Below, piece after piece: positions 1-64,000 of a DNA stretch of 64,000 nucleotides; the first letter of the stretch is position 1, and each line of letters opens with the position of its first letter. Source of the stretch: Planctomycetota bacterium (GTDB lineage Bacteria > Planctomycetota > UBA1135 > GCA-002686595); assembly GCA_002720975.1 (NCBI GenBank), contig PBIX01000007.1:58251-122250 (forward strand), given 5' to 3'. Under the pieces are notes generated by a model. The model was not told where the DNA came from and did not search any database. It saw only the letters and a program-made list of their open reading frames with translations. Position numbers and translations under genes: made by a program.

Positions 1-568
1 AGACCTCGACGCCGGAGGTGTCCAGCAGCGCTCCTGCGTAGCCCACCCGGCGCTCGCCCTTGCGCTTGAACGCAGGGACCAGGCGTGCGGGGTACGCCGG
101 TTGGTGGGGGATCGTGCGCATGCGATCACGCGGCAAGCCACCGCGATTGACGGCTCCTTCCTCCAAGGTCCTGCACGGGTGAACCACAGCCTGAAGATGT
201 CCATGGTGATGGTGGATGGGAGAGCTGACGGGGCCTGTCAGCTCGAGGGCGTACGGACTCGCAAGACGCGCACCGAGAGGCGCGAGTTCGGCTCCCAGTA
301 CGTAGATCAGGTCCGCCTCGACCGCGCGTGCCAACTCCTGCATACGATGCGCTACGAAGGGCGCTTGCCAGGGGCTGAGTTCACCTCGCCAATGGACAAG
401 CTCCACCTCCAACTCAGTGAACTCATCCCGGCGGCAGCCCCCGGGGGTGGCCAGAGTGACCCGCGTTCCGGATTGGGCAAGCGAGTCCAGGCAGCAGCGC
501 AGGCGTTCGGTGGAACCGCTGAGGCCCAGATGGGAAGCGATGAAGAGGACGCTGGGAGGGGAGGGCAT
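1..568 (-). CDS. Glycosyltransferase (GT4/GT1-like), N-terminal part; 3' end lies beyond the window edge
   Basis: Hand translation of the minus strand from ATG at 568 gives MPSPPSVLFIASHLGLSGSTERLRCCLDSLAQSGTRVTLATPGG..., open to position 1. The N-terminus resembles a Rossmann-like GT-B fold. It starts 22 nt downstream of the LpxL-like gene stop, in LPS gene context. Confidence 0.45.
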   Translation of the reverse strand, partial: MPSPPSVLFIASHLGLSGSTERLRCCLDSLAQSGTRVTLATPGGCRRDEFTELEVELVHWRGELSPWQAPFVAHRMQELARAVEADLIYVLGAELAPLGARLASPYALELTGPVSSPIHHHHGHLQAVVHPCRTLEEGAVNRGGLPRDRMRTIPHQPAYPARLVPAFKRKGERRVGYAGALLDTSGVEV

Positions 569-589
569 GGCAGTGAGGTGGGCGAGATT

Positions 590-1591
590 CTACGCCTTTG
601 GCGGGCCGGACAGCGCATCGGATGCGAGGCCGCGGGAGGCCAGGGGCGCGGTGGGGCCCTGTTCGGGGGGCGTACGCCAGCGGTGTTGGTGCCAGGCCCA
701 CTGTTCCGGGTCCTGCCGGATCCAATTCTCAAAGACCCCATTCATGCGCTGCAAGAGATCCATCGTGGCCTCCGAACGCGGGGCGTGGGGATCCAGTACC
801 AGGGGTTCCTCGAACAGGAGCGCATAGCCAGTCCCGCGAGCCACGCAACGCATTGGAATGAGCGGTGTCTTGTGGGCCCGGGCCAGGGCGGCAGGGGCAC
901 TCATGGTCAGCGCCGGTCGGTCGAAGAAGGGGACGTGCACACCGGCCAGGCGGCGCACCTCCAGGTCGCAAACGAGGCCGAGAATCTCCCCACGCTGTAG
1001 TACTTCCAGTAGCCGCCGGGGATGGGAGTCCTGGGCCAGGGACTCGAGACCATAGCTGCGACGCATGCGCGTGATCCACTTAGAAGAGGAGTCACGCTTG
1101 CGCTCCAGGCCGACGGCCTGTCCCTCAAAGCCCAGGCGCCGCAATCGGGCTGGACCCAGCTCCCAGTTTCCAAGATGGGCGCTGACGAGGATGGCGCCAC
1201 GCCCCTCGCTCATGACTCGCTCCAGGTGCTCAATGGAATCGTCAACAGCTACCGCACGCTCGATCCAGAGCCCCTTGTGGCTGCGTGGACCGGAAGGAGG
1301 GGCACCACGCGCCAGGCGCATCCACTCTTGGAACACCCTCGCCGAGTGCGAGAAGCTTGCACGTAAGATGGCCTCCCGTTCATCGTGGGAGAGGTCTTGC
1401 CCGAACGCGATTCTCAGGTTGTCTCTGGCGCGATCGCCCAGGCCGCCGCGCCTTACCAGGGCAGCCGCGGTCCTCAGGCCCAGGCCGAGAACGTGCGCGG
1501 GCAAGACACCGCCCGAACGGGTCATGGCACCCAGCAAGTGGGAGCGCAGGGTGCGGCGAAGGGGCTCAGCCACGGGGTGCAATCTCGGCAT
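590..1591 (-). CDS. Lipid A biosynthesis (Kdo2-lipid IVA) acyltransferase, LpxL/HtrB/MsbB family
   Basis: 333-aa ORF with the family signature HLGNWE (SAHLGNWELG) and a C-terminal QDPEQWAWHQHRW-type tail. It sits among LPS genes. The start could instead be the internal Met at 1525. Confidence 0.75.
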   Translation of the reverse strand: MPRLHPVAEPLRRTLRSHLLGAMTRSGGVLPAHVLGLGLRTAAALVRRGGLGDRARDNLRIAFGQDLSHDEREAILRASFSHSARVFQEWMRLARGAPPSGPRSHKGLWIERAVAVDDSIEHLERVMSEGRGAILVSAHLGNWELGPARLRRLGFEGQAVGLERKRDSSSKWITRMRRSYGLESLAQDSHPRRLLEVLQRGEILGLVCDLEVRRLAGVHVPFFDRPALTMSAPAALARAHKTPLIPMRCVARGTGYALLFEEPLVLDPHAPRSEATMDLLQRMNGVFENWIRQDPEQWAWHQHRWRTPPEQGPTAPLASRGLASDALSGPPKA

Positions 1592-2870
1592 CGAGTTGCG
1601 CGCGGATCCTCATGCGCTCGGCTCGGGTGGAGCGCTGGGCGGCAGCGAACCCTTGGACCCAGGCCCCTGCCTCAGTAGGAGTGACCCCCGGGTTGGACTC
1701 CGTCCACTGCTGTAGAGTGCCGGTCGCCTGGGGTTCGGGTGACTCGATCAGGCGCGGGTATTCAAGTAGGAGTCCGGTGGGGGAGGAGGCCAGCAGTGCG
1801 AGGGATCGGTGGCCATCCACCCACAGCCCCCTGTCCTGGAGTGCGCCCATGAGAGTGCCCGCCGCTGCCGCGGCAAGGCTGCGCTCTGAGGGAGACCAGG
1901 TTGTCCAGCACTCACCAAAGGGGATACACCCCCGGGGACGATCGAAGACCACCCGCGGTTTTTCGGTGTGGATCCAAGCCAACGGGCGCTCGGTCGGAAT
2001 CCCGTGGGACTCCAATCGCGCGGCTGTGTTCCAGCGCTGCAAAAGAGGGCCTTTCAAGGGGCCCTCTACCACCTGCACCTCGCGCGTCGGATCCCACGTG
2101 GCTTCACAAAACTCCGCACTCGGATCGAGAGCAGTCAGAACAGCGTGATCAGCGGTGAGATCCCGATGCACAAGCCCGCGCACGTTGCCTTCGTGCAGCG
2201 GTGCCATGGCGCCGCTTACGCGCTGGAACCGTACGAGCCTCTTCCCAACGTCTTCCCGCCTCCGCTCGCGGGCCTGCTGCTCAAAGGTCTCACTTCCGAG
2301 AAGGGCCTTTGAGGCTTCGCATGCTCGCGTGAAGGACCTCAGAACACGCGCGCGGAAGACCTCGTCCGCCCACTCACGTGCGCCAGCGGCCAATGGCAAC
2401 AGGAACTCATGAACATTGCGGGTCCAGCGTGTGCGTACCCGAGCCAGGTCGATCAGGTGAACCTCTCCCCCAGGTCCCACCAGCACGTTGCCCATGTGCA
2501 GGTCGGGGTGCCAGATGCGAGCGCTCCAGAGATCGGCGAGGAGTTGACCCAGGGCACGGGCTACTCTCTGGCGTGCCGCGGGCCAAGGTTTGGCTCCGGA
2601 GAGCAGTTGGGCCAGTGGGACGCATTGGGCCAACTCCTCCTGGACCAACTCCCAGGATCCTGAGCGACGACGCACGCCCAGCGCGCGCGGTACCGGTAGC
2701 CCCCGGCGTCGCAGCAGACACAGGGCCCGGTACTCCCGCCAGGCGCGCAACCCGTCCTTGAGCCCATCAACCGCCCCCGGTGAGTGAAAGCGCTTGACCA
2801 CCCTGCGTGGGCTGGAGGTGCCCTCCAGGAGGATTGTGCGCTTGGGGCCCTGCTTCAGGGGGGAGTCCAT
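1566..2870 (-). CDS. Lipopolysaccharide kinase (Kdo/WaaP) family protein with a degenerate second kinase-like half
   Basis: Contains the catalytic-loop-like WHPDLHMGNVLV followed by HLIDLARV. Start taken at ATG 2870 (MDSPLKQ...). It overlaps the downstream acyltransferase start by 26 nt. Confidence 0.6.
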   Translation of the reverse strand: MDSPLKQGPKRTILLEGTSSPRRVVKRFHSPGAVDGLKDGLRAWREYRALCLLRRRGLPVPRALGVRRRSGSWELVQEELAQCVPLAQLLSGAKPWPAARQRVARALGQLLADLWSARIWHPDLHMGNVLVGPGGEVHLIDLARVRTRWTRNVHEFLLPLAAGAREWADEVFRARVLRSFTRACEASKALLGSETFEQQARERRREDVGKRLVRFQRVSGAMAPLHEGNVRGLVHRDLTADHAVLTALDPSAEFCEATWDPTREVQVVEGPLKGPLLQRWNTAARLESHGIPTERPLAWIHTEKPRVVFDRPRGCIPFGECWTTWSPSERSLAAAAAGTLMGALQDRGLWVDGHRSLALLASSPTGLLLEYPRLIESPEPQATGTLQQWTESNPGVTPTEAGAWVQGFAAAQRSTRAERMRIRAQLDAEIAPRG

Positions 2871-2972
2871 GGGGCAGATGATACCGGGCTGCCAGCCGCG
2901 TCTCGGAAGTTGTTGCCCTGTCTCTTCGGGCAATTGGCTCCAGATCAGTATCTTGCGTGGGTCGAAGGACCC

Positions 2973-4040
2973 ATGAAGCTCCAGCTCTACATTCTGCGCC
3001 AGCTTGTCACAGGCTGCGCGTTCTCCGTGGGCGGCCTGTTGGTCGTGGCTCTACCCGGTATCGCCGTGACCACGATCCACAAGGTGCCCCATGCGGACTT
3101 CATGGTGCTGCTCAAGCTCCTGCCCCTTACCTTGCAGACCCTGGTGCCCTACGTGCTCCCCATGTGTTTCCTGCTGGCATGCGTGGCGACCTATGGACGG
3201 CTGGCCGCGGACAGAGAGTGGACGGCGATCCAGATGAGCGGGACCCGTCCCCTGCGGATGATATTGCCTGCGGCAGCCCTGGCCAGCATCCTGGCCTTGG
3301 TCACCTTCTGGATGGTCTCAACCCAGTTACCCCAGATGAAGGAGCGTCTGCGCGATCTGAGGGTTCAGGCTGTGGCCTCTTCCATCGGGAATCTGGGCCC
3401 TGGTCGCACACACATGAAGTTGGGGGATGTTCTTGTCGAGGCTCTCTGGCACGATCCGGAGACGGGTCTTCTGCACGACGTGTACGTACGCGAGCCGGAG
3501 AGGGAAGGACGACCCAAGCGCGACTATCACGCGCAGACCGCGAAAATGCGCGTGAGCAACGGTCTCCTGACTGTGGAAATGACGGACCTGCTATCCGTCG
3601 ATCCGGTGGATGGAAGCATGGGAACGTTCGAGTGGATAGGGTTCGACTATCAGCTCAAGGACCAAGGGTTCGTGCCATCCAACAGGCCGCGGTACCTCAA
3701 GTCGAACGAAATACGACGGCGCTTGGAAGCGGGTGAGGTTTCCTCCGGGATGCGAGATCGCTACCGCTATGAAATCCACTATCGCTACGTCTTGTCGTCG
3801 GCCTACTTCCTGTTCATGTTGCTGGGTGTTTCCACAGGCCTGATCCTGCGCAAGGGAACCCAGCTGGGTGCCTTGGCCGCATCTTCCGGATACGGACTCC
3901 TGCACTACCTGCTCAACATCAAGCTGGCCAAGGATCTGGGCCTGGGGGCCCTTTTCTCGCCGGAAGCGGGTGCCTGGACCCCAACAGCCATCGGCCTCCT
4001 GATCGCCGTGCCCTTCATGCATCGGGCCCTCAAGCGATGA
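2973..4040 (+). CDS. LptF/LptG (YjgP/YjgQ) family LPS export permease
   Basis: Internal ATG at 2973 gives MKLQLYILRQLVTGCAFSVGGLLVVALPG..., a typical family N-terminus. The protein has multiple TM segments and a periplasmic middle domain. The upstream part of ORF 2784.. is probably not translated. Confidence 0.7.
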   Translation: MKLQLYILRQLVTGCAFSVGGLLVVALPGIAVTTIHKVPHADFMVLLKLLPLTLQTLVPYVLPMCFLLACVATYGRLAADREWTAIQMSGTRPLRMILPAAALASILALVTFWMVSTQLPQMKERLRDLRVQAVASSIGNLGPGRTHMKLGDVLVEALWHDPETGLLHDVYVREPEREGRPKRDYHAQTAKMRVSNGLLTVEMTDLLSVDPVDGSMGTFEWIGFDYQLKDQGFVPSNRPRYLKSNEIRRRLEAGEVSSGMRDRYRYEIHYRYVLSSAYFLFMLLGVSTGLILRKGTQLGALAASSGYGLLHYLLNIKLAKDLGLGALFSPEAGAWTPTAIGLLIAVPFMHRALKR

Positions 4041-5146
4041 CCTCCGAACGTCAACTCTCGATCCGTTCCCGCCTCGATCGCTATGTGGGGGCGCACTTCT
4101 TTTGGAGCTATTGCGCCACCCTGGGGCTGATGGTGGGGATGTTCGTCATCTTGGACCTGGCTGGGAAGACAGGGTACTTCGAGACCTGGGAGGATGGGAC
4201 ACGGGTTCCCTTCACCACGGTTCTGTACTACGGGTTGCTGAACCTCCCCTACCAGCTGCTTCAGATTGCTCCCTTTGTGACCCTCTTCGCGGGGATGTTC
4301 ACGGTCAATCGGCTGATGCGCAAGAATGAGGTTGTGGCCGTCCTGTCGGCAGGCGTTTCCGTTCACCGACTACTTCTTCCCGTCTACATCGGAGGCGTGG
4401 TTATCGCATTGGCCATGTTCGCCCTGCGCGAGGGCGTGCGATTCGGTTTTGCAGAGGAGCGTGATGCCCTGGAGGACATGCTCGCGGAGCAGCGCCACGA
4501 ACGGGTCATAGAGAACCTGGTGGTGCGGGATGTGTCCGGCAGTATTGTGGTTCTCGACCGCTTCTACCCGGGGTCGTCGAGTGAGCCAGAACCCAGAGTG
4601 GTCGGGCTCCATGTGCGCCAGCGGCAGGGGGACTCGTATTCGAGCATCCGGGCATCGAGTGCCAAGTGGATAGGGGAGGATCTGATGCTGGAGGATGGGC
4701 GGCGCCAGGTCGTATCTGAGGTGGAGAGCGAGGTGGAACAGGTACACCGTCTTGTGGGGGTGGACGTTACGCCCAGCATTGCGCTCACCTACAATCGCGC
4801 ACAGTCCGAACCCCTGGAGCTCGCCTTCAGCGAGGTGGAGGAGTTGATCCGCCGGGAGCCGGACAATCCAGCGTGGCAGACCCTCTGGCACTACCACCTG
4901 ACCTTCTCCTTGGCGAATCTGGTGCTCTTGCTCGTGGGCCTGCCCCTGATGTTCGACTTCGAGAGGGGGGGCGGGAGCGAACGCATGGCGCTTGGAGGCC
5001 TTCTGTGCGTGTTCTACTTCGGCATTGACTTCGTCTTGCGCGGTTATGGGCTGTCGGGCGGGCTCTCTCCGATCCTGGCGTCCTGGCTGCCCGCCCTGTT
5101 TTTTGGCAGCTTGGGGGCCGCCCTCGTCGACTCGGTGCGCACCTGA
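4037..5146 (+). CDS. LptF/LptG (YjgP/YjgQ) family LPS export permease
   Basis: Has the N-terminal LDRYVGAHFFWSYCATLGLMVGMFVILDL motif and TM-rich ends. An ATGA overlap with the preceding permease gene gives the paired arrangement typical of lptF-lptG. Confidence 0.75.
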   Translation: MTSERQLSIRSRLDRYVGAHFFWSYCATLGLMVGMFVILDLAGKTGYFETWEDGTRVPFTTVLYYGLLNLPYQLLQIAPFVTLFAGMFTVNRLMRKNEVVAVLSAGVSVHRLLLPVYIGGVVIALAMFALREGVRFGFAEERDALEDMLAEQRHERVIENLVVRDVSGSIVVLDRFYPGSSSEPEPRVVGLHVRQRQGDSYSSIRASSAKWIGEDLMLEDGRRQVVSEVESEVEQVHRLVGVDVTPSIALTYNRAQSEPLELAFSEVEELIRREPDNPAWQTLWHYHLTFSLANLVLLLVGLPLMFDFERGGGSERMALGGLLCVFYFGIDFVLRGYGLSGGLSPILASWLPALFFGSLGAALVDSVRT

Positions 5147-5229
5147 CCCCGCTCGGGTCCCCTCGAATCCAGGGAAGAAGCACTCCCCAGCGGCGTCTGA
5201 GCCAGGGCGCACCCCACCTGAACCCTCCA

Positions 5230-6528
5230 ATGCCCATCCCGACCCGTCTCCGATCTCTGTCCAGCCTTCTGATCCTCGTCTGGCCTGGCCTTCTGGCCTG
5301 CCAGTCCATGACTCCCGAGGATCACGATTCCGATGAGGTCCACCTTCTCGTGGCATCGGGGGAGTACACGGCCGCCGTAGAGGCTGCCCAGGCGCGCGTC
5401 AGCGCGGATCCCAACAGCGCGAAGGCCCGCGATGAGCACCGGCTGGCATCGGTTGCGATGCTCCTCGACTGGGGGCGGCAGCTGAGCTTTCTCGGATATG
5501 ACGAAGAGGCCCTGGAAGCGTTTGGCCAAGCCCGCGCCCTCGCCCAGTCTCCCGAGTTTGAAGCGGGTTCGAGCGCAGGTGAATCCGGTCTGGCCCGTAT
5601 CCCCAACCAGCCCCAGCAGTGGATCGACAAGACGCGCGCGAAGATCGCCGCAGATTGGATGTCTCGCGGGGAACAGTTGTTGGTCAACGGAGATCTTGGT
5701 GAGGCGAGTGATGCCTTCGGCATGGCCGCCGAGTACGACTCTTCCTTGCCGGGGCTTCAGGCTGCGGGCGCGAGCATCGAGAAGCGGCTTGAGTTTCATG
5801 CAGATCTGGCAGAGGTGTACTACAACGAGGGCATCAGCCAACTTCGGAAAGGCGATCTTGATGTTGCGCGTAGCCGCTTCAGTTATGCCGACAAGTACTC
5901 CCATGGAGAAGGGCGCGCCAAGGAACGTCTGAGTGAGGTCAAGGGTGAGCTTGCTCGGCGCCATGTGGCTCTGGCAGAGACCCTGGAGTCGACGGGCTTC
6001 TTCTCAGCTGCTCGGGTGGAATACCTGACGGCCCTGGACAGTGATCCCGGTTCTGCTGAAGCCCTGGTTGGGCTGGAGCGTATGCACAGTGAGGCCAAGG
6101 CCTTCGAGACCCTCAAGCGCGGAGAGATGTGGGTACTGCGCGAGGATTGGGAGCAGGCCAAGGAGGTCTTGCTGGCCGGTCGCGAGCAGACGCAGATGCA
6201 GAAGGAGGCTTTCGATCAGGTGTTGACCCAGCTCGAAGATGCACGCATAGCCGAGAAATATGAGTTGGCCCTGAACCTCGAGCATGATTTCCGCTTCAAC
6301 GGGGCTATTGTCCAGTACGAGGAGATCCTGGACGACAGGGACTTCTTCCTGGATTCGAGGGCGCGTCTCGACACCCTGCGTGAGAAGGTTGAGCGGGTAG
6401 AGACCCTCTACAAGGCTCAAGGCACTGAGCAGGACTCACAGGAGCGGCAGCGGCTCCTGAAGGAGATCGAGTCTCTCTGGCCCGATTACAAGGACATCCA
6501 AGACCTCTTGGAGTCCAGCGGTTCCTGA
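5230..6528 (+). CDS. TPR-like repeat lipoprotein
   Basis: Signal peptide with lipobox (LILVWPGLLAC/QS). The rest is helical, Ala/Glu/Leu-rich repeat sequence resembling TPR. Confidence 0.55.
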   Translation: MPIPTRLRSLSSLLILVWPGLLACQSMTPEDHDSDEVHLLVASGEYTAAVEAAQARVSADPNSAKARDEHRLASVAMLLDWGRQLSFLGYDEEALEAFGQARALAQSPEFEAGSSAGESGLARIPNQPQQWIDKTRAKIAADWMSRGEQLLVNGDLGEASDAFGMAAEYDSSLPGLQAAGASIEKRLEFHADLAEVYYNEGISQLRKGDLDVARSRFSYADKYSHGEGRAKERLSEVKGELARRHVALAETLESTGFFSAARVEYLTALDSDPGSAEALVGLERMHSEAKAFETLKRGEMWVLREDWEQAKEVLLAGREQTQMQKEAFDQVLTQLEDARIAEKYELALNLEHDFRFNGAIVQYEEILDDRDFFLDSRARLDTLREKVERVETLYKAQGTEQDSQERQRLLKEIESLWPDYKDIQDLLESSGS

Positions 6529-6535
6529 CCTTCGA

Positions 6536-7267
6536 CTAGGAGTCCCGCGCTTCTTCCTGAAGTGTCGACTCCAGGGCTGTGCGTGCGAGGCCCCAGATCA
6601 GGAATCCGGCGATGCTGCATTCGAGCCAAGGGTGTATCGACACCTGGGAAAAATCACCGCGCCAGACGACCAATCCCCAGTAGATGTAGGGCACCCAGGC
6701 TCCCAGACAGACAGCCATGGCTGCTCGTGACTTGGCGCGCGGGTCGGGTTCGTCCTCGGCTGGCGGTTCGCCTTTCTCGGCCAAATCGCGATCGATCTTG
6801 TCGAGGGCGTTGGCCACCCGATCCACAAGTCCTTGATTGGAGAGGACGGCCTGGATCTCCACCAAGATGGCGAAGAAGTTCACGCACAGGGCCAGGACTC
6901 CCACCAACATGTGGGTCATGGGGGGGAGGCCGATGGCTGACTGGGCTGTGCCAAGCACACCAGCTGCAACGATAGAGACCGCACCGAGAAGGGCGGCGGG
7001 GTAGGCTTTCTTGCGACTGAAGAACTCATTCAGTTCGGCCAGGAATTCAGCCGGGAGATCGCGGTGCAGGATGGCTTCGCGAATGATCCGCCCGGTGATG
7101 ACCATGAACAGGATCAATAGCGAGTGCGTACCGATGGTGAGGATGGCCGTCACCAGCGCTACGCGGAAGTGCACATCCAACTGCCCCGAGATCCCGAGCC
7201 AAGCGGACACAAGGAGCGCGACAATCGTCAGAAATGCCGCCGCCCCGAAGTAGTGAATCATGCGCAT
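6536..7267 (-). CDS. Integral membrane protein of unknown function
   Basis: 243-aa ORF with about 6 hydrophobic segments and clean coding character. I recognised no family motif. Confidence 0.5.
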   Translation of the reverse strand: MRMIHYFGAAAFLTIVALLVSAWLGISGQLDVHFRVALVTAILTIGTHSLLILFMVITGRIIREAILHRDLPAEFLAELNEFFSRKKAYPAALLGAVSIVAAGVLGTAQSAIGLPPMTHMLVGVLALCVNFFAILVEIQAVLSNQGLVDRVANALDKIDRDLAEKGEPPAEDEPDPRAKSRAAMAVCLGAWVPYIYWGLVVWRGDFSQVSIHPWLECSIAGFLIWGLARTALESTLQEEARDS

Positions 7268-7330
7268 CGCGGCCCATTGTGATTCGCCAAGGGGCTGTGC
7301 GCTAGTCCATCGGCCCGGGTTGTATCGAGT

Positions 7331-8338
7331 TCAGAGGAGGGCCAGGACACTCTCCACTTCCAAGCCGAGCATGGGCCCCAGGCCTCCGGGGTTGGCGCGG
7401 ATGATCCGGTTTCCGGAGTCCGGCGCTCCCTCCAAAGGCCAGGGGCCCGTGAGGAGAGGATCCTGGGGCCCTGAGAGGAGTCGCACGTGCAATCCGCAGG
7501 CGGCGGCCAGATGGCTTGGGCCCGAATCGCAGGCCACGAATCCCACACCCTCAGCGGCGGCGGCTGTCAGGAAACCTGCGAGCTGGCGCAAGTCGCTCTG
7601 ACCAATCCAATGGCTCACACGCTCCTCGTCCTGTAGCTCCTGGGCCAACCGCTGGCCAGTGCCCGCCTCTGCGGGGCCCGAGAGAACCAATGCCCGGTCA
7701 CCGCGACGAGCGAGCTCCCGGGCCAGACTGGCGAAGCGCTCCGAGGGCCAGGTGCGCGGGTCCCCCTCCCGGCCGAGGTGGAGAACCCAGCATTGCCCAG
7801 CTCCGGCACTGAACCGCTCGGCGAGCTCCTTGGCACCTTCCTCCAGCTCCGCTGTCGAGAGTCCGAGGTCGAAGGAGAGAGGGCTTCGGTCTCCGATGGC
7901 GTCAATCAGGGAGACCGCCTTGTGGATGGCATGGGGGCCCTCAGCCGGTGGGGCGAACTCTGTCATGAACCGCGCACCCACGGGTTCCTGCCAGTGAACC
8001 GGCGCGAGGGCGAGTCGGCGCGGGGCAGCGGAGAGGCGCGAGAGCAGCGCGCTCTTCATGTTGCCTTGGGCATCCACCGTGAGGTCAGGGCCGAATGCGG
8101 CCATCGCGCGTCGTGCCCGCCACACGCCACGCAGGCCCGCACGTCGATCGAAGAGCAGGCTCTCGTCAAGACCGGGTAGACCTGTGAGTAGAGGGGCGAA
8201 CTCCTTCTGGCAGATCCACGCAAGCTTGGCGGCAGGCCAGCGCCGGCGTAGGGCGTGAAAGACAGGCAGGGCATGGACCACATCCCCGAGGTGGGACAGT
8301 CGCACCAGAAGGACTCGACCGGGTTCGGGGGGATTCAC
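7331..8338 (-). CDS. Glycosyltransferase family 9 (ADP-heptose:LPS heptosyltransferase-like)
   Basis: Has the typical GT9 N-terminus RVLLVRLSHLGDVVHALPVFHALRRRWPAAKLAWIC and a C-terminal CDSGPSHLAAA motif. Start placed at GTG 8338 (VNPPEPGRVLLV...). The track ORF start at 8572 would run into the divergent kinase gene. Confidence 0.75.
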   Translation of the reverse strand: MNPPEPGRVLLVRLSHLGDVVHALPVFHALRRRWPAAKLAWICQKEFAPLLTGLPGLDESLLFDRRAGLRGVWRARRAMAAFGPDLTVDAQGNMKSALLSRLSAAPRRLALAPVHWQEPVGARFMTEFAPPAEGPHAIHKAVSLIDAIGDRSPLSFDLGLSTAELEEGAKELAERFSAGAGQCWVLHLGREGDPRTWPSERFASLARELARRGDRALVLSGPAEAGTGQRLAQELQDEERVSHWIGQSDLRQLAGFLTAAAAEGVGFVACDSGPSHLAAACGLHVRLLSGPQDPLLTGPWPLEGAPDSGNRIIRANPGGLGPMLGLEVESVLALL

Positions 8339-8440
8339 GGGCACATCCTCTGCGACTTCCCTCCACAGGGAGAAAGTGATTGACGATTGAGGAGATCCGG
8401 TTGCGCGTTCATGCGTAGAGAGGGGTAGAGTGAGCCGGAG

Positions 8441-10432
8441 ATGATACGGCGCATCTCCACGAAGTGGCTGTTGGCGGTCCTGGCGGCTGTTGTAGTCCCG
8501 TTTTCGGTGTTCGCCTACTTCGTCAACACCAAGGTGACTGAGCGGCTGGGTGAGGACGTGGTTCGCTTCCACCTGCTCTCCATGGCCGGTGATCTGGGAG
8601 ATCGCATCGATGAAGAGGTGGAGGAGCGCCGTAACGATGTCGAGCTCGTTTCATCGATTCCCGAGGTCAACTGGTTTGTAGACGGCCTGGATGATGACCG
8701 AGGCACCTTTCAAGCCAACGTAGAATTGATACTCGACCGACTCGTACTTGGACGGCAGGTCTATGACTATGTCCTGGCGCTGGACAAGTCCGGCAGGGTC
8801 GTCGGCATGAACACTGTTGGCCCCTCGGGGGAAGAAGTTGGCGCTCTCGCGGAGAACTACTTCTTCTCAACCGACTTTACGGGAGAAGACTGGTTTCAGG
8901 AGGCCATGGCCGAGGGGGTGTCCCAGGACGACTTTCACGCCCTGAGTTTGGGGCCTGCGACTCCTGGCGAACCTCTTCCCGCAGAGGGTCCTCCAACCGA
9001 GCACTATGTCAGTTTCGTACAGCGCATCGAGCCGCTGTCCAATCAGGATGGGCCCGTCGGGGTGCTCGTGGCCCTGATGAACTGGAAGCACATCCAGGAG
9101 GCGGTTGGGCGCTTCGGGGTCCGGCGGCTGGGGGATGGCGCCTCCGAACTCCATCAGGAGGACATCTACGCTTCCTCCTACGCTTGGATCTGGATGGCGG
9201 ATGCGAACACCATCATCGCACACCCCAACAGAGACCTCTACGGGCAGAAGGTGGAGAAGCTTGAGGATGGCCAGTTGATCGGCATGGTCCACGCGGCACG
9301 CGAAGCGCGCTGGGGCATGTTCCCCGACTATTCATTTCGCGGCATCGAGAAGAAGGCCGCCTTCAAGCACTGCCGAGGTTCTGAGCAGGGGGGCTTTGGG
9401 TGGGTCGTGGGTGTGGGCGTGAACAACGCCGACATTTTCGCAACTGCGGATCAACTGTCGAGGTGGTTGATCACGTTGTCGGTGTCCATCCTGATTCTGA
9501 CCGTGGTCCTGACGGCGTACATCGCGTATCGCACGACCCGGCCCATCCGAGAGCTGGAGCAGCACTTTGATCGCGTGGGTCACGGGGACCTGGATGCACA
9601 CATCGAGGTGCGCTCCGGAGATGAACTTGGTCAGCTGGCCCAGTCCTTCAACCGCATGACCGCCGAGCTGAAGGCGAACAGGGCTCAGCTTGTGCAAGCA
9701 GAGAAGGAGGCTGCCTGGAGGGGCATGGCGCGGCAGGTGGCCCACGAGATCAAGAACCCCTTGACGCCGATCAGCCTGACCCTGGGCCTGCTCAAGCGCA
9801 GTCGCGATGAAAACAGCCCGGACTTTGATTCCATCCTCAAACGGACGATTGACGTGATCCAACGTCAGGTCGAGAGCATGCGGAAGGTGGTGGGGGACTT
9901 CACGGCCCTTGCGGGCGTTCCCCGAGCGCTGGCCAGCGTCAATGTGTACGCCGTCCTCTTGGACACCCTCGAGCTTCATCGGGCTGGGGCCGAGGAGCAG
10001 GGAGTGGATCTGTGTGCCCCGAACCTGAAAGGTTCTCTTCCACCGCTGGCGCAGGCCGACCAGTCAGAGCTTCAACGGGCCCTGGTCAATCTCGTTTCCA
10101 ATGCACTTGACGCCATGCCTGCTGGCGGCAAGTTGTGTTCGGAGGTGACGGTCACAGAGCGAGATGTCCTGATTGAGTTGGCCGACACAGGTTCTGGCAT
10201 TTCTACCGAGGCGGCCGATCACTTGTTTGAACCTCACTTCACCACGCGTTCTGCGGGAACCGGCCTGGGGCTGGCGATTGCTCGTCGGGTCGTGGAGGAC
10301 GCCGGGGGGAGCATCTCCTTGGAGAACGCCACGGAGGGTCCCGGGGCCGTTGCGCGCGTGACTTTGCTCCGTTCTGGGGGCGCGGACGCTGGGGCCGAGC
10401 CGGCCGGTCCCGAGAGCGGTCCGAGTTCATGA
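8441..10432 (+). CDS. Sensor histidine kinase (extracytoplasmic sensor domain, HAMP, HisKA, HATPase_c)
   Basis: N-terminal TM, then a roughly 300-aa periplasmic domain and a second TM. HAMP region is RPIRELEQHFDRVGHGDLD...FNRMTAEL, the H-box is HEIKNPLTPI, and N and G boxes (NALDAM, DTGSGI, GTGLGL) are present. No response regulator lies adjacent. Confidence 0.85.
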   Translation: MIRRISTKWLLAVLAAVVVPFSVFAYFVNTKVTERLGEDVVRFHLLSMAGDLGDRIDEEVEERRNDVELVSSIPEVNWFVDGLDDDRGTFQANVELILDRLVLGRQVYDYVLALDKSGRVVGMNTVGPSGEEVGALAENYFFSTDFTGEDWFQEAMAEGVSQDDFHALSLGPATPGEPLPAEGPPTEHYVSFVQRIEPLSNQDGPVGVLVALMNWKHIQEAVGRFGVRRLGDGASELHQEDIYASSYAWIWMADANTIIAHPNRDLYGQKVEKLEDGQLIGMVHAAREARWGMFPDYSFRGIEKKAAFKHCRGSEQGGFGWVVGVGVNNADIFATADQLSRWLITLSVSILILTVVLTAYIAYRTTRPIRELEQHFDRVGHGDLDAHIEVRSGDELGQLAQSFNRMTAELKANRAQLVQAEKEAAWRGMARQVAHEIKNPLTPISLTLGLLKRSRDENSPDFDSILKRTIDVIQRQVESMRKVVGDFTALAGVPRALASVNVYAVLLDTLELHRAGAEEQGVDLCAPNLKGSLPPLAQADQSELQRALVNLVSNALDAMPAGGKLCSEVTVTERDVLIELADTGSGISTEAADHLFEPHFTTRSAGTGLGLAIARRVVEDAGGSISLENATEGPGAVARVTLLRSGGADAGAEPAGPESGPSS

Positions 10433-11469
10433 GCGCTCCAGCCCAGGTGCTGGTGACTGGAGCTTGTGGGTTCTTGGGCCGGGCAATCTGTCGGGAGCTG
10501 GATGCTCAGGGCTACCAGGTACACGCACTCCTCCGACCACAATCCGATCGGAGGGTTCTGGATGGAACCCGCTCCTGCCACGTGCCCGGGGATCTGATGG
10601 ACCCGGACAGTCTGCAGCGGGCCGCCCAGCATGTGTTTGAGGCGAGTTCCAGCACCTCCCCACCCTGGCTTGTTCACAATGCGGCAGCACTGGGCTATCG
10701 GCGCCGAGACGCGCTGCTTCAGCAAGCCGTCAATGTGGAGGGCACGGCGAACATCTTCTCGGCGGCGCGCCAAGCCCGCTTCACCCGCGCCCTCCACGTG
10801 AGCTCGGTCGTGACTGTGGGGCATGCAGAGAGAGAGGAGAGCGTCACCGAAGAGACGGGTTGGAATGCCGGAAGTCTCCCGGTGGAGTACGTTCAGACCA
10901 AGCGGGAGGCCGAGGAGAAGGTCTTGGCCCTCTCCAACGAACTGGATGTGCGAATCGTGAATCCTGGCGCGATTTTTGGCCCCGGTGGCGAGAAGGGGAA
11001 CACCTCCAAGCTCCTGATCGCATTGGCCCAAGGGAAGCTCGGTCCGGTTGTCCCCCCCGGAGGCATGAGTGTCGTGGGGGTTGAGGACACAGCCCGCGGA
11101 GTACGCCTGGCCTTGGAGCGTGGCCGGCGGGGGTCGCGGTACATCCTGACGGACGAGTTTCTGTGTACCCGCGACCTGTGCGAACGTGCGGTCGCGTGTA
11201 TGCGCCTGCGCGGTATCGCCGCGAAGGTACCGCTGCTGAGCGTACCGCGATCTCTGTGGCCTGCTGCCATCGCCGCGGCCCGGGTGATTGAGTGGTTTCA
11301 CGAACCCCGACTGACCACGTCTCGGGCCCTTCGCATGGTGCGCCCGGATTGGCGTGCCTCATCAGAACGAGCGCGCGAAGAGCTAGGGTGGCGACCTACT
11401 TCTTTCGACCGTGTCCTAGGTGAGACCCTCGATGATCTGGAGGCCCTGGGCCTCCTGGTCTCGAACTAG
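10429..11469 (+). CDS. NAD-dependent epimerase/dehydratase family protein (SDR, dihydroflavonol reductase-like)
   Basis: N-terminal VLVTGACGFLGRAICREL is a GxxGxxG Rossmann motif. YxxxK is present in YVQTKREAE. ATGA overlap with the kinase gene stop. Confidence 0.75.
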   Translation: MSAPAQVLVTGACGFLGRAICRELDAQGYQVHALLRPQSDRRVLDGTRSCHVPGDLMDPDSLQRAAQHVFEASSSTSPPWLVHNAAALGYRRRDALLQQAVNVEGTANIFSAARQARFTRALHVSSVVTVGHAEREESVTEETGWNAGSLPVEYVQTKREAEEKVLALSNELDVRIVNPGAIFGPGGEKGNTSKLLIALAQGKLGPVVPPGGMSVVGVEDTARGVRLALERGRRGSRYILTDEFLCTRDLCERAVACMRLRGIAAKVPLLSVPRSLWPAAIAAARVIEWFHEPRLTTSRALRMVRPDWRASSERAREELGWRPTSFDRVLGETLDDLEALGLLVSN

Positions 11470-11834
11470 GGCCGATCATCTCCATCGAATCCCCAGCGGC
11501 CCGCAATGCGTGCCCGGCGAACGGAGAGGATGTCGAGGACCCAATTCCACCATCCCAGATCCGGTATCACCTCTACTTCCTCGATCTGCATGTTGGCCAG
11601 GTTGGCGTCAGCCAGATTCTCCCGGGTGATCTGCATGGCCGACTTGGGCACATCAATCTTGAAGACCGTGATTGCAACGGCTGTGGCCTCAAAGGTGCCC
11701 GAGGTCTGAGTCGTGCGCTCAAAGTCGAGGGACGCGCAAGAGGCCAGGGCCCCTAGCAGGAGCGTGGGCAGAATCCTCGTCCAACGGGGTGCGGCGTGTG
11801 TGCGCGGTACTGTTCCAGGTGCGGTGCTGATCAT
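11466..11834 (-). CDS. Small lipoprotein of unknown function
   Basis: From ATG 11834 the product is MISTAPG...ILPTLLLGALASC/AS, which carries a lipobox. About 122 aa. Confidence 0.45.
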   Translation of the reverse strand: MISTAPGTVPRTHAAPRWTRILPTLLLGALASCASLDFERTTQTSGTFEATAVAITVFKIDVPKSAMQITRENLADANLANMQIEEVEVIPDLGWWNWVLDILSVRRARIAGRWGFDGDDRP

Positions 11835-11962
11835 GGTGTCCCAGTCTAGCACCGGGCTCCATGGCTCCCGCCAGCCCAATCAGCGGGAACTCTGCAGCCT
11901 GGACTCTTCAGGCTCATGGGTTGGTGCCATTCCGCCCTCATCCCCGCTATCCTCGCTCCTCC

Positions 11963-13186
11963 ATGGTGACCCCTGGCAGGCATACCGACTCAAGAGCCCG
12001 GATCGAGCAATTGGCCGCACACGCGAGCCAATTCGTGGAATGTTATGGTCCCGGACAGGCTCCGCGGCTCTTCTTCTCGCCCGGCCGTGTCAACCTGTTT
12101 GGTGGGCATCTTGACTACAACGGTGGTCCGGTGATGCCGACAGCCATCGATCGCGGCACCTTCATTGCGGCCCGATCGCGCTCTGACCGATTGCTGCGCA
12201 TGGCCTCGGCGTACGACCGGCAGGTTGTGGAAACCGACCTGGATCAGCTGCCCAGTGCACGTGTCAGCAAGTGGGTCGACTACCCGCTGGGCGTGGTGCT
12301 TGAGTTGACCACTCAGCTGGCAGAGTCTGGCTCAGCACTTCCCGGTGGTTTGGACATTCTCTATGGGGGCGACCTGCCCATTGGTTCGGGCCTCTCCTCT
12401 TCCGCTTCGATCTGCGTGGGTACGGCCGTGATGCTCGACTCACTATGGAGCTTGGGGCTCAGCAATCTGGATCGGGTGCGTGCAGCTCTGCGCGCGGAGC
12501 GTCATTTTGTGGGCGTGCAGTGTGGAATCATGGATCCCTACGCAATTGGATGTGCTCGGGCGGGGCACCTGCTCTGGCTGGATTGCAAGGACGAGAGCAT
12601 CGAGTATCTGCCCATCGATGGTGCTCAACTCTCGATCCTTGTCACGAATACGGGAGTGCAACGAGCCCTTGCGGCCAGTGAGTTCAACCGTCGGGTAGAC
12701 CAGTGCGCACAGGCTTTCGACATCCTGCGCTCCGCCTCTGTGGAGGCGACATGCCTACGGGATATTCCCTTGGAAGTCCTCGAATCCGAGCGGGGCTCTA
12801 TGGACCCGGTCCTGGCCAATCGAGCGGAGCACGTGATCCACGAAGTAAGGCGCACCTTCGAGGCCCGGGAGTTTCTATTGGCTGGGAACCCCGAGGGCAT
12901 GGGGGGGTGCATGACCCAGACCCATGAGTCCTTGCGCAGCCTCTACGAGGTGTCCTGCCCCGAACTGGACCTCCTGGTGGAAGCTGCAGCCACCTGTTCG
13001 GGAGCCTTCGGGGCGCGTCTGACCGGGGCAGGCTTCGGTGGTTGCACGGTGACTCTCGTGCGTAGGGGCGACGAGGATGAGGTCCAGGCAAGCCTTGAGG
13101 CGCGCTTTGAGGAGGAGTTCGGGCGATGCCCCCAGGTCGATGTGTTCGAGGGAGATCCCGGCCCGCGGGAAATCGACTGGGCCTGA
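11963..13186 (+). CDS. galK: Galactokinase
   Basis: Galactokinase signature GRVNLFGGHLDYNGG and GHMP motif GGDLPIGSGLSSSASI. The C-terminal TGAGFGGC motif is also present. Start taken at ATG 11963. Confidence 0.9.
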   Translation: MVTPGRHTDSRARIEQLAAHASQFVECYGPGQAPRLFFSPGRVNLFGGHLDYNGGPVMPTAIDRGTFIAARSRSDRLLRMASAYDRQVVETDLDQLPSARVSKWVDYPLGVVLELTTQLAESGSALPGGLDILYGGDLPIGSGLSSSASICVGTAVMLDSLWSLGLSNLDRVRAALRAERHFVGVQCGIMDPYAIGCARAGHLLWLDCKDESIEYLPIDGAQLSILVTNTGVQRALAASEFNRRVDQCAQAFDILRSASVEATCLRDIPLEVLESERGSMDPVLANRAEHVIHEVRRTFEAREFLLAGNPEGMGGCMTQTHESLRSLYEVSCPELDLLVEAAATCSGAFGARLTGAGFGGCTVTLVRRGDEDEVQASLEARFEEEFGRCPQVDVFEGDPGPREIDWA

Positions 13187-13206
13187 GCCTCCTCGATCCA
13201 GTTGGT

Positions 13207-13256
13207 CTAGCCTTGCCCGCACCCCTCTCGTCCGAAGAGGAGCACGGGCAAGCTAG
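13207..13256. terminator. Long imperfect hairpin between convergent genes; possible bidirectional terminator
   Basis: ctagccttgcccg...cgggcaagctag arms, with an inner cccctct/agaggag pairing. It sits between the galK stop (13186) and the stop of the minus-strand repeat protein (13264). Pairing judged by eye. Confidence 0.45.
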
Positions 13257-13263
13257 AGTCCTC

Positions 13264-15204
13264 TCAGTTCCCTCGGGTCGAAGCCCCGTACTGGATGCGC
13301 TTGGCAGCTTCGAGCAGAGCGGCCCCAGCAGGCTCGGTTGAAATTTCACGGCTGAAGGCGTTCTCCAACAGATCCACAGCTTCTGCAGGTCGGCCGCCGA
13401 AGAGGTAATTCGCCGCCAGCACCAGGCGTGCATCGTCATCCAGGAAATGATCTTGGATGTAGAGTTCCAGAGTGGCGATCTGGCGATCGAACTCGATGGG
13501 ATCGGCGTAGAAACCGTGCTTGTCCACCACACTCATGGCGAGCTTGGAGTCCAGCTCAAAGGCGCGGCGCAGAGCATAGGCGGCGTAGTGGTAGTCACCC
13601 GTTGCGAACAGCGAATCAGCGAGGATGAGGTACAGGATCCCGTCCTGGGGGGAGAACTCCACGGCCTTGGCATAGAAGTGAACGGCGTCACCGAAGCGAC
13701 TCTCTTGGAAGGCCTGGTCGCCCAGCGTCAGGTAGTGATCTGCGGCGCGGTTGAGGCTGCCGCCCGCTGCAGGTACCGGTGTTCCACCGGCCCAGTCCTC
13801 GGCCACGACCACTTCGCCCTCGGCGATGGGGCCCTCAACGTAGACCTCTTCCTGGGGTTCTTCGTAGACGTAGACCACGTCGGCCTGAGGATCACTCTCC
13901 ACCGTCTGATAGATGACGGATGTGTAGGACGGGTAGAAGGGGCCGTACCAGTAGTAGCTCGGGCAGCAACCGGGTGACCAATAGCCGCCGCTGTACCAGT
14001 AGTAGTTCCACCAGGAGCCCCAGCAATAGGATGACCAGCCCCAGAGCCAGCCTCCCCACCAACAGCAGGAGTCGCCCCAGCCTCCATTACCCCAGTAGCA
14101 GTTGCTGTAGTTGCCTCCCTGGTAGCAGTAGCTGGAGTTGCTGCCGTTGCCAGAGGCTCCAGAGCCCGCCCGAACGGCGTTCGCGGCGACGGATTTCTGA
14201 TAGTTGGAGCGGGCGGTCGAGATACGCTCGGCGTTCTTGGCCGCGAAGGCTGCACGCGCCTTCTGGGCCCGCTGCGCGTCCCTCTCGGTCAGAGCGGCGC
14301 GAGCCTTGTCGGCTCGGCCCTGATCGCGTGTCGCGATGGAATCGCGCACGTTCGCGGCTCTCTCCGCATTGGTCAGGCCATTGTGGCGGCCGCTGGAGGG
14401 CCCGGACGCCGCGGGGAGGTCACTCGTGTCACGCAGACGTTGGCGTGCCACGTCCCGAGCCGTGGGGCGGTAGCGCTCGAGGATGTCATCCCGCGAAATA
14501 GTGCGTGCCCGGTACCCGTCCGGTGTGACGGTGGTCGGGCGGCTACTGGCGGTCCCTGATCTGGTGCGCAGGCTCTGGGTCAGATTAGTGGGGGGAGATT
14601 GCGTTCCGCGGTAGCGGTCGCGGGACGAAACCGTGGTGCCGGATGACGGCAAGGACGTACTGGACGACTGCGGGAAGCGCACCCGCTGCGGTACCCCTGC
14701 ACTGCTGAGGTCGATGACGTTCGAGCCAGCTGCGGGTCGTGACAGGTCGGTTGTTCCACTGCTGCTGCGCGCGCGCCAGCTGAGGTCTACGGAACCGGTG
14801 CTGGGGCGGACCGTGGGTGTACTGGTCGTGGGGCTCACGGTCGGCCTTGACATGATCGACGAGCTTCCCGTGTACGAGGAGCTTGAGCGAGTGGGCGTGG
14901 TCACCGAGCGTGTGGGCGTCGAGCGCGTGGGCGTCGAGCGTGTGGGTGTCGAGCGGGTGGGTGTCGAGCGGGTGGGTGTCGCGCGGGTGGGCGTCGAGCG
15001 GGTGGGAGTTTGGGTCGAGCGCGTAGGCGTGGACCGGACCGGAGTGGATCGCACGGGGGTGGATCGGACCGGATTCTGGCGGCTGGAGGAACCGGCCCGC
15101 ACCGGCGTGCTCTGGCCACGTTTGCGTTGGGCGCTGGCATTGTCAGCGGTGAACGCGAGAGAGAACGCAAGGGCCAGAAGGAGGAGGGGTCGTTGGCTCA
15201 ACAT
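13264..15204 (-). CDS. Secreted repeat protein: signal peptide, TPTRS pentapeptide repeats, S/T/R-rich region, Trp/Tyr/Gly/Cys-rich block, C-terminal TPR-like domain
   Basis: From ATG 15204 the product starts MLSQRPLLLLALAFSLAFTADNASA (signal peptide). About 12 TP(T/V)RS units follow. Then comes ...SSYCYQGGNYSNCYWGNGGWGDSCCWWGGWLWGWSSYCWGSWWNYYWYSGGYWSPGCCPSYYWYGPFYPSY.... The C-terminal 170 aa are TPR-like (HYLTLGDQAFQESRFGDAVHFYAKAVEFSPQDG...). Confidence 0.7.
   Translation of the reverse strand: MLSQRPLLLLALAFSLAFTADNASAQRKRGQSTPVRAGSSSRQNPVRSTPVRSTPVRSTPTRSTQTPTRSTPTRATPTRSTPTRSTPTRSTPTRSTPTRSVTTPTRSSSSYTGSSSIMSRPTVSPTTSTPTVRPSTGSVDLSWRARSSSGTTDLSRPAAGSNVIDLSSAGVPQRVRFPQSSSTSLPSSGTTVSSRDRYRGTQSPPTNLTQSLRTRSGTASSRPTTVTPDGYRARTISRDDILERYRPTARDVARQRLRDTSDLPAASGPSSGRHNGLTNAERAANVRDSIATRDQGRADKARAALTERDAQRAQKARAAFAAKNAERISTARSNYQKSVAANAVRAGSGASGNGSNSSYCYQGGNYSNCYWGNGGWGDSCCWWGGWLWGWSSYCWGSWWNYYWYSGGYWSPGCCPSYYWYGPFYPSYTSVIYQTVESDPQADVVYVYEEPQEEVYVEGPIAEGEVVVAEDWAGGTPVPAAGGSLNRAADHYLTLGDQAFQESRFGDAVHFYAKAVEFSPQDGILYLILADSLFATGDYHYAAYALRRAFELDSKLAMSVVDKHGFYADPIEFDRQIATLELYIQDHFLDDDARLVLAANYLFGGRPAEAVDLLENAFSREISTEPAGAALLEAAKRIQYGASTRGN
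14886..15075. repeat. 15-bp tandem repeat (about 12 units) inside the CDS, encoding TP(T/V)RS
   Basis: On the plus strand, gtcgagcg[n]gtggg[y] is iterated, for example gtcgagcgcgtgggc gtcgagcgtgtgggt gtcgagcgggtgggt. The flanking units are more degenerate. Confidence 0.85.
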
Positions 15205-15462
15205 GAGGGCTTTCTTTCTGGGGGAGTCCGTGGGGGCGGACAATGGAGGGGATGCCGCGGAGGGTCCGCGTGGGTTCGGACCCTGCAGATCGCAAGATTG
15301 GTGCCGAACTGGTCGGCGAGAAGCGAATCTGCCCCAAATGAGGCATGGCGTACCCAAGAACGTGGTTGGGAAGCCCGTCTTTTCCTTTCAGGGGAGGCCG
15401 CCGTCCCGAGAACTGTGCCCTCTGCGGGGTACACGCTCCCCTCTGAGAGGCCAGGATGGGGG

Positions 15463-16635
15463 CTAGTGTTCCCGGCTGGGGAGCGCGGAGACCCAGACCA
15501 ATTCGGCCCTGCGCGGGGTCGAGTGGGCGGGCTGCACCCTCAGAAACAGGGCCCGGGGAGTCCCCTCCGATGCGGCCCTCATCTCCTTCATGTCCAGAGG
15601 GGAGAGCGTGGGTGCGGGCAGGAATCGGCTGATGGCTGGCCCCCCTTCCAGGCCATTCCAGCCCGGGGCAGCGGGGCTCCCGTCACCATCTTCCAGTACC
15701 AACCAGATGGCCTCCGGCACGCCCGCTGAAGTCAATTCCACATGGGGAGAGGCGGAGAGCGCCTTGTCGCAGAGGGCCATCTGGCGCTCCGCCTCGGTGA
15801 TCGCCGCCGTCAGGGTTGTATTGGGGGGTAGGGCCTGCCGCTGGAAAACGAGGGGGCCAAGCTGAAAGGGAACACAACTCCGGACCGCTTGACCCTTGGT
15901 CCTCTCACGCTGGTCAGCTGGGATGAACCAGGCGTCCAGGTAGCGGGAGTCCAGATCGACTTCGAGCACTTCCTCCTCCCATACCAAAGCGCCGCGCAGG
16001 TAGACATCGAATGCAGCCGGTCGTGTGCGCCCCGCCTCCTCGGTCCAACCCACGGTTCGGAAGGACTCCCTCTCCTGGTCTTCCGCATCGAAGGCGTCCA
16101 TCCGGATCGGCAGGTGAGCACCTTCTCCTTCCAGTACTGCTTCCAGGTGCCCAAAACCAGCGACCTCTGTCCGCAGGCGGTTCTCTCCGGCAGAGGTCCA
16201 CTCAAAGCCGAGCGGCCATAGGAAGAGAGCGCGCCGTAATTCGAACTCCATGACGGCCGCAGCGGCGTGTACCCCTGAGAGCTCGCGGCTCTCCTTCTTC
16301 CCAGGTGGGATGGACCACAACTGATCACCAAAGCGATAGTTGATGGCGCGCTGGGCCGAACGGCCCCCGTCCGGGCGTAGCAGGGAGCGTGCGCGATCAG
16401 GGAACGCGAAGCTGAGTTCGAGCTGATGGGGTTGATCGGGATAGGAGATGAAAGTGATCCGCGAACGGTGACCGAGCCCCATCAGGTTGCCGATCTTTTG
16501 GCGTTCCTGAACTCCCAAGTTCGAATCGGAGGGAGTGTCGGTCAGCGGCGGAGGCTCCGGATCTCCTTGGGGGGGACCACAGGCCACAAAGGCCAGGAGC
16601 ATCGCCGTGCGGGTGGCGAAGAGTGGGACGGTCAT
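15463..16635 (-). CDS. Hypothetical lipoprotein
   Basis: 390-aa ORF with N-terminal MTVPLFATRTAMLLAFVAC/GPP (lipobox). No recognisable domain motif. Confidence 0.5.
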   Translation of the reverse strand: MTVPLFATRTAMLLAFVACGPPQGDPEPPPLTDTPSDSNLGVQERQKIGNLMGLGHRSRITFISYPDQPHQLELSFAFPDRARSLLRPDGGRSAQRAINYRFGDQLWSIPPGKKESRELSGVHAAAAVMEFELRRALFLWPLGFEWTSAGENRLRTEVAGFGHLEAVLEGEGAHLPIRMDAFDAEDQERESFRTVGWTEEAGRTRPAAFDVYLRGALVWEEEVLEVDLDSRYLDAWFIPADQRERTKGQAVRSCVPFQLGPLVFQRQALPPNTTLTAAITEAERQMALCDKALSASPHVELTSAGVPEAIWLVLEDGDGSPAAPGWNGLEGGPAISRFLPAPTLSPLDMKEMRAASEGTPRALFLRVQPAHSTPRRAELVWVSALPSREH

Positions 16636-16695
16636 CTGCCCTAGCCTACACCAAGGCCTGCGCAGAGCCTTCTGTCGGCACTCCGGGCGCGCCGG

Positions 16696-17637
16696 TCAGG
16701 GCAGGCGATGGGCCCATTGGACCCACTCCTCGTGCGTGGGATAATTGCGTCCCGAGAGGCGCTGCAGATCCCGTAGCACGGCACGGTTCACAGTATCGTT
16801 CACCTTGCCGAGGGAGGCTGTCAGGGCGCGGGCGCAATTGCCCCGGGAGCGGACTTCGTGCTTGCCGAGGTACGCTATCGCGCGGCTGGCAGCCATGGCC
16901 GTCGAGTCCAGATCGTCTTCGTAGAGCTGCAGGGCCAGAGCGCCGATGGAATCCACGTCCCGCTCAAAGGCGAGGATCAGGGCAGACTTGGTGCGTACGT
17001 AGGCCGCATCGTCGTGTAGTCCGGCGCGCGCGGCCTCCACGACTTCAGGGATCGTGGGGGAGCCCACTTGCAGGCACTCGAGCAGGGCCAGGGATGCGTT
17101 GCCACGAATCTGCTCGCTGGATCCGAACCGCATCTGGTGCACAATGCCCTGGAGGGGTGTCGTCGGCTCGCCGAGAACCGACAGGCCCACGAGGGCGTTG
17201 TTGACCACCTCCTGATCGGGATCGGCGAGGGCGTTGAGAAGTGGGCTCAGTGCCCGGTCGGAGCTCGTGAATCCCAAGGCTGTTGCGGCAACCCGGCGGT
17301 TGTAGGGCGGGCCGGACTCCAGTTGCTCGACGAGCAGATCGAACAGCTTGAGTGAGCGGCTGCGGATGGCGTCCTCGAGCCGGCTCAGGGTGCGCCGGTC
17401 CCGATCCTGGTTGCCTGTAAGAAAGCTGTGGTTCCACTGTTGGATGGAGCGGTCGAGGGTCGTGATGTACGTCCCAACGGAGGACTGCTCGCGGATGGCC
17501 CCGGGGTTGTAGACCGACACCTTCAGGCGCTCGCGCTCGGCCGCCAGCCCCTTGCTCTCCTTGGGTGCGGCGCAGGATGTAGCGATGGCCAGAGCGAGGA
17601 GGAGGGTCAGTGGGGTTCGATGTATGGGAGGCGACAT
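16696..17637 (-). CDS. HEAT-repeat lipoprotein
   Basis: Lipobox in LLLALAIATSC/AAP. Repeated helical units of HEAT/PBS-lyase type are present (RRVAATALGFTSSDRALSPLLNALADPDQEVVNNALVGLSVLG; RGNASLALLE...; DAAYVRTKSALILA). Confidence 0.6.
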   Translation of the reverse strand: MSPPIHRTPLTLLLALAIATSCAAPKESKGLAAERERLKVSVYNPGAIREQSSVGTYITTLDRSIQQWNHSFLTGNQDRDRRTLSRLEDAIRSRSLKLFDLLVEQLESGPPYNRRVAATALGFTSSDRALSPLLNALADPDQEVVNNALVGLSVLGEPTTPLQGIVHQMRFGSSEQIRGNASLALLECLQVGSPTIPEVVEAARAGLHDDAAYVRTKSALILAFERDVDSIGALALQLYEDDLDSTAMAASRAIAYLGKHEVRSRGNCARALTASLGKVNDTVNRAVLRDLQRLSGRNYPTHEEWVQWAHRLP

Positions 17638-17748
17638 GGGCTCTCTTGGACGATTGGCCGGGAAGGGTCTTCCCTGGAAGGGGAGGAATGTCGGCCGCTG
17701 CGGTGGTTAGGATGGAGCCTGGGCCCCGTTTGCCCAGCCCCACCACCT

Positions 17749-18813
17749 ATGACCCTACCCATTCTTGATGCCATGGCCCAAGAGGGCTTCGAGAAGGTCC
17801 TGGCCGTCCACGACCGCCATTCGGGCCTCAGAGCGTTCGTGGCTATCCACAACACCGCCAGGGGACCGGCCTTCGGAGGAGTCCGACGATTTGCATATCG
17901 GGACGAGCATGACTCCCTGATGGATTGCATGCGGCTTGCCCGAGCCATGACGTACAAGTGTGCCCTGGCGGATCTGCCTGCTGGTGGCGGCAAGGTTGTG
18001 GTTCTGGAATCAGGTGGCGAAGACTGGGAGGGGGCCTACCGCCATTTGGGAGGCATCGTCGAACAGCTCGGTGGCACCTTCTACACGGGGCCGGACGTGG
18101 GTACGGGCGAGCAGGAGCTGCGCTGGATGACCGGGCGGACCTCCTACGTGACCGATCCTGGTGAGGGCGGGCCGGGGCTCCTGCCCGAGTGCACGGCACA
18201 GGGCGTCTTCTTTGGCATCGGGGCAGCCCTGCGTCATCTCGATGGTGAGGAGGACTGGGCTGCTCGAAAGATCGTCGTGCAGGGGCTCGGGTCCGTGGGC
18301 ACCGTGCTCGCCAGGCTTCTTCTCGCCGAGGGGGCGCAAGTACTGGGTGCGGACCTCGACGAGGAGCGTGGCCAGTCGGTGGCGGCCGAGCTGGGTCTTG
18401 AACATCTCGATGCCTCCACGGTCCTCGATCAGGAGTGCGATGTTCTGGCACCCTGTGCCATGGGGGGCCTTGTACACGATCTGACCTTGGATCGTCTGGG
18501 TTGCCGAATCGTGGCGGGCGCCGCAAACAACGTGCTTGCACGTTCTCTGCATGGGGATGAGTTGCACGATCGGGGCATCCTCCTTGTACCTGACTTCGTG
18601 TTGAACTCCGGGGCACTCATCCGGGGCGCGCACTTCCACTTGGATGCCCGCCGGGTGGAGCCTGAAGAGATAGGGCGGGGTGTGGGGCAAACCGTACAGG
18701 GAATACTGGAGCGGGCGAGCGAGCAGAATGCTCCGCCCACCCGGGTTGCCGCCGCGATCGCGGAAGAGCGGATCGCGTCCTGGGATCTGACTCAACCGAC
18801 CTCAGCCCCTTGA
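17749..18813 (+). CDS. Leucine/valine/phenylalanine dehydrogenase (Glu/Leu/Phe/Val dehydrogenase family)
   Basis: From ATG 17749: MTLPILDAMAQEGFEKVLAVHDRHSGLRAFVAIHNTARGPAFGGVRRFAY.... The catalytic region is DLPAGGGKVVV and the Rossmann motif is VQGLGSVGTVLA. Confidence 0.8.
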   Translation: MTLPILDAMAQEGFEKVLAVHDRHSGLRAFVAIHNTARGPAFGGVRRFAYRDEHDSLMDCMRLARAMTYKCALADLPAGGGKVVVLESGGEDWEGAYRHLGGIVEQLGGTFYTGPDVGTGEQELRWMTGRTSYVTDPGEGGPGLLPECTAQGVFFGIGAALRHLDGEEDWAARKIVVQGLGSVGTVLARLLLAEGAQVLGADLDEERGQSVAAELGLEHLDASTVLDQECDVLAPCAMGGLVHDLTLDRLGCRIVAGAANNVLARSLHGDELHDRGILLVPDFVLNSGALIRGAHFHLDARRVEPEEIGRGVGQTVQGILERASEQNAPPTRVAAAIAEERIASWDLTQPTSAP

Positions 18814-18858
18814 ACCTCTTGTGCTAGCACACTATTCACTTTGAGCGGGTTATCGACC

Positions 18859-19878
18859 ATGTGCACCACTTCCATCCTCAAGACCATGACGATCACCGGA
18901 TGGCTGGTTGTAGGAGCCGTTGCAGGCATCTCCTCCACGGCGGACCGGGGTTCAGATGGAAGCCTGCTCGTGGAGCGGGCAGGGGGACTGGCTTTCACGA
19001 TCCCCGAAGCGGAGACCCTGTCCTTCGAGGTCATCGTGGACATCCCGCTTGTGGGTGCGACCGGTTTGGGCTCATTTGAGTTGGTTTCCGGCACGGAGGC
19101 CCATCAGGCGTCGGTATTTGAGCCCACGGAGGGCGTAGGGGGGCAGGCTCCCCGCGCAGGGTGGATCAGGGGAAGCGCCAGCGGTGCCTGTTTGAACTAC
19201 GTGCTCAAGCACGAGATCGACCTGCGTGTACTTCCGCAGGAATGGCCACGAGTGATCTACCGTGACACCCAGAGCGGCACCGAAAATCGGCGGCGTGAGC
19301 TGATGTATGGGTTGCGGAACGGACAGCCGACTTCGCTCTACAGGCGGGACGGGCATTGCGTGAGCGAGACCTGCGAACGTCCCGAGCACCGGGTCGAGAA
19401 AACCTGGCTGCGAAAGGAGCATCACTGCAACAAGTGCAAGCGCGGGGCTCATCGCGACTGGCGCAAGCCCACAGTGCAGGAGATCCCGGTGGACAGCGTC
19501 GACATGTTGAGCGCTGTGTTCCTTGCGCGCAGCATGGTGCAGAACGATCTGGGAGAAGTGAAGTTCCCGATGTTGGACAAGGACCGTTGGTGGGACGTCA
19601 CCTTGACCCTCGGAGAGAGCCGGCGCATCGTCACCAAGGCCGGCACCTTTGAGTGTCGCGCTGTCAAGATGACCCCCGTTCTGCCCTCGGGCAAGAGCGA
19701 GAAGTTCAAGGGGCTGTTCGGCATTCACGGCTCCCTCGCCATCTGGCTGGAGAAAGGGACGGGGGTGCCCGTCTCCATCGAGGGCGTCCTGCCCGCCGGC
19801 CCCTTGGACGTGGGCATCAACCTGCGCTTGAAGGGCTTTCGGGGTACGCCTGAGGAGTTCGCTTCCGTGAGCCGCTAG
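18859..19878 (+). CDS. Hypothetical secreted protein, possibly DUF3108-like
   Basis: N-terminal hydrophobic segment (MTITGWLVVGAVAGISS), then ETLSFEVIVDIPLVGATGLGSFEL. The C-terminal GSLAIWLEKGTGVPVSIEG resembles DUF3108 from memory only. The start is ambiguous (18841 TTG, 18859 ATG or 18886 ATG). Confidence 0.4.
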   Translation: MCTTSILKTMTITGWLVVGAVAGISSTADRGSDGSLLVERAGGLAFTIPEAETLSFEVIVDIPLVGATGLGSFELVSGTEAHQASVFEPTEGVGGQAPRAGWIRGSASGACLNYVLKHEIDLRVLPQEWPRVIYRDTQSGTENRRRELMYGLRNGQPTSLYRRDGHCVSETCERPEHRVEKTWLRKEHHCNKCKRGAHRDWRKPTVQEIPVDSVDMLSAVFLARSMVQNDLGEVKFPMLDKDRWWDVTLTLGESRRIVTKAGTFECRAVKMTPVLPSGKSEKFKGLFGIHGSLAIWLEKGTGVPVSIEGVLPAGPLDVGINLRLKGFRGTPEEFASVSR

Positions 19879-19895
19879 GGGAGTGCTCGCCGGCC

Positions 19896-20966
19896 CTAGT
19901 CTCGGACAGGCTCGGGCACGATGGTCGCGGTCGCCGGTCCGTCGTCGAGGCGGAAGACGGTCCCCGCATCCTGATGGTTGCGCTTTACGTAGGCCAGTAG
20001 GAGACCGCAGTCGAGCGCGAAGGAGTAGGCCCAGGAGGTGCTCACCCCCAGATCGCGCCACTCGCCATCCACCTCGCGCCACAGGCGCGTTCCTGCCACA
20101 ACGGGATCGTCATGATCCACCCGCAGGGCCATCAGGCGCTTGTTCAGCCCGCCGTAGGTGTCGATCTTGGCAACCACTTCCTGACCGATGTAGCAGCCCT
20201 TGGTCAGGGAGAACGCCGCCTCGAGACGTGCCTCTTGTGGGTAGACCGTGCTGTCAACGTCTACACCCCAGAGGGGTTCGATGGCCTCCAACCTGAGGCT
20301 GTCGCGGGCTACCAATCCTCCCGGCACGGCGCCACTGCTGGCCAGCGTCTCCCAGACCCCGAGCATCTGTTCGGGACGACCATCCAGTCGCCAGCCCACC
20401 GCGCCCAATATGGGCAGGTTCGTAATGCGCAGGGGGCCCCAGTCCGACTCGACGGTGTCGAAGTGGTGCAGGAGTGCTTCGGGGACCTCACCCATCACCG
20501 AACCAAGGACGCTGCCGGCGTGGGATCCGACCATGTCGATGGGTGCATGGCTTTGTGACTCATCCGACAGCTTCACGTCTTCAGTGAAGATGTACGTGTC
20601 GAGGGCCGCGATGAGCTCTGTAGCTTGACCCGGGGGCGTAGAGAGTTCGAACCGATCTTCGGTGCTGCGTGCCAGGTCGAACATGTGCTGCACCTTGCCC
20701 TTGCTGTCGAGTAGGAGGCCCGCATTGCCTTGCCCCACTCCCATCGCGTGCACCTCGCAGGAGGTGATGCGGTGAAGAAACTCCAGGGCATCCGCACCGC
20801 TCACGTGGACCATTCCCCTGTCGGTGCAATCGAGCAAGATGGCATCGTCGAGCCCTGCGCGGTATTCGCCGGGAACATCGCCGTAGGTCAGCAGGGTGCT
20901 ACCTGCTGTACCAAGCATCCGGGCTCCGGCGCGCTCGTGGTAGGGGAGGAGAGGGGAGTCCATCAT
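19896..20966 (-). CDS. Folate-binding YgfZ/GcvT-family aminomethyltransferase-like protein
   Basis: Contains the signature TKGCYIGQEVVAKI (KGCYxGQE) and GcvT-like N-terminal text (GMVHVSGADALEFLHRITSCEV). Start taken at the ATG-ATG pair at 20966. Confidence 0.75.
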   Translation of the reverse strand: MMDSPLLPYHERAGARMLGTAGSTLLTYGDVPGEYRAGLDDAILLDCTDRGMVHVSGADALEFLHRITSCEVHAMGVGQGNAGLLLDSKGKVQHMFDLARSTEDRFELSTPPGQATELIAALDTYIFTEDVKLSDESQSHAPIDMVGSHAGSVLGSVMGEVPEALLHHFDTVESDWGPLRITNLPILGAVGWRLDGRPEQMLGVWETLASSGAVPGGLVARDSLRLEAIEPLWGVDVDSTVYPQEARLEAAFSLTKGCYIGQEVVAKIDTYGGLNKRLMALRVDHDDPVVAGTRLWREVDGEWRDLGVSTSWAYSFALDCGLLLAYVKRNHQDAGTVFRLDDGPATATIVPEPVRD

Positions 20967-21157
20967 TGGAGCTTCGCAGCTTGGGTCCGGGGGAAGAGTA
21001 ACCTCCGCGGACCACAGCGGAAGCCTCCAGCCCTCGATGAACCAGACCCACGGTCGCTCTTGACGCTCACGCCTGCATGGGGACACTAGGTGCCCCCAAT
21101 GTCCCCATCGAACCGGCTCGGCGCTGGAATGGGGCCCTTGTTCCGCTCACCTCTACG

Positions 21158-22222
21158 ATGCCCCGTCCCTGCTCCCTTGTATTCCTGGTCAGCATCGGCC
21201 TCGCCTCGTCTTGCGGGTTTGACCCGGCCGTAGGGGTTGATTCCATGGGGCTCTCAGCCGAGTCCTTGGAGCTGTTGCAGGAACAGAGCGCGTCACCTGA
21301 GATCGAGGCTCAACTACGTGATGTCCTCAACGGGCAGTTCGGGTCGATCCTGTCGCCCCGGTTTCCGGACGTACTTGCGGCAGGGGGCCTGGCAACGGGC
21401 TCCGAATTGGAGGCCGCCACGAGGCTCTATCGCGGTCAGTGCATGCACTGTCACGGGGTTGAGGGTGGTGGGGATGGTAGCAGCGCTTTCTTCCTTACCC
21501 CCCCGCCCACGGATTTCCGACCTGGCACCTTCAAGTGGATGGCATTGGAGCGCAATCACCCTCCTCGCATTGAGGACATCGAGCAGACGTTGCGGCGTGG
21601 AGTTCCTTTTACCTCCATGCCTTCGTTCTCACGCCTCACGGACCTGCAGATCACTGGCTTGGCGCAGGTTGTGCGGTGGCTTGCCGTGCGCGGCCAGGTT
21701 GAGCGCTGGCTGGTGGCTGAGTGGGTCCAGGGTGGTGGAGATGAACTTGCGGAATCCGCAGTTGAAGCTGTGGTTGCCGCCGTGGCGGAGGGTTGGAACG
21801 AGTCGGACCAGCATCTGGTGCTTCCCGTTGAGGAGCCGTCTCCAGAGGAGATGGACGCCGAGCGCATCGCACACGGCCGTCGCCTCTACTTTGGTGAACA
21901 GGCCCGATGTTCGGCCTGCCACGGACAGGAGCTGGAAGGAGATGGGCCAGCGGTCTTCCAGGCAATCACCGACCAGGATGGTGCGTCCCGTGAAGAGCGC
22001 GTGCTCGATGAGTGGGGCATTCCCAGTCGCCCGCGCGACCTTCGGCAAGCAGGGTTTCGTGGTGGCTCCTCGCCCTTGGATCTGTACCGTCGCATTCGCG
22101 TCGGGATAAGCGGTTCGATCATGCCGGGTGCAAGTGAAGCCCTGGACGACGATGCCGTTTGGGACCTGGTGTACTTTGTGTTGAGCGAGGCGGGCCTGCA
22201 CCCGCTTGGGGAGGACCGATGA
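21158..22222 (+). CDS. Diheme c-type cytochrome lipoprotein
   Basis: Two CXXCH motifs (CMHCHG, CSACHG). From ATG 21158 the N-terminus is MPRPCSLVFLVSIGLASSC/GF (lipobox). The stop overlaps the ctaA start (ATGA). Confidence 0.7.
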   Translation: MPRPCSLVFLVSIGLASSCGFDPAVGVDSMGLSAESLELLQEQSASPEIEAQLRDVLNGQFGSILSPRFPDVLAAGGLATGSELEAATRLYRGQCMHCHGVEGGGDGSSAFFLTPPPTDFRPGTFKWMALERNHPPRIEDIEQTLRRGVPFTSMPSFSRLTDLQITGLAQVVRWLAVRGQVERWLVAEWVQGGGDELAESAVEAVVAAVAEGWNESDQHLVLPVEEPSPEEMDAERIAHGRRLYFGEQARCSACHGQELEGDGPAVFQAITDQDGASREERVLDEWGIPSRPRDLRQAGFRGGSSPLDLYRRIRVGISGSIMPGASEALDDDAVWDLVYFVLSEAGLHPLGEDR

Positions 22223-23322
22223 ATTCTCAGGGCCAGAGTCTCCGAAGGACACGTCGTGTGGCTGCCGTCCTGGCCGGGACGACCTTCCTGTTGCTCCTCG
22301 CTGGGGGCTTGGTCACCACCTACCGGGTGGGCATGGCCGTCAACGATTGGCCGACGACCTTCGGCTACTCCATGCTCAGCTACCCCCTCGACGAAATGCT
22401 CGAGAACACGGGTGTCACCCAAGAGCACAGCCACCGCTTGCTGGGAACCCTGGTGGGGATCCTGACCCTGATAGTCATGGGCGTCAGCGCCTCCGCGGGC
22501 GGGCGGCTCGCCCGCACCTGGATGTTTGTTGCCCTCGGGCACGAGGTGGCTCTGGTCGTCTGCGTCGTGATGACCAAGGAGGTGTTTGGGCCCATCCAGG
22601 CGGTCTTGTTTGCTGGCGTGCTCATCGCCTTGGCCCTCTCCTACAGGCCTCCTGCCGAGCGGGCTGTACGCGGCGCCGCCATCGGCGCCCACCTGGCCGT
22701 TGTATTTCAGGGTCTGCTCGGTGGAACTCGCGTGCTGGAGAACAGCCAGCAGCTGGCCTTCCTGCACGGGACCTGCGCACAGCTTGTTTTTGTCGTCGTG
22801 GTCATCCTGTTTGTGATAAGCGGGGATGCCTGGCGTGAGGCGCGGCCCGTGGTCTCCCCTGACGGAGCGAACCTGCCCCTCTTCACCTGGTCTGCGATCC
22901 TGGCCACCTTCGTCCAGGTCGTTCTGGGCGCCTGGTTGAGGCACACCGGTGGCACGCTGCCACTCTTCTTGCACATCGTCTGTGCCCTGTTCGTGACAAT
23001 GGCCATCGCCGTGCTGTGGATGCGCCTGGGAAAGGTGCTCGCTGCCTCGCCTGAGCTCGCAGCGCTGGTCGGGGTTCGGCGCTGGCTGATCGGCTCGCTG
23101 ATCCTGCAGTGGCTCTTGGGAGTCTCGGCGCTGGCGGCCATCCTTATTCTGTCCGGCGGGTTTGAGGGTCCCGTAACGGCCGTAGAGGGGATCACGGCCA
23201 CCGCCCACGTGGGAATTGGCGCCCTGCTACTGAGCGGGACGGTCGTCTCCCTGTTATGGTCTCGGCGCTTGATCAAGGACTCGCCGGGTCCAGAGCAACC
23301 TTCTATGCCGGCTTCCTCATGA
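22219..23322 (+). CDS. ctaA: Heme A synthase (COX15/CtaA family)
   Basis: N-terminal LLLAGGLVTTYRVGMAVNDWPTTFG with EHSHRLLGTLVG (His ligand motif). About 8 TM segments and a second HxxxG-type His pair (AHVGIG). ATGA overlaps at both ends. Confidence 0.8.
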   Translation: MNSQGQSLRRTRRVAAVLAGTTFLLLLAGGLVTTYRVGMAVNDWPTTFGYSMLSYPLDEMLENTGVTQEHSHRLLGTLVGILTLIVMGVSASAGGRLARTWMFVALGHEVALVVCVVMTKEVFGPIQAVLFAGVLIALALSYRPPAERAVRGAAIGAHLAVVFQGLLGGTRVLENSQQLAFLHGTCAQLVFVVVVILFVISGDAWREARPVVSPDGANLPLFTWSAILATFVQVVLGAWLRHTGGTLPLFLHIVCALFVTMAIAVLWMRLGKVLAASPELAALVGVRRWLIGSLILQWLLGVSALAAILILSGGFEGPVTAVEGITATAHVGIGALLLSGTVVSLLWSRRLIKDSPGPEQPSMPASS

Positions 23323-24242
23323 CCCAGTTAGACTCCTCGACCCAAAGCAGCGTGCGCACCGAGACCTCGCACCTGCGTGCCTGGCTCGTGCTGTTGCGTG
23401 TGCGCATCGCCTGGATGGTGTTCGCCGTCACCCTCTGTGGAGCTCTGCTTGCGGGTGAGTGGGGCACGAGCTACGCAGCCAGCCTGGAGGTGGCCTTGTA
23501 CGTCACCCTGGTGACCGGATGTGCCAGCATCCTGAACCAGGTGCTGGAGCGGGACACGGACGCCCTCATGGTGCGCACCGCCGGGCGACCGCTTGTCACC
23601 GGGCAGGTTGAGGTTTCCCACGCTATTGCGGTGGCTGTCGTCCTCGGCTCTCTGGGCACCTACGGGCTGATCACGTCTTTTGGACCGCTTCCGGCATCCT
23701 TATCCCTGGCGACCTTGGTGGTCTACGTCGCGGTGTACACACCACTCAAGCGGGTGAGCAGCCTGAACACGGCCGTCGGTGCCATCCCCGGCGCGGCGCC
23801 GCCCCTGATCGGCTACGTGGCTCTTGCGGGAGAGGCCGGACCTTGGGCCTGGTGCCTGTTCGCGATTCTGTTCGTCTGGCAGTTTCCTCACTTCATGGCC
23901 ATCGCCTGGATGTACCGAGAGGACTACGCCCGCGCCAGCCTGCGGATGGTGGGTACGGGGCCCGATTCGGCTGGGGATGCGGGGCGCCAGGCAGTGGTCT
24001 ACGCACTGTTCTTGATGCCTGTCGCGCTGCTGCCCGCCATGACGGGCTTGGCCAGCGTGGTCTATGCGGCCGGCACCTCCATCCTGTGCGCTGCCTATCT
24101 GGGATCGTCTATCGCGTTCATGTTCGTTGAGAATCGCAAGCGTGCACGGATCCTATTGGCCGTCTCCTTGATCTATCTGCCTTTGCAATTCGCTCTGGTG
24201 TTTCTGGATCCCCGTGTGCGTCAGATGCTGGAGAGCATCTGA
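23319..24242 (+). CDS. ctaB: Protoheme IX farnesyltransferase (heme O synthase)
   Basis: UbiA-family motifs NQVLERDTDALMVRTAGRPL and LKRVSSLNTAVGAIPGAAPPLIGY. Polytopic membrane protein located directly after ctaA. Confidence 0.85.
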   Translation: MTQLDSSTQSSVRTETSHLRAWLVLLRVRIAWMVFAVTLCGALLAGEWGTSYAASLEVALYVTLVTGCASILNQVLERDTDALMVRTAGRPLVTGQVEVSHAIAVAVVLGSLGTYGLITSFGPLPASLSLATLVVYVAVYTPLKRVSSLNTAVGAIPGAAPPLIGYVALAGEAGPWAWCLFAILFVWQFPHFMAIAWMYREDYARASLRMVGTGPDSAGDAGRQAVVYALFLMPVALLPAMTGLASVVYAAGTSILCAAYLGSSIAFMFVENRKRARILLAVSLIYLPLQFALVFLDPRVRQMLESI

Positions 24243-24255
24243 GGGAGGGCTGCGC

Positions 24256-25371
24256 ATGGTGTGGGCCCAGCTTGCAGGCTCTGTAGTGTGCTTGAGGACG
24301 TTGCTCCTCTTCCTCCTCGCCTCCTTTTTCCAGCAGGGCGCGGAAGCGGCGCAGCTCTCTCCCAGCGGAGATTCTCCCCAGCGCTTTGGCCAAATCGAGC
24401 CGTTCGATTTCACCGATGCCCACGGCAGGCCGGTCACCAATCAGGATCTGCTGGGCTCTCCATGGGTGGCGGTCCCTTTCTTCGTGCGCTGCTCCGGACC
24501 CTGTCCGAGCCTGACCACCGATCTGCGCTCGCGCGTCTACGAAGAGCTGCAGGGCACGGGCGCCAAGCTTGTGTCCTTCTCCGTGGACCCGAACTACGAC
24601 ACGCCTGAGGCCCTGGCCGAGTATGCCGCGCGCTTTGACATCGACACGGAGAGCTGGCTCTTCCTGACGGGTGGCGAAGAGGCCATGGGGCGATTCATCA
24701 GGAACGGACTGAAGGTACCCCTTGACCGCGGCCCCATGGCAGAGAACGCCATCCAGGAGCCCGACATCACCCACGGCACGCGGCTGCCCGTGGTGGATGC
24801 TGAGGGCCAGATTGCCGGCTGGTACCAGGCCGCCCGAGCCACCCTTGGTACCGACCCGGCCGTGGTGGACGCAGGCTTCGATCTGCTGTTGGATCGCGTC
24901 CTGCATCTGGCGGGGAAACCTCGGGCGGCGGCGGAGACCTCATCCATGCCTCTGCTCAACGCGCTCCTGAATGGCACCGCCTTTCTGCTCTTGCTGGCTG
25001 GATGGCAAGCCATCCGTGCGGGTCACAAGGAGCGCCACATCTTCCTGATGCGGTCCGCGTTCATGGTGAGTGTGGCCTTTCTCACCAGCTACCTGATCTA
25101 TCACCTGGGCGTACAGCGCGATCAGGGACCGCGGCCCTTCAATGGTGAGGGGTGGGCAAAGACGGCCTATCTCGTGCTGCTCATCAGCCACATCCTGCTT
25201 GCGATCGTGAACCTGCCCATGGTCTTGCGCGTGCTTGTCCTTGCCAGGCGCGAGGACTGGGAAGCGCACAAGCGCCTGGCCCGCAAGACCCTCCCGATCT
25301 GGCTCTACGTCTCGATCACCGGAGTCGTTGTCTACCTGTTGTTGTATCCACTCAATCCACCTCCGGTCTGA
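24256..25371 (+). CDS. SCO1/SenC copper chaperone fused to a DUF420-like membrane domain
   Basis: The N-terminal half has the thioredoxin-fold SCO1 pattern FDFTDAHGRPVTNQDLLGSPWVAVPFFVRCSGPC (CxxxC), with FSVDPNYDTPEAL downstream. The C-terminal half has 4 TM segments (LLNALLNGTAFLLLLAG...YLIYHL...LLISHILLAIVNLP...WLYVSITGVVVY) resembling DUF420. Confidence 0.65.
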   Translation: MVWAQLAGSVVCLRTLLLFLLASFFQQGAEAAQLSPSGDSPQRFGQIEPFDFTDAHGRPVTNQDLLGSPWVAVPFFVRCSGPCPSLTTDLRSRVYEELQGTGAKLVSFSVDPNYDTPEALAEYAARFDIDTESWLFLTGGEEAMGRFIRNGLKVPLDRGPMAENAIQEPDITHGTRLPVVDAEGQIAGWYQAARATLGTDPAVVDAGFDLLLDRVLHLAGKPRAAAETSSMPLLNALLNGTAFLLLLAGWQAIRAGHKERHIFLMRSAFMVSVAFLTSYLIYHLGVQRDQGPRPFNGEGWAKTAYLVLLISHILLAIVNLPMVLRVLVLARREDWEAHKRLARKTLPIWLYVSITGVVVYLLLYPLNPPPV

Positions 25372-25907
25372 TGGCCGGGAGGAGGGATGAGTCGGTTGTG
25401 TGGGCCTCCTGGTTGGAGACCGGGTTCGGCAGCATCCTGGCGGCTACGAGTGAGGTCGGCGTGTGTTTTGTGCACCTGGTGCAAGCCACAGCGTGGATGG
25501 ATCTGGACCAGTTCTGCTTACGCCATCGTCTGGGCCCTGCGAAGGAAGTGGAGCTGGCGCGTAATAGGGTGCAACTCAGTCAGCTGCCCGAGTATCTGGC
25601 GGGCCGACGCACCGTGTTTGATCTGCCCCTCGACCTGACGGGCACCCCCTTCCAACGACGGTGCTGGCAAGCTCTGCTCCAGATCCCATTTGGCGAGACG
25701 TGCACCTACGCTCAGCTGGCCTGTGCCCTCGGCATGGCACCCGGTGCGGCACGCGCGGTGGGGCAGGCCAACGGGGCCAATCCCGTGCCCGTGATCGTGC
25801 CCTGCCACAGGGTCGTGGCGAGTGTGGGCCTGGGAGGCTACGCCGGTGGGCTGGACCTCAAGAGGCGACTCTTGGAGTTGGAGGGTGTTTCCCCGCACAC
25901 CCTGTGA
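25371..25907 (+). CDS. ogt: Methylated-DNA--protein-cysteine methyltransferase
   Basis: Active site PCHRV (VIVPCHRVV), preceded by FQRRCWQALLQIPFGETCTYAQLA. The start ATG overlaps the preceding stop by 1 nt (TGATG). Confidence 0.85.
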   Translation: MAGRRDESVVWASWLETGFGSILAATSEVGVCFVHLVQATAWMDLDQFCLRHRLGPAKEVELARNRVQLSQLPEYLAGRRTVFDLPLDLTGTPFQRRCWQALLQIPFGETCTYAQLACALGMAPGAARAVGQANGANPVPVIVPCHRVVASVGLGGYAGGLDLKRRLLELEGVSPHTL

Positions 25908-25940
25908 CACCGGCGCCGGGTCGCCCTCGTCTGGGGCAGC

Positions 25941-26900
25941 ATGCGAGCTCTTGGTCTTGGCCTCTGCTTGGCTCTCCTGGGTTTGGGTCACCATTCACCC
26001 ACGCCCGTCACTTGTGCTCTGGCCTCCCTGTCGGGCACCGAGCCGGACGAACCCTTGCGGTGGTGGGTTGCGGACCGCGCTGGTGGCCGGATCGTCGGAC
26101 TGGACGAGGGGCTCTTCGCTCAGTGGGTCGTGGCTGTGCCGTGCCCGGTGGGCGTCGTGCGCGCCGGGGATGGGTTATGGATCGTGAGCGTGCCGGGAGG
26201 TGGGCGCCATGCAGGCTCGGTCTGGACACGTCTCGACGCCTCGTCAGGCCTTGGAGTACCTCGCCGCCTGGGAGAGTATGCGGGCCTCGTCGGACTGTCT
26301 GATGGTGGCGTGTTGGGCTTGGTCGGACCCGCACCCACACGCGAGTGGATCCACCTGGACCGGGGCGGTGAGGGGCTTCGCCGCGAGGCTTTTCCGGGAG
26401 CCACCTACCTTGCCCAGGTTGGCGGCCAGGTGCTGGTGGCCAACCGGGTGGGGGAGGTGTGGTCGTTTGGCTTGGAACAGGACATGGCCGATGCGCGCCA
26501 TGTGCAACTTGGTGGGACCCCGCGCGGTGTGGCGCCGGGCCCCGAGGGTGGGTGGTGGTGGCTTGGTTCGGACGGAGAGCTCCTGCTCTTGCGAGCCGAC
26601 CTCAGCGTGCGCTGGAAGCGCTGGGTGGGAGAGCGAGCCGCATGTCTTGCGGGAGATGACAAGCGTGTCTGGGTTGTTCCGGACGATCGCAGTGATGCGG
26701 CGTGCTGGGATGTGAATGGTCGCCGTGGCGGCTCATTCACAATGCCACTCATGGGATCCAAGACGGCGTGCCTGACGCAGCGCGGCGGGGTGTTGATCGC
26801 CCTCCCCGGTGCGCTTCTGGAGTTGGGACCGGACGGGAGGCTGCTTCTCGCCCAGGCCGGGTTCGATCACCTGGTGTCGATCAGCGAGCCAGGACCCTGA
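25941..26900 (+). CDS. Hypothetical secreted protein (repetitive, beta-rich)
   Basis: Signal-like MRALGLGLCLALLGLG. Recurring G-W/V-W-V/L segments suggest a beta-propeller-like repeat. No family motif recognised. Confidence 0.45.
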   Translation: MRALGLGLCLALLGLGHHSPTPVTCALASLSGTEPDEPLRWWVADRAGGRIVGLDEGLFAQWVVAVPCPVGVVRAGDGLWIVSVPGGGRHAGSVWTRLDASSGLGVPRRLGEYAGLVGLSDGGVLGLVGPAPTREWIHLDRGGEGLRREAFPGATYLAQVGGQVLVANRVGEVWSFGLEQDMADARHVQLGGTPRGVAPGPEGGWWWLGSDGELLLLRADLSVRWKRWVGERAACLAGDDKRVWVVPDDRSDAACWDVNGRRGGSFTMPLMGSKTACLTQRGGVLIALPGALLELGPDGRLLLAQAGFDHLVSISEPGP

Positions 26901-27423
26901 AGGCCGCCAGCTGGGTCTTCGAATCGGCCGGGCTGAGGTCGATGACCTCCTCGGGTGGCATCCAGAGCACCTCGAGTTCTTCGTCCTCGTCGCATGCCAG
27001 CCCACCTCCGGGGACGACCTCAAGCCCCTGTGCCAGGAACACGTGCACCACCTCGTTGCAAAAGCCCGGTGCGGGGACGAACTCAAAGAAGGGCTCCCAG
27101 CTTGATGCCCGGTACCCGGTCTCCTCTTCGAGCTCCCTTTGGGCGGCCAGCAGAGGGGCTTCACCCACCTCCAGGCGACCTGCGGGAATCTCAATCAACC
27201 AGTCCCCCACGGGCAGCCGGTACTGGCGGACCATCAGCATGCGGCCCTGGTCGTCGAGTGCGGCAATTGCCGAAGCTCCGGGATGGGTGACGAATTGCCA
27301 GTCCTGCTGGAGTCCGGATGGAAGCGTTGCAGCCTGCCGGTACACGTCGAAGAAGCGCCCCGCGAAGAGTTGCTCCTCTTCCCTGAGAGCGATGTCCGGG
27401 TGGACGGGCTTCGGTCGCGGCAT
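26881..27423 (-). CDS. NUDIX hydrolase (ADP-ribose pyrophosphatase-like)
   Basis: Nudix box GRLEVGEAPLLAAQRELEEETGY (GX5EX7REUXEEXGU). Start taken at ATG 27423. Confidence 0.75.
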   Translation of the reverse strand: MPRPKPVHPDIALREEEQLFAGRFFDVYRQAATLPSGLQQDWQFVTHPGASAIAALDDQGRMLMVRQYRLPVGDWLIEIPAGRLEVGEAPLLAAQRELEEETGYRASSWEPFFEFVPAPGFCNEVVHVFLAQGLEVVPGGGLACDEDEELEVLWMPPEEVIDLSPADSKTQLAAFRVLAR

Positions 27424-27442
27424 TGTTGACGGGGGCAGGGGT

Positions 27443-27482
27443 GTGATTGCGGCCCCCCCTTCAGGGGGCCGTCCGCAATCAC
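27443..27482 (-). terminator. Strong hairpin overlapping the stop of the small ORF; terminator-like but without a U-tract
   Basis: gtgattgcgg (27443-27452) pairs with ccgcaatcac (27473-27482). An inner ccccc/ggggg stem closes a ttca loop. No T-run follows on the minus strand. Confidence 0.35.
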
Positions 27483-27751
27483 TTGGATTGCATCGAGCTG
27501 GGGATGGACTTGGCCTGGTGGTCGAGCGTGTGAAGGAACGCCATGACGGAATTCGCCATGTCGGTACGGCCGTGGTCGACACAGACTTGGGAGAACTTGC
27601 TCAGGGCAGTCTTGACCTTCTTGACTTCCTTCAAGACCGGGGCGTCCGAGCGCTGCTCCTGTTGCACCTTGCTCTTGAGTTTCTCGAGTTGACTTTCGAG
27701 TTTGCTCAGCCGTTCTTCATCCGTCCGACGAGTGTATGCGCGCTTTGTCAT
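27479..27751 (-). CDS. Small hypothetical protein (90 aa) with a coiled-coil N-terminal half
   Basis: MTKRAYTRRTDEERLSKLESQLEKLKSKVQQEQ.... ATG start and plausible codon usage. GC is somewhat lower than in the neighbours. Confidence 0.5.
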   Translation of the reverse strand: MTKRAYTRRTDEERLSKLESQLEKLKSKVQQEQRSDAPVLKEVKKVKTALSKFSQVCVDHGRTDMANSVMAFLHTLDHQAKSIPSSMQSK

Positions 27752-28172
27752 GGGTCTTGTGGGAGATAGTGGAGTTGCGGCAATGTGCCTATCCTTGCTC
27801 CCAGTCTTGGTTTCGATTGGAGTGTCTACTTACATCAGAGGCAGACAATTGGCGTTATCGCTTCGCCCCGGTTTACATCGGGAAACGACTGTTTGGAGAG
27901 TGCTAAGGTCTCAGCACGGAGCTTCCTGCGGGTAATCGTGCTCCCAAGAAGGGTGCGTCAGGCCGAGATTGGAAAAGGGAAGTGAGGCCCTAAATGGGTC
28001 CTCCGTGCCTTCATTAACCAATCTAGCCCTTTCCACGCATTCGTCAAGGGGCGGCAGAACCCAAAAGGTGCAACCCGCATCGAAATAAGACCAATCAGCA
28101 TTGGAACAGGGAGCGTCGACCTCCCCAAACCCTCTGCCTTCTGTATACTCCTGCGCCCTACGGTGCGCTCAT

Positions 28173-28201
28173 TTCATTGGTGCATCGCCCCCTAGCATAA
28201 T
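28173..28201 (+). promoter_or_regulatory. Candidate sigma70-type promoter for the hpt operon
   Basis: ttcatt (28173-28178), a 17-nt spacer, then cataat (28196-28201). It lies 36 nt upstream of the GTG start at 28237. Pattern match by eye only. Confidence 0.3.
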
Positions 28202-28236
28202 CCCGGCGCATTCTCAGCGCCCGAAGAGGCACCAGA

Positions 28237-28794
28237 GTGCACCAAGACATCGACCACGTTCTCTTCTCGGAAGAGGCCATCCTGGATGGCATCGAAGCGG
28301 TAGCTGCTGAAGTGACCGAGGCCTACCGCGGTCAGGAATGGACCGTCGTGTCCATCCTGAAGGGTTCCTGCATCTTCGCCTCTGATCTTGTGCGCCGCAT
28401 TCCGATCCCGTTGCAGATGGCCTTTGTCGCCGCGCACAGCTATGGGAAAGGGACGCAATCCGGCGAATTGCACGTGGATTTCCTGCCGAACGGGGACGAG
28501 ATCGAGGGCTGCAACATCCTGTTGGTGGACGACATTCTAGACACGGGGCGAACCATGCACGCCCTCAAGAATGAGCTTCTGGATCGGGGGGCGACACAGG
28601 TCAAGACCTGTGTGTTCCTCGATAAGCCATCCCGCCGTGAGCTGCACCTTGAGCCGGACTTTCGCGTGTTCGAAGTGCAGAACGAATTCGTCGTCGGCTA
28701 TGGATTGGATTTTGCTGGTCGTTATCGAAACCTCCCCTACGTCGGTGCCCTGAAGCCAGCTGTCTTTGAGCGCATCGAGGGAGAAGAGGCGTGA
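28237..28794 (+). CDS. hpt: Hypoxanthine(-guanine) phosphoribosyltransferase
   Basis: PRPP-binding motif ILLVDDILDTGRTM with KTCVFLDKPSRR downstream. GTG start preceded by gaagagg. Confidence 0.85.
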   Translation: MHQDIDHVLFSEEAILDGIEAVAAEVTEAYRGQEWTVVSILKGSCIFASDLVRRIPIPLQMAFVAAHSYGKGTQSGELHVDFLPNGDEIEGCNILLVDDILDTGRTMHALKNELLDRGATQVKTCVFLDKPSRRELHLEPDFRVFEVQNEFVVGYGLDFAGRYRNLPYVGALKPAVFERIEGEEA

Positions 28795-29810
28795 CCGAGT
28801 ACTTGGAGGTGGCCGAGAAGCGGGTCGGGCTGGAGCTGGATGAGTTCCTCTGTCTGGCCTATCCCATGGCCAACAAGGGCTTCATTCGGCGTCAAATCCG
28901 AGCAGGCCGTGTACTCCTGGATGGAGCAGAGGCTCGACCTTCGGACCGTCTGCGCATGAGCAGCGTCATCTGCGTGGAGTTCGGCCAAGAGGATCTACCG
29001 GTCGCCCCCCAGGCTCCCCGCCAGGCCATCCCCATCCTGCATGAAGACGATCAGGCTCTGGTTGTCGACAAGCCTGCGGGCCTGGCCGTTGAGCCCGAAA
29101 GATGGCGCCGGGATGCGGCCTGTCTGTCCGGCGCCTTGTTGGCAGATGCGGTCCAGCGCCAGGAGGACCAGGAGGATGAGAGCCTGCCCGGATCGGTGGA
29201 GTTCCGCCCGCGACTGGTTCACCGCATAGACAAGGGCACTTCTGGCTGTGTGCTTGTGGCCAAGACCCTTGAGTGCGAGCGCACTCTGCGCGCGGCCTTC
29301 GATGAGGGTCGCGTGGGAAAGAGCTACCTGGCCCTTGTCGAAGGTGAGTATCCGGAGAGCGAGGGATGGGGCTCCATCGACCGCCCCCTCGCGCCCGACC
29401 CGCGGCGCACAGGGCGCATGCAGGTCAGTGAGAATGGCAAGCCTTCCCGCACCCGCATTGAGGTGGCAGAGCGCTTCAAGGGCTTCACCTTGCTGCGTTG
29501 CGAGCCCGTGACCGGGCGGACGCATCAGATCCGGGTCCACCTGGCCAGCGAGGGCTTTCCCCTCGCCGTGGACCCCATGTACGGCCACCGTGACGCCATC
29601 CTGCTCTCGGAACTCAAGCGCGGCTACAGGCCCAAGCCCGGCGCCGTAGAGCGGCCCCTGATTGACCGCCTGACATTGCACGCTCACACCATTCGCTTCC
29701 CCGATATTGGTGGAGATCCCAATGAATCCATCACCGTCGAGGCCCCTCTCCCCAAGGACTACTCGCGCGTGTGTACCCAATTGGCCAAGGTTCGGCCCGC
29801 AAAACCATGA
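28791..29810 (+). CDS. RluA-family 23S rRNA/tRNA pseudouridine synthase (RluD-like, with S4 domain)
   Basis: Catalytic motif HRIDKGTSGCVLVAKT and GRTHQIRVHLAS. The N-terminus is S4-like (LDEFLCLAYP...GFIRRQIRAGRVLLDG). GTGA overlap with hpt. Confidence 0.85.
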   Translation: MTEYLEVAEKRVGLELDEFLCLAYPMANKGFIRRQIRAGRVLLDGAEARPSDRLRMSSVICVEFGQEDLPVAPQAPRQAIPILHEDDQALVVDKPAGLAVEPERWRRDAACLSGALLADAVQRQEDQEDESLPGSVEFRPRLVHRIDKGTSGCVLVAKTLECERTLRAAFDEGRVGKSYLALVEGEYPESEGWGSIDRPLAPDPRRTGRMQVSENGKPSRTRIEVAERFKGFTLLRCEPVTGRTHQIRVHLASEGFPLAVDPMYGHRDAILLSELKRGYRPKPGAVERPLIDRLTLHAHTIRFPDIGGDPNESITVEAPLPKDYSRVCTQLAKVRPAKP

Positions 29811-30982
29811 GACTCAAGCAACAGCCCGGTGATTTTCGCGTCGACGAAGTCCTGCGCGACGACTATCTGCAGGCCAAAGGACGGCATCGTGTCTACCGCG
29901 TGACCAAGCGCAAGCTGACCTCCATAGAGGCGGCACGCTTTCTGGGGGAGACGGCCGGTGTCTCTGGTAGTGACGTATCCATGGCGGGCCTCAAGGACAA
30001 GCAAGGGGTTACGACCCAGTACATGAGCATTCAGAAAGGCAAGCGAGTGCAGTACAAGGATCAGGAATTGGACATCGAGACTGTGGGCTTTGGGAGAGAT
30101 GCACTCAGTAGCCACGACAGTAATGGGAATGCCTTTCAGATCATCGCGCGGGACCTAGGAGCGAGCGAAGTGGTCAAGATCCGGTCGTCCTTGGACAGCG
30201 TGCGCGAGCATGGTCTGCCGAACTACTTCGACGAGCAGCGCTTCGGAAACCTGCGACACAATCAGGGCTGGATTGCCAAGGGGTTGATGCTCGGCCAAAC
30301 AGATCAGGCGCTGAAGCGCCTCTTAACGGCCGTGTCCGATTACGACCCTGAACGCGAGAAGTCCATGAAGGTTGCTTTGGCTCGCAAGTGGGGGAATTGG
30401 CGCGCCTGTCGGGATGTTGCTGGCCGCTTCGGGCGGCACCACTCCGTGTTTGAGCACTTGCGACGCGACGAAGACGACTTTGCAGGGGCCTTTCGCTTCG
30501 TGGCTTCCCGCATACGCCTGATTCACCTCTATGCCTGGCAGTCGCACGTTTGGAACCGCGCGTTAGCCCGCCATTTCGATGGCTGCACTCCCAGCAAGGA
30601 GAAGTTCGTGGTGCGCACGCCCGAGGGTCCACAGGTCTTCCCCAAGGGGCTGGGGATGCTGCCGCCTGAGTGGGAGGGTTCCCTACCACTTCCCGGGAAC
30701 AGACTCGCCGGGGTGGAGCAGCCCGATCAGGTGGCCCTCTTCGAGGCCGTCCTGCAGCGCGAAGGCCTGACCCGCTTCCAATTCGCCATTGAGGGGGTCC
30801 CGGGCTTCGTTCTCAAGCCCGAGCCGCGACCTGCCCTGGTCGTGCCACAGAACCTCCGTATCCGACCGGCCGAACGTGATCCTCGCAATCGGGGTCAGCG
30901 CATGGTGAAACTGTCGTTTCAACTTCCGCGTGGTTCCTATGCCACCCTTGCCGTGCGCCGCCTGCTGTCCACATCACGCTAG
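29807..30982 (+). CDS. truD: tRNA pseudouridine(13) synthase TruD
   Basis: N-terminal MRLKQQPGDFRVDEVL and catalytic GLKDKQGVTTQ, with NYFDEQRFG downstream. ATGA overlap with the preceding gene. Confidence 0.85.
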   Translation: MRLKQQPGDFRVDEVLRDDYLQAKGRHRVYRVTKRKLTSIEAARFLGETAGVSGSDVSMAGLKDKQGVTTQYMSIQKGKRVQYKDQELDIETVGFGRDALSSHDSNGNAFQIIARDLGASEVVKIRSSLDSVREHGLPNYFDEQRFGNLRHNQGWIAKGLMLGQTDQALKRLLTAVSDYDPEREKSMKVALARKWGNWRACRDVAGRFGRHHSVFEHLRRDEDDFAGAFRFVASRIRLIHLYAWQSHVWNRALARHFDGCTPSKEKFVVRTPEGPQVFPKGLGMLPPEWEGSLPLPGNRLAGVEQPDQVALFEAVLQREGLTRFQFAIEGVPGFVLKPEPRPALVVPQNLRIRPAERDPRNRGQRMVKLSFQLPRGSYATLAVRRLLSTSR

Positions 30983-31000
30983 CCCAACCCCATCCACTCC

Positions 31001-31885
31001 ATGAGCTCCACACAGCAGCCTCCCATCAAGATCGGCGTCATCGGCGGCTCGGGTCTGTACGACCTCGAGGGGCTGACGGATCTGGAGGAGGTTCAGCTCT
31101 CCACTCCCTATGGCGAGCCCAGCGACGCGTTCCTCACCGGTCAGCTTGACGGGATAGATGTGGTCTTTCTTCCTCGGCACGGCCGGGGCCACCGCGTCAA
31201 TCCCAGTGAGATCAACTTCCGTGCGAACATATGGGGCCTCAAGCGCCTCGGCGTGACCCACGTGCTGTCCGTCTCCGCAGTCGGCTCCCTGCGTGAGGAG
31301 ATCGTTCCAGGGCACTTCGTCGTGATCGACCAGTTCATTGACCGCACCCGCCACCGTCCCGATACCTTCTTCGAGGATGGCATCGTGGCCCACGTGATGT
31401 TTGCCGATCCCGTCTGTAGCTCTCTGCGTGCCTCACTCCTCGAAGCCTGTGCCGAGGTGGACCTTACAGTTCATGACGGTGGCACCTACGTGAACATGGA
31501 GGGGCCCCAGTTCTCCACCCGGGCCGAGTCCAACCTGTACCGCTCCTGGGGGGCGGACGTGATCGGGATGACCACCCTCCAGGAAGCCAAGCTCGCGCGC
31601 GAGGCCGAGCTGCACTACGCCACGGTGGCCATGTCCACCGACTACGACTGCTGGCACACCGGCCACGATGACGTCACGGTGGATGCGGTGATCGCCACGA
31701 TGAGGGAGAACGTCGGCCACGCTCGCGAGTTGATTGCGCGCACCATTCGTCTCATCCCCGGGGCCACATACGCCTGCGGCTGCGATTCGGCCTTGGCCCC
31801 CGCCATCATGACGGCACGAGAGTGCATCACTCCTGAGGCCCGCTTGCGGTTGGGACCGCTGGTGGACAAGTACCTCAGCGACTGA
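31001..31885 (+). CDS. mtnP: S-methyl-5'-thioadenosine phosphorylase
   Basis: IGVIGGSGLYDLEGL, FLPRHGRGHRVNPSEINFRANIWGLK and GMTTLQEAKLAREAEL, all typical of MTAP. Confidence 0.85.
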   Translation: MSSTQQPPIKIGVIGGSGLYDLEGLTDLEEVQLSTPYGEPSDAFLTGQLDGIDVVFLPRHGRGHRVNPSEINFRANIWGLKRLGVTHVLSVSAVGSLREEIVPGHFVVIDQFIDRTRHRPDTFFEDGIVAHVMFADPVCSSLRASLLEACAEVDLTVHDGGTYVNMEGPQFSTRAESNLYRSWGADVIGMTTLQEAKLAREAELHYATVAMSTDYDCWHTGHDDVTVDAVIATMRENVGHARELIARTIRLIPGATYACGCDSALAPAIMTARECITPEARLRLGPLVDKYLSD

Positions 31886-31888
31886 GCC

Positions 31889-33538
31889 ATGGACCGCACC
31901 GTTCTCGCCCTGTGTCTGGCTGTGGCGGCCTGCTCCTCGCCACCCGGGGGGCCGCCTATCGAGGGCTGGGGAGGCTACTCGGCGGGCTATCACAACGGGC
32001 CGAAGGTGGTGCTGGGCGGGGACGGGACGGCGCGCTTTGTGGGTCCCCTTCTCGGGGGCTTTGACAAGGAGGCCGCCATGGCCACGGTGGCCGAACTCGA
32101 TCCCTGGTACCGGGAACCTGGCAACGATGGATTCGAGTTCGCCATGGATGATGTGGAGGCGAAGCTGAGGGCTGTGGGGTTCGGGTCCCGCGAGGGCTAC
32201 GAACTGCGTGAGATCCAAACGCCCATGGACACTCCGGCCTGGACCCCTCTCTCGGCCTCCTTGACTCTGCACCTTCTGGGCGAGCCCATCCAAGATCTCC
32301 ATCAGTTCCACAGCGCGGATGATTTCGAACGCACCATGCTGCCCGTTCATGCTCCCGCCTGTGACGTGCGCGGCAAACTGGAGCAGGACCTCGCCGAGCT
32401 GGACCCCGGTGAGATCCTCCTGACCGACCTCGAGCTGGACGAGGTACTTGAACAGGCTCAGGAACGAGGGGCGGCTGCCGTCCTCTCTTCCTACCTCTTT
32501 GAATTCAACGTGGATCCTCTCGGGTCCACCCGCCACCGGGATGCGATCCACTATGGCGCCGTCCCTGCCGGGACGACTCTTCCCGTGGCGCACGTCTCAC
32601 CTCGCATCCATGCCCTTTTGGCTGACTTGGAAGACTGGTCGAGTGCCGAAGTGCGCCTGCAAGCCAGCGTGCGTCTCGACGAGCGTCCGTTGCGCACCCT
32701 GGTCGCCACCGTTGTGGGTTTGGAGCAGCCGGAGGAGGTAGTGTCCCTGGTGGCGCACGTGCAGGAGCCGGGTACCAACGACAACGCCAGTGGAGTGGCG
32801 GGCCTCCTTGAAGGGGCGCTGACTCTCATGCGAGCGGTGGACGAGAGGGCCTTGCGTCGCCCCCTACGCTCCATCAGCTTCATCTGGGGCGATGAGTACA
32901 CGGCCAGCAGCGTCTTTCTTGACCACACCGAGCGCAGGGTTGTCGCCGCCATTGCGGCGGACATGATGGGCAACTCTCCGACAGAGACCGGTGCCGTGTG
33001 CCTGCTGGAGAGGGGGCCCGATCCGGGTGCCCGTTGGGTGCTGCCCCCCGATGAGCACACGGCCTGGGGGGTGGGGGAGTTGGACCCCGACTGGATCCTG
33101 CCCAGCGGGCTCGCCGTGATAGTGCGCATGGCCCTCGTGGACGTGGGCCTGGCGGTTGAGGGGTGGGAATCAGCCGAGCATCCCTGGGAGGGGGGGAGTG
33201 ACCACGACGAGTTCCTGGGACGCGGCATCCCCGCCGCGCTGCTCTGGCACTTCCCTGACTTCGCCTATCACACCAACCTCGACCGCCTCGATTTCGTGGA
33301 CTCACGCGAGCTGTATCTGAGTTCGGTGGCTCTATTGTGCGCGGGTTGTGGGGTGGCGGACGCCCGCCCCCAGGACCTGGAGCGCTACATCGAGAGCCTC
33401 TTGCACGAGCGCTACGAGCGCCAGGGCATCGTGGTCGAGGAGGAAGCGCCGGAGGAGGCGGCTCTCAACTGGGGCGAGTGGGCGACGGCTGCCAGGCGTT
33501 GGCTGGCGGCTCTGTGCAGCGGCGAATCCTCGCGCTGA
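31889..33538 (+). CDS. M28-family metallopeptidase-like lipoprotein
   Basis: Lipobox LALCLAVAAC/SS. M28 hallmark GTNDNASGVAGLLEGA, plus later GGSDHDEF (metal-ligand-like). Confidence 0.6.
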   Translation: MDRTVLALCLAVAACSSPPGGPPIEGWGGYSAGYHNGPKVVLGGDGTARFVGPLLGGFDKEAAMATVAELDPWYREPGNDGFEFAMDDVEAKLRAVGFGSREGYELREIQTPMDTPAWTPLSASLTLHLLGEPIQDLHQFHSADDFERTMLPVHAPACDVRGKLEQDLAELDPGEILLTDLELDEVLEQAQERGAAAVLSSYLFEFNVDPLGSTRHRDAIHYGAVPAGTTLPVAHVSPRIHALLADLEDWSSAEVRLQASVRLDERPLRTLVATVVGLEQPEEVVSLVAHVQEPGTNDNASGVAGLLEGALTLMRAVDERALRRPLRSISFIWGDEYTASSVFLDHTERRVVAAIAADMMGNSPTETGAVCLLERGPDPGARWVLPPDEHTAWGVGELDPDWILPSGLAVIVRMALVDVGLAVEGWESAEHPWEGGSDHDEFLGRGIPAALLWHFPDFAYHTNLDRLDFVDSRELYLSSVALLCAGCGVADARPQDLERYIESLLHERYERQGIVVEEEAPEEAALNWGEWATAARRWLAALCSGESSR

Positions 33539-33582
33539 ATTCAACGCACCACGTGGGTTCTTCCAGGCCTTAGTCTGTGGCC

Positions 33583-34704
33583 ATGAAGAACCTCCCCGTC
33601 GATTCCATTCTTGCTCGTCGGCGCTTTCTGGCTGCCGGCGTGGGTGCCGCCCTGACTCCTGCTGCTCTGGCCCGGCACCCGGGGGTCCGCTCCCAGGAGC
33701 CCGCCAAGGAGCGGCCCACCATGATCGGGTCGGCCAACGCGCTGGCAGGCATGAAGAATGTGTGGGAGTCGTTCCGAGCCGGGGGCGATCCGCTCGACGC
33801 CGTGATAGAGGTCGTCAAGGTGCCCGAGGCCAACGCAGACGACCTCTCCGTGGGCTTGGGCGGGTTGCCCGATGAGTCCGGGCATGTGACGCTGGATGCG
33901 GCGTGCATGCATGGGCCGACACACAACTCGGGCGCGGTGGGATGCCTCCAGAACATCATGCACGCAAGCGAGGTTGCACGGCTTGTGATGGAGCGCACGG
34001 ATCACTGTCTGTTGGTTGGGCAAGGCGCCTACCGCTTCGCCCGGGACCACGGGCACCCTCATGCGGAGCTGCTCACAGATCGAGCACGGCGCATCTGGAC
34101 CGCCTGGCGTGAGCGCATGAGTGAGAGCGACGACAGGCTCGCACCAGCCAAGAAGGATCAGAAGAGTGGCATGCTCTTCGATATACACGGTGAGCAGGTG
34201 ACCCTTGAGGAGATCATCGGCGACAAGCGTCCGACGGGGACCATTCACTGCTCGGCCCTCTCGACCACCGGCGAGTATTCGAGCGCCACGACCACTTCAG
34301 GGTTGGCCTACAAGGTTCCGGGGCGTGTGGGGGATTCGCCCATCGTGGGAGCGGGCTTGTATTGCGACCAGGAGGCCGGCGCGGCCGGTGCGACGGGCCG
34401 AGGCGAATCAGCGATCCTCTCGAATTCCAGCTTTGCCATGGTGGAGTTGATGCGCCAGGGGGCGAGCCCCGAGGAGGCGGGTCTGGAAGTGCTACGACGC
34501 GTGACCCGTCAAGCACAGCGGGCAGCCGCCTGGCAGCCCGGAATGGTGGACGGTCAAGGTCGACCGAGCTTTGGTCTGCACCTGTACGCCATGGGCCTGG
34601 ATGGGGCCACGGCAGGGGTCAGCCTAAAGGGCGGAGGGCGGTACGCCGTGGCAGATCTGGAGAAGGGGCCGCGGCACGAGGAGCTCGTAGCACTGCACCC
34701 CTAG
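33583..34704 (+). CDS. N4-(beta-N-acetylglucosaminyl)-L-asparaginase / Ntn-hydrolase asparaginase-2 family, with Tat signal
   Basis: Twin-arginine signal ARRRFLAAGVGAALTPAALA. Autoprocessing and active-site region is GTIHCSALS...TTTSGLAYKVPGRVGDSPIVGAGLY. ATG 33583 preferred over GTG 33577. Confidence 0.75.
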   Translation: MKNLPVDSILARRRFLAAGVGAALTPAALARHPGVRSQEPAKERPTMIGSANALAGMKNVWESFRAGGDPLDAVIEVVKVPEANADDLSVGLGGLPDESGHVTLDAACMHGPTHNSGAVGCLQNIMHASEVARLVMERTDHCLLVGQGAYRFARDHGHPHAELLTDRARRIWTAWRERMSESDDRLAPAKKDQKSGMLFDIHGEQVTLEEIIGDKRPTGTIHCSALSTTGEYSSATTTSGLAYKVPGRVGDSPIVGAGLYCDQEAGAAGATGRGESAILSNSSFAMVELMRQGASPEEAGLEVLRRVTRQAQRAAAWQPGMVDGQGRPSFGLHLYAMGLDGATAGVSLKGGGRYAVADLEKGPRHEELVALHP

Positions 34705-34722
34705 AGTTGCTCAGGTCGGGCG

Positions 34723-35751
34723 CTATTTCTCGATGCCGCCGAGCGCGCGGTATAGCTCTTCGGGGCTCAGCTTGAAGTCGCCATCGCCATCCAGCGTGTT
34801 GATCACCGTGTGTGGGCGAACGGACAGGCGCAAGGGGCGCAAGAGTCGCTCCAGATCATCTACGGTGATGAACCCATCGTTGTCCACGTCCAAGCGACGG
34901 AAGTGGGGGACAGGGCCGATGATCAGCGGTGGCAGGGGTACCGTACTGGCCTGAGAAGTGCCTACATCGGCAAATCGATTCACAGGCGTTCCGAAGAGTT
35001 CAAGTAAAGACGTGGGTGCACCTGGCAGGGTGGGTGCCGTGAGGCCATCACCCAAGCCCACGGGATTCAGGGCGGTGGGAAGTGTGGCCATTTCGGTTGT
35101 GCTCAATAACCCATCCCCCGATGCGTCGAGGCTTTGGATGACGCCCTCCGCCTCGTCGCTCTCGCGTCCGTAGTCCACCAGTAGGCTGGAGAGTTCGCTG
35201 CTGGAAAGGGCACCGTCAAGATCGGTGTCGTAGGCGTTGCGCAGCTGAACCGCACTGCGGTGGGGCGGCCTGGACTTGCGTGGAGCGCGAGAGGGAGGGC
35301 TGAAGGTGCCGCCGCCCAGGATGGAGTAGCGGTAGAACTCCTCGAATTCACTCCGAGCGAAGCGTCCATCACGGTCGGCGTCGAAGGCCTGGAAACGCTT
35401 GCGCGAGAAGCGCAATGAGTGGGAGGTCTCCGAGAACGAGAGCCACGAGTTCGAGTTGTGGTCGCAGATCGTGAACCACTCCAGGATCTGGTCAGCGTCG
35501 ACAAACGTGGTCTGTCCCGTGACGTCGCGCTCTCCGCGGGCTTGGATCTCGGCTTTCAGGTCGATGATCCTCTTGTTCAGAGGGTCCTCTACTCGTTTGG
35601 GCGCGGGCTTGGGATCGCGTGGGTTTGAACGGCCCCGAACAGGGTCCTGTGAGAATTCCCCGGCGCTCGCTGCGGGCATGGTGCTCAGCGCAGGGAGGGC
35701 CAACCAGCAGAGCGGCAGGAGAACCAGGGCGGTGGTCGTGGAGGAGGTCAT
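34723..35751 (-). CDS. Secreted multi-EF-hand calcium-binding protein
   Basis: Signal peptide MTSSTTTALVLLPLCWLALPALS. It has 5-6 DxDxDG-type loops: DADRDGRFARSEFEEF, DTDLDGALSSSEL, DASGDGLLSTTEM, DVDNDGFITVDDL, DGDGDFKLSPEEL. Confidence 0.7.
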   Translation of the reverse strand: MTSSTTTALVLLPLCWLALPALSTMPAASAGEFSQDPVRGRSNPRDPKPAPKRVEDPLNKRIIDLKAEIQARGERDVTGQTTFVDADQILEWFTICDHNSNSWLSFSETSHSLRFSRKRFQAFDADRDGRFARSEFEEFYRYSILGGGTFSPPSRAPRKSRPPHRSAVQLRNAYDTDLDGALSSSELSSLLVDYGRESDEAEGVIQSLDASGDGLLSTTEMATLPTALNPVGLGDGLTAPTLPGAPTSLLELFGTPVNRFADVGTSQASTVPLPPLIIGPVPHFRRLDVDNDGFITVDDLERLLRPLRLSVRPHTVINTLDGDGDFKLSPEELYRALGGIEK

Positions 35752-36024
35752 GAGCAGGGTGGGGACCCTTACTTATCGGCCAGGAGCCCCAGGGGAGAAT
35801 GACCATGGATCGTTTTTTTTGGCCAATTCGGACTTCTGGCCCGACCCCGTGCTCTCCCGGCCCTGTCCAGGTTGCAGTCTGCACCCCAAACCTGCCGTCG
35901 GGCCACCTGCGGGGTCGATCCCCACGCTTGCGTTTGTACATCTGCCAGGGCCTTTGGCAGGATTGCGCGGCAGTTCCACCGCTTCCGTCCCGGCGGCGAC
36001 CTCCTTCCCCCCAAGAACCAGCGT

Positions 36025-37683
36025 ATGTCCACAGCTTCTATTCTCCTTGCTCTGTTCGCTGCCCCCCTCGGCGCGCCCGCCACCTCTGCAGTTCCCGCAC
36101 TGGACGGCGTGGCGTCTCCTCAACCGATCGTCGAAGCTCAAGAGGCTGAGGCAGCAGATGCGGGTGAGGACAAGGGCTTTGAAGATTGGCTCGACCACAA
36201 GATGCATCGCGTCAATGTCTTCATTGGCGGGGGCGATGATCCGGACACGAAGGAAGAAGAGGAAAACGCGTTCGGGTTCTTCCAGCTGATCCCCATCGGC
36301 GTGGATGACTCCGACGGGGAACCCATCCGTGTGCCACTGCTGGTGATGTGGCTCGTCCTGGGTTCAATCTTCTTCACCGTTCGGATGGCCTTTGTCCAGT
36401 TCAGGGTCTTCCGTCACGCCATCGAGGTGACCCGCGGCCGTTACGACGACCCCGAGGATGAAGGGGAGGTCAGCCACTTCCAGGCCCTCACTGCGGCCCT
36501 CTCCGCTACCGTTGGCTTGGGCAACATCGCCGGCGTGGCAATCGCCATCAGCATCGGCGGACCTGGCGCGACCTTCTGGATGATCATGGCCGGCTTCCTG
36601 GGCATGGCCTCCAAATTCGTGGAGTGCACCCTCGGTCAGCTCTACCGCGAAGTGCGTCGCGACGGCTCGGTCATGGGCGGCGCCATGTGCTACCTCTCAA
36701 CGGGGCTCAAGGAGAAGGGCATGGGTGGCTTGGGCAAGGTCCTGGCAGTGATCTTCGCCGTACTGTGCATGGGAGGTTCGTTCGCCGGCGGCAACAGCTT
36801 CCAGGTCAACCAATCCTTGGGGGCCATCAAGGAGGCAATTCCGTCATTGGAGGGCTTCGAATGGATCTATGGCCTGATCATGACGGCCATGGTGGCCGTC
36901 GTCATTGTGGGCGGCATCAAGCGTATTGCCGCCACGGCCGAGAAAATCGTGCCCCTGATGTGCGGCATCTACGTCGCTGCTTGCTTGATCGTCCTGGTCA
37001 TGAAGATGGGTGAGATCCCTGCGGCCTTTGGAACGATCCTGTCAGAGGCCCTGAGACCAGAAGCCGGCTTCGGCGCGATCATCGGAGTGCTCGTTGTCGG
37101 GTTCCAGCGGGCGGCCTTCTCCAACGAGGCGGGCGTCGGATCGGCGGCCATCGCCCACGCAGCGGCCAAGACCAAGTATCCGATCCGCGAGGGCGTCGTG
37201 GCTTCCTTGGGGCCTTTCATCGACACGGTCGTGATCTGCACCATGACAGCCTTGGTGATCGTGATCACGGGTGCCTACAACGACCCCGACCTCCAGCACC
37301 TCGTGGACGGCAACAACGGGGCCGCCCTGACTTCGATGGCCATGCAGGGCGCCATCGGATCCTGGTTCAAGTACGTGCTCGCCATCGCGGTGATGTTCTT
37401 CGCCTACTCGACCATGATCTCCTGGTCCTACTACGGCGAGCGCTGTTGGGTGTGGCTCTTCGGGGATGCGTCCTCGATGATCTACAAGATGATCTTCCTG
37501 GTCTTTGTCTTCCTGGGTTCTGTCGTTTCCGCCACCAGCGTGCTGGAGTTCGGTGACCTGATGATCCTCGGCATGGCCTTCCCCAACGTCCTCGGTGTCG
37601 TCATCCTCTCGGGCAAGGTGCGAACGCTGACGGACAAGTACCTTGCCCGCCTCAAGGCTGGGGAGTTCAAGGTCTACAGCTAG
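36025..37683 (+). CDS. Alanine/glycine:cation symporter (AGCS family)
   Basis: FQALTAALSATVGLGNIAGVAIAISIGGPGATFWMIMAGFLGMASKFVECTLG is the AGCS signature region. About 11 TM segments. Start taken at ATG 36025. Confidence 0.85.
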   Translation: MSTASILLALFAAPLGAPATSAVPALDGVASPQPIVEAQEAEAADAGEDKGFEDWLDHKMHRVNVFIGGGDDPDTKEEEENAFGFFQLIPIGVDDSDGEPIRVPLLVMWLVLGSIFFTVRMAFVQFRVFRHAIEVTRGRYDDPEDEGEVSHFQALTAALSATVGLGNIAGVAIAISIGGPGATFWMIMAGFLGMASKFVECTLGQLYREVRRDGSVMGGAMCYLSTGLKEKGMGGLGKVLAVIFAVLCMGGSFAGGNSFQVNQSLGAIKEAIPSLEGFEWIYGLIMTAMVAVVIVGGIKRIAATAEKIVPLMCGIYVAACLIVLVMKMGEIPAAFGTILSEALRPEAGFGAIIGVLVVGFQRAAFSNEAGVGSAAIAHAAAKTKYPIREGVVASLGPFIDTVVICTMTALVIVITGAYNDPDLQHLVDGNNGAALTSMAMQGAIGSWFKYVLAIAVMFFAYSTMISWSYYGERCWVWLFGDASSMIYKMIFLVFVFLGSVVSATSVLEFGDLMILGMAFPNVLGVVILSGKVRTLTDKYLARLKAGEFKVYS

Positions 37684-37714
37684 ATCTCTGCCAGCGCCTG
37701 AAGATTGACGTTGG

Positions 37715-38518
37715 TCAACCGAAAGCTGCCGCCTTGGTGCGGCGCCTGACCGGGACTCCACCGGTCACGGTACCCGAGAAGAGAAACGTCCCCTCGATTC
37801 GCCAACCGGGACGCGGAGGTGGCTGGCCGTGCTCTTCTAATTGCCAAGGGCTGACGAACAACAGGAGCGGGCGCTCGGGAGCGTCCGTCACGAGCAGATC
37901 CACCGCTTGGCCGGTGAGGGGGTTTCGCAGGTGCTGGATCGACCGCACACGCAAGGAGACGTCTGAACACCCGCCCGGCGCACTGGGATCGCCGAGAGGT
38001 GCCACGAACGCGCCGCGACGTTGCTCCAGGATGCTCGGATCGCAGACGCCCTCATTGGGCCCCACGTAGTCCACGTGCAGCGCAAAGCCGGCGATGCTCA
38101 CGGCCAGCACATGGTTTATTGGCATGTGGGGAGGGAGTCGCTGGGCATCCACCAGCCAGGTCGCCAGACGATAGGCACCGGGCTCACCCGGTTGGAGCAG
38201 AGGCCCGGGATCGCCGGGGTTGGGTGGGCAGGCCCAACCCGTGAGCAGGGCATCGAAGGGTGAGTCGGGTACGTGGTTCAGCGTCTCGATCCCCATGCGT
38301 AGCCGATGGGGGGAGCGGTAGTGGGGCAAGAGGGTCCAGAAGTCCTTGCCCTCCTCCCGGTCAAGACGGACTTCAAGGCCCGCACCCAGCGCGAGGGTCC
38401 GATGTTCCTGAGGATCACCACGCCAGGGGGCGGGGTCGCCTTCCTGCACGACCTGGTCCACGAGAGCCTCGTGATCAAGGTCCGGGGGAAAACCGATGCA
38501 TTCCAGAAGAAAGTCCAT
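37715..38518 (-). CDS. Hypothetical protein
   Basis: From ATG 38518: MDFLLECIGFPPDLDHEALVDQVVQEGD.... 267 aa with no recognisable motif. Confidence 0.45.
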   Translation of the reverse strand: MDFLLECIGFPPDLDHEALVDQVVQEGDPAPWRGDPQEHRTLALGAGLEVRLDREEGKDFWTLLPHYRSPHRLRMGIETLNHVPDSPFDALLTGWACPPNPGDPGPLLQPGEPGAYRLATWLVDAQRLPPHMPINHVLAVSIAGFALHVDYVGPNEGVCDPSILEQRRGAFVAPLGDPSAPGGCSDVSLRVRSIQHLRNPLTGQAVDLLVTDAPERPLLLFVSPWQLEEHGQPPPRPGWRIEGTFLFSGTVTGGVPVRRRTKAAAFG

Positions 38519-38648
38519 GGGCGTTGGGCTCGGGAGGGAGACAGGGCACAGGATAGGCTCTTTGGGAGAGGGCGTCTCTGCTTGGACATCCGGCCGCCTC
38601 CCGCTTCGGACTGCCACGCCCATCCCGTCCATGGGCTACCATCTGCAC

Positions 38649-39230
38649 ATGTCCTGGATACGCACCATTTCTCTGGAGGAGGCCACCGGGCGTCTGAAGC
38701 GTTCCTACGACGCAGCCGTACAGCGCGCTGGAGCCGTGGCCGGCATCGTGCGCGCCATGAGCCTCTCGCCTCCGGTCCTGGACGCCTCCATGGGGCTCTA
38801 CCAGCGGATCATGTTTGCGCCGGAGGGCCTGAGTCGCGTGCAGCGCGAGCTGTTGGCCACAGTGGTCAGCCAGACCAATGACTGTCACTACTGAGTGCAC
38901 TCCCATGCTGGGGATCTCCGTGCTGAGCTCCTACAAACCGATGCCGAGCCCGAATCCGTTGAGAGCCTCGTGGACGCCGTTCTCACGGGCTGGAGCTCCG
39001 CGGACCTCTCTGCTGCGGACAAGGCCCTGTGTGTGTATGCGGAGAAGCTGACGAGGGACCCGGCGGCCATGAGCCAGGAGGACGTGGAGGTTCTGCGTAC
39101 GGCGGGGTTCGACGATGAGGCCATTCACGACGCCGTGCAGGTCATCAGCTACTTCAACTACATCAACCGTGTGGCTGATGCGACGCACGTAGACCCGGAT
39201 CCGGGCATGCCGCCCTACCCCGAAGGCTAG
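38649..39230 (+). CDS. AhpD/carboxymuconolactone-decarboxylase-family peroxidase-related protein with in-frame TGA (38892-38894); candidate selenocysteine
   Basis: Track ORFs 38496..38894 and 38895..39230 share one frame and are split only by TGA. The joined text is ...LLATVVSQTNDCHY[TGA]VHSHAGDLRAEL..., which fits CxxCxxxH with the TGA at the second Cys. The N-terminal MSWIRTISLEEATGRLKRSYD and C-terminal VISYFNYINRVADA fit the family. Confidence 0.6.
38897..38923 (+). promoter_or_regulatory. Candidate SECIS-like hairpin immediately 3' of the in-frame UGA
   Basis: GCAC(38897-900) UCCC(901-904), loop AUGCUG, GGGA(911-914), bulge UCUCC, GUGC(920-923). Drawn by eye and not energy-evaluated. 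Confidence 0.2.
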
Positions 39231-41743
39231 TTGGCCTCACGGACCGTACGCCAACCGTCTACCTCCAGCTCCAGGTTCGACGTCGCCCCCGAGGGCCAGC
39301 GGATCTCGGCTTGAATGCGATCCGGTACCGTCCCCAGCCCAAAGTGCAGCTCGGGAGGATTGCCAGCAAGGTAGCTCGTGCCCGCCCCCAGACTCCTGCG
39401 CCAGGCTTGGTTGCCACTGCGCAGAGTGACCTCGGCACCGATGGCGGGCGAGCCGGTGTCGCCGGTCAGAAGGCGTAACCCCAGCCAGCGGCCCGTACGC
39501 GGCGCGTCGTTGCGTAGGAGCTGCAGGACCGAGTTGTTGGCGGTCACGGCCAGGTCCAGGTCGCCATCCCTGTCGAAGTCACAGGCAGCGGCCGCCCGAG
39601 AGGGGAGAGCGCGCAAGAGAGCACTGCCGGCAGACGCGCTCACGTCCGTGAAGCGTCCGCTCCCATCGTTGGTCAGCAGGTGGTTGGGCTGGCCGACGCA
39701 GATGCCCGTGCTCTCGTAGTCGGGGCTCGTGTAGCCATTGGCCACGAACAGGTCCAGGTCGCCATCGCACTCCAGGTCGAAGAGCACCGCGCCCCAGGAC
39801 GTGTAGCCGATGCTGCCCACCAGTCCCGCGGCCACCGTGCCATCGTGGAAGCTCGCCCGTCGATGTTTGGCCTCGTAGGGCGAGTAGAGGTTTGACAAGT
39901 ACAGGGCATTGGCTTCCAGCTGCCAGTTTGTCAGGAACAGGTCCTCGTCCAGGTCCCCGTCCACATCCCCGATGGCGAGCCCCATACCTCCGCGGGGGTC
40001 GTCGACCCCGGTCCTGTAGGAGATGTCCTGGAAGGTGCCATCGCCCTCATTGCGGTAGAGCACGTTGAAGCTCACATCATTGGCCACGTACAGGTCCGGG
40101 TCGGCATCCCGGTCAAAATCCCAGAAGATCGGCTGCATGCCACGACCGTTTGCGTCCGTCAGGCCCAACTCTTCGGTGACGTCCTCAAAAACCAGATCGC
40201 CTTCGTTGCGCAAGAACACGTTCTCCCCCGCTGGGAACGCAAAGGGCAGCATGGGCAGAGGGTCCTCGCGCTGGTAGGACTGCATGTCCGGGCCGCGCTC
40301 CATCTTCGTCAGGTCGAAGTCCAGGTAGCGCGTAACGTAGAGGTCCAGGTCGCCGTCCTTGTCGTGGTCAGCGGCCGCGAGGCCCGCACTCCACTGGTCA
40401 GAAGCGAGAGACGCAGGCAGCGGGACGGGGCTGAAGTGTCCGCTCCCGTCCCCTTCGAGCAGGACGTCCGGGCCACGATTGGCCACGTAGAGGTCGAGGT
40501 CGCCATCACCGTCGGCGTCGAAGAACAGGGCACCCATGCCTGCGCCCGTCGCCTCGGCCCCTGAGCCCAGCGTGATGTCTTCGAAGTGATCTCCTCCTAC
40601 GTTTCGTAGGAGGCGGTTGGGCAAGGGGCCCGTCTCCGGGCGGCCAGATCCCTGTACCAGGTACAGGTCGACCCACCCATCCCCATCCACGTCGCCCCAG
40701 GCAAGACCCGGACCCATCGTGGGGGCGATGGTGAGCTGTTCGGCGGGCCCCTCCAGGTGCAGATTCTCAAGGCCCAAGTGTGAGGTCACGTCGCAGAACC
40801 AACCGGTGGACGGCGCGGATTCTGTACGTGGCGCTCTCCGCGTTTCGATTTCCGCACACTCAATCTCCACCAGCACGGTCCAGGTGCGACCCGGCTGCGC
40901 GCGATGGGGAGGATCGAACCACAGATCCAGGGTCTCGTGCGCGACGAGAGGTGCCGTCCAGGGATCTGGCTGGGTGCCCTCCTGGGTTTTCTTGCCGTCG
41001 TTGCGCTCCCAATCGCGGAGGAGTAGAGGCACACCCGCTGTGCCCTGCACCTCTTCGACCCGCGCGAAGAACGCCTGATCGAGGCGGGCCCCACCCGGCT
41101 CGACGTGCACGTTCTGTTTGGCATGGGCGGGGAGAACGAGGGCTTCTCGCCGGCCGCCGCCCAGCGTGTGCGGGACTCCGTCGACCATCACAGCGTGCGG
41201 CGTGCCTGCGCCATCTCCGGCGATCAGGACCAGACTGTGTGGAAGGATGCCCCAGTCGGGCGGGACAAGGGTGACCGCCGCCGTGGAAAGGTGCTGACCA
41301 TCCTGGCGCGCAAGCCAGGGGAGATGGCTCACACTGGGCAGGGTCTCACGGGGCAATTGGCTAGGGCCCACCACCAGGGCTCCTTCGGATCCGACGAGGA
41401 GCTGGTGGCCCACCGGGTGCTGGATGGCCCGCAGGGCGAGGTCCACGATCTGCCATCGAGCTGACCCTTCGAGGCGCAGTCCCAGGCCCCTGCGGGTGCG
41501 CTCAGCCCGGACAACCTCCTCTGAGCGGCTCACAAGGGGAGCCAGGAGCAGTTGGCGCCCCTCTCTCAGGGAGCCCAGGAGCTCCGGCTCAGGGCTGTTG
41601 AGTGCCCACAGGCCGTGTTCGGGGCGGTCTCCTGCCAGAGGCTGGCGAGGAGAGCAGCTGGCCCCGAGGGCCAGGAGAAGGAGCGCGGTGGGCAGGTTCT
41701 GCACGGATCTGTTGTCCTCGCTCAACGCAACGCGCTCCGCCAA
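39227..41743 (-). CDS. CRTAC1-family protein (FG-GAP/VCBS repeats plus ASPIC/UnbV domain), lipoprotein
   Basis: Many DxDGDGxxD loops (WGDVDGDGWVDLYLV, FFDADGDGDLDLYVAN, DHDKDGDLDLYVT, DFDRDADPDLYVAN, IGDVDGDLDEDLFLTN, CDFDRDGDLDLAVT). The C-terminus is UnbV/ASPIC-like (GAEVTLRSGNQAWRRSLGAGTSYLAGNPPELHFGLG). Lipobox LALGASC. The start codon is uncertain (TTG at 41743). Confidence 0.8.
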   Translation of the reverse strand: MAERVALSEDNRSVQNLPTALLLLALGASCSPRQPLAGDRPEHGLWALNSPEPELLGSLREGRQLLLAPLVSRSEEVVRAERTRRGLGLRLEGSARWQIVDLALRAIQHPVGHQLLVGSEGALVVGPSQLPRETLPSVSHLPWLARQDGQHLSTAAVTLVPPDWGILPHSLVLIAGDGAGTPHAVMVDGVPHTLGGGRREALVLPAHAKQNVHVEPGGARLDQAFFARVEEVQGTAGVPLLLRDWERNDGKKTQEGTQPDPWTAPLVAHETLDLWFDPPHRAQPGRTWTVLVEIECAEIETRRAPRTESAPSTGWFCDVTSHLGLENLHLEGPAEQLTIAPTMGPGLAWGDVDGDGWVDLYLVQGSGRPETGPLPNRLLRNVGGDHFEDITLGSGAEATGAGMGALFFDADGDGDLDLYVANRGPDVLLEGDGSGHFSPVPLPASLASDQWSAGLAAADHDKDGDLDLYVTRYLDFDLTKMERGPDMQSYQREDPLPMLPFAFPAGENVFLRNEGDLVFEDVTEELGLTDANGRGMQPIFWDFDRDADPDLYVANDVSFNVLYRNEGDGTFQDISYRTGVDDPRGGMGLAIGDVDGDLDEDLFLTNWQLEANALYLSNLYSPYEAKHRRASFHDGTVAAGLVGSIGYTSWGAVLFDLECDGDLDLFVANGYTSPDYESTGICVGQPNHLLTNDGSGRFTDVSASAGSALLRALPSRAAAACDFDRDGDLDLAVTANNSVLQLLRNDAPRTGRWLGLRLLTGDTGSPAIGAEVTLRSGNQAWRRSLGAGTSYLAGNPPELHFGLGTVPDRIQAEIRWPSGATSNLELEVDGWRTVREAN

Positions 41744-41830
41744 GGGTGGCGGAGCGCATGTGCCCGCAGGAACATCCCGCGAGGCCTGGGATCACCCGAC
41801 CCATGGCAGGCGTCCGTGGATGACTGCCAC

Positions 41831-42106
41831 CTAGAACTTGAGGTCGCGAATGTCCTCGACATCGAAGTTGATGGAAGCCTCTTTGACGGGATCGATCACT
41901 CTTCCCGTTCCCTTGAAGGGGTTGAAGATCAGCGCTCCGGTAACCACGCGACCATCCTTGAAGGTGATCGTCGCCGTGTCTGCCGTCTGAGCAGCGAGCA
42001 GAGCATCGTAGATTCTCTCAGGTGCCATTTGTTTCGTTGTCTTCTGGGATTTGCGGGATGATCCTTCTTGATTCTTCGCCTGTTGAGTCGGGTTGGTCAA
42101 TGACAT
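41831..42106 (-). CDS. Small hypothetical protein (91 aa, or 65 aa from the internal Met)
   Basis: MSLTNPTQQAKNQEGSSRKSQKTTKQMAPERIYDALLAAQTADTATITFKDGRVVTGALIFNPFKGTGRVIDPV.... Lower GC than the surroundings. It overlaps the upstream Nudix-like gene by 10 nt. Confidence 0.45.
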   Translation of the reverse strand: MSLTNPTQQAKNQEGSSRKSQKTTKQMAPERIYDALLAAQTADTATITFKDGRVVTGALIFNPFKGTGRVIDPVKEASINFDVEDIRDLKF

Positions 42107-42873
42107 GCGGTGAGAACCTCGCCTTCGGAGTTGTGGCCACAGTGGCCGGTAGTATTGGCAGGGATGGAGACCAGGTGGTCCAGATCTGTAAGCAACAGGC
42201 TGGACCAGGTTTCGAAGTTGGCTCCGGTAGCGGCGAGTCTCTGCAGCTCGGCCACCGAAACGAAACTACCTTCGAGCTGGTCCACTTCGCGAATCGCTAC
42301 CGGTCCCTTGACCGCGATCACTTGGACCAACCCGACATGGACGGCTCCGACAGCATTGGAGTCGTCGTTCAGTAATCCCACACGATGGACCGTGTACGGT
42401 CCATCGATGGAGAGTTCCTCCTCAGCCACCTCCCGTCGGGTGGCTGCAGCAATAGGGTCGGAGCCATCCCGCTCCTGTGAATACCCCTGACTTGGCGAAT
42501 CTGAACTGGCCCCCGAGGATGCCCCCTGCATGTCCTCCGGGTTGATATGACCTCCCACTCCGATGGAGAGCTTGTCGTGCAGACGGGCCTCCCCCCCGGC
42601 CTTTGTGCGCCGCAGGCAGAGCACTTCTGGGGTCCCACCATCCCCCTGACGAACCACCAGCGAGTAAGGGATGACCTGTTTCAGCGCTGGGGTGCGCTCC
42701 GCGTACTCGCGCTCCACGAAGAAGCCATGCTCGCGTACACATGCGGCGAAGGCCTCCGCATCTGCTCCTGACCTGGTCCCTTCCTTGGAGTCTCCCGCGC
42801 CGAAGAACTGGACCCCGTGGGGGTAGCTCTCCGGAAAGAGGTTGGGTCGCGGGATGACGAAGACGAATTCCAT
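42097..42873 (-). CDS. NUDIX-like phosphoesterase (MutT-family, COG4112-like)
   Basis: MEFVFVIPRPNLFP...QVIPYSLVV...GGEARLHDKLSIGVGGHINPEDM...AATRREVAEEEL is a split Nudix-box-like pattern. The assignment is from memory of the family. Confidence 0.5.
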   Translation of the reverse strand: MEFVFVIPRPNLFPESYPHGVQFFGAGDSKEGTRSGADAEAFAACVREHGFFVEREYAERTPALKQVIPYSLVVRQGDGGTPEVLCLRRTKAGGEARLHDKLSIGVGGHINPEDMQGASSGASSDSPSQGYSQERDGSDPIAAATRREVAEEELSIDGPYTVHRVGLLNDDSNAVGAVHVGLVQVIAVKGPVAIREVDQLEGSFVSVAELQRLAATGANFETWSSLLLTDLDHLVSIPANTTGHCGHNSEGEVLTACH

Positions 42874-43251
42874 GGATGAGTAGCGCGAAGTTGCGGTGTG
42901 CTACCTGAAGCCGGTGTGCGGTCGGCGGAGGAGTGGATCCTCGTGTGGCGAACGACCTGGCTGGCGAGGCCTTGGCTTTCGAGACGGCGAAGAATCCGAT
43001 GAAGGGAGAAGGATCAACCCGGTCGAGCCGGAGAGTGCGCGGGCGACTCGCGTCCGCGTCACGACTGACCACTCTAGACCACTTCTTGCGGTTCGTCAAC
43101 GGGGTCGCGCGAGCGGGGGACGAGCTCCGGAATCTGTCGACGCTTCGCTTTCCCTTTCTAAGTTCAATTGGGCAAATCACCTGCCCGATGTGCATTCCAT
43201 AGATCCCGCAGTTGCGCCAACTCTTGCTGCGCAAGGAAATCGGAAAGCGGG

Positions 43252-43671
43252 GGTGGAAGTGAGAGGTCCGATAAGCCGGGTTCTGTTCCTCCCCGTGAGG
43301 GGAGGCGACGACCATTTCTCTGGGACCGGAGTTGCCTCCGGCCTCGAACGACCTACCCGGAAGGTGTGAGCGCGGGTCATCGCCCGTTGACCTTCCCTAT
43401 TTGGTCTTTCTCCGCGTGGGGTTTACCTTGCCAGTCCTGTCACCAGGAACTGCGGTGCGCTCTTACCGCACCCTTTCAGCCTTGCCGCCCGCACCGAAGC
43501 GCGGGGTTGGCGGTCTACTCTCTGTTGCACTTTCCCTGGCCTCACGGCCGGTTGCCGTTAGCAACCACACTGACCCGAGGAGCCCGGACTTTCCTCCCTC
43601 CCAGCTCGCTCGGCCCAGTTGCCTGTGCCTCGCGGTCCTGGAGAGCGGCCGCCTGGGCCTCTCACTTCCGG
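43252..43671 (-). ncRNA. rnpB: RNase P RNA, bacterial type A
   Basis: The reverse complement carries the universal blocks GGAGGGAGGAAAGUCCGGGCUCC, GGGAAAGUGCAACAGAGAG, GGUGCGGUAAGAGCGCACC, CAAGGUAAACCCCAC and ACAGAACCCGGCUUAUCGG. P1 pairs GGAAGUGAGAGG (5', 43658-43669) with CCUCUCACUUCC (3', 43255-43266). The ends are good to about 5 nt. Confidence 0.92.
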
Positions 43672-43675
43672 GCGG

Positions 43676-43681
43676 ATTGTA
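43676..43681 (-). promoter_or_regulatory. Candidate -10 box (TACAAT) for rnpB
   Basis: The minus strand reads ...GGCTACAATCCGCC|GGAAGTGAGAGG. TACAAT ends about 6-7 nt before the predicted mature 5' end. No convincing -35 box. Confidence 0.35.
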
Positions 43682-43753
43682 GCCGGGTCCAGGGAGTGTG
43701 GGGTACCCGACCTGCTGTGTCTGTCCGGGAGGGTGGTAGGATGGCGTGACCCC

Positions 43754-45766
43754 ATGGCCATGACCCCCGCTCCCCCCCTGCTCTGCCTCCTGGCCGCCTT
43801 TTTCGGGGGACTGAGCCACCCGGCCCCTCCGACCATGGGGGGTGACCTGGAGCAGTGTGTGCGGACCTTCCGGCGAGCCGCCGCCAAGCGCGCGAACGCT
43901 GCCAGCCACGCTGAGGCCCAGGCTGCGCTGGACGCCCTGGTCGCCTTGGGAGATCCCGCGGCCTGCGAGGTCATCGGCTTGGAGTTTGCCCAGTGCGTCC
44001 AGCGCCTGGGGGAGGTGGAGTCCGAGCAGCAGCGCGTCCGCGCCCGCCTGGCTCAGGGCCAACGGGTCGTGGATGGGTTGACCCTGCGTGCCGAGAAGGA
44101 CGAGAGTCTGGCCGAGGTGCTGAAGGACCAGGTCCGCGCAGCCGAAGGGCTCACCCGCCGTCTGGGCGAACTGGAGGAGAAGGGTGAGGCGCTGCGGCCC
44201 TGGAAGATGTCCGTGTCCGGCGGTGCCGGACGCCTGTTGACGCAGTTGAGCGATTCTCGCAAGCGGAGCGCTCTGAAGGAGATCTGGAGGCAGGCCGAAA
44301 AGGAGGAGATCTGGAGCACACGCCTGGCCGCCATTGGCTTCCTGGGCGAGGTCGGCGGTGAGGATACGACCAAGCGACTGCAGGCGGTGCTGGCTGATCT
44401 CGCCTCCGATTGCGTGCGCTTGGAGCGAGGCCTCCCCAGGAAGGAGGCGGACGTGCGCAAGATGGAGGCGCGCCTACAAAAAGAGAGTGACCAGAGCGGG
44501 GGTGGGGTGTCGGGTGCCAGCGCGGCTCAGTACGAGAAAATCAAACGCGAAGCAGCAGCCGATCGAAGGCAGATCACGGCGATGGGGCAGGTGTGCGATG
44601 AGTGTGTGCTCTCCGCGGGTCGGGCCCTGTTCCGCATGCAGCCCGACGCCCAGGCCAAGGCTCTGACGGCCCTGCTCAAGGCTCAGAGAAAAGCCTCCAC
44701 GGGAGCGCGTCTGAGGACCTTGCAGATTCTGAGTGCGGTGGAATGCGGGCCGGCACAAGCGGCCCTCCTGCGGTGTCTCGATGGGGAGGATGAACCCCTG
44801 GCCATCGCCACCATTCTGCGTGAATTGGCCCCCTACGGCCCGGTGGTCCTGCCCACGTTTGTTGTGATCGCACAGCTGTCCCACGAGTCGTGGCTCGCAC
44901 AGCGCGCCGCCATCGAGGCCCTAGTGATCCTTGGGCAGCGAGAGGGGGTCCGTGCCATGATCACCGCCCTCGAGGGGGCCAGCGGCCGCGTTCGCACGGA
45001 TTTGCGTGGGGGCTTGGTGGCCCTCACCGGATTGGACTACCACACGAACCACACCCTCTGGCAGACCTGGTGGGAGGCGGACGGTGAGCAGTTCGAGGTG
45101 CCCGAAACAGGTCGTACCCTGAGCGCCGCACTGCCCGCGAGAGACTCGGTGGGCATGACCTTCTTCGGGATCACCACGGAGAGTCAACGCGTTCTGTTTC
45201 TACTCGACCTGTCCGGCTCCATGAATTTCTCCATGATCGCCCGGGACAATCCCACCGATACCCCTGGAGTTCCACCGGACTTGCCACGCGGCAAGGAGCA
45301 GTCACGTCTGGAGGCGGCCAAGGTCGATCTGGCGCGAGCCCTGGGTGGGCTGCGTGAGGGAGCGGTGTTCAACCTGGTGCTCTACGCCTCGGACGTGTGG
45401 ACCTGGCAGGACGAGCTGGTGGAGATGGAAGGCACCCAACGCGTGGACGTGCAGGAATATGTGGGCAGCCTGCGCGCTTCAGGGGGCACGAACATCTACG
45501 GCGCCCTTCGCACGGCCCTGGAGATTGCGGGGGTGAAAGGAGGGGAGGAGTGGGATTCTCCGCGCATCGACACCCTGTTCCTCCTGACCGACGGGCGCCC
45601 CTCGGTGGGCCTGACCACCCAACCCGACGAGATCCTGGCTTACGTGAGGGAGAAGAACCGCTCCGGTGGGATTGTGATCCATACGATTGGACTCTCGGGG
45701 GCTCAGGATGCCTACCTGTTGAGTGAGCTGGCTGCACAGAACGGTGGAACGTACTCCGCACGCTGA
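43754..45766 (+). CDS. Secreted HEAT-like repeat / von Willebrand factor A domain protein
   Basis: Signal-like MAMTPAPPLLCLLAAFFGG. A long helical or coiled region is followed by a C-terminal VWA domain with the MIDAS motif LFLLDLSGSM, then GGTNIYGALRTAL and LFLLTDGRPS. Confidence 0.7.
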   Translation: MAMTPAPPLLCLLAAFFGGLSHPAPPTMGGDLEQCVRTFRRAAAKRANAASHAEAQAALDALVALGDPAACEVIGLEFAQCVQRLGEVESEQQRVRARLAQGQRVVDGLTLRAEKDESLAEVLKDQVRAAEGLTRRLGELEEKGEALRPWKMSVSGGAGRLLTQLSDSRKRSALKEIWRQAEKEEIWSTRLAAIGFLGEVGGEDTTKRLQAVLADLASDCVRLERGLPRKEADVRKMEARLQKESDQSGGGVSGASAAQYEKIKREAAADRRQITAMGQVCDECVLSAGRALFRMQPDAQAKALTALLKAQRKASTGARLRTLQILSAVECGPAQAALLRCLDGEDEPLAIATILRELAPYGPVVLPTFVVIAQLSHESWLAQRAAIEALVILGQREGVRAMITALEGASGRVRTDLRGGLVALTGLDYHTNHTLWQTWWEADGEQFEVPETGRTLSAALPARDSVGMTFFGITTESQRVLFLLDLSGSMNFSMIARDNPTDTPGVPPDLPRGKEQSRLEAAKVDLARALGGLREGAVFNLVLYASDVWTWQDELVEMEGTQRVDVQEYVGSLRASGGTNIYGALRTALEIAGVKGGEEWDSPRIDTLFLLTDGRPSVGLTTQPDEILAYVREKNRSGGIVIHTIGLSGAQDAYLLSELAAQNGGTYSAR

Positions 45767-45770
45767 AACC

Positions 45771-46664
45771 ATGGACGACTTCACCCTCACCAACCTCGAG
45801 CTGCGCGAGTCCACGGAGACCGGGGAGGAGGCCGCAGGTCTGTCCCACGCTTCCATGAAGGGCATGCTCCTCCTGACCGTGCTGGAGCTCGCTCCCCGGG
45901 GTGAGCCGCGGGGGGCCGTGACTGTCGTGCACGATGCGGGGGACACGGGTGACCGCTATCGGGAGCTGGCCACCGTGCTTGCCACCCGGGGCTGGGCGGT
46001 GGCCCTGCCCGACCTGCGTGGCCACGGTCGCACCGAGGGGGAGCGGGGGCACAGTGCTGGCCTGATCGAGATCGGGAGGGACCTGGAGGAGATCCAAGAC
46101 CATCTGGCCTATCGCATGCCCGATGAGCCCAAGGTCCTGGTGGGGCAAGGGCTGGGTGCCCTGCATGCCCTCTCCTATGCCATCTCAAAGCCTGGGACCC
46201 TGGCAGGTCTCGTGCTCGTGGCTCCCCTGCACGAACCCCGGTTTGAGCCTCCCGAGGCTCCGAGTGGAATGTTGGGACGCCTGATGGGCAAGAAGTTGAC
46301 GTCCACCTCGCCGGGCTCCATCCCTTGGACGGGCGACCAGCTGGTGCGTGGTGCGGCGGCCGCGGCCTGGGACAGCGATCCGCTCACCCACAACATCATC
46401 ACGGCCCGGGCGCAGGAGCAGGCTCAGCGAGCCGCGAGCGAGTTCCTCCCACGCCTGAGCGAGGTAGGCGTCCCCGTGCTGATACTCCATGGCGCGGACG
46501 ATCCGCTGTCCGACGCCGAGTGCAGCCGCGCGCTGGCCGGGGATGGAGTGCACGTGCAGGTCCTCGATGGCCTCCTACATCATCCCCTTCAGGGGGACGG
46601 CAGCGACGCGGCACATCTGGCTCTGGCCGATTGGCTCGATCAGCACGTGCCAGCCAAGGGCTGA
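45771..46664 (+). CDS. Alpha/beta-hydrolase-fold protein (lysophospholipase/monoacylglycerol-lipase-like) lacking the canonical nucleophile Ser
   Basis: AVTVVHDAGDTGDRYRELATVLATRGWAVALPDLRGHGRTEG and LILHGADDPLSD fit the fold. The nucleophile elbow reads VGQGLGA (GxGxG) where GHSxG is expected. Confidence 0.55.
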   Translation: MDDFTLTNLELRESTETGEEAAGLSHASMKGMLLLTVLELAPRGEPRGAVTVVHDAGDTGDRYRELATVLATRGWAVALPDLRGHGRTEGERGHSAGLIEIGRDLEEIQDHLAYRMPDEPKVLVGQGLGALHALSYAISKPGTLAGLVLVAPLHEPRFEPPEAPSGMLGRLMGKKLTSTSPGSIPWTGDQLVRGAAAAAWDSDPLTHNIITARAQEQAQRAASEFLPRLSEVGVPVLILHGADDPLSDAECSRALAGDGVHVQVLDGLLHHPLQGDGSDAAHLALADWLDQHVPAKG

Positions 46665-46674
46665 GCTGCCGGAT

Positions 46675-47286
46675 CTAGCCTCCGCGGATCATCGACAGGA
46701 ACTCCCGTCGAGTGGCGTCATTGCGCCGGAAGGCGCCAGTCATGCGGCTGGTGACCGTGACGGAGCTGGGCTTCATCACGCCGCGTGTGGTCATGCATTG
46801 GTGTTGGGCTTCGATGACGACTGCCACACCGCGCGGCTCAAGCACCTTGTCTATGGTGTTGGCGATCTGGACGGTGAGCTTCTCCTGGATCTGCAGTCGG
46901 CGTGCGTAGATCTCCACCACCCGGGCCAGCTTGCTCAGACCCACGATGCGGTTGTCGGGCAGGTAGGCGACGTGGGCCACCCCGATGAAGGGCACCATGT
47001 GATGCTCACAGTGTGAGTGCAGGCAGATGTCGCGCACGGTCACCATCTCGTCGTAGCCACCGACCTCCTCAAAGGTCTTGGAGAGGACAAGCTCGGGATC
47101 TTCCTCGTAGCCACCGAAGAATTGATCATAGGAGCGCACCACCCTGGCAGGCGTCTCCTGTAGACCTTCGCGCTGGGGGTCATCGCCCGCGTAGGCGATC
47201 AGTGTGCGTACCGCTTCCTCGGCGGCCTCCTTGGTGGGGCGGGTGTTCTGGGTGGCCATCGGGGCAGTGGTGGTGAGGCGCGTCAT
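46675..47286 (-). CDS. folE: GTP cyclohydrolase I
   Basis: [13 protein letters not shown], zinc and active-site block [48 protein letters not shown] and [13 protein letters not shown]. Start taken at ATG 47286. Confidence 0.9.
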
Positions 47287-47463
47287 GGGAGTCTCCGGCG
47301 GGATTCTAGCAGATTCCTCAAATGGCCGAGACCTCGCCACCTGCGGCTTGTCGGCCCATTCTCGGCCGGGGGGAGGAGTCGGCACGGTGCGCTGCCATCC
47401 TCCACTCCGATCTCCGAGCGGCTTCAAGCGAATCCACGACCACTCAACTGTGCGACGACTCCC
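47164..47463. repeat. Copy A of a roughly 300-bp segmental duplication (folE 5' end, folE-cysS intergenic region, first ~25 nt of cysS)
   Basis: Aligns by eye at about 90% identity with 48829..49124. The track ORFs 47322.. and 48987.. both begin [27 protein letters not shown]. The cysS ATG position reads ACG in this copy. Confidence 0.85.
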
Positions 47464-47520
47464 GCCGCGTGGCGTCGTTACGCCGGAAGGCGCCGGTCAT
47501 GCGGCTGGTGACCGTGGCGG
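47457..47520 (-). pseudogene. Fragment matching the folE 3' end
   Basis: gactcccgccgcgtggcgtcgttacgccggaaggcgccggtcatgcggctggtgaccgtggcgg aligns with folE 46699..46763 (gaactcccgtcgagtggcgtcattgcgccggaaggcgccagtcatgcggctggtgaccgtgacgg). Confidence 0.75.
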
Positions 47521-47548
47521 GACAACAACTGGCTTGGCCGGCTCTTGG

Positions 47549-48742
47549 TCAACGACCCGAGCCGCTGTCCTGAGTGCCGCGGGCTGTGATCGAGCGAAGG
47601 AAGGCGGCCTCCTCATCGTCGAAGGGCGTGCCGTCGGCGCGCAGGATGTCGTGGTGCCACGTCTTCGGCAGGGGTTCACCGGGAGTATCCCAGGAGGCCC
47701 AGCCGTAGGCTGTGTTGGTCTTGCCGGTGACGAGCCCCCAGTTGATCGCGCCGATGCCGTGCTTCTGTAACACCGGCAGGGTCAACTGGAACGTGTCCTC
47801 TCGACTGCGGATGAAGTACTCCGTGCAGAGCATGGGGCGTCCCGGCGCGCCTTCTCCGAGCATGAGGATGAGCTTCTCCAGCGAGTCCTGGTTGCCGTAG
47901 TGGTGAAAGGTGACGATGTCGGCCCACTCGAGCGCTGCCTCGACCTCGAAGTCCCCGCGATTCCAGCAGCTGGTCAGCGGCTGGGTCGGAGCAACCGAGC
48001 GCGCCCACCCCCACACGTCCTTCAGCAACGGCACGCAGAGAGCGCCGGTCAGCCCCTTGGTGTACTCGCCCGGCTTCTTGCCGCGCTGATACCACCACCC
48101 GCCGGGCTCGTTGTAGAGGTCCCACATCAGCACGCGTGGGTCGTCTCGGAAGCGTGTCAGCACGGCGTCGACATATTGCTGGAGGCGACGGCGGAGCGCC
48201 TGATCGGTGGGGTACCGCTTCAGTTGCGGCAGGCCCGGGCTCTCCAGCCAGGCAGAGTTGTGAACGCCCGGCCAGGGACTGGGTTGCTCTCCGATCTTCG
48301 GCTCGGCGAGCCAGCAATCGTCGAAGATCACCAGCAGCACCCTGATATCGTGCGAGGCTGCGATGTCGAGGAGCCGGTTGACGCGCCGCAGGAAGCCCTT
48401 CGGGTCCTGGTCGTAGGCGAGGTCGTGCAGGTAGACGCGCACGACGTTCATCCCCAGATCGGAGGCCCAGCCCAGCTCCCGGTTGATCGTCTCGGGATCG
48501 AAGGTGTCCTCCTGCCACATCTCAAGCTGGTTGACGGCGTTGCTGGGTATGAAGTTGCAGCCGAGCAGCCATGGCTGCCGGGCATGCCACGCTCTCGCCC
48601 GCTCGGTGGTCCAGCGCCCCTTCAGGTGGTCGGGCACCTCCAGCTCCAGCGTGCTCGCTGGCGGCAGCGGCGGCTCTGTCTGCCCGAACCCAGCCGAGGC
48701 GAAGCTCAGCACGGCACATAGAACGGCGGCGGTATGTGTCAT
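47549..48742 (-). CDS. Secreted glycoside hydrolase, GH5-like (clan GH-A; cellulase/mannanase/xylanase-type)
   Basis: Signal peptide MTHTAAVLCAVLSFASAGFG. LGMNVVRVYLH, the acid/base motif MWDLYNEPG (NEP) and a candidate nucleophile in MLCTEYF (TE). ATG 48742 preferred over GTG 48757. Confidence 0.7.
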   Translation of the reverse strand: MTHTAAVLCAVLSFASAGFGQTEPPLPPASTLELEVPDHLKGRWTTERARAWHARQPWLLGCNFIPSNAVNQLEMWQEDTFDPETINRELGWASDLGMNVVRVYLHDLAYDQDPKGFLRRVNRLLDIAASHDIRVLLVIFDDCWLAEPKIGEQPSPWPGVHNSAWLESPGLPQLKRYPTDQALRRRLQQYVDAVLTRFRDDPRVLMWDLYNEPGGWWYQRGKKPGEYTKGLTGALCVPLLKDVWGWARSVAPTQPLTSCWNRGDFEVEAALEWADIVTFHHYGNQDSLEKLILMLGEGAPGRPMLCTEYFIRSREDTFQLTLPVLQKHGIGAINWGLVTGKTNTAYGWASWDTPGEPLPKTWHHDILRADGTPFDDEEAAFLRSITARGTQDSGSGR

Positions 48743-48828
48743 GGCACCTCCAAGCACGTTGCACGGTCAGGTTGCACCCGTCCGAGCATCCCAGGCGAAT
48801 GTGCCGTGGGAGAGCACCGGAGCGGCAA

Positions 48829-48951
48829 CCCTTCGCGCTGGGGGGCATCCCCCGTGTAGGCGATCAGTGTGCGTACCGCTTTCTCGGCGGCCTCCTTGGC
48901 GGAGCGGGTGTTCTGGGTGGCCAATGTGGCAGGGGTGGTGAGGCGCGTCCT
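48829..48951 (-). pseudogene. folE 5' fragment (about 41 codons) with a destroyed start codon
   Basis: Translates as ...[41 protein letters not shown], against fol[43 protein letters not shown]. The position of the folE ATG reads AGG (plus-strand cct at 48949-48951). Similarity stops at about 48829. Confidence 0.8.
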
Positions 48952-49124
48952 GGGAGTCTCCGGCGGGATTCTAGCAGATTCCTCAAATGGCCGAGACCTC
49001 GCCACCTGCGGCTTGTCGGCCTATTCTCGGCGGGGGGGAGGAGTCGGCACGGTGCGTTGCTATCCTCCACTCCCGCCTCCAAGCGGCTTCAAGCGAACCC
49101 ATGACCATTCAACTGTACGACTCC
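48829..49124. repeat. Copy B of the roughly 300-bp duplication (folE 5' remnant, intergenic region, genuine cysS start)
   Basis: See copy A. This copy retains the cysS ATG at 49101 but has lost the folE ATG. Confidence 0.85.
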
Positions 49125-50708
49125 GTCTCCCGCACCAAGCGGCCCCTGAATCCCCTGCAGCCCGGCAAGGTCGGCATGTACGTCTGTGGCCCGACGGTCT
49201 ACGACGATTGCCACGTGGGGCACCTGATGGGGCCCGTCGTGTTTGACACCGTGGCGCGCTGGCTCATGGCACGCGGGCATGAGGTGCGGTTCGTGATCAA
49301 TATCACCGACATCGATGACAAGATCATCAATCGTGCGATTGAGAGCGGTGAGGACTGGTCGGCAATCGCCGAGCGCTACACGGCGCAGTACCTCGGTTTC
49401 TTGAAGGAACTCTCCGTGGTCACCGTGACGGATCACCCCCGTTGCTCAGAGTACGTGCAGGCCATGGTGGATTTCATCGCGGATCTGGTCGCGGGGGACA
49501 TGGCCTACCAGGCCTCCGACGGGGTGTACTTTGACGTCTCGCAGCATGAGGGCTACGGGAAGCTGTCCGGTCGCAAGCTGGACGACATGCTTGCTGGAGC
49601 CCGGATCCAGGCCAGCGAGGGGCTGCGTCATCCGGCGGACTTCGCCCTCTGGAAGAACGTCAAGCCCGGGGAGCCCAGCTGGGAGAGCCCCTGGGGACCG
49701 GGCCGCCCGGGCTGGCACATCGAGTGTTCAGTCATGTCATCCCAACTGCTGGGGCGTACCTTCGACATCCACGGTGGCGGGGATGACCTGAAGTTTCCGC
49801 ATCACGAGAATGAGATCGCTCAATCTGAAGCCCACGGCGACGGCTATGCACGCCACTGGATGCACAACGGCCTGATTCAGTACGAGGGCCGCAAGATCTC
49901 CAAGAGTGATCCGCGCATGCAGGAGGAGTCCTTCTCCCAGCAGTTCCAGGCGCGCTGGCTGCTGGACCGTTTCGGGCCTTCAGCCGTCCGGTTCTTTCTT
50001 CTGCGCACGCCCTACGGTCGGCCCGTGGACTTTGGCCCCAAGGTCCTGGATGGGGCCCAGAAAGGTCTGATCCGGGCCTTGAAGCTCCTCGCCCCGGTCT
50101 TGGATCAGGAGTCCGATCGTGACCTGGAGGCCATTTGTGCCGTACCACTGGAAGAGAATCTCGACAAGGCGCGCGCGTCGTTCTGCACCGCCATGGACGA
50201 TGACTTCAACACGGGTGAGGCCATCGCCCAGTTGTTCACCCTGGCCCGGGACCTGCGTGAGGTTCCTGAGGAGGCGCGTACACCCGGACTCGAAGTGCTC
50301 AGGGACCTGGGCCGCATCCTCGGCCTGTTCCAGCTCGGGGACACCGGGCTCGGGGAAGGGCTCGGCGAAGGAGGAGACCAGGCTCTCTTGGGCAAGGTGT
50401 TGGGCGCGCTGCTCAGCGTGCGCGAGACGGCCCGGAGTGCGGGCGAGTTCGCCACCGCCGATGGTGTTCGTGACCTGCTGGTGGCCCAGGGCGTCGAGGT
50501 GAGTGATTCCGCAGAAGGTGCAGGTTGGTCCGTGGGGTCGGGAGGGGCTCCCGATCTTGAGGGCCTGCTCAATGGCGCCATGGACCTGCGGGAGGCCGCG
50601 CGGGAGCGTGGCGACTATGCGACAGGCGATGGCATACGCGACAAACTGGGCGAAGTGGGGGTGTCAGTGCAGGACGCGGCTGGCCGCTCAACTTGGACCC
50701 TCGCGTAG
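49101..50708 (+). CDS. cysS: Cysteine--tRNA ligase
   Basis: MTIQLYDSVSRTKRPL..., with the HIGH-type motif CGPTVYDDCHVGH. WESPWGPGRPGWHIECS is the zinc site and KISKS is the KMSKS motif. The C-terminal helical module is duplicated. Start taken at ATG 49101. Confidence 0.9.
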   Translation: MTIQLYDSVSRTKRPLNPLQPGKVGMYVCGPTVYDDCHVGHLMGPVVFDTVARWLMARGHEVRFVINITDIDDKIINRAIESGEDWSAIAERYTAQYLGFLKELSVVTVTDHPRCSEYVQAMVDFIADLVAGDMAYQASDGVYFDVSQHEGYGKLSGRKLDDMLAGARIQASEGLRHPADFALWKNVKPGEPSWESPWGPGRPGWHIECSVMSSQLLGRTFDIHGGGDDLKFPHHENEIAQSEAHGDGYARHWMHNGLIQYEGRKISKSDPRMQEESFSQQFQARWLLDRFGPSAVRFFLLRTPYGRPVDFGPKVLDGAQKGLIRALKLLAPVLDQESDRDLEAICAVPLEENLDKARASFCTAMDDDFNTGEAIAQLFTLARDLREVPEEARTPGLEVLRDLGRILGLFQLGDTGLGEGLGEGGDQALLGKVLGALLSVRETARSAGEFATADGVRDLLVAQGVEVSDSAEGAGWSVGSGGAPDLEGLLNGAMDLREAARERGDYATGDGIRDKLGEVGVSVQDAAGRSTWTLA

Positions 50709-50846
50709 TCTCAGTGGGTTACAATTACCTCCTCAGAGGCCACCGTTCGCTCCATTTACACTTTCGTTACACCCATGGAGACGTTGGGGTGCGTCCCGTG
50801 AGGGACGCGATCGCAGTTGTCCATAGCTGCGGCAGTCTCGATCCCC

Positions 50847-50879
50847 CGACCTCTGACCTCCGACCTCCGACCTCTGACC
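50847..50879 (+). repeat. Heptanucleotide tandem repeat (c/t)gacctc, 4.7 units, 14 nt upstream of the protease start codon
   Basis: cgacctc tgacctc cgacctc cgacctc tgacc, read directly from the sequence. Confidence 0.8.
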
Positions 50880-50892
50880 GGCCCCGAACTTC

Positions 50893-52632
50893 ATGCAGAA
50901 CCTCCTCACCATGAGAACGCCTCTACTCGTCACCTTCCTTGGCAGCACCCTTCTGGCAGCGGCCTCCGCCCAAACTTCGGAGCCCCTACCCTTTCCCGGT
51001 GTCCTGATCGGTCCGGGTGAAGTATCGGAGGTCCTGGAATTTGAAACGGACCTGGCGGTGGTCGATGCCCTGACAGACCTCGGCCGGGTCAGCCTGCGGG
51101 GTGTGCCCATGCCCACGGGACAGATCCTCAACCTGGATCTGGAGCGTGTCGAGTTCCAATGGGGATCGCTGGGTGTCTACGTGGACGGTGTGCGCACTGA
51201 ATACGATCCGGGTGATTCCAGCTGCTGGAAGGGCGAGGTTGCCGGAGTGGAGGGCAGCGAGGTCTTCATCTCCTTCTCTTCGTTGGGTAGCTACGGCTGG
51301 ATTCACGACGGCGTGGACTACACGCATCTTAGCGCCATGCCCAATGGCGACGGTGAGTGGGAAGGCGCCCGCATGCGCCTCTACTCGGACAAGGCCCTGA
51401 ACGCAGCCGGTCCAGGGCTCGGCGCCCGCGGAATGGGGACTTGCCTCAGTGATCAGCTGCAAGGCGGCCCTCAGTCTCCTCCGGCCATCAATCCTGCCGA
51501 TCTTTCACCTCCCACCTACGGCGCGGCTCAGAAGCTCGAGTGCAAGATGGCCATTGAGACGGACAACCAGCTCTACAAGAAGTGGAACAATCTGTCCGCC
51601 TGCGAGAACTACGTCTTCGCCCTGCTGGGCGCCATCAGCGACCGCTATGACACCCAGATCGACACCATCCTGACCTTCCCCTATGTGCAGTTCTGGACGA
51701 CCGCGAGCGACCCGTGGAATAGTCAGGATTCGGGCGGCAGCTCGTCCGATCTACTCACCGAGTTCCAGAACGCCTGGGCGGGTAACATCCCCAACGGTGC
51801 CCACCTCGCGCACTTCGTCTCCGGTGCCAACCTGGGTGGGGGAGTGGCTTGGGTCGGTTCGCTCTGCAGCCAGACCTACGGATTTGCCGTGAGTGGCAAC
51901 ATTGATGGTGGTGTGACGTTTCCTGTCACCCAGGGCTCCAACACCTGGGACTTCATGGTGGTTGCCCATGAGACCGGTCACAACTTCGGTACGTCCCACA
52001 CCCACGACTACTGCCCGCCCCTGGACAAGTGCTACAGCAACTGCACGGGCAACACGCAGTGCACCAACCAGGGCACGATCATGTCCTACTGCCACCTGTG
52101 CAGTGGTGGGATGAACAACATCACCACCTATTTCCACCCGAGCGTCGTGTCGACGATGCGTTCGGGGGCAGTCTCCAGTTGCATTCCGAACTGGAACTCG
52201 AACAGCTTTGCGACGGTGTTCTACGACGACTTTGAAGTGGGGGGATTGGTAGCCAACGGCTGGACCAAGGTCAACTCCCGCCGGAAGTCGGACTCGGCCC
52301 ACGAAGGCAACAAGGGGGCCAAGATCCGCAAGTCGGGTAGCATCCTGCGCACGGTGGACACCTCGGGCTTTGGCGAAGTCGTTGTGCGCTACTGGCGCAA
52401 GACCAAGAACTACGATGCGGGCGAAGAGCTACGCCTGCGGTACTCCACGAACGGTGGATCCAGCTGGAAGACTGCTGGAGCCTCCGATGCCATCTCGTGG
52501 GGCTTTGTCGAGTACGCGATGCCCTCCTCCGCGGGCAACAACGCCAACTTCATGATCATGTTCAAGTCCTTTGGCGGCGACGAGCCCAAGGAGAACGGAC
52601 GCGTGGATCAGGTAGAGGTCTTGGGCCGATAG
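50893..52632 (+). CDS. Secreted zinc metalloprotease (metzincin, reprolysin/M12B-like) with a C-terminal beta-rich domain
   Basis: Signal peptide MRTPLLVTFLGSTLLAAASA. Zinc motif HETGHNFGTSHTHD (HExxHxxGxxH). A Cys-rich stretch follows (CPPLDKCYSNCTGNTQCTNQGTIMSYCHLC). Confidence 0.75.
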   Translation: MQNLLTMRTPLLVTFLGSTLLAAASAQTSEPLPFPGVLIGPGEVSEVLEFETDLAVVDALTDLGRVSLRGVPMPTGQILNLDLERVEFQWGSLGVYVDGVRTEYDPGDSSCWKGEVAGVEGSEVFISFSSLGSYGWIHDGVDYTHLSAMPNGDGEWEGARMRLYSDKALNAAGPGLGARGMGTCLSDQLQGGPQSPPAINPADLSPPTYGAAQKLECKMAIETDNQLYKKWNNLSACENYVFALLGAISDRYDTQIDTILTFPYVQFWTTASDPWNSQDSGGSSSDLLTEFQNAWAGNIPNGAHLAHFVSGANLGGGVAWVGSLCSQTYGFAVSGNIDGGVTFPVTQGSNTWDFMVVAHETGHNFGTSHTHDYCPPLDKCYSNCTGNTQCTNQGTIMSYCHLCSGGMNNITTYFHPSVVSTMRSGAVSSCIPNWNSNSFATVFYDDFEVGGLVANGWTKVNSRRKSDSAHEGNKGAKIRKSGSILRTVDTSGFGEVVVRYWRKTKNYDAGEELRLRYSTNGGSSWKTAGASDAISWGFVEYAMPSSAGNNANFMIMFKSFGGDEPKENGRVDQVEVLGR

Positions 52633-52639
52633 GCCGACA

Positions 52640-52673
52640 AGGGCCTTCAAGGATCTTGATCCTTGGGGGCCCT
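52640..52673. terminator. Hairpin between convergent genes; possible bidirectional terminator
   Basis: agggcc...caaggatc tt gatccttg...ggccct. It lies between the protease stop (52632) and the stop of the minus-strand gene (52672). Confidence 0.4.
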
Positions 52674-53682
52674 AGAAGCCCGAGTCGACCGTGACCGCAT
52701 ACACGGCGAACTGCCCGACCCAGTGGTCGTAGTTCAGGAAGTCGCCCTTGAGTTGGTAGTGGCGCTGCATTCCCAGGGCCAGATGTGCGTTAGCCGATCG
52801 TAGGAAGCGTCTGCGGTCGGCTCCGCTCGTCGTCGTGTCGGCCATGCTGCGGAGGCTCCAAAGGCGCGACCAACCCATGCCGTAGGAATGGGACGTCGCA
52901 ATGCGGTTGACGGCGAGATGCTTGTCCTTGATCGGGTCCTGTAGCTGCCAGAAGCCCTGTGCCACTGTCAGGGGTTGCGTGGTGTGAATCAGGTGGTGCC
53001 AGTTGCCAAAAGTCGAGAAGAAGCTCAAGGATGGGTCGAGGTCGCTCTTGAAGCTCGTGCCTGCTATGTCCACCAGGAAATACTGCTGGATCCAACCGTC
53101 CAGAGTGCTCTGGTCCGAGAGGTTTCCAATGTACCCAAGGTATTGGTGCAGCTGGGTGAAGGCCCAGGCCGTGCTGTTGTAGTTGGACGCCAGGGGATCA
53201 ATCTGGGTCACCGAGAAATGACCCAGCAGAGCTTGTGCCACCTCATCGGCCACGGGACGCATACGTGAGGGAGCGGGTCTTCCGTTCTCGATGGCCCATT
53301 TCTCGTATTCGGTAGCCAGGCGGAGGAACCAGGCCCGTGCGTAGGTGTAGGTAACCCAGTTGGCGACCTCGTAGCGCAGCTTGTCGTAGCGCAGCGCATC
53401 TTCGGAGGCCAAAGCGATGGCCTGCAGAGAGGGCACGGCGCGCGCAATGCGGTAGGCGGCCCAGTGGGCATGGACGCTTGAGTGCGTGTCAAACATGCGC
53501 GTGAACACGCGCTTGCCCTTTGTGGGCTGAACACCGGGGTAGATCAGCGTTTCCATTTCCCGGAGGACCACTTCCGTTCGTTGATCTACCGAAGGGGCTT
53601 GAGCTGTGGCCTGAGCACCCAGACCCGTGGGGGCGATGAGGGCCAAAGTCAGGACCGGGGCATACCTATTCCAGGGGCGCAT
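52672..53682 (-). CDS. Secreted hypothetical protein, possibly DUF2891-like
   Basis: Signal peptide MRPWNRYAPVLTLALIAPTGLGAQA. DTHSSVHAHWAAYRIA resembles the HSSVHGHW block I associate with DUF2891. Assignment from memory only. Confidence 0.4.
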   Translation of the reverse strand: MRPWNRYAPVLTLALIAPTGLGAQATAQAPSVDQRTEVVLREMETLIYPGVQPTKGKRVFTRMFDTHSSVHAHWAAYRIARAVPSLQAIALASEDALRYDKLRYEVANWVTYTYARAWFLRLATEYEKWAIENGRPAPSRMRPVADEVAQALLGHFSVTQIDPLASNYNSTAWAFTQLHQYLGYIGNLSDQSTLDGWIQQYFLVDIAGTSFKSDLDPSLSFFSTFGNWHHLIHTTQPLTVAQGFWQLQDPIKDKHLAVNRIATSHSYGMGWSRLWSLRSMADTTTSGADRRRFLRSANAHLALGMQRHYQLKGDFLNYDHWVGQFAVYAVTVDSGF

Positions 53683-53811
53683 GACTCTCCATTATACCCC
53701 CTGCTCCCGCATCGGTCCGAACATGGATGGGTGGGCTCACGGTGTGGGCTCGCACCGTGACCGGGGATCCACCATGGCCGCTGTCCTCTGCCCGCAGGAG
53801 CTCCAGCGGTG

Positions 53812-54237
53812 CTACTCCGCGCGTAACCAGTCTTCGAGCAGGATCATGGCCGACCAGGAATCGCGGCGGTCCTTCCGATCCTGCCCCGTATGACCGGCCT
53901 CCACCAGTCGCGCTTCAGCCTCCTTGGTGGATAGGCGCTCGTCCACCAGGGCGAGTTCGGGGTCGGGGAAGCGCGCACACAGTCGCTCGCAGAACTCCGC
54001 GACGTCCTTGGCACGCGGGCCAGCGGTTCCATCCATGTTCAGGGGCTGGCCCACCACAATGACGCTCACCTGGCGGTCAGCCAGGAGGTCGTCGATGAAA
54101 TCCAGTAGCTCGTCTCCGTCCCCCGCGCCATGGAAGGTAGTCAGGGGCTCGGAGGTGATGCGCAGGGCGTCGGCCAAGGCGAAGCCCGTACGCCGGGTGC
54201 CGTGGTCGATGGCCAGAACCGCTCCGGGGACAGTCAT
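53812..54237 (-). CDS. ruvX: Holliday-junction-resolvase-like pre-16S rRNA nuclease YqgF/RuvX
   Basis: From ATG 54237: MTVPGAVLAIDHGTRRTGFALADALRI...VIVVGQPLNMDGTAGPRA...VDERLSTKEAE. Confidence 0.8.
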   Translation of the reverse strand: MTVPGAVLAIDHGTRRTGFALADALRITSEPLTTFHGAGDGDELLDFIDDLLADRQVSVIVVGQPLNMDGTAGPRAKDVAEFCERLCARFPDPELALVDERLSTKEAEARLVEAGHTGQDRKDRRDSWSAMILLEDWLRAE

Positions 54238-54241
54238 GGGC

Positions 54242-55303
54242 CTAGGCGCGATCAGGCGCCTGCTCGCGTACCTGCTTGACCACCGCACGCACGTCCTGGG
54301 CGTGCTTCTTGGAGCACACAAGACTGGCACCTTCGGTGTGCACCACCACCAGGTCTTCCACTCCAATCAATGCCGTTACGTGGCCGTCTGGCCCGTGCAC
54401 CACGTTGTTTGAAGCGTTGACCGCAATCAACTGCCCCTCGCCGCTACAGCGGTTACCCGCGCCAGCATCGGGCAGTACGTCGTCGAGCGCGGGCCAGGAG
54501 CCTACGTCGCTCCAATGGAACTCTGCTCCCACGACCTTGCAGTCTTCCTCCTTCTCGAGGACCCCCACGTCCACGGAGAGTGGGCTGACGCTTTCCATGA
54601 ACTCCTCAAGGCCTCCCTCGGCACAATCGAGGAGACCGTGCCACAACTCCGGAGCATGTCGTTCCAGGGCCGCCTCGAAGGCCGAGGTGGACCACACGAA
54701 AATTCCACTGTTCCAGAAAAACTCACCGCTGGCCAGGAGCTCTTGGGCCCTGGCCATATCAGGCTTTTCAATGAACTGCCGTACGCCCCATGCCTTGCCT
54801 CCGCTTACGTCCTCGATGGGCTCGCCCGGTTGGATGTAGCCGTACCCCGTGGCTGGAAAAGTCGCTGGGATGCCCAACGTAACCAGGCCCCCCGATTGCG
54901 CAGTGTGGATGGCGGCACCCACGCTCTGCTGGAATGCTTCCCGAGACGGGATGATGTGGTCGGCTGGCAGAACGATCTGGATGGCATCGGGATCGATCTC
55001 TCGCAAGAACTTCTGAGCCAGAGCCAGGCAGGGCAGGGTGTTGCGGCCCACAGGTTCAAGGATCAGGTTCTCTGCTGGCAATTCGGGGAGCTCCGCTCGT
55101 ACGAGGTCTGCGTGACCCTGCCCGCACACCACCAGAATATTCTCGGGATCTACGAGTCCATCCAGTCGCGACCAGGTCCCGCGCAGGAGAGAATGGCCGC
55201 CCTCGACTCTCAGGAACTGCTTGGGCAGATTCTCACGGCTCGCAGGCCAAAAGCGCGTGCCCGACCCCCCCGCCATGATCACTGCGAAGATCGTGTTCGC
55301 CAT
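54242..55303 (-). CDS. Mannose-1-phosphate guanylyltransferase
   Basis: N-terminal AVIMAGGSGTRFWPASRENLPKQFL. NTP-transferase fold with GYGYIQPGE and FIEKPD blocks. Confidence 0.8.
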   Translation of the reverse strand: MANTIFAVIMAGGSGTRFWPASRENLPKQFLRVEGGHSLLRGTWSRLDGLVDPENILVVCGQGHADLVRAELPELPAENLILEPVGRNTLPCLALAQKFLREIDPDAIQIVLPADHIIPSREAFQQSVGAAIHTAQSGGLVTLGIPATFPATGYGYIQPGEPIEDVSGGKAWGVRQFIEKPDMARAQELLASGEFFWNSGIFVWSTSAFEAALERHAPELWHGLLDCAEGGLEEFMESVSPLSVDVGVLEKEEDCKVVGAEFHWSDVGSWPALDDVLPDAGAGNRCSGEGQLIAVNASNNVVHGPDGHVTALIGVEDLVVVHTEGASLVCSKKHAQDVRAVVKQVREQAPDRA

Positions 55304-55332
55304 GGGGGCATGCTACCCGCCCGGAGCGCCAG

Positions 55333-58300
55333 TCAGAAGCGTCGTCGCCGCTTGCTGTAGGGTGGCAGGGGTAGTTTTTGTCCTCCCTTTGAAGGGGGGA
55401 AAAACTGGGAGAAAAGCCCCTTGACCGCCACTTCAGGCCGATCGAGGTTCCCGAGCACGCTGATGCGTAGGAGGCCACTTTGGATCTTGTAGAGCACGCG
55501 AGTGATAGGGCCCAGGCGATCCAGGAGGCTGTAGTTCACCTCCAGGTCATGATTTAGGTTGCCGTTCATCTTCAGCGTGCCGGAGCCGACCAGTGAGAGC
55601 AGGTCGCTCTTGAGTCGGATGTGGTTCATGTCGATCTCGCCCCCAGCCACACCGAAGCGCGCATCAAAGCGGGAGAAGGTGGCCGCAGACTCGAATCCGA
55701 GTTGGGAGAACAGGACCTGGAACACGGGAATGGCCCACAGGTCGGAATTGGTCAGGCGGAAGCGGCCCACCCCCCGGATGCCATTCAGATCGGATAGGCG
55801 TCCGCGCAGCTGCATGTCCGCGTTGATTTTTCCTCGGTTGGCAAAGTCCGAATTGAAGACCCCACGCAACAGTTGCGAGACGTCCACGTCTATCATTTCA
55901 CCGGCCAGGGAGAAGGCGTAGGGCTCGGCCAGGTCCAATGAGAAGAACCCCGAGCGTGCCGAGCCCGGGAGAGCAATGGAGCTCAAGTGTCCCCCTTCAA
56001 AACGTCCGTTCAGGGCTTCGATCGTGAGCCGCGGTTCGAGGTAGGTGACCTGCAAGTTCGTTTGGCTCAGCTTGCGCCCCGCCACTTCGCCCTCAAGATC
56101 ACGCACCTCGGCCGCCGCCCGTACCCGGCCGTTCTCGTAGAACAGGTCGAGGGCGATGTTCTCCGAACGGTGCAGGACCACGGGCAAGCCGAGCCGCAAG
56201 GAGACATCCCGCAAAGTCACGGGACCCTTCAAGTGCATGCCTATCGTCCCGTCCTCTTGGTGGGCAAGCTCGAGCCGTGTGCCGTCCAACTGAATCTCGC
56301 CACTGCAACCCAACTCGCCCAGCAGGGAATCCAGGGTCTGCGCATCCAAGAAGTGCTGCAGGTGCGCCTCATCTATGGGCAGGGATGGTGCTGAGAGTTG
56401 TGCCTCGAGCCACGTGCCTGGAGACCCGGGCTGTAGGACCACTTCGTTGAATGCTACCGGGGATCCAGCCAACTCCGCCGTCAGAGAGGCGAAGGTCCAG
56501 CTGCTTCCGTTGTATTCGCCACCACCTTCCAGCGCTTCCAAGATCGGAGCGTCCTGGGGCCCGATGCGCTTCAGGTGAGTGGAGAGGCCCAGTTGCAATG
56601 CTGGCGGAGGTGAATCCGTGGCCTCGGGGCCCGAGAGGGGCGGCAGCGTGAGCTGTGCCGAGAAGTCCAGGGTCCCGGCCTGCTCCAATTCAGCCAGGGC
56701 AGAAGTGGCGTCCCCTTCGGTGCCGGGGCCGACGAACAGGGCCAGGCTCTCTTTGACCTGGGGGTCCTCCAGATCCAACCCCGCTCCCCAAACGGCGATC
56801 TGGGCCGGGCGCTCTGGCCGTCCATCGGCAGATAGGTACAGCGGCACACGGGAGCCCAGCAGGGGTAGCTGGCCGGAGGTTGCAACGCGCCAGGCCACCT
56901 GCGCAGACCCGAGCGCGTCGCCTTCGGCCTGAGCTTCCTCGTCCGGCCAGCGCAGGTCGAGTGAGGCACGCCCTGCGACGGCCTCCACCACGCCCGGGAG
57001 ATCCGGGGGAGCGGCACGCAGGGGCTCGGCACCCGAGTGAATCTCGACCCACGCCCTTGTCTGTGAATCAGAGGCCTGCACGGAATTCAGCTCCAGGTCC
57101 ACGTGGCCCACCAGTCCCAAGGCGTCCAGATTCTCTGGCGCTTGCCGCCCCAGCCGCTCCCGCAATAGAGGGTCGTTCAGGTCGACTCCGGAGGCTGCGA
57201 CATTCCACCAGACCATCGAGGCTTCGGACGCGCTTTGGGAGCGCCCCAGCACCTGAACGCCACCCTCGCAACCCGCTGCATTTCCAAGCAGGTCAACCGA
57301 GATCGCGCTGCCTCCGGTGCTCCGCCCGTCGATCAAGATAGCCAGATTCCCTCGTGCTGCCTGCAGACCGACTCCCAGCGTCTCGGGGGTCAGGTCGACC
57401 TCTTGCACATCCACCAGGATGTCAGCTGAGAGCTTCTCTTGGCCCGTTTGTCGCCACAGGTCCAACTGGAGATCGAAGCGACCACCGTCCGGTCGGTATT
57501 CCTCGGCTAGCCGCTCGCATCCCTCGAGACCCGATAGTCCGCCCAGGGCTGCTCGAAGTTCATCGTCGACGGCCAAGGCAGTGGCTCGGATGCTCAAGTC
57601 AAACTGCTTTGGTCGATGTTTGCCCTGTTGGCTCGCCGTGGCCAGCCGCAATGGCATCAGATGGCTGGAGCCATTGGCGCGCACCGGGCCCGAGGGATGC
57701 AAGCCTTCCAGGCCGACAAGGGAGAGGCGATCGGGCAGAGCGAGATCTGGGCCGACCAGGTGCGTCACCAGGCCCTCTACTTTCGTGATGGGCAGCGGGA
57801 AGCCGTAGTTGCGCACCCCGCTTCCATCTTCATTGAGGCCGCCCACGTAGGCGCAGGAGGCGTTGCCATCGGCCACCAGGGCGACGGCCCTCTCCAGGGT
57901 CTCAGGCAAGGTGGGGTCCCAGTCGGTGGGGGTACGGAGGCCGACAAAAGCCTCCAATCTGCCGCCCAGGGCCAGACTCTCCCACAGATCCTGGGCCCAC
58001 TCTGCCGACCCGAGCAGCTCCACCAGCTCCTCATCCAGGGCAACCTCCGCCACGTGAGCGAACAACTCGGCCAGGGCATTGGTTGTGCTTGCCCGCGCGA
58101 AGCGAACCTGACCATCAACCCGGGTGTCTTTCCAACGGGCACTCAGGTCTGCCCGACCCTCCCATGCATCACGATCCCAGAGGGAGGGCTCGCGGCTCGG
58201 GGCGAAGCTCGCGGAGCACACCGCCCCAAGATCCACAAGCGTGTGCGCAGGTCGGTTGGCCAACCAGGGCAACCGCACCTCACCCTCGCGCAAGACGGTA

Positions 58301-59142
58301 CGGATATCCAGATGGGGCAGAGCCTCGCGGCCGAAAGCCCAATGGCCCGTTGCATCCAGGTCGGCGCGGCCCTCTGGGTACAGGTCGCGAACCCAATCAA
58401 AGGTGGGCAGCTCGGGCAGGAATCCCGGACCCAGAGGGAGGTCGCGGGCGGTGGAGCGGAACACAAGGCGGCCATCAGTCTCCATTGATCCTTCGAGGAG
58501 AAACTCACCCTGACCCTCTTCGAGTGCAGGGACCATACGTCCCACCAGATGCGGACGTCCCGAGGAGTCCTCTTGCAGTGAAGCGCGGACCGTACCAAGG
58601 GGCATGTCGCCCCACTCCGGTGTCTCCACCTCCAGTCTCAGATCCTCGATGGCCAGAGCTGGGATACGGGTCAGGTCCAAAGGTGTCGGTGCGTTGGGCG
58701 CATCACCGAGCGTGGCCTGTATGCCCTGGACCAGGGGCTCGGAGACGCGCAAGTAGCCGTGGAGGGCCACGGCTTGTTCGAGATACGGTCCCCTGGTCAG
58801 CGACCAACCCAGCCGTAGTTCGAGATCCTGAAGGGCGAGCTCCTCGCGTTGGGCGACGTAGGCAATGCGTCCGATGGTTGCCGAACGGGCTGTCCAGTCG
58901 AGAGCGATCGCGCTCACCTCTATCGTTCCCTCCGCTGCCCCAAGTTGACTCTGCAGGGTGCGTTCAACGAAGCGCTCCAACCGTCCATTGCTTGGGAGCC
59001 AGAGGCCCATTCCCATCAGGATCCAGGCCGTCCAGCCCAGTCCGATCAACACGCGTAGCCACAGGGGTTTGCGTGCCGTCGTCTCAATCGGCGACCCGGG
59101 TACTGCTTGGGGTATCGCTTGAGATGGAGGTTGGGCGTCCAT
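55333..59142 (-). CDS. Giant envelope protein, TamB/AsmA-like (N-terminal TM anchor, long beta-rich body, AsmA-like C-terminal region)
   Basis: About 1270 aa from ATG 59142. It has a single N-terminal TM (LWLRVLIGLGWTAWILMGMGLWL). The C-terminal ...GRFRLTNSDLWAIPVFQVLFSQLG...GEIDMNHIRLKSDLLSLVGSGTLKMNGNLNHDLEVNY... resembles AsmA/TamB C-termini. Confidence 0.5.
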   Translation of the reverse strand: MDAQPPSQAIPQAVPGSPIETTARKPLWLRVLIGLGWTAWILMGMGLWLPSNGRLERFVERTLQSQLGAAEGTIEVSAIALDWTARSATIGRIAYVAQREELALQDLELRLGWSLTRGPYLEQAVALHGYLRVSEPLVQGIQATLGDAPNAPTPLDLTRIPALAIEDLRLEVETPEWGDMPLGTVRASLQEDSSGRPHLVGRMVPALEEGQGEFLLEGSMETDGRLVFRSTARDLPLGPGFLPELPTFDWVRDLYPEGRADLDATGHWAFGREALPHLDIRTVLREGEVRLPWLANRPAHTLVDLGAVCSASFAPSREPSLWDRDAWEGRADLSARWKDTRVDGQVRFARASTTNALAELFAHVAEVALDEELVELLGSAEWAQDLWESLALGGRLEAFVGLRTPTDWDPTLPETLERAVALVADGNASCAYVGGLNEDGSGVRNYGFPLPITKVEGLVTHLVGPDLALPDRLSLVGLEGLHPSGPVRANGSSHLMPLRLATASQQGKHRPKQFDLSIRATALAVDDELRAALGGLSGLEGCERLAEEYRPDGGRFDLQLDLWRQTGQEKLSADILVDVQEVDLTPETLGVGLQAARGNLAILIDGRSTGGSAISVDLLGNAAGCEGGVQVLGRSQSASEASMVWWNVAASGVDLNDPLLRERLGRQAPENLDALGLVGHVDLELNSVQASDSQTRAWVEIHSGAEPLRAAPPDLPGVVEAVAGRASLDLRWPDEEAQAEGDALGSAQVAWRVATSGQLPLLGSRVPLYLSADGRPERPAQIAVWGAGLDLEDPQVKESLALFVGPGTEGDATSALAELEQAGTLDFSAQLTLPPLSGPEATDSPPPALQLGLSTHLKRIGPQDAPILEALEGGGEYNGSSWTFASLTAELAGSPVAFNEVVLQPGSPGTWLEAQLSAPSLPIDEAHLQHFLDAQTLDSLLGELGCSGEIQLDGTRLELAHQEDGTIGMHLKGPVTLRDVSLRLGLPVVLHRSENIALDLFYENGRVRAAAEVRDLEGEVAGRKLSQTNLQVTYLEPRLTIEALNGRFEGGHLSSIALPGSARSGFFSLDLAEPYAFSLAGEMIDVDVSQLLRGVFNSDFANRGKINADMQLRGRLSDLNGIRGVGRFRLTNSDLWAIPVFQVLFSQLGFESAATFSRFDARFGVAGGEIDMNHIRLKSDLLSLVGSGTLKMNGNLNHDLEVNYSLLDRLGPITRVLYKIQSGLLRISVLGNLDRPEVAVKGLFSQFFPPSKGGQKLPLPPYSKRRRRF

Positions 59143-59146
59143 GGGA

Positions 59147-60394
59147 TCAGGACCGGGAGGGGGTCCTGGCCCCCGGCGCCGGAGCTGGAGAGCCAGGCTG
59201 CACAGGCACCTTGGTGTGCTCGAGGGGTGGACTCTGGGACGGAAGGAAAGGCTCGGCTCCACCCACGAACACGCGCGGCAGGCGCCCCAGGGAGCAGCTC
59301 AGCTCGTGGGGAATGGTGCCAAGGCTGTGGGCGAGATCTTCCAGGCGCAGCTCCTCCTCGCCGTCCTTGCCGAGCAGGGTGACTTCCTGTCCCACCCGGA
59401 CTCCATCCAGGTGCCCCACATCTACTGTGGCGTAGTCCATGGACAGTCGTCCCACCAGGGGCGCCCGGCGTCCGCCGATGAGTACGTCCCAGCCCTGCAG
59501 ATTGCGGGGCAGTCCATGCCCGTAGCCGATGGGGAGGGTGGCGATGCGTGTGGGGCGTGGTGCGCGCCAGAGGGAGCCATAGCCCACCGGCGTGTCTGCC
59601 GGAACGTCCTTCAGGAAAACGATCCGGGAGCGCAAGCTCATGACCTGGTTCAAGCCGTCGGGGGGCATCAGGTGTCGGGGTAGTGCGCCGTATGCAGCGA
59701 TGCCCACGCGGACCATTTGCGATCCCGAATCGAGGCCATCGAGACCATCGAGGACGCCGAGGTTCGTGAACAGTCCAGCGGAGTTCAGCGCGTGAATCCA
59801 TCCACATGGCAGACTCTCGTTCCGGGCCTCTTCCACAAGGTCGCGGAACAGGGCTATCTGCGCATGGGAGGATGGGCAGTGCCCCCCCTCTGGAGCGGAC
59901 AGGTGTGTCATCAATCCTGCAAGCTGCAGGTGCGAGGCCTCGTGCACCTCCCGGAGCAGGTCGAGAGCCAAGGATGGGGAGATCCCCAGGCGGCCCATGC
60001 CCGTGTCCACATTCAGATGCACGTGGGCCTGCACTTCCATCATGCGGGCCAGTTCCTGCAGCGACCGACAGCGGTCCACCGCATGGACTCCCACGTGGAT
60101 TTCGTGCCGCAGGCAAGCGGGCAACTCCTCTTCCACCACGGTTCCCAGAATCAGAATGGGTGCCTGGAGCCCAGCCTGACGGAGCTCGAGGGCCTCCTGG
60201 GAGCTTCCCACCCCCAAGGCACCTATCCCACAACGCAGTGCATGATGGGCAATGGCGACGGCTCCGTGGCCATAAGCATCTTGCTTGACCACCAGCATGA
60301 CCCGCACCCCGGAGCCCGCCCGTTGGCATACAGAACGCAGGTTCTGTGCCAGGGCATCGAGGTCGATTTCAGTCCATGCGCGGAAGCTGTCCAT
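59147..60394 (-). CDS. alr: Alanine racemase (with a Pro-rich C-terminal extension)
   Basis: PLP-lysine motif VMLVVKQDAYGHGAVAIA. RVGIAAYG and PVGYG blocks are present. Start taken at ATG 60394 (MDSFRAWTEIDLDAL). Confidence 0.85.
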   Translation of the reverse strand: MDSFRAWTEIDLDALAQNLRSVCQRAGSGVRVMLVVKQDAYGHGAVAIAHHALRCGIGALGVGSSQEALELRQAGLQAPILILGTVVEEELPACLRHEIHVGVHAVDRCRSLQELARMMEVQAHVHLNVDTGMGRLGISPSLALDLLREVHEASHLQLAGLMTHLSAPEGGHCPSSHAQIALFRDLVEEARNESLPCGWIHALNSAGLFTNLGVLDGLDGLDSGSQMVRVGIAAYGALPRHLMPPDGLNQVMSLRSRIVFLKDVPADTPVGYGSLWRAPRPTRIATLPIGYGHGLPRNLQGWDVLIGGRRAPLVGRLSMDYATVDVGHLDGVRVGQEVTLLGKDGEEELRLEDLAHSLGTIPHELSCSLGRLPRVFVGGAEPFLPSQSPPLEHTKVPVQPGSPAPAPGARTPSRS

Positions 60395-60490
60395 CGGTTG
60401 CAAGATAGCGATCGGAGCGGGGTGATCAAAGCAGCCTCCCCGTCTCGAATTCAACCCCGATCCAAAGCGCCCTCAACTCGCATCTGGGCG

Positions 60491-60519
60491 TTGACAATGC
60501 CCCCCAACGGTCGCATTCT
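60491..60519 (+). promoter_or_regulatory. Candidate promoter for the histone-fold gene
   Basis: Perfect TTGACA (60491-60496), a 17-nt spacer, then cattct (60514-60519). It lies about 83 nt upstream of ATG 60602. Pattern match by eye. Confidence 0.3.
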
Positions 60520-60601
60520 CTTCGGCCCGATACGGACTTCACATTTCCGCCCCGATACCCTCGGGGCACCACTGCCCACATTGGGCAAGGCAATCAACAT
60601 C

Positions 60602-60838
60602 ATGGCCAAGAAGGCACGCAAGAAAGCTAAGAAGAAGGCAACCCGCAAGAAGGCCGGCAAGAAGAAGAAGGGCGGTGATCTGATCATCAGCAAGGCGCGC
60701 ACCAAAGCCGCCGCCAGCCTCAACGTCTCCAGCGATTTCTACGTCGCCCTGGACGAGTGTGTCCGCGCTTGCATTGCCGCTGCCGAAGATCGCGCCAACG
60801 CCAACAAGCGTAAGACGCTTCGTCCCCAGGACCTGTAG
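60602..60838 (+). CDS. Histone-fold (DUF1931/Bd0055-like) small DNA-binding protein with a Lys-rich N-terminal tail
   Basis: MAKKARKKAKKKATRKKAGKKKKGG-DLIISKARTKAAASLNVSSDFYVALDECVRACIAAAEDRANANKRKTLRPQDL. The C-terminal RKTLxxxDL matches the histone L2/alpha3 motif (archaeal GRKTIxxEDI). It is the 3' in-frame end of a long spurious track ORF (59717..60838). GC3-rich codons and a strong hairpin downstream. Confidence 0.6.
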   Translation: MAKKARKKAKKKATRKKAGKKKKGGDLIISKARTKAAASLNVSSDFYVALDECVRACIAAAEDRANANKRKTLRPQDL

Positions 60839-60932
60839 GAACCATTCGGTGAGGCCCAGGCGGTCTCCGCCGGCCGCCGGGCATTACAAGTTCTCGGAAC
60901 ACGATCGTTCCCAAGGATTGAAGCCCGTTCGA

Positions 60933-60969
60933 GATGCCCCGCACCGCGCACAGCGTGGTGTGGGGCATC
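60933..60969. terminator. 15-bp-stem hairpin between the convergent histone-fold gene and tsaB
   Basis: gatgccccgcaccgc / loop gcacagc / gtggtgtggggcatc. The stem has 13 Watson-Crick pairs and 2 GU pairs by eye. Confidence 0.5.
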
Positions 60970-61003
60970 TGTCGTAGGGGGGCGGCGTAGGAGTATAAGG
61001 GCC

Positions 61004-61669
61004 CTATCGCTTGCGGACGTTGGCTGCGAATGGGCGCAGGTAGAGCGGCTGAACTTCAGCGGGATTGAGCGGGCCAGCCGCCTTGAGTTGAGCGATGCCC
61101 AAGGGCAGCAGGTGTTGGGCTTCTGGGCCCGTACTCGTGCGCAGGAGCGAGCGTTCTCCTTCAACCAGCCCGGCGGTAGCAGCACTGGATGCGTCGCACA
61201 CGATGCAATCCGCGGAGGGCAGGACGGCGCGCCACTCGTCCGCAGCACAGACCATGGGGGGGATGACTGCGCGAACGCCCGTCGCTGTGCGCTCGTACTG
61301 AGCGCCATAGAACTGGCGTGAGCGTGCGTCGAGTAGGACGGTCCCACACTCGCCCTCTTTCAGGTGCGCCATGGCGAGCGCCTCGAACGAGGGCAGGGCT
61401 TGCAGTTGCGCGCCAGATCCACGACTCAGACCCAGGGCCGTTGCGATTCCTACTCGCAGGCCGGTATAGCTTCCCGGTCCCGTTCCGACGATGACGGTCT
61501 GGATGGTCGAGGCGTCTTCGCCGAGCGTGCTCAGCAGGGATTCCAGCGCCCCAAGGAGGTCGCTGGCATGGCGTCGCCCCTCTTCCAGGGTGAGGGCCAG
61601 GGTCCTCTCCGCACTCCTCACCGCGATGGACGGTGGGCGAGAGGACGTCTCCAGGGCGACGATCGTCAT
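61004..61669 (-). CDS. tsaB: tRNA threonylcarbamoyladenosine biosynthesis protein TsaB
   Basis: MTIVALETSSRPPSIAV... with VIVGTGPGSYTGLRVGIATALGL. The start overlaps the glmM stop. Confidence 0.85.
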   Translation of the reverse strand: MTIVALETSSRPPSIAVRSAERTLALTLEEGRRHASDLLGALESLLSTLGEDASTIQTVIVGTGPGSYTGLRVGIATALGLSRGSGAQLQALPSFEALAMAHLKEGECGTVLLDARSRQFYGAQYERTATGVRAVIPPMVCAADEWRAVLPSADCIVCDASSAATAGLVEGERSLLRTSTGPEAQHLLPLGIAQLKAAGPLNPAEVQPLYLRPFAANVRKR

Positions 61670-63033
61670 GGGGACGACTGGCGTAGGGCGGCCTGGATGC
61701 AGTCCGCAACCTCCTGGGCCTGGGCTTGGATCAGCTGCTCATCGGGTCCCTCCACCATGACGCGTGCCACGTTTTCAGTGCCCGAGTAGCGCAGCAGCAC
61801 CCGACCTTCTTCCCCCAGTGCCTCCTCTGCCGCCCGCACCGCCGCCATGACCTCAGGAAAGTCCGCGAGGACCGGTTTTGAGGCCACAGGCGTGTTGAGC
61901 AGGACCTGGGGGTAGGGCTTGTAGGGAGCCGCAAGCTCGGACAGGTCTTGGCCCGTCGCATGCATCACGCTCAGCACGCGCAGGGCTGTAAGCATGCCGT
62001 CACCGATGAACCCATTCTCGCCCCCGAGGATGATGTGACCCGACTGCTCTCCCCCCAGTGCCAGCTTGTGCTCGCGCATGCCCTCCACCACGGCCCGGTC
62101 GCCTACCCCGACCTCGAGTACTCCCACACCGACCTCCCTCAGGGCCCGGTTAAGTCCACGGTTGCTCATGACCGTGGCCACGATGCGTTCGTCGGCGGCT
62201 TGTCCCGACTGGGCGGCGTGCCGTCCGATGACGGTCATGATCCCATCTCCGTGGACCAGCTCGCCGCGCTCGTCGGCCAAGATGCAGCGATCGCCGTCGC
62301 CGTCGAGGGCGATGCCCAGGTGTGCCTTGTGTTCACGCACTGCCGCTTGCATGGCTTCGGGATGTGTCGAGCCGCAGCCATCGTTGATGTTGTCCCCGGT
62401 GGGGGAGCAGGCCAGCGCGTGGACCTCGGCCCCCAGAGCGCGGAGCGTCTCGGGTGCCACATGGCTTCCGCCTCCGTGCGCGCAGTCCACCACGATGGAC
62501 CGACCCTTCAGGGACAGGGCTTCGCTTCGGACCAGGTACTCGAGATAGGAATGCTCCAGCGCGCGGTCGACATCCAAGGAGGCGAATGTGGCTTCGTCGA
62601 TCTCAGGCAGAGTGGTCAGTCCTTGGGTGCCGCCGAGGAGTTGTTCCATGGCCGCCTGATCGTCATCGGTTGGCTTGCCCCCTTGGGCGCTGAACAGCTT
62701 GATACCGTTGTCTTCGGCCGGGTTATGGGAGGCGCTGAGCATGCAGCCCAGGCCAAACTCACCATTGCGCACGAGCCAGGCCAGTCCGGGCGTTGTGATC
62801 ATGCCCACGCTCCGGGCCTCGATACCCGCCTGGGCCAGGCCCGCCGCCAAGGCAGCTTCCAGAAGGGGGCCCGAGCGGCGTCCATCATGACCGAGCAAGG
62901 CGGGTGAATGCGCTCCGTGGCTCATCACCTCGCCTGCGGCTACGCCTATCGCGTGTACGGCTGCGGCAGACAGCCAGCCCTCACCGGCCAGCCCCCGGAT
63001 TCCATCCGTCCCGAATATCTCTCCCTCGGTCAA
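61666..63033 (-). CDS. glmM: Phosphoglucosamine mutase
   Basis: IFGTDGIRG and phosphoserine loop SASHNPAEDNGIKLF. Metal loop is GIALDGDGDRC and GGEQSGH is also present. Start placed at TTG 63033 (LTEGEIFGTDGIRG), 1 nt after the upstream stop and preceded by GGGAGA. Confidence 0.9.
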   Translation of the reverse strand: MTEGEIFGTDGIRGLAGEGWLSAAAVHAIGVAAGEVMSHGAHSPALLGHDGRRSGPLLEAALAAGLAQAGIEARSVGMITTPGLAWLVRNGEFGLGCMLSASHNPAEDNGIKLFSAQGGKPTDDDQAAMEQLLGGTQGLTTLPEIDEATFASLDVDRALEHSYLEYLVRSEALSLKGRSIVVDCAHGGGSHVAPETLRALGAEVHALACSPTGDNINDGCGSTHPEAMQAAVREHKAHLGIALDGDGDRCILADERGELVHGDGIMTVIGRHAAQSGQAADERIVATVMSNRGLNRALREVGVGVLEVGVGDRAVVEGMREHKLALGGEQSGHIILGGENGFIGDGMLTALRVLSVMHATGQDLSELAAPYKPYPQVLLNTPVASKPVLADFPEVMAAVRAAEEALGEEGRVLLRYSGTENVARVMVEGPDEQLIQAQAQEVADCIQAALRQSSP

Positions 63034-63034
63034 C

Positions 63035-64000
63035 TTACTGTTCTCCCGAGTTCGGCACCTTGTCGGGAGGTGCCGGGTTCGAGGGCACCTCTTGGATCTC
63101 CACCAGCTGAATCTCGGGCTCGTCAAAAACGATGCGCAGGTCGCCTGGGGCGGCGCCCTTGCAGGCCTGGGCAAAGCGACCGGCCTCCAGGGGCAGAAGC
63201 TCGCGCCAGTCGTCCAACCCAAGGGTCTGGATTCGGCTGCGGTTGGAGCCCGGGGGAATGGCATCCACGTCGACGAAGACGCGCAGGTGTTTTTTCACGA
63301 ATCCAACGATGGCTGAACGATCGGCCACCCAATCGTCCGAATTCGGGTCGCCGCGAACCAACCCACGGGTGAATATGCTGACCTGGGCGCGCTTGGAGGG
63401 TGCTTCAAACTCCCGTGCACCTGAGGTTCCTGGGTCGTAGGTCGGGTCAAGGTGCTGCAGCCCGATAACCAGATCCAGGGCGCGGCACTCCACCTCGACG
63501 GGGCGCACGGGTACCTCGACTTCAATACGACTCACGTTGAGGGTGATGCCGACTTCGGTCCAGGCTGTGCGCAGACCGGTCGTCAGCCGTTGGGAGGACT
63601 CATGCCCTGCACCCAGATGAACCCCGGAGAGCAGCGGGCCCTCATCCGTAGTTCCCTGCCCCAGCTGGGCGATGATCGTCTGCGGTCCGGTCAGGGGCAC
63701 GTGGCTGGGGTGAAAGACGATCCGCGTGGGGTCCATCTCATAGCGCTCGTCCAGATCTGCGCCGTTGATCTCAATCATCGAGGCGTCAAGCTGTAGTGTC
63801 ACCGAAGAGAACACCTCACTCATCAACGGGGGCGCACCTTCGGACCAGGACACGTCTACCTCCCGCTCCAACTCGACTCCGTTGCGGGTCAGGCCGGCCA
63901 AGTCGAGGAGCAGTGCCGTTCTTCCTCCGGGCGAATCTTCTGCAGCACCAGGGGTGTGCGCTTCGATCTGCCATAGCCCCAACTCCTGGAGGCGCGTCAG
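63035..64000 (-). CDS. Hypothetical protein (5' end probably beyond the window); position suggests a YbbR/CdaR-like gene but the sequence does not establish it
   Basis: The frame stays open from 63035 to the window end, and the first in-window start is TTG at 63982. Beta-rich sequence. It sits immediately upstream of glmM, as ybbR does in cdaA-cdaR-glmM operons. Confidence 0.4.
   Translation of the reverse strand: MTRLQELGLWQIEAHTPGAAEDSPGGRTALLLDLAGLTRNGVELEREVDVSWSEGAPPLMSEVFSSVTLQLDASMIEINGADLDERYEMDPTRIVFHPSHVPLTGPQTIIAQLGQGTTDEGPLLSGVHLGAGHESSQRLTTGLRTAWTEVGITLNVSRIEVEVPVRPVEVECRALDLVIGLQHLDPTYDPGTSGAREFEAPSKRAQVSIFTRGLVRGDPNSDDWVADRSAIVGFVKKHLRVFVDVDAIPPGSNRSRIQTLGLDDWRELLPLEAGRFAQACKGAAPGDLRIVFDEPEIQLVEIQEVPSNPAPPDKVPNSGEQ

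Follow-up and report, generated by a model that had tools for sequence, protein, structure and literature searches.

The stretch of DNA analysed here (64,000 nucleotides, referred to as the window) encodes, at positions 60602 to 60838 of its plus strand, a small protein that is very probably a histone of the FtF type carrying a translated N-terminal tail. As to its role, the protein is best read, with good but lesser confidence, as a nucleoid-organising member of the FtF family fused to a lineage-specific, polycationic N-terminal extension. The gene starts with an ATG at 60602 and reaches a TAG stop ending at 60838 (78 codons plus the stop), coordinates and translation being exactly those given in the initial annotation of this DNA. 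Its product, MAKKARKKAKKKATRKKAGKKKKGG-DLIISKARTKAAASLNVSSDFYVALDECVRACIAAAEDRANANKRKTLRPQDL, is made of a tail of 25 residues followed by a core of 53. Bacterial histones are a recent discovery, with experiments confined to HBb and HLp, and HLp is the only bacterial FtF histone characterised.

The gene and its lysine-rich tail

The histone gene is hidden at the 3' end of a longer open reading frame (373 aa, 59717 to 60838), which lies antisense to a gene for alanine racemase on the minus strand, so that its description as a gene concealed in a long spurious frame was well founded. This frame stays open because the genome is GC-rich (64%). The 78-codon gene itself goes beyond chance, as it has 302 homologues in protein databases and at least 570 loci when one genome per GTDB species was scanned, nearly all of them in Planctomycetota MAGs. 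In the nearest locus, L001 (MAG UWMA-0345), the DNA is 86% identical to that of the window, and the core differs by eight synonymous changes and one non-synonymous change.

The tail (residues 1–25, MAKKARKKAKKKATRKKAGKKKKGG; 60602 to 60676, plus strand) contains 13 Lys and 2 Arg and is devoid of Asp and Glu, which brings the basic residues to 15 of 25, somewhat below the figure of about 17 put forward earlier. In an AlphaFold2 model, residues 1–20 have pLDDT values below 50, and the segment is thus predicted to be disordered, in addition to being strongly basic, as noted at first. The core could be located in 78 of 80 fetched genomic loci, and in all of these 78 it is preceded by an in-frame, K/R-rich tail of 10 to 48 aa (median, 30). 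Every one of these tails begins with an ATG, continues with A-[KRA]-[KR] and remains in an open frame into the core. In several loci, among them L002, L003, L005, L007, L010, L013, L016, L019, L035 and L074, no canonical start other than this ATG follows the in-frame stop upstream; in several relatives it is the ATG of a MAKK start. When pooled (2,037 residues), the tails are composed of 40% K, 24% A, 10% T, 9% R and 7% G, with D and E almost absent. Their codon-position GC content (0.44/0.57/0.81) and their AAG:AAA ratio of 699:114 match the bias seen at third codon positions in the coding regions of these genomes, which argues that the tail is translated. Past the initial M-A-[KRA]-[KR], the tail is a low-complexity K/A/T/R sequence of variable length with no conserved column, and 'APARK' repeats are found in the tails of some relatives (L008, L037). 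A match of the tail to ribosomal protein L34 was also recorded, at chance level (E 0.3).

Public gene calls for this gene are in conflict, with lengths of 113 aa (P0001), 78 aa (P0002) and 52 aa (P0016), and an NCBI 52-aa 'DUF1931' annotation sits on the 99%-identical gene in L001. Such disagreement would fit a reading in which the lysine-rich segment lies outside the protein, with the start either near codon 27 (52 aa) or at an ATG at 60497 (113 aa), as would the presence of ATG or TTG at the position of Leu27 in 17 of the 78 relatives and the existence of tail-less homologues in other lineages. However, codons 27 to 29 of the window gene read CTG ATC ATC, and no in-frame ATG, GTG or TTG occurs from after codon 1 to the stop, so no canonical internal start could give rise to the invariant D26-L27-I28-I29-S30-K31 block. 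The ATG and the acidic-free frame kept by all relatives, some of which offer no other start, as well as the coding-type third-position bias of the tail, speak against this reading too. In addition, a motif resembling a Shine–Dalgarno sequence (AGG, GGA or GAG at -20 to -5) lies ahead of the tail ATG in 63 of 77 loci. In the window, the corresponding element could be a weak AAGG at 60587 to 60590 (plus strand), 11 nt before the ATG. On the upstream side, the ATG at 60497 abuts the -35 hexamer described below and should therefore precede the transcript, and in relatives the extension that it would add shows no conservation and is interrupted, the sequence before the tail ATG being without conservation at the protein level. 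The 113-aa reading was rejected on these grounds, and the 52-aa reading was discarded because its start codon (codon 27) is CTG in the window and the in-frame tail is universally conserved. An untranslated lysine-rich segment is therefore hardly credible. The 78-aa gene model is favoured over those of 113 and 52 aa, and the correct start codon is established for a gene whose public annotations differ (52, 78 and 113 aa). From the comparison of these sequences, the answer to whether the tail belongs to the translated protein is yes.

The survey of tail presence among homologs that had been suggested was extended to a wider family, consisting of 86 representatives at 50% identity. In contrast with the tail present in all 78 loci, tail-less singlets of 55 to 59 aa from other lineages were found to begin exactly at M-A-D-[LM]-I-I-S-K. 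This implies that the tail was added as a discrete unit in a lineage-specific manner and is sharply delimited from the core between G25 and D26. Two giant proteins that obtained high scores without any aligned stretch in the representative search (P0121 and P0122) were taken as bias artefacts.

A truncated histone fold of the FtF type

The core (residues 26–78; 60677 to 60835, plus strand) is modelled as a histone fold with a truncated α3. The AlphaFold2 model has a mean pLDDT of 73, with values of 78–93 in the core, and displays a short α1 (residues 31–38, approximately), a long α2 (44–67) and an α3 reduced to a single turn (75–77). Loop L2 carries R70-K71-T72, and the chain terminates at L78, just past the RxTxxxxD motif, so that the histone hallmark R70-K71-T72-L73-x3-D77-L78 does end the protein, as had been noticed from the sequence. 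When the model was compared with the PDB using Foldseek, the top matches were HTkC (9f2c), HLp (9qt0/9qt1) and HBb, all with a probability of 1.00, target-normalised TM-scores of 0.65–0.75 and rmsd values of 2.0–3.3 Å, followed in rank by NF-Y subunits and eukaryotic core histones. Owing to the small size of the domain, these matches have only moderate E-values (4e-3 to 4e-2). A family profile, built from an alignment of 62 of the 302 protein-database homologues, retrieved HTkC (9F2C) with an E-value of 3.9e-8 and HLp (9QT0) with 1.4e-5, and a phmmer search of the PDB with the single sequence gave 0.02 for 9F2C and 0.14 for 9QT0. Searches with one sequence were thus no more than suggestive, and it took an alignment of the family to bring out the relationship. 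Monomer prediction, Foldseek and the family profile all lead to histones, and the proposal of a histone-fold singlet was confirmed as a 53-residue histone fold with a one-turn α3.

The profile-based check recommended at the beginning, directed at the Pfam families DUF1931 and CBFD_NFYB_HMF, had a different outcome, since gathering thresholds were not reached. CBFD_NFYB_HMF scored 14.1 bits where 21.4 are required (E 0.058), and this with the core alone; a scan of the window protein and the 62 homologues gave no match to DUF1931 or to a histone Pfam family at E < 0.01, and a single-sequence search of NCBIfam gave no match. Membership of DUF1931 or CBFD_NFYB_HMF cannot, in consequence, be claimed. 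Among the 302 database records, some relatives bear 'DUF1931' or 'histone H3/H4' as source names.

The assignment of the protein to a particular family of short histones relies on a small set of positions. In the definition of Schwab et al. (2024, PMC11390915), FtF histones form a torus-shaped tetramer and have five conserved residues, R48, N52, R54, T56 and D61; the same authors described 'bacterial dimer' histones, of the HBb type, as lacking R48 and N52. In HLp, the tetramer interface is formed by R49, N53 and R55, and R55 and D62 make up the so-called RD clamp (PMC12701072). In the profile alignment, R64, N68, R70, T72 and D77 of the window histone (R-x3-N-x-R-x-T-x4-D) correspond to R48, N52, R54, T56 and D61 of the FtF HMM and to R49, N53, R55, T57 and D62 of HLp, and all five are invariant in the 62 homologues. 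The positions of the FtF dimer–dimer interface (R64, N68 and R70) are therefore retained, together with the RD clamp R70–D77 and the threonine of L2, T72. The invariance of these residues, in combination with the profile matches to HTkC and HLp, indicates an FtF/HLp-type rather than a Bd0055-type histone.

The initial annotation had placed the protein among the short bacterial histones of the Bd0055/DUF1931 type. The short bacterial histone fold stands, whereas the subtype does not, given the invariant R64 and N68 and the retrieval of HTkC and HLp by the profile. According to the alternative that it embodied, the protein would belong to the 'bacterial dimer' histones (HBb/Bd0055 type) and, as a dimer, would bend or coat DNA without forming a wrapping tetramer. 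HBb structures are indeed among the top structural matches (target-normalised TM-scores of 0.62–0.70), the protein shows RKTxxxxD, with lysine at position 71, together with the basic α1 residues K31, R33 and K35, as described for bacterial dimers, and Planctomycetota are also reported to hold such proteins (PMC11390915). These marks (R70-K71-T72...D77 and the basic α1) do not discriminate between the families, and position 71 is K or R, as in both 'bacterial dimer' and nucleosomal histones, so that family features are to some extent mixed. Against a bacterial dimer, in addition to R64 and N68, stands the absence of HBb/Bd0055 among the matches of the family profile to the PDB at E ≤ 1, together with a structural-alignment identity (Foldseek) of 30–34% to FtF members, compared with 18–23% to HBb. 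A dimer of this sort is thus considered unlikely, although it is the best placed among the competing explanations of the protein. As further points of comparison, HBb/Bd0055 from Bdellovibrio (8CMP, 8FVX and 9EZZ) shares with the window histone a short, α3-truncated bacterial fold with RKT...D and, unlike it, is a dimer devoid of the R/N tetramer residues and of a polybasic tail. The FtF assignment is also compatible with the Ser-Lys motif in α1, considered specific for bacteria (PMC10627809) and represented here by S30-K31.

The archaeal HTkC of Thermococcus kodakarensis (9F2C), which is the best match both for the profile and for Foldseek, bears the same torus-tetramer family signature as the window histone (PMC11390915), but it is a tail-less protein of 59 aa, and archaeal FtF histones are generally without tails (PMC11390915). 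The best structural match from bacteria is HLp, with an rmsd of 2.0–2.4 Å and 34% identity over 56 residues. Leptospira HLp (from L. perolatii and L. interrogans; 9QT0-9QT2) and the window histone have in common the C-terminal block R-x3-N-K-R-x-T-[LV]-R-P-x-D-[FL], and they also share the RD clamp and the Ser-Lys region of α1. They differ in three respects: α1/L1 is three residues shorter in the window histone, the HLp interface residues S52, T61 and F63 are replaced by A67, Q76 and L78, and the N-terminus of HLp is short and weakly basic, in contrast with a tail of 25 residues and +15 charge here and of up to 48 residues in relatives. HLp was studied in a 63-residue form, in which the first 6–7 residues are disordered (PMC12701072).

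Expression signals and chromosomal context

The initial proposal of a stand-alone gene, independently expressed and with a perfect TTGACA as candidate -35 element, found support in the comparison of relatives. The hexamer, at 60491 to 60496 (plus strand), is conserved, since 64 of 77 loci have a perfect TTGACA in the 260 nt upstream, compared with 3.5% of random windows, at a median distance to the ATG of 112 nt. Exactly 17 nt past it, a -10-like hexamer, CATTCT, is found at 60514 to 60519 (plus strand), below the threshold of a generic scan. At this 17-nt spacing, CATTCT occurs in 27 loci and other CAnnCT forms in about 16, with AAACT[CT] in one clade and variable spacers. A generic σ70 consensus scan gave no full promoter match in this region. 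These two elements imply a leader of about 75 nt. In this 5' leader, two small hairpins are kept in five close relatives, but only a single compensatory pair was seen and the covariation term was positive, so that a conserved leader structure is not claimed.

Downstream of the gene, a terminator-like hairpin is found at 60932 to 60970 (plus strand), between the convergent histone and tsaB-like genes. The hairpin announced in the initial annotation is therefore real, but its stem spans 18 bp instead of 15, with a 3-nt loop and no T-run. The intergenic fold of this region has a z-score of -4.9, the structure is kept in five relatives with two compensatory pairs, and a strong downstream hairpin, mostly without a T-run, is present in 70 of 75 loci versus 37 of 75 shuffled controls. 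The one terminator-like match of the generic scan, on the minus strand and inside the tail-coding region, was dismissed as a reflection of AAG-rich sequence. Both a conserved promoter and a terminator-like hairpin of its own are thus consistent with independent expression. High expression may be suspected from the conservation of the promoter and from the example of HLp and HBb, both of them essential, abundant proteins of the bacteria that carry them.

The histone gene is the single plus-strand gene amid minus-strand housekeeping genes, the order being a large TamB-like ORF (-), alr (-), histone (+), a tsaB-like gene (-) and a glmM-like gene (-). The divergent alanine racemase gene (alr; 59147 to 60454, minus strand), recognised by the Pfam domains Ala_racemase_N and Ala_racemase_C, is syntenic in 43 of 80 loci, and the convergent TsaB-like gene (61004 to 61669, minus strand), which carries a Pfam TsaD-family domain, in 52 of 80. 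Overall, 43–57 of the 80 loci keep the order of the neighbourhood, including some in which the identity of the neighbours has fallen to 40–55%. Judged from these comparisons, the histone gene belongs to an old core inherited vertically and is not a mobile gene, and histone genes have been described as phylogenetically persistent in Planctomycetota (PMC10627809). The conserved neighbourhood contains no modifier gene, and a search of the 64-kb window with approximate query sequences found neither HU nor a second histone copy, a result of little weight for the genome as a whole.

Proposed function and relation to known systems

A model can be drawn by homology with HLp, which forms tetramers in solution, wraps DNA over about 60 bp and has a compacting effect on it (PMC12701072). 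In this model, two handshake dimers of the window histone would close face-to-face into a torus-shaped tetramer, which would wrap about 60 bp of DNA without sequence specificity and compact it, contacting the DNA through α1 (S30-K31, R33 and K35) and through the L1 and L2 loops (S43/S44 and K71/T72). As estimated from their composition, the four tails of such a tetramer would contribute a charge of about +60 and could act as flexible electrostatic arms that raise the affinity for DNA, offset the charge of the wrapped DNA or of DNA nearby and favour its compaction or bridging. The tetramer, the wrapping and the role of the tail are all inferred.

It could also be imagined that the histone fold does not organise DNA at all, the protein being, for example, a small basic protein associated with RNA or ribosomes whose polylysine tail binds RNA. 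Lysine-rich extensions are typical of ribosomal proteins, the tail gave the weak L34 match mentioned above, and the housekeeping neighbours (tsaB, glmM and alr) offer no chromatin context. However, that match is not significant, the nearest relatives of known function (HLp, HTkC and HBb) are DNA-binding histones, and DNA-contacting positions are conserved, among them the α1 S-K motif, K35 and T72. This explanation is consequently regarded as very improbable, and a nucleoid-organising FtF histone continues to be the preferred reading.

The description of the tail as 'eukaryote-like' deserves some qualification. The tails of eukaryotic core histones and of Asgard archaeal histones are, as here, N-terminal, disordered and basic, and they are placed ahead of the histone fold; to this extent the comparison is valid. 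In contrast with H3/H4 and with the Asgard tails, the family of the window has no conserved positions or recognisable modification motifs in the tail, whose length ranges from 10 to 48 residues, and its fold is not of the nucleosomal type, so the likeness amounts to an analogy. The C-terminal domain of histone H1, a disordered, Lys/Ala-rich polycation, would be, with the disordered region of mycobacterial MDP1, the nearest functional analogue of such a tail. In our judgement, the composition of the tail would be nearer to this domain than to the tails of H3 and H4, and the same would hold for the Lys/Ala/Pro tails that actinobacterial HU carries. The C-terminal region of mycobacterial MDP1/HupB is likewise a low-complexity, K/A/T/P-rich, acidic-free and disordered polycation, joined to a small fold that binds DNA. 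Both MDP1/HupB and H1 are built on other folds (HU and winged helix, respectively) and carry the polycation at the C-terminus rather than at the N-terminus, which makes the resemblance one of analogy and not of homology. The disordered region of MDP1 is reported to organise the genome (PMC5974015).

A more ambitious possibility is that the protein is the principal chromatin protein of its lineage, endowed with a regulated H1-like tail, for instance by lysine acetylation or by alternative initiation at position 27 (Leu27/Met27). This scenario is speculative and has a small chance of being correct. Were it true, regulation of the tail by acetylation or through tail-less isoforms would tune the compaction of the nucleoid, and the protein would represent an independently evolved bacterial counterpart of tail-based chromatin regulation, gathering core- and linker-histone functions in one 8-kDa protein.

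The novelty of the locus has to be viewed in the light of earlier work. FtF histones had been found in Planctomycetota, Spirochaetota, Bdellovibrionota and Myxococcota (PMC11390915), and Schwab et al. (2024, PMC11390915) reported that tails are common in the bacterial members, mostly positively charged and without conserved sequence, which is the same phenomenon as the tail described here. The initial view that tails are rare in prokaryotic histones is thus contradicted for the FtF family. The claim that a tailed bacterial histone had not been characterised holds in part: such tails had already been surveyed computationally, but no experimental study of so long a histone tail was found in the searchable literature. 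The survey of Schwab et al. was computational and dealt with tails as length histograms, without proof of the start codon, tail composition, promoter, terminator or synteny. With both the class and its tails already in the literature, the locus leaves current understanding unchanged. Tailed FtF histones are widespread in Planctomycetota, and the locus is a neat, clearly bounded instance of them whose value lies in the corrected gene model, the conserved dedicated promoter, the terminator-like hairpin and the conserved chromosomal position.

The gene is also present in the cultured strains Rohdeia mirabilis Pla163, Saltatorellus ferox Poly30 and Engelhardtia mirabilis Pla133, and these orthologues make the role of a polycationic tail on a bacterial histone directly testable. 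A few loci were found in MAGs labelled as Eisenbacteria or similar, and one relative in the protein database comes from a Myxococcota MAG.

Start-site annotations of the histone gene

A single histone gene (60497-60838 in the window; 4001-4237 in L001, the nearest locus, from MAG UWMA-0345) has received three different start calls in public databases, yielding proteins of 113, 78 and 52 aa. The longest model (P0001) begins at the ATG at 60497, directly 3' of the -35 element TTGACA, the 78-aa model corresponds to P0002, and the shortest one (P0016, the NCBI annotation of MAG UWMA-0345, where it is named 'DUF1931') starts at codon 27, which is CTG. Both the 113-aa and the 52-aa models look like mis-annotations.

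The codon equivalent to that of Leu27 (60680-60682) is ATG or TTG ('DMIISK') in some relatives, in which the upstream tail is still encoded (loci L011, L012, L023, L027, L033, L043, L048, L049, L051, L053-L055, L058, L059, L065, L072, L078 and L080). Internal initiation at position 27 could produce a tail-less isoform in the species carrying such a codon; alternatively, the ATG or TTG might represent a mere conservative Leu-to-Met change.

Probable leader motif and possible sub-clades

In the upstream regions of L003-L080, the motif GCGTCAC (or GCGTAAC/GCGTTAC), located about 7-9 nt 3' of the -10-like hexamer, is common to many loci, where it probably marks the start site or belongs to the leader. 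The clade to which the window belongs presents CGATACGGACTTCA in its place (about 60520-60545). The putative 5' leader also contains two small GC hairpins, CCCCGA...TCGGGG (60550-60566) and GCCC...GGGC (about 60574-60586), both of which are kept in five close relatives, with only one compensatory pair in favour of a possible functional structure.

A comparison made by eye (for example, of loci L020, L028 and L045 with L005-L007) suggests that the relatives may split into two sub-clades. Members of the first have short tails of 10-16 aa ('MAAKKNKK...') and an extra pair of basic residues in loop L1 ('KAAVKKSNVSS'), while those of the second combine long tails of 25-48 aa with 'KAAAGINVSG'. The -10-like hexamer differs between the sub-clades as well (AAACT[CT] versus CATTCT). 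Judged by eye, charge in the tail appears to be traded off against charge in the loop.

Architectures in the wider family

Some members of the wider family are histone-fold doublets, in which a chain of about 120 aa carries two FtF-like (face-to-face) cores, and others are tail-less singlets of 55-59 aa (together P0135, P0152, P0157, P0162, P0168, P0174, P0178, P0180, P0182, P0189 and P0190). Another protein, P0145 (160 aa), joins a basic N-terminal tail to an acidic C-terminal extension of 80 residues. Three very large proteins, P0121 (3139 aa), P0122 (5084 aa) and P0138 (1628 aa), scored up to 113 bits against the 53-aa core; despite these high scores, the search output gives no aligned stretch for any of them, and the scores are probably a composition or repeat artefact.

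Other features of the window

Upstream of alr, the alanine racemase gene, lies an ORF of 1309 aa (55333-59262, minus strand) for which no Pfam match at E <= 1e-5 was found. Its relatives are syntenic in 46 of the 80 loci, with identities of 21-80%, and its size and C-terminal sequence led us to guess that it is TamB/AsmA-like. Because the annotated start runs 116 nt into alr, the real one is probably further downstream. Regarding RNA genes, ARAGORN found no tRNA across the whole 64-kb window, and a class A bacterial RNase P RNA (RF00010) was identified at 43256-43664 on the minus strand, matching the full-length model with 278.5 bits.
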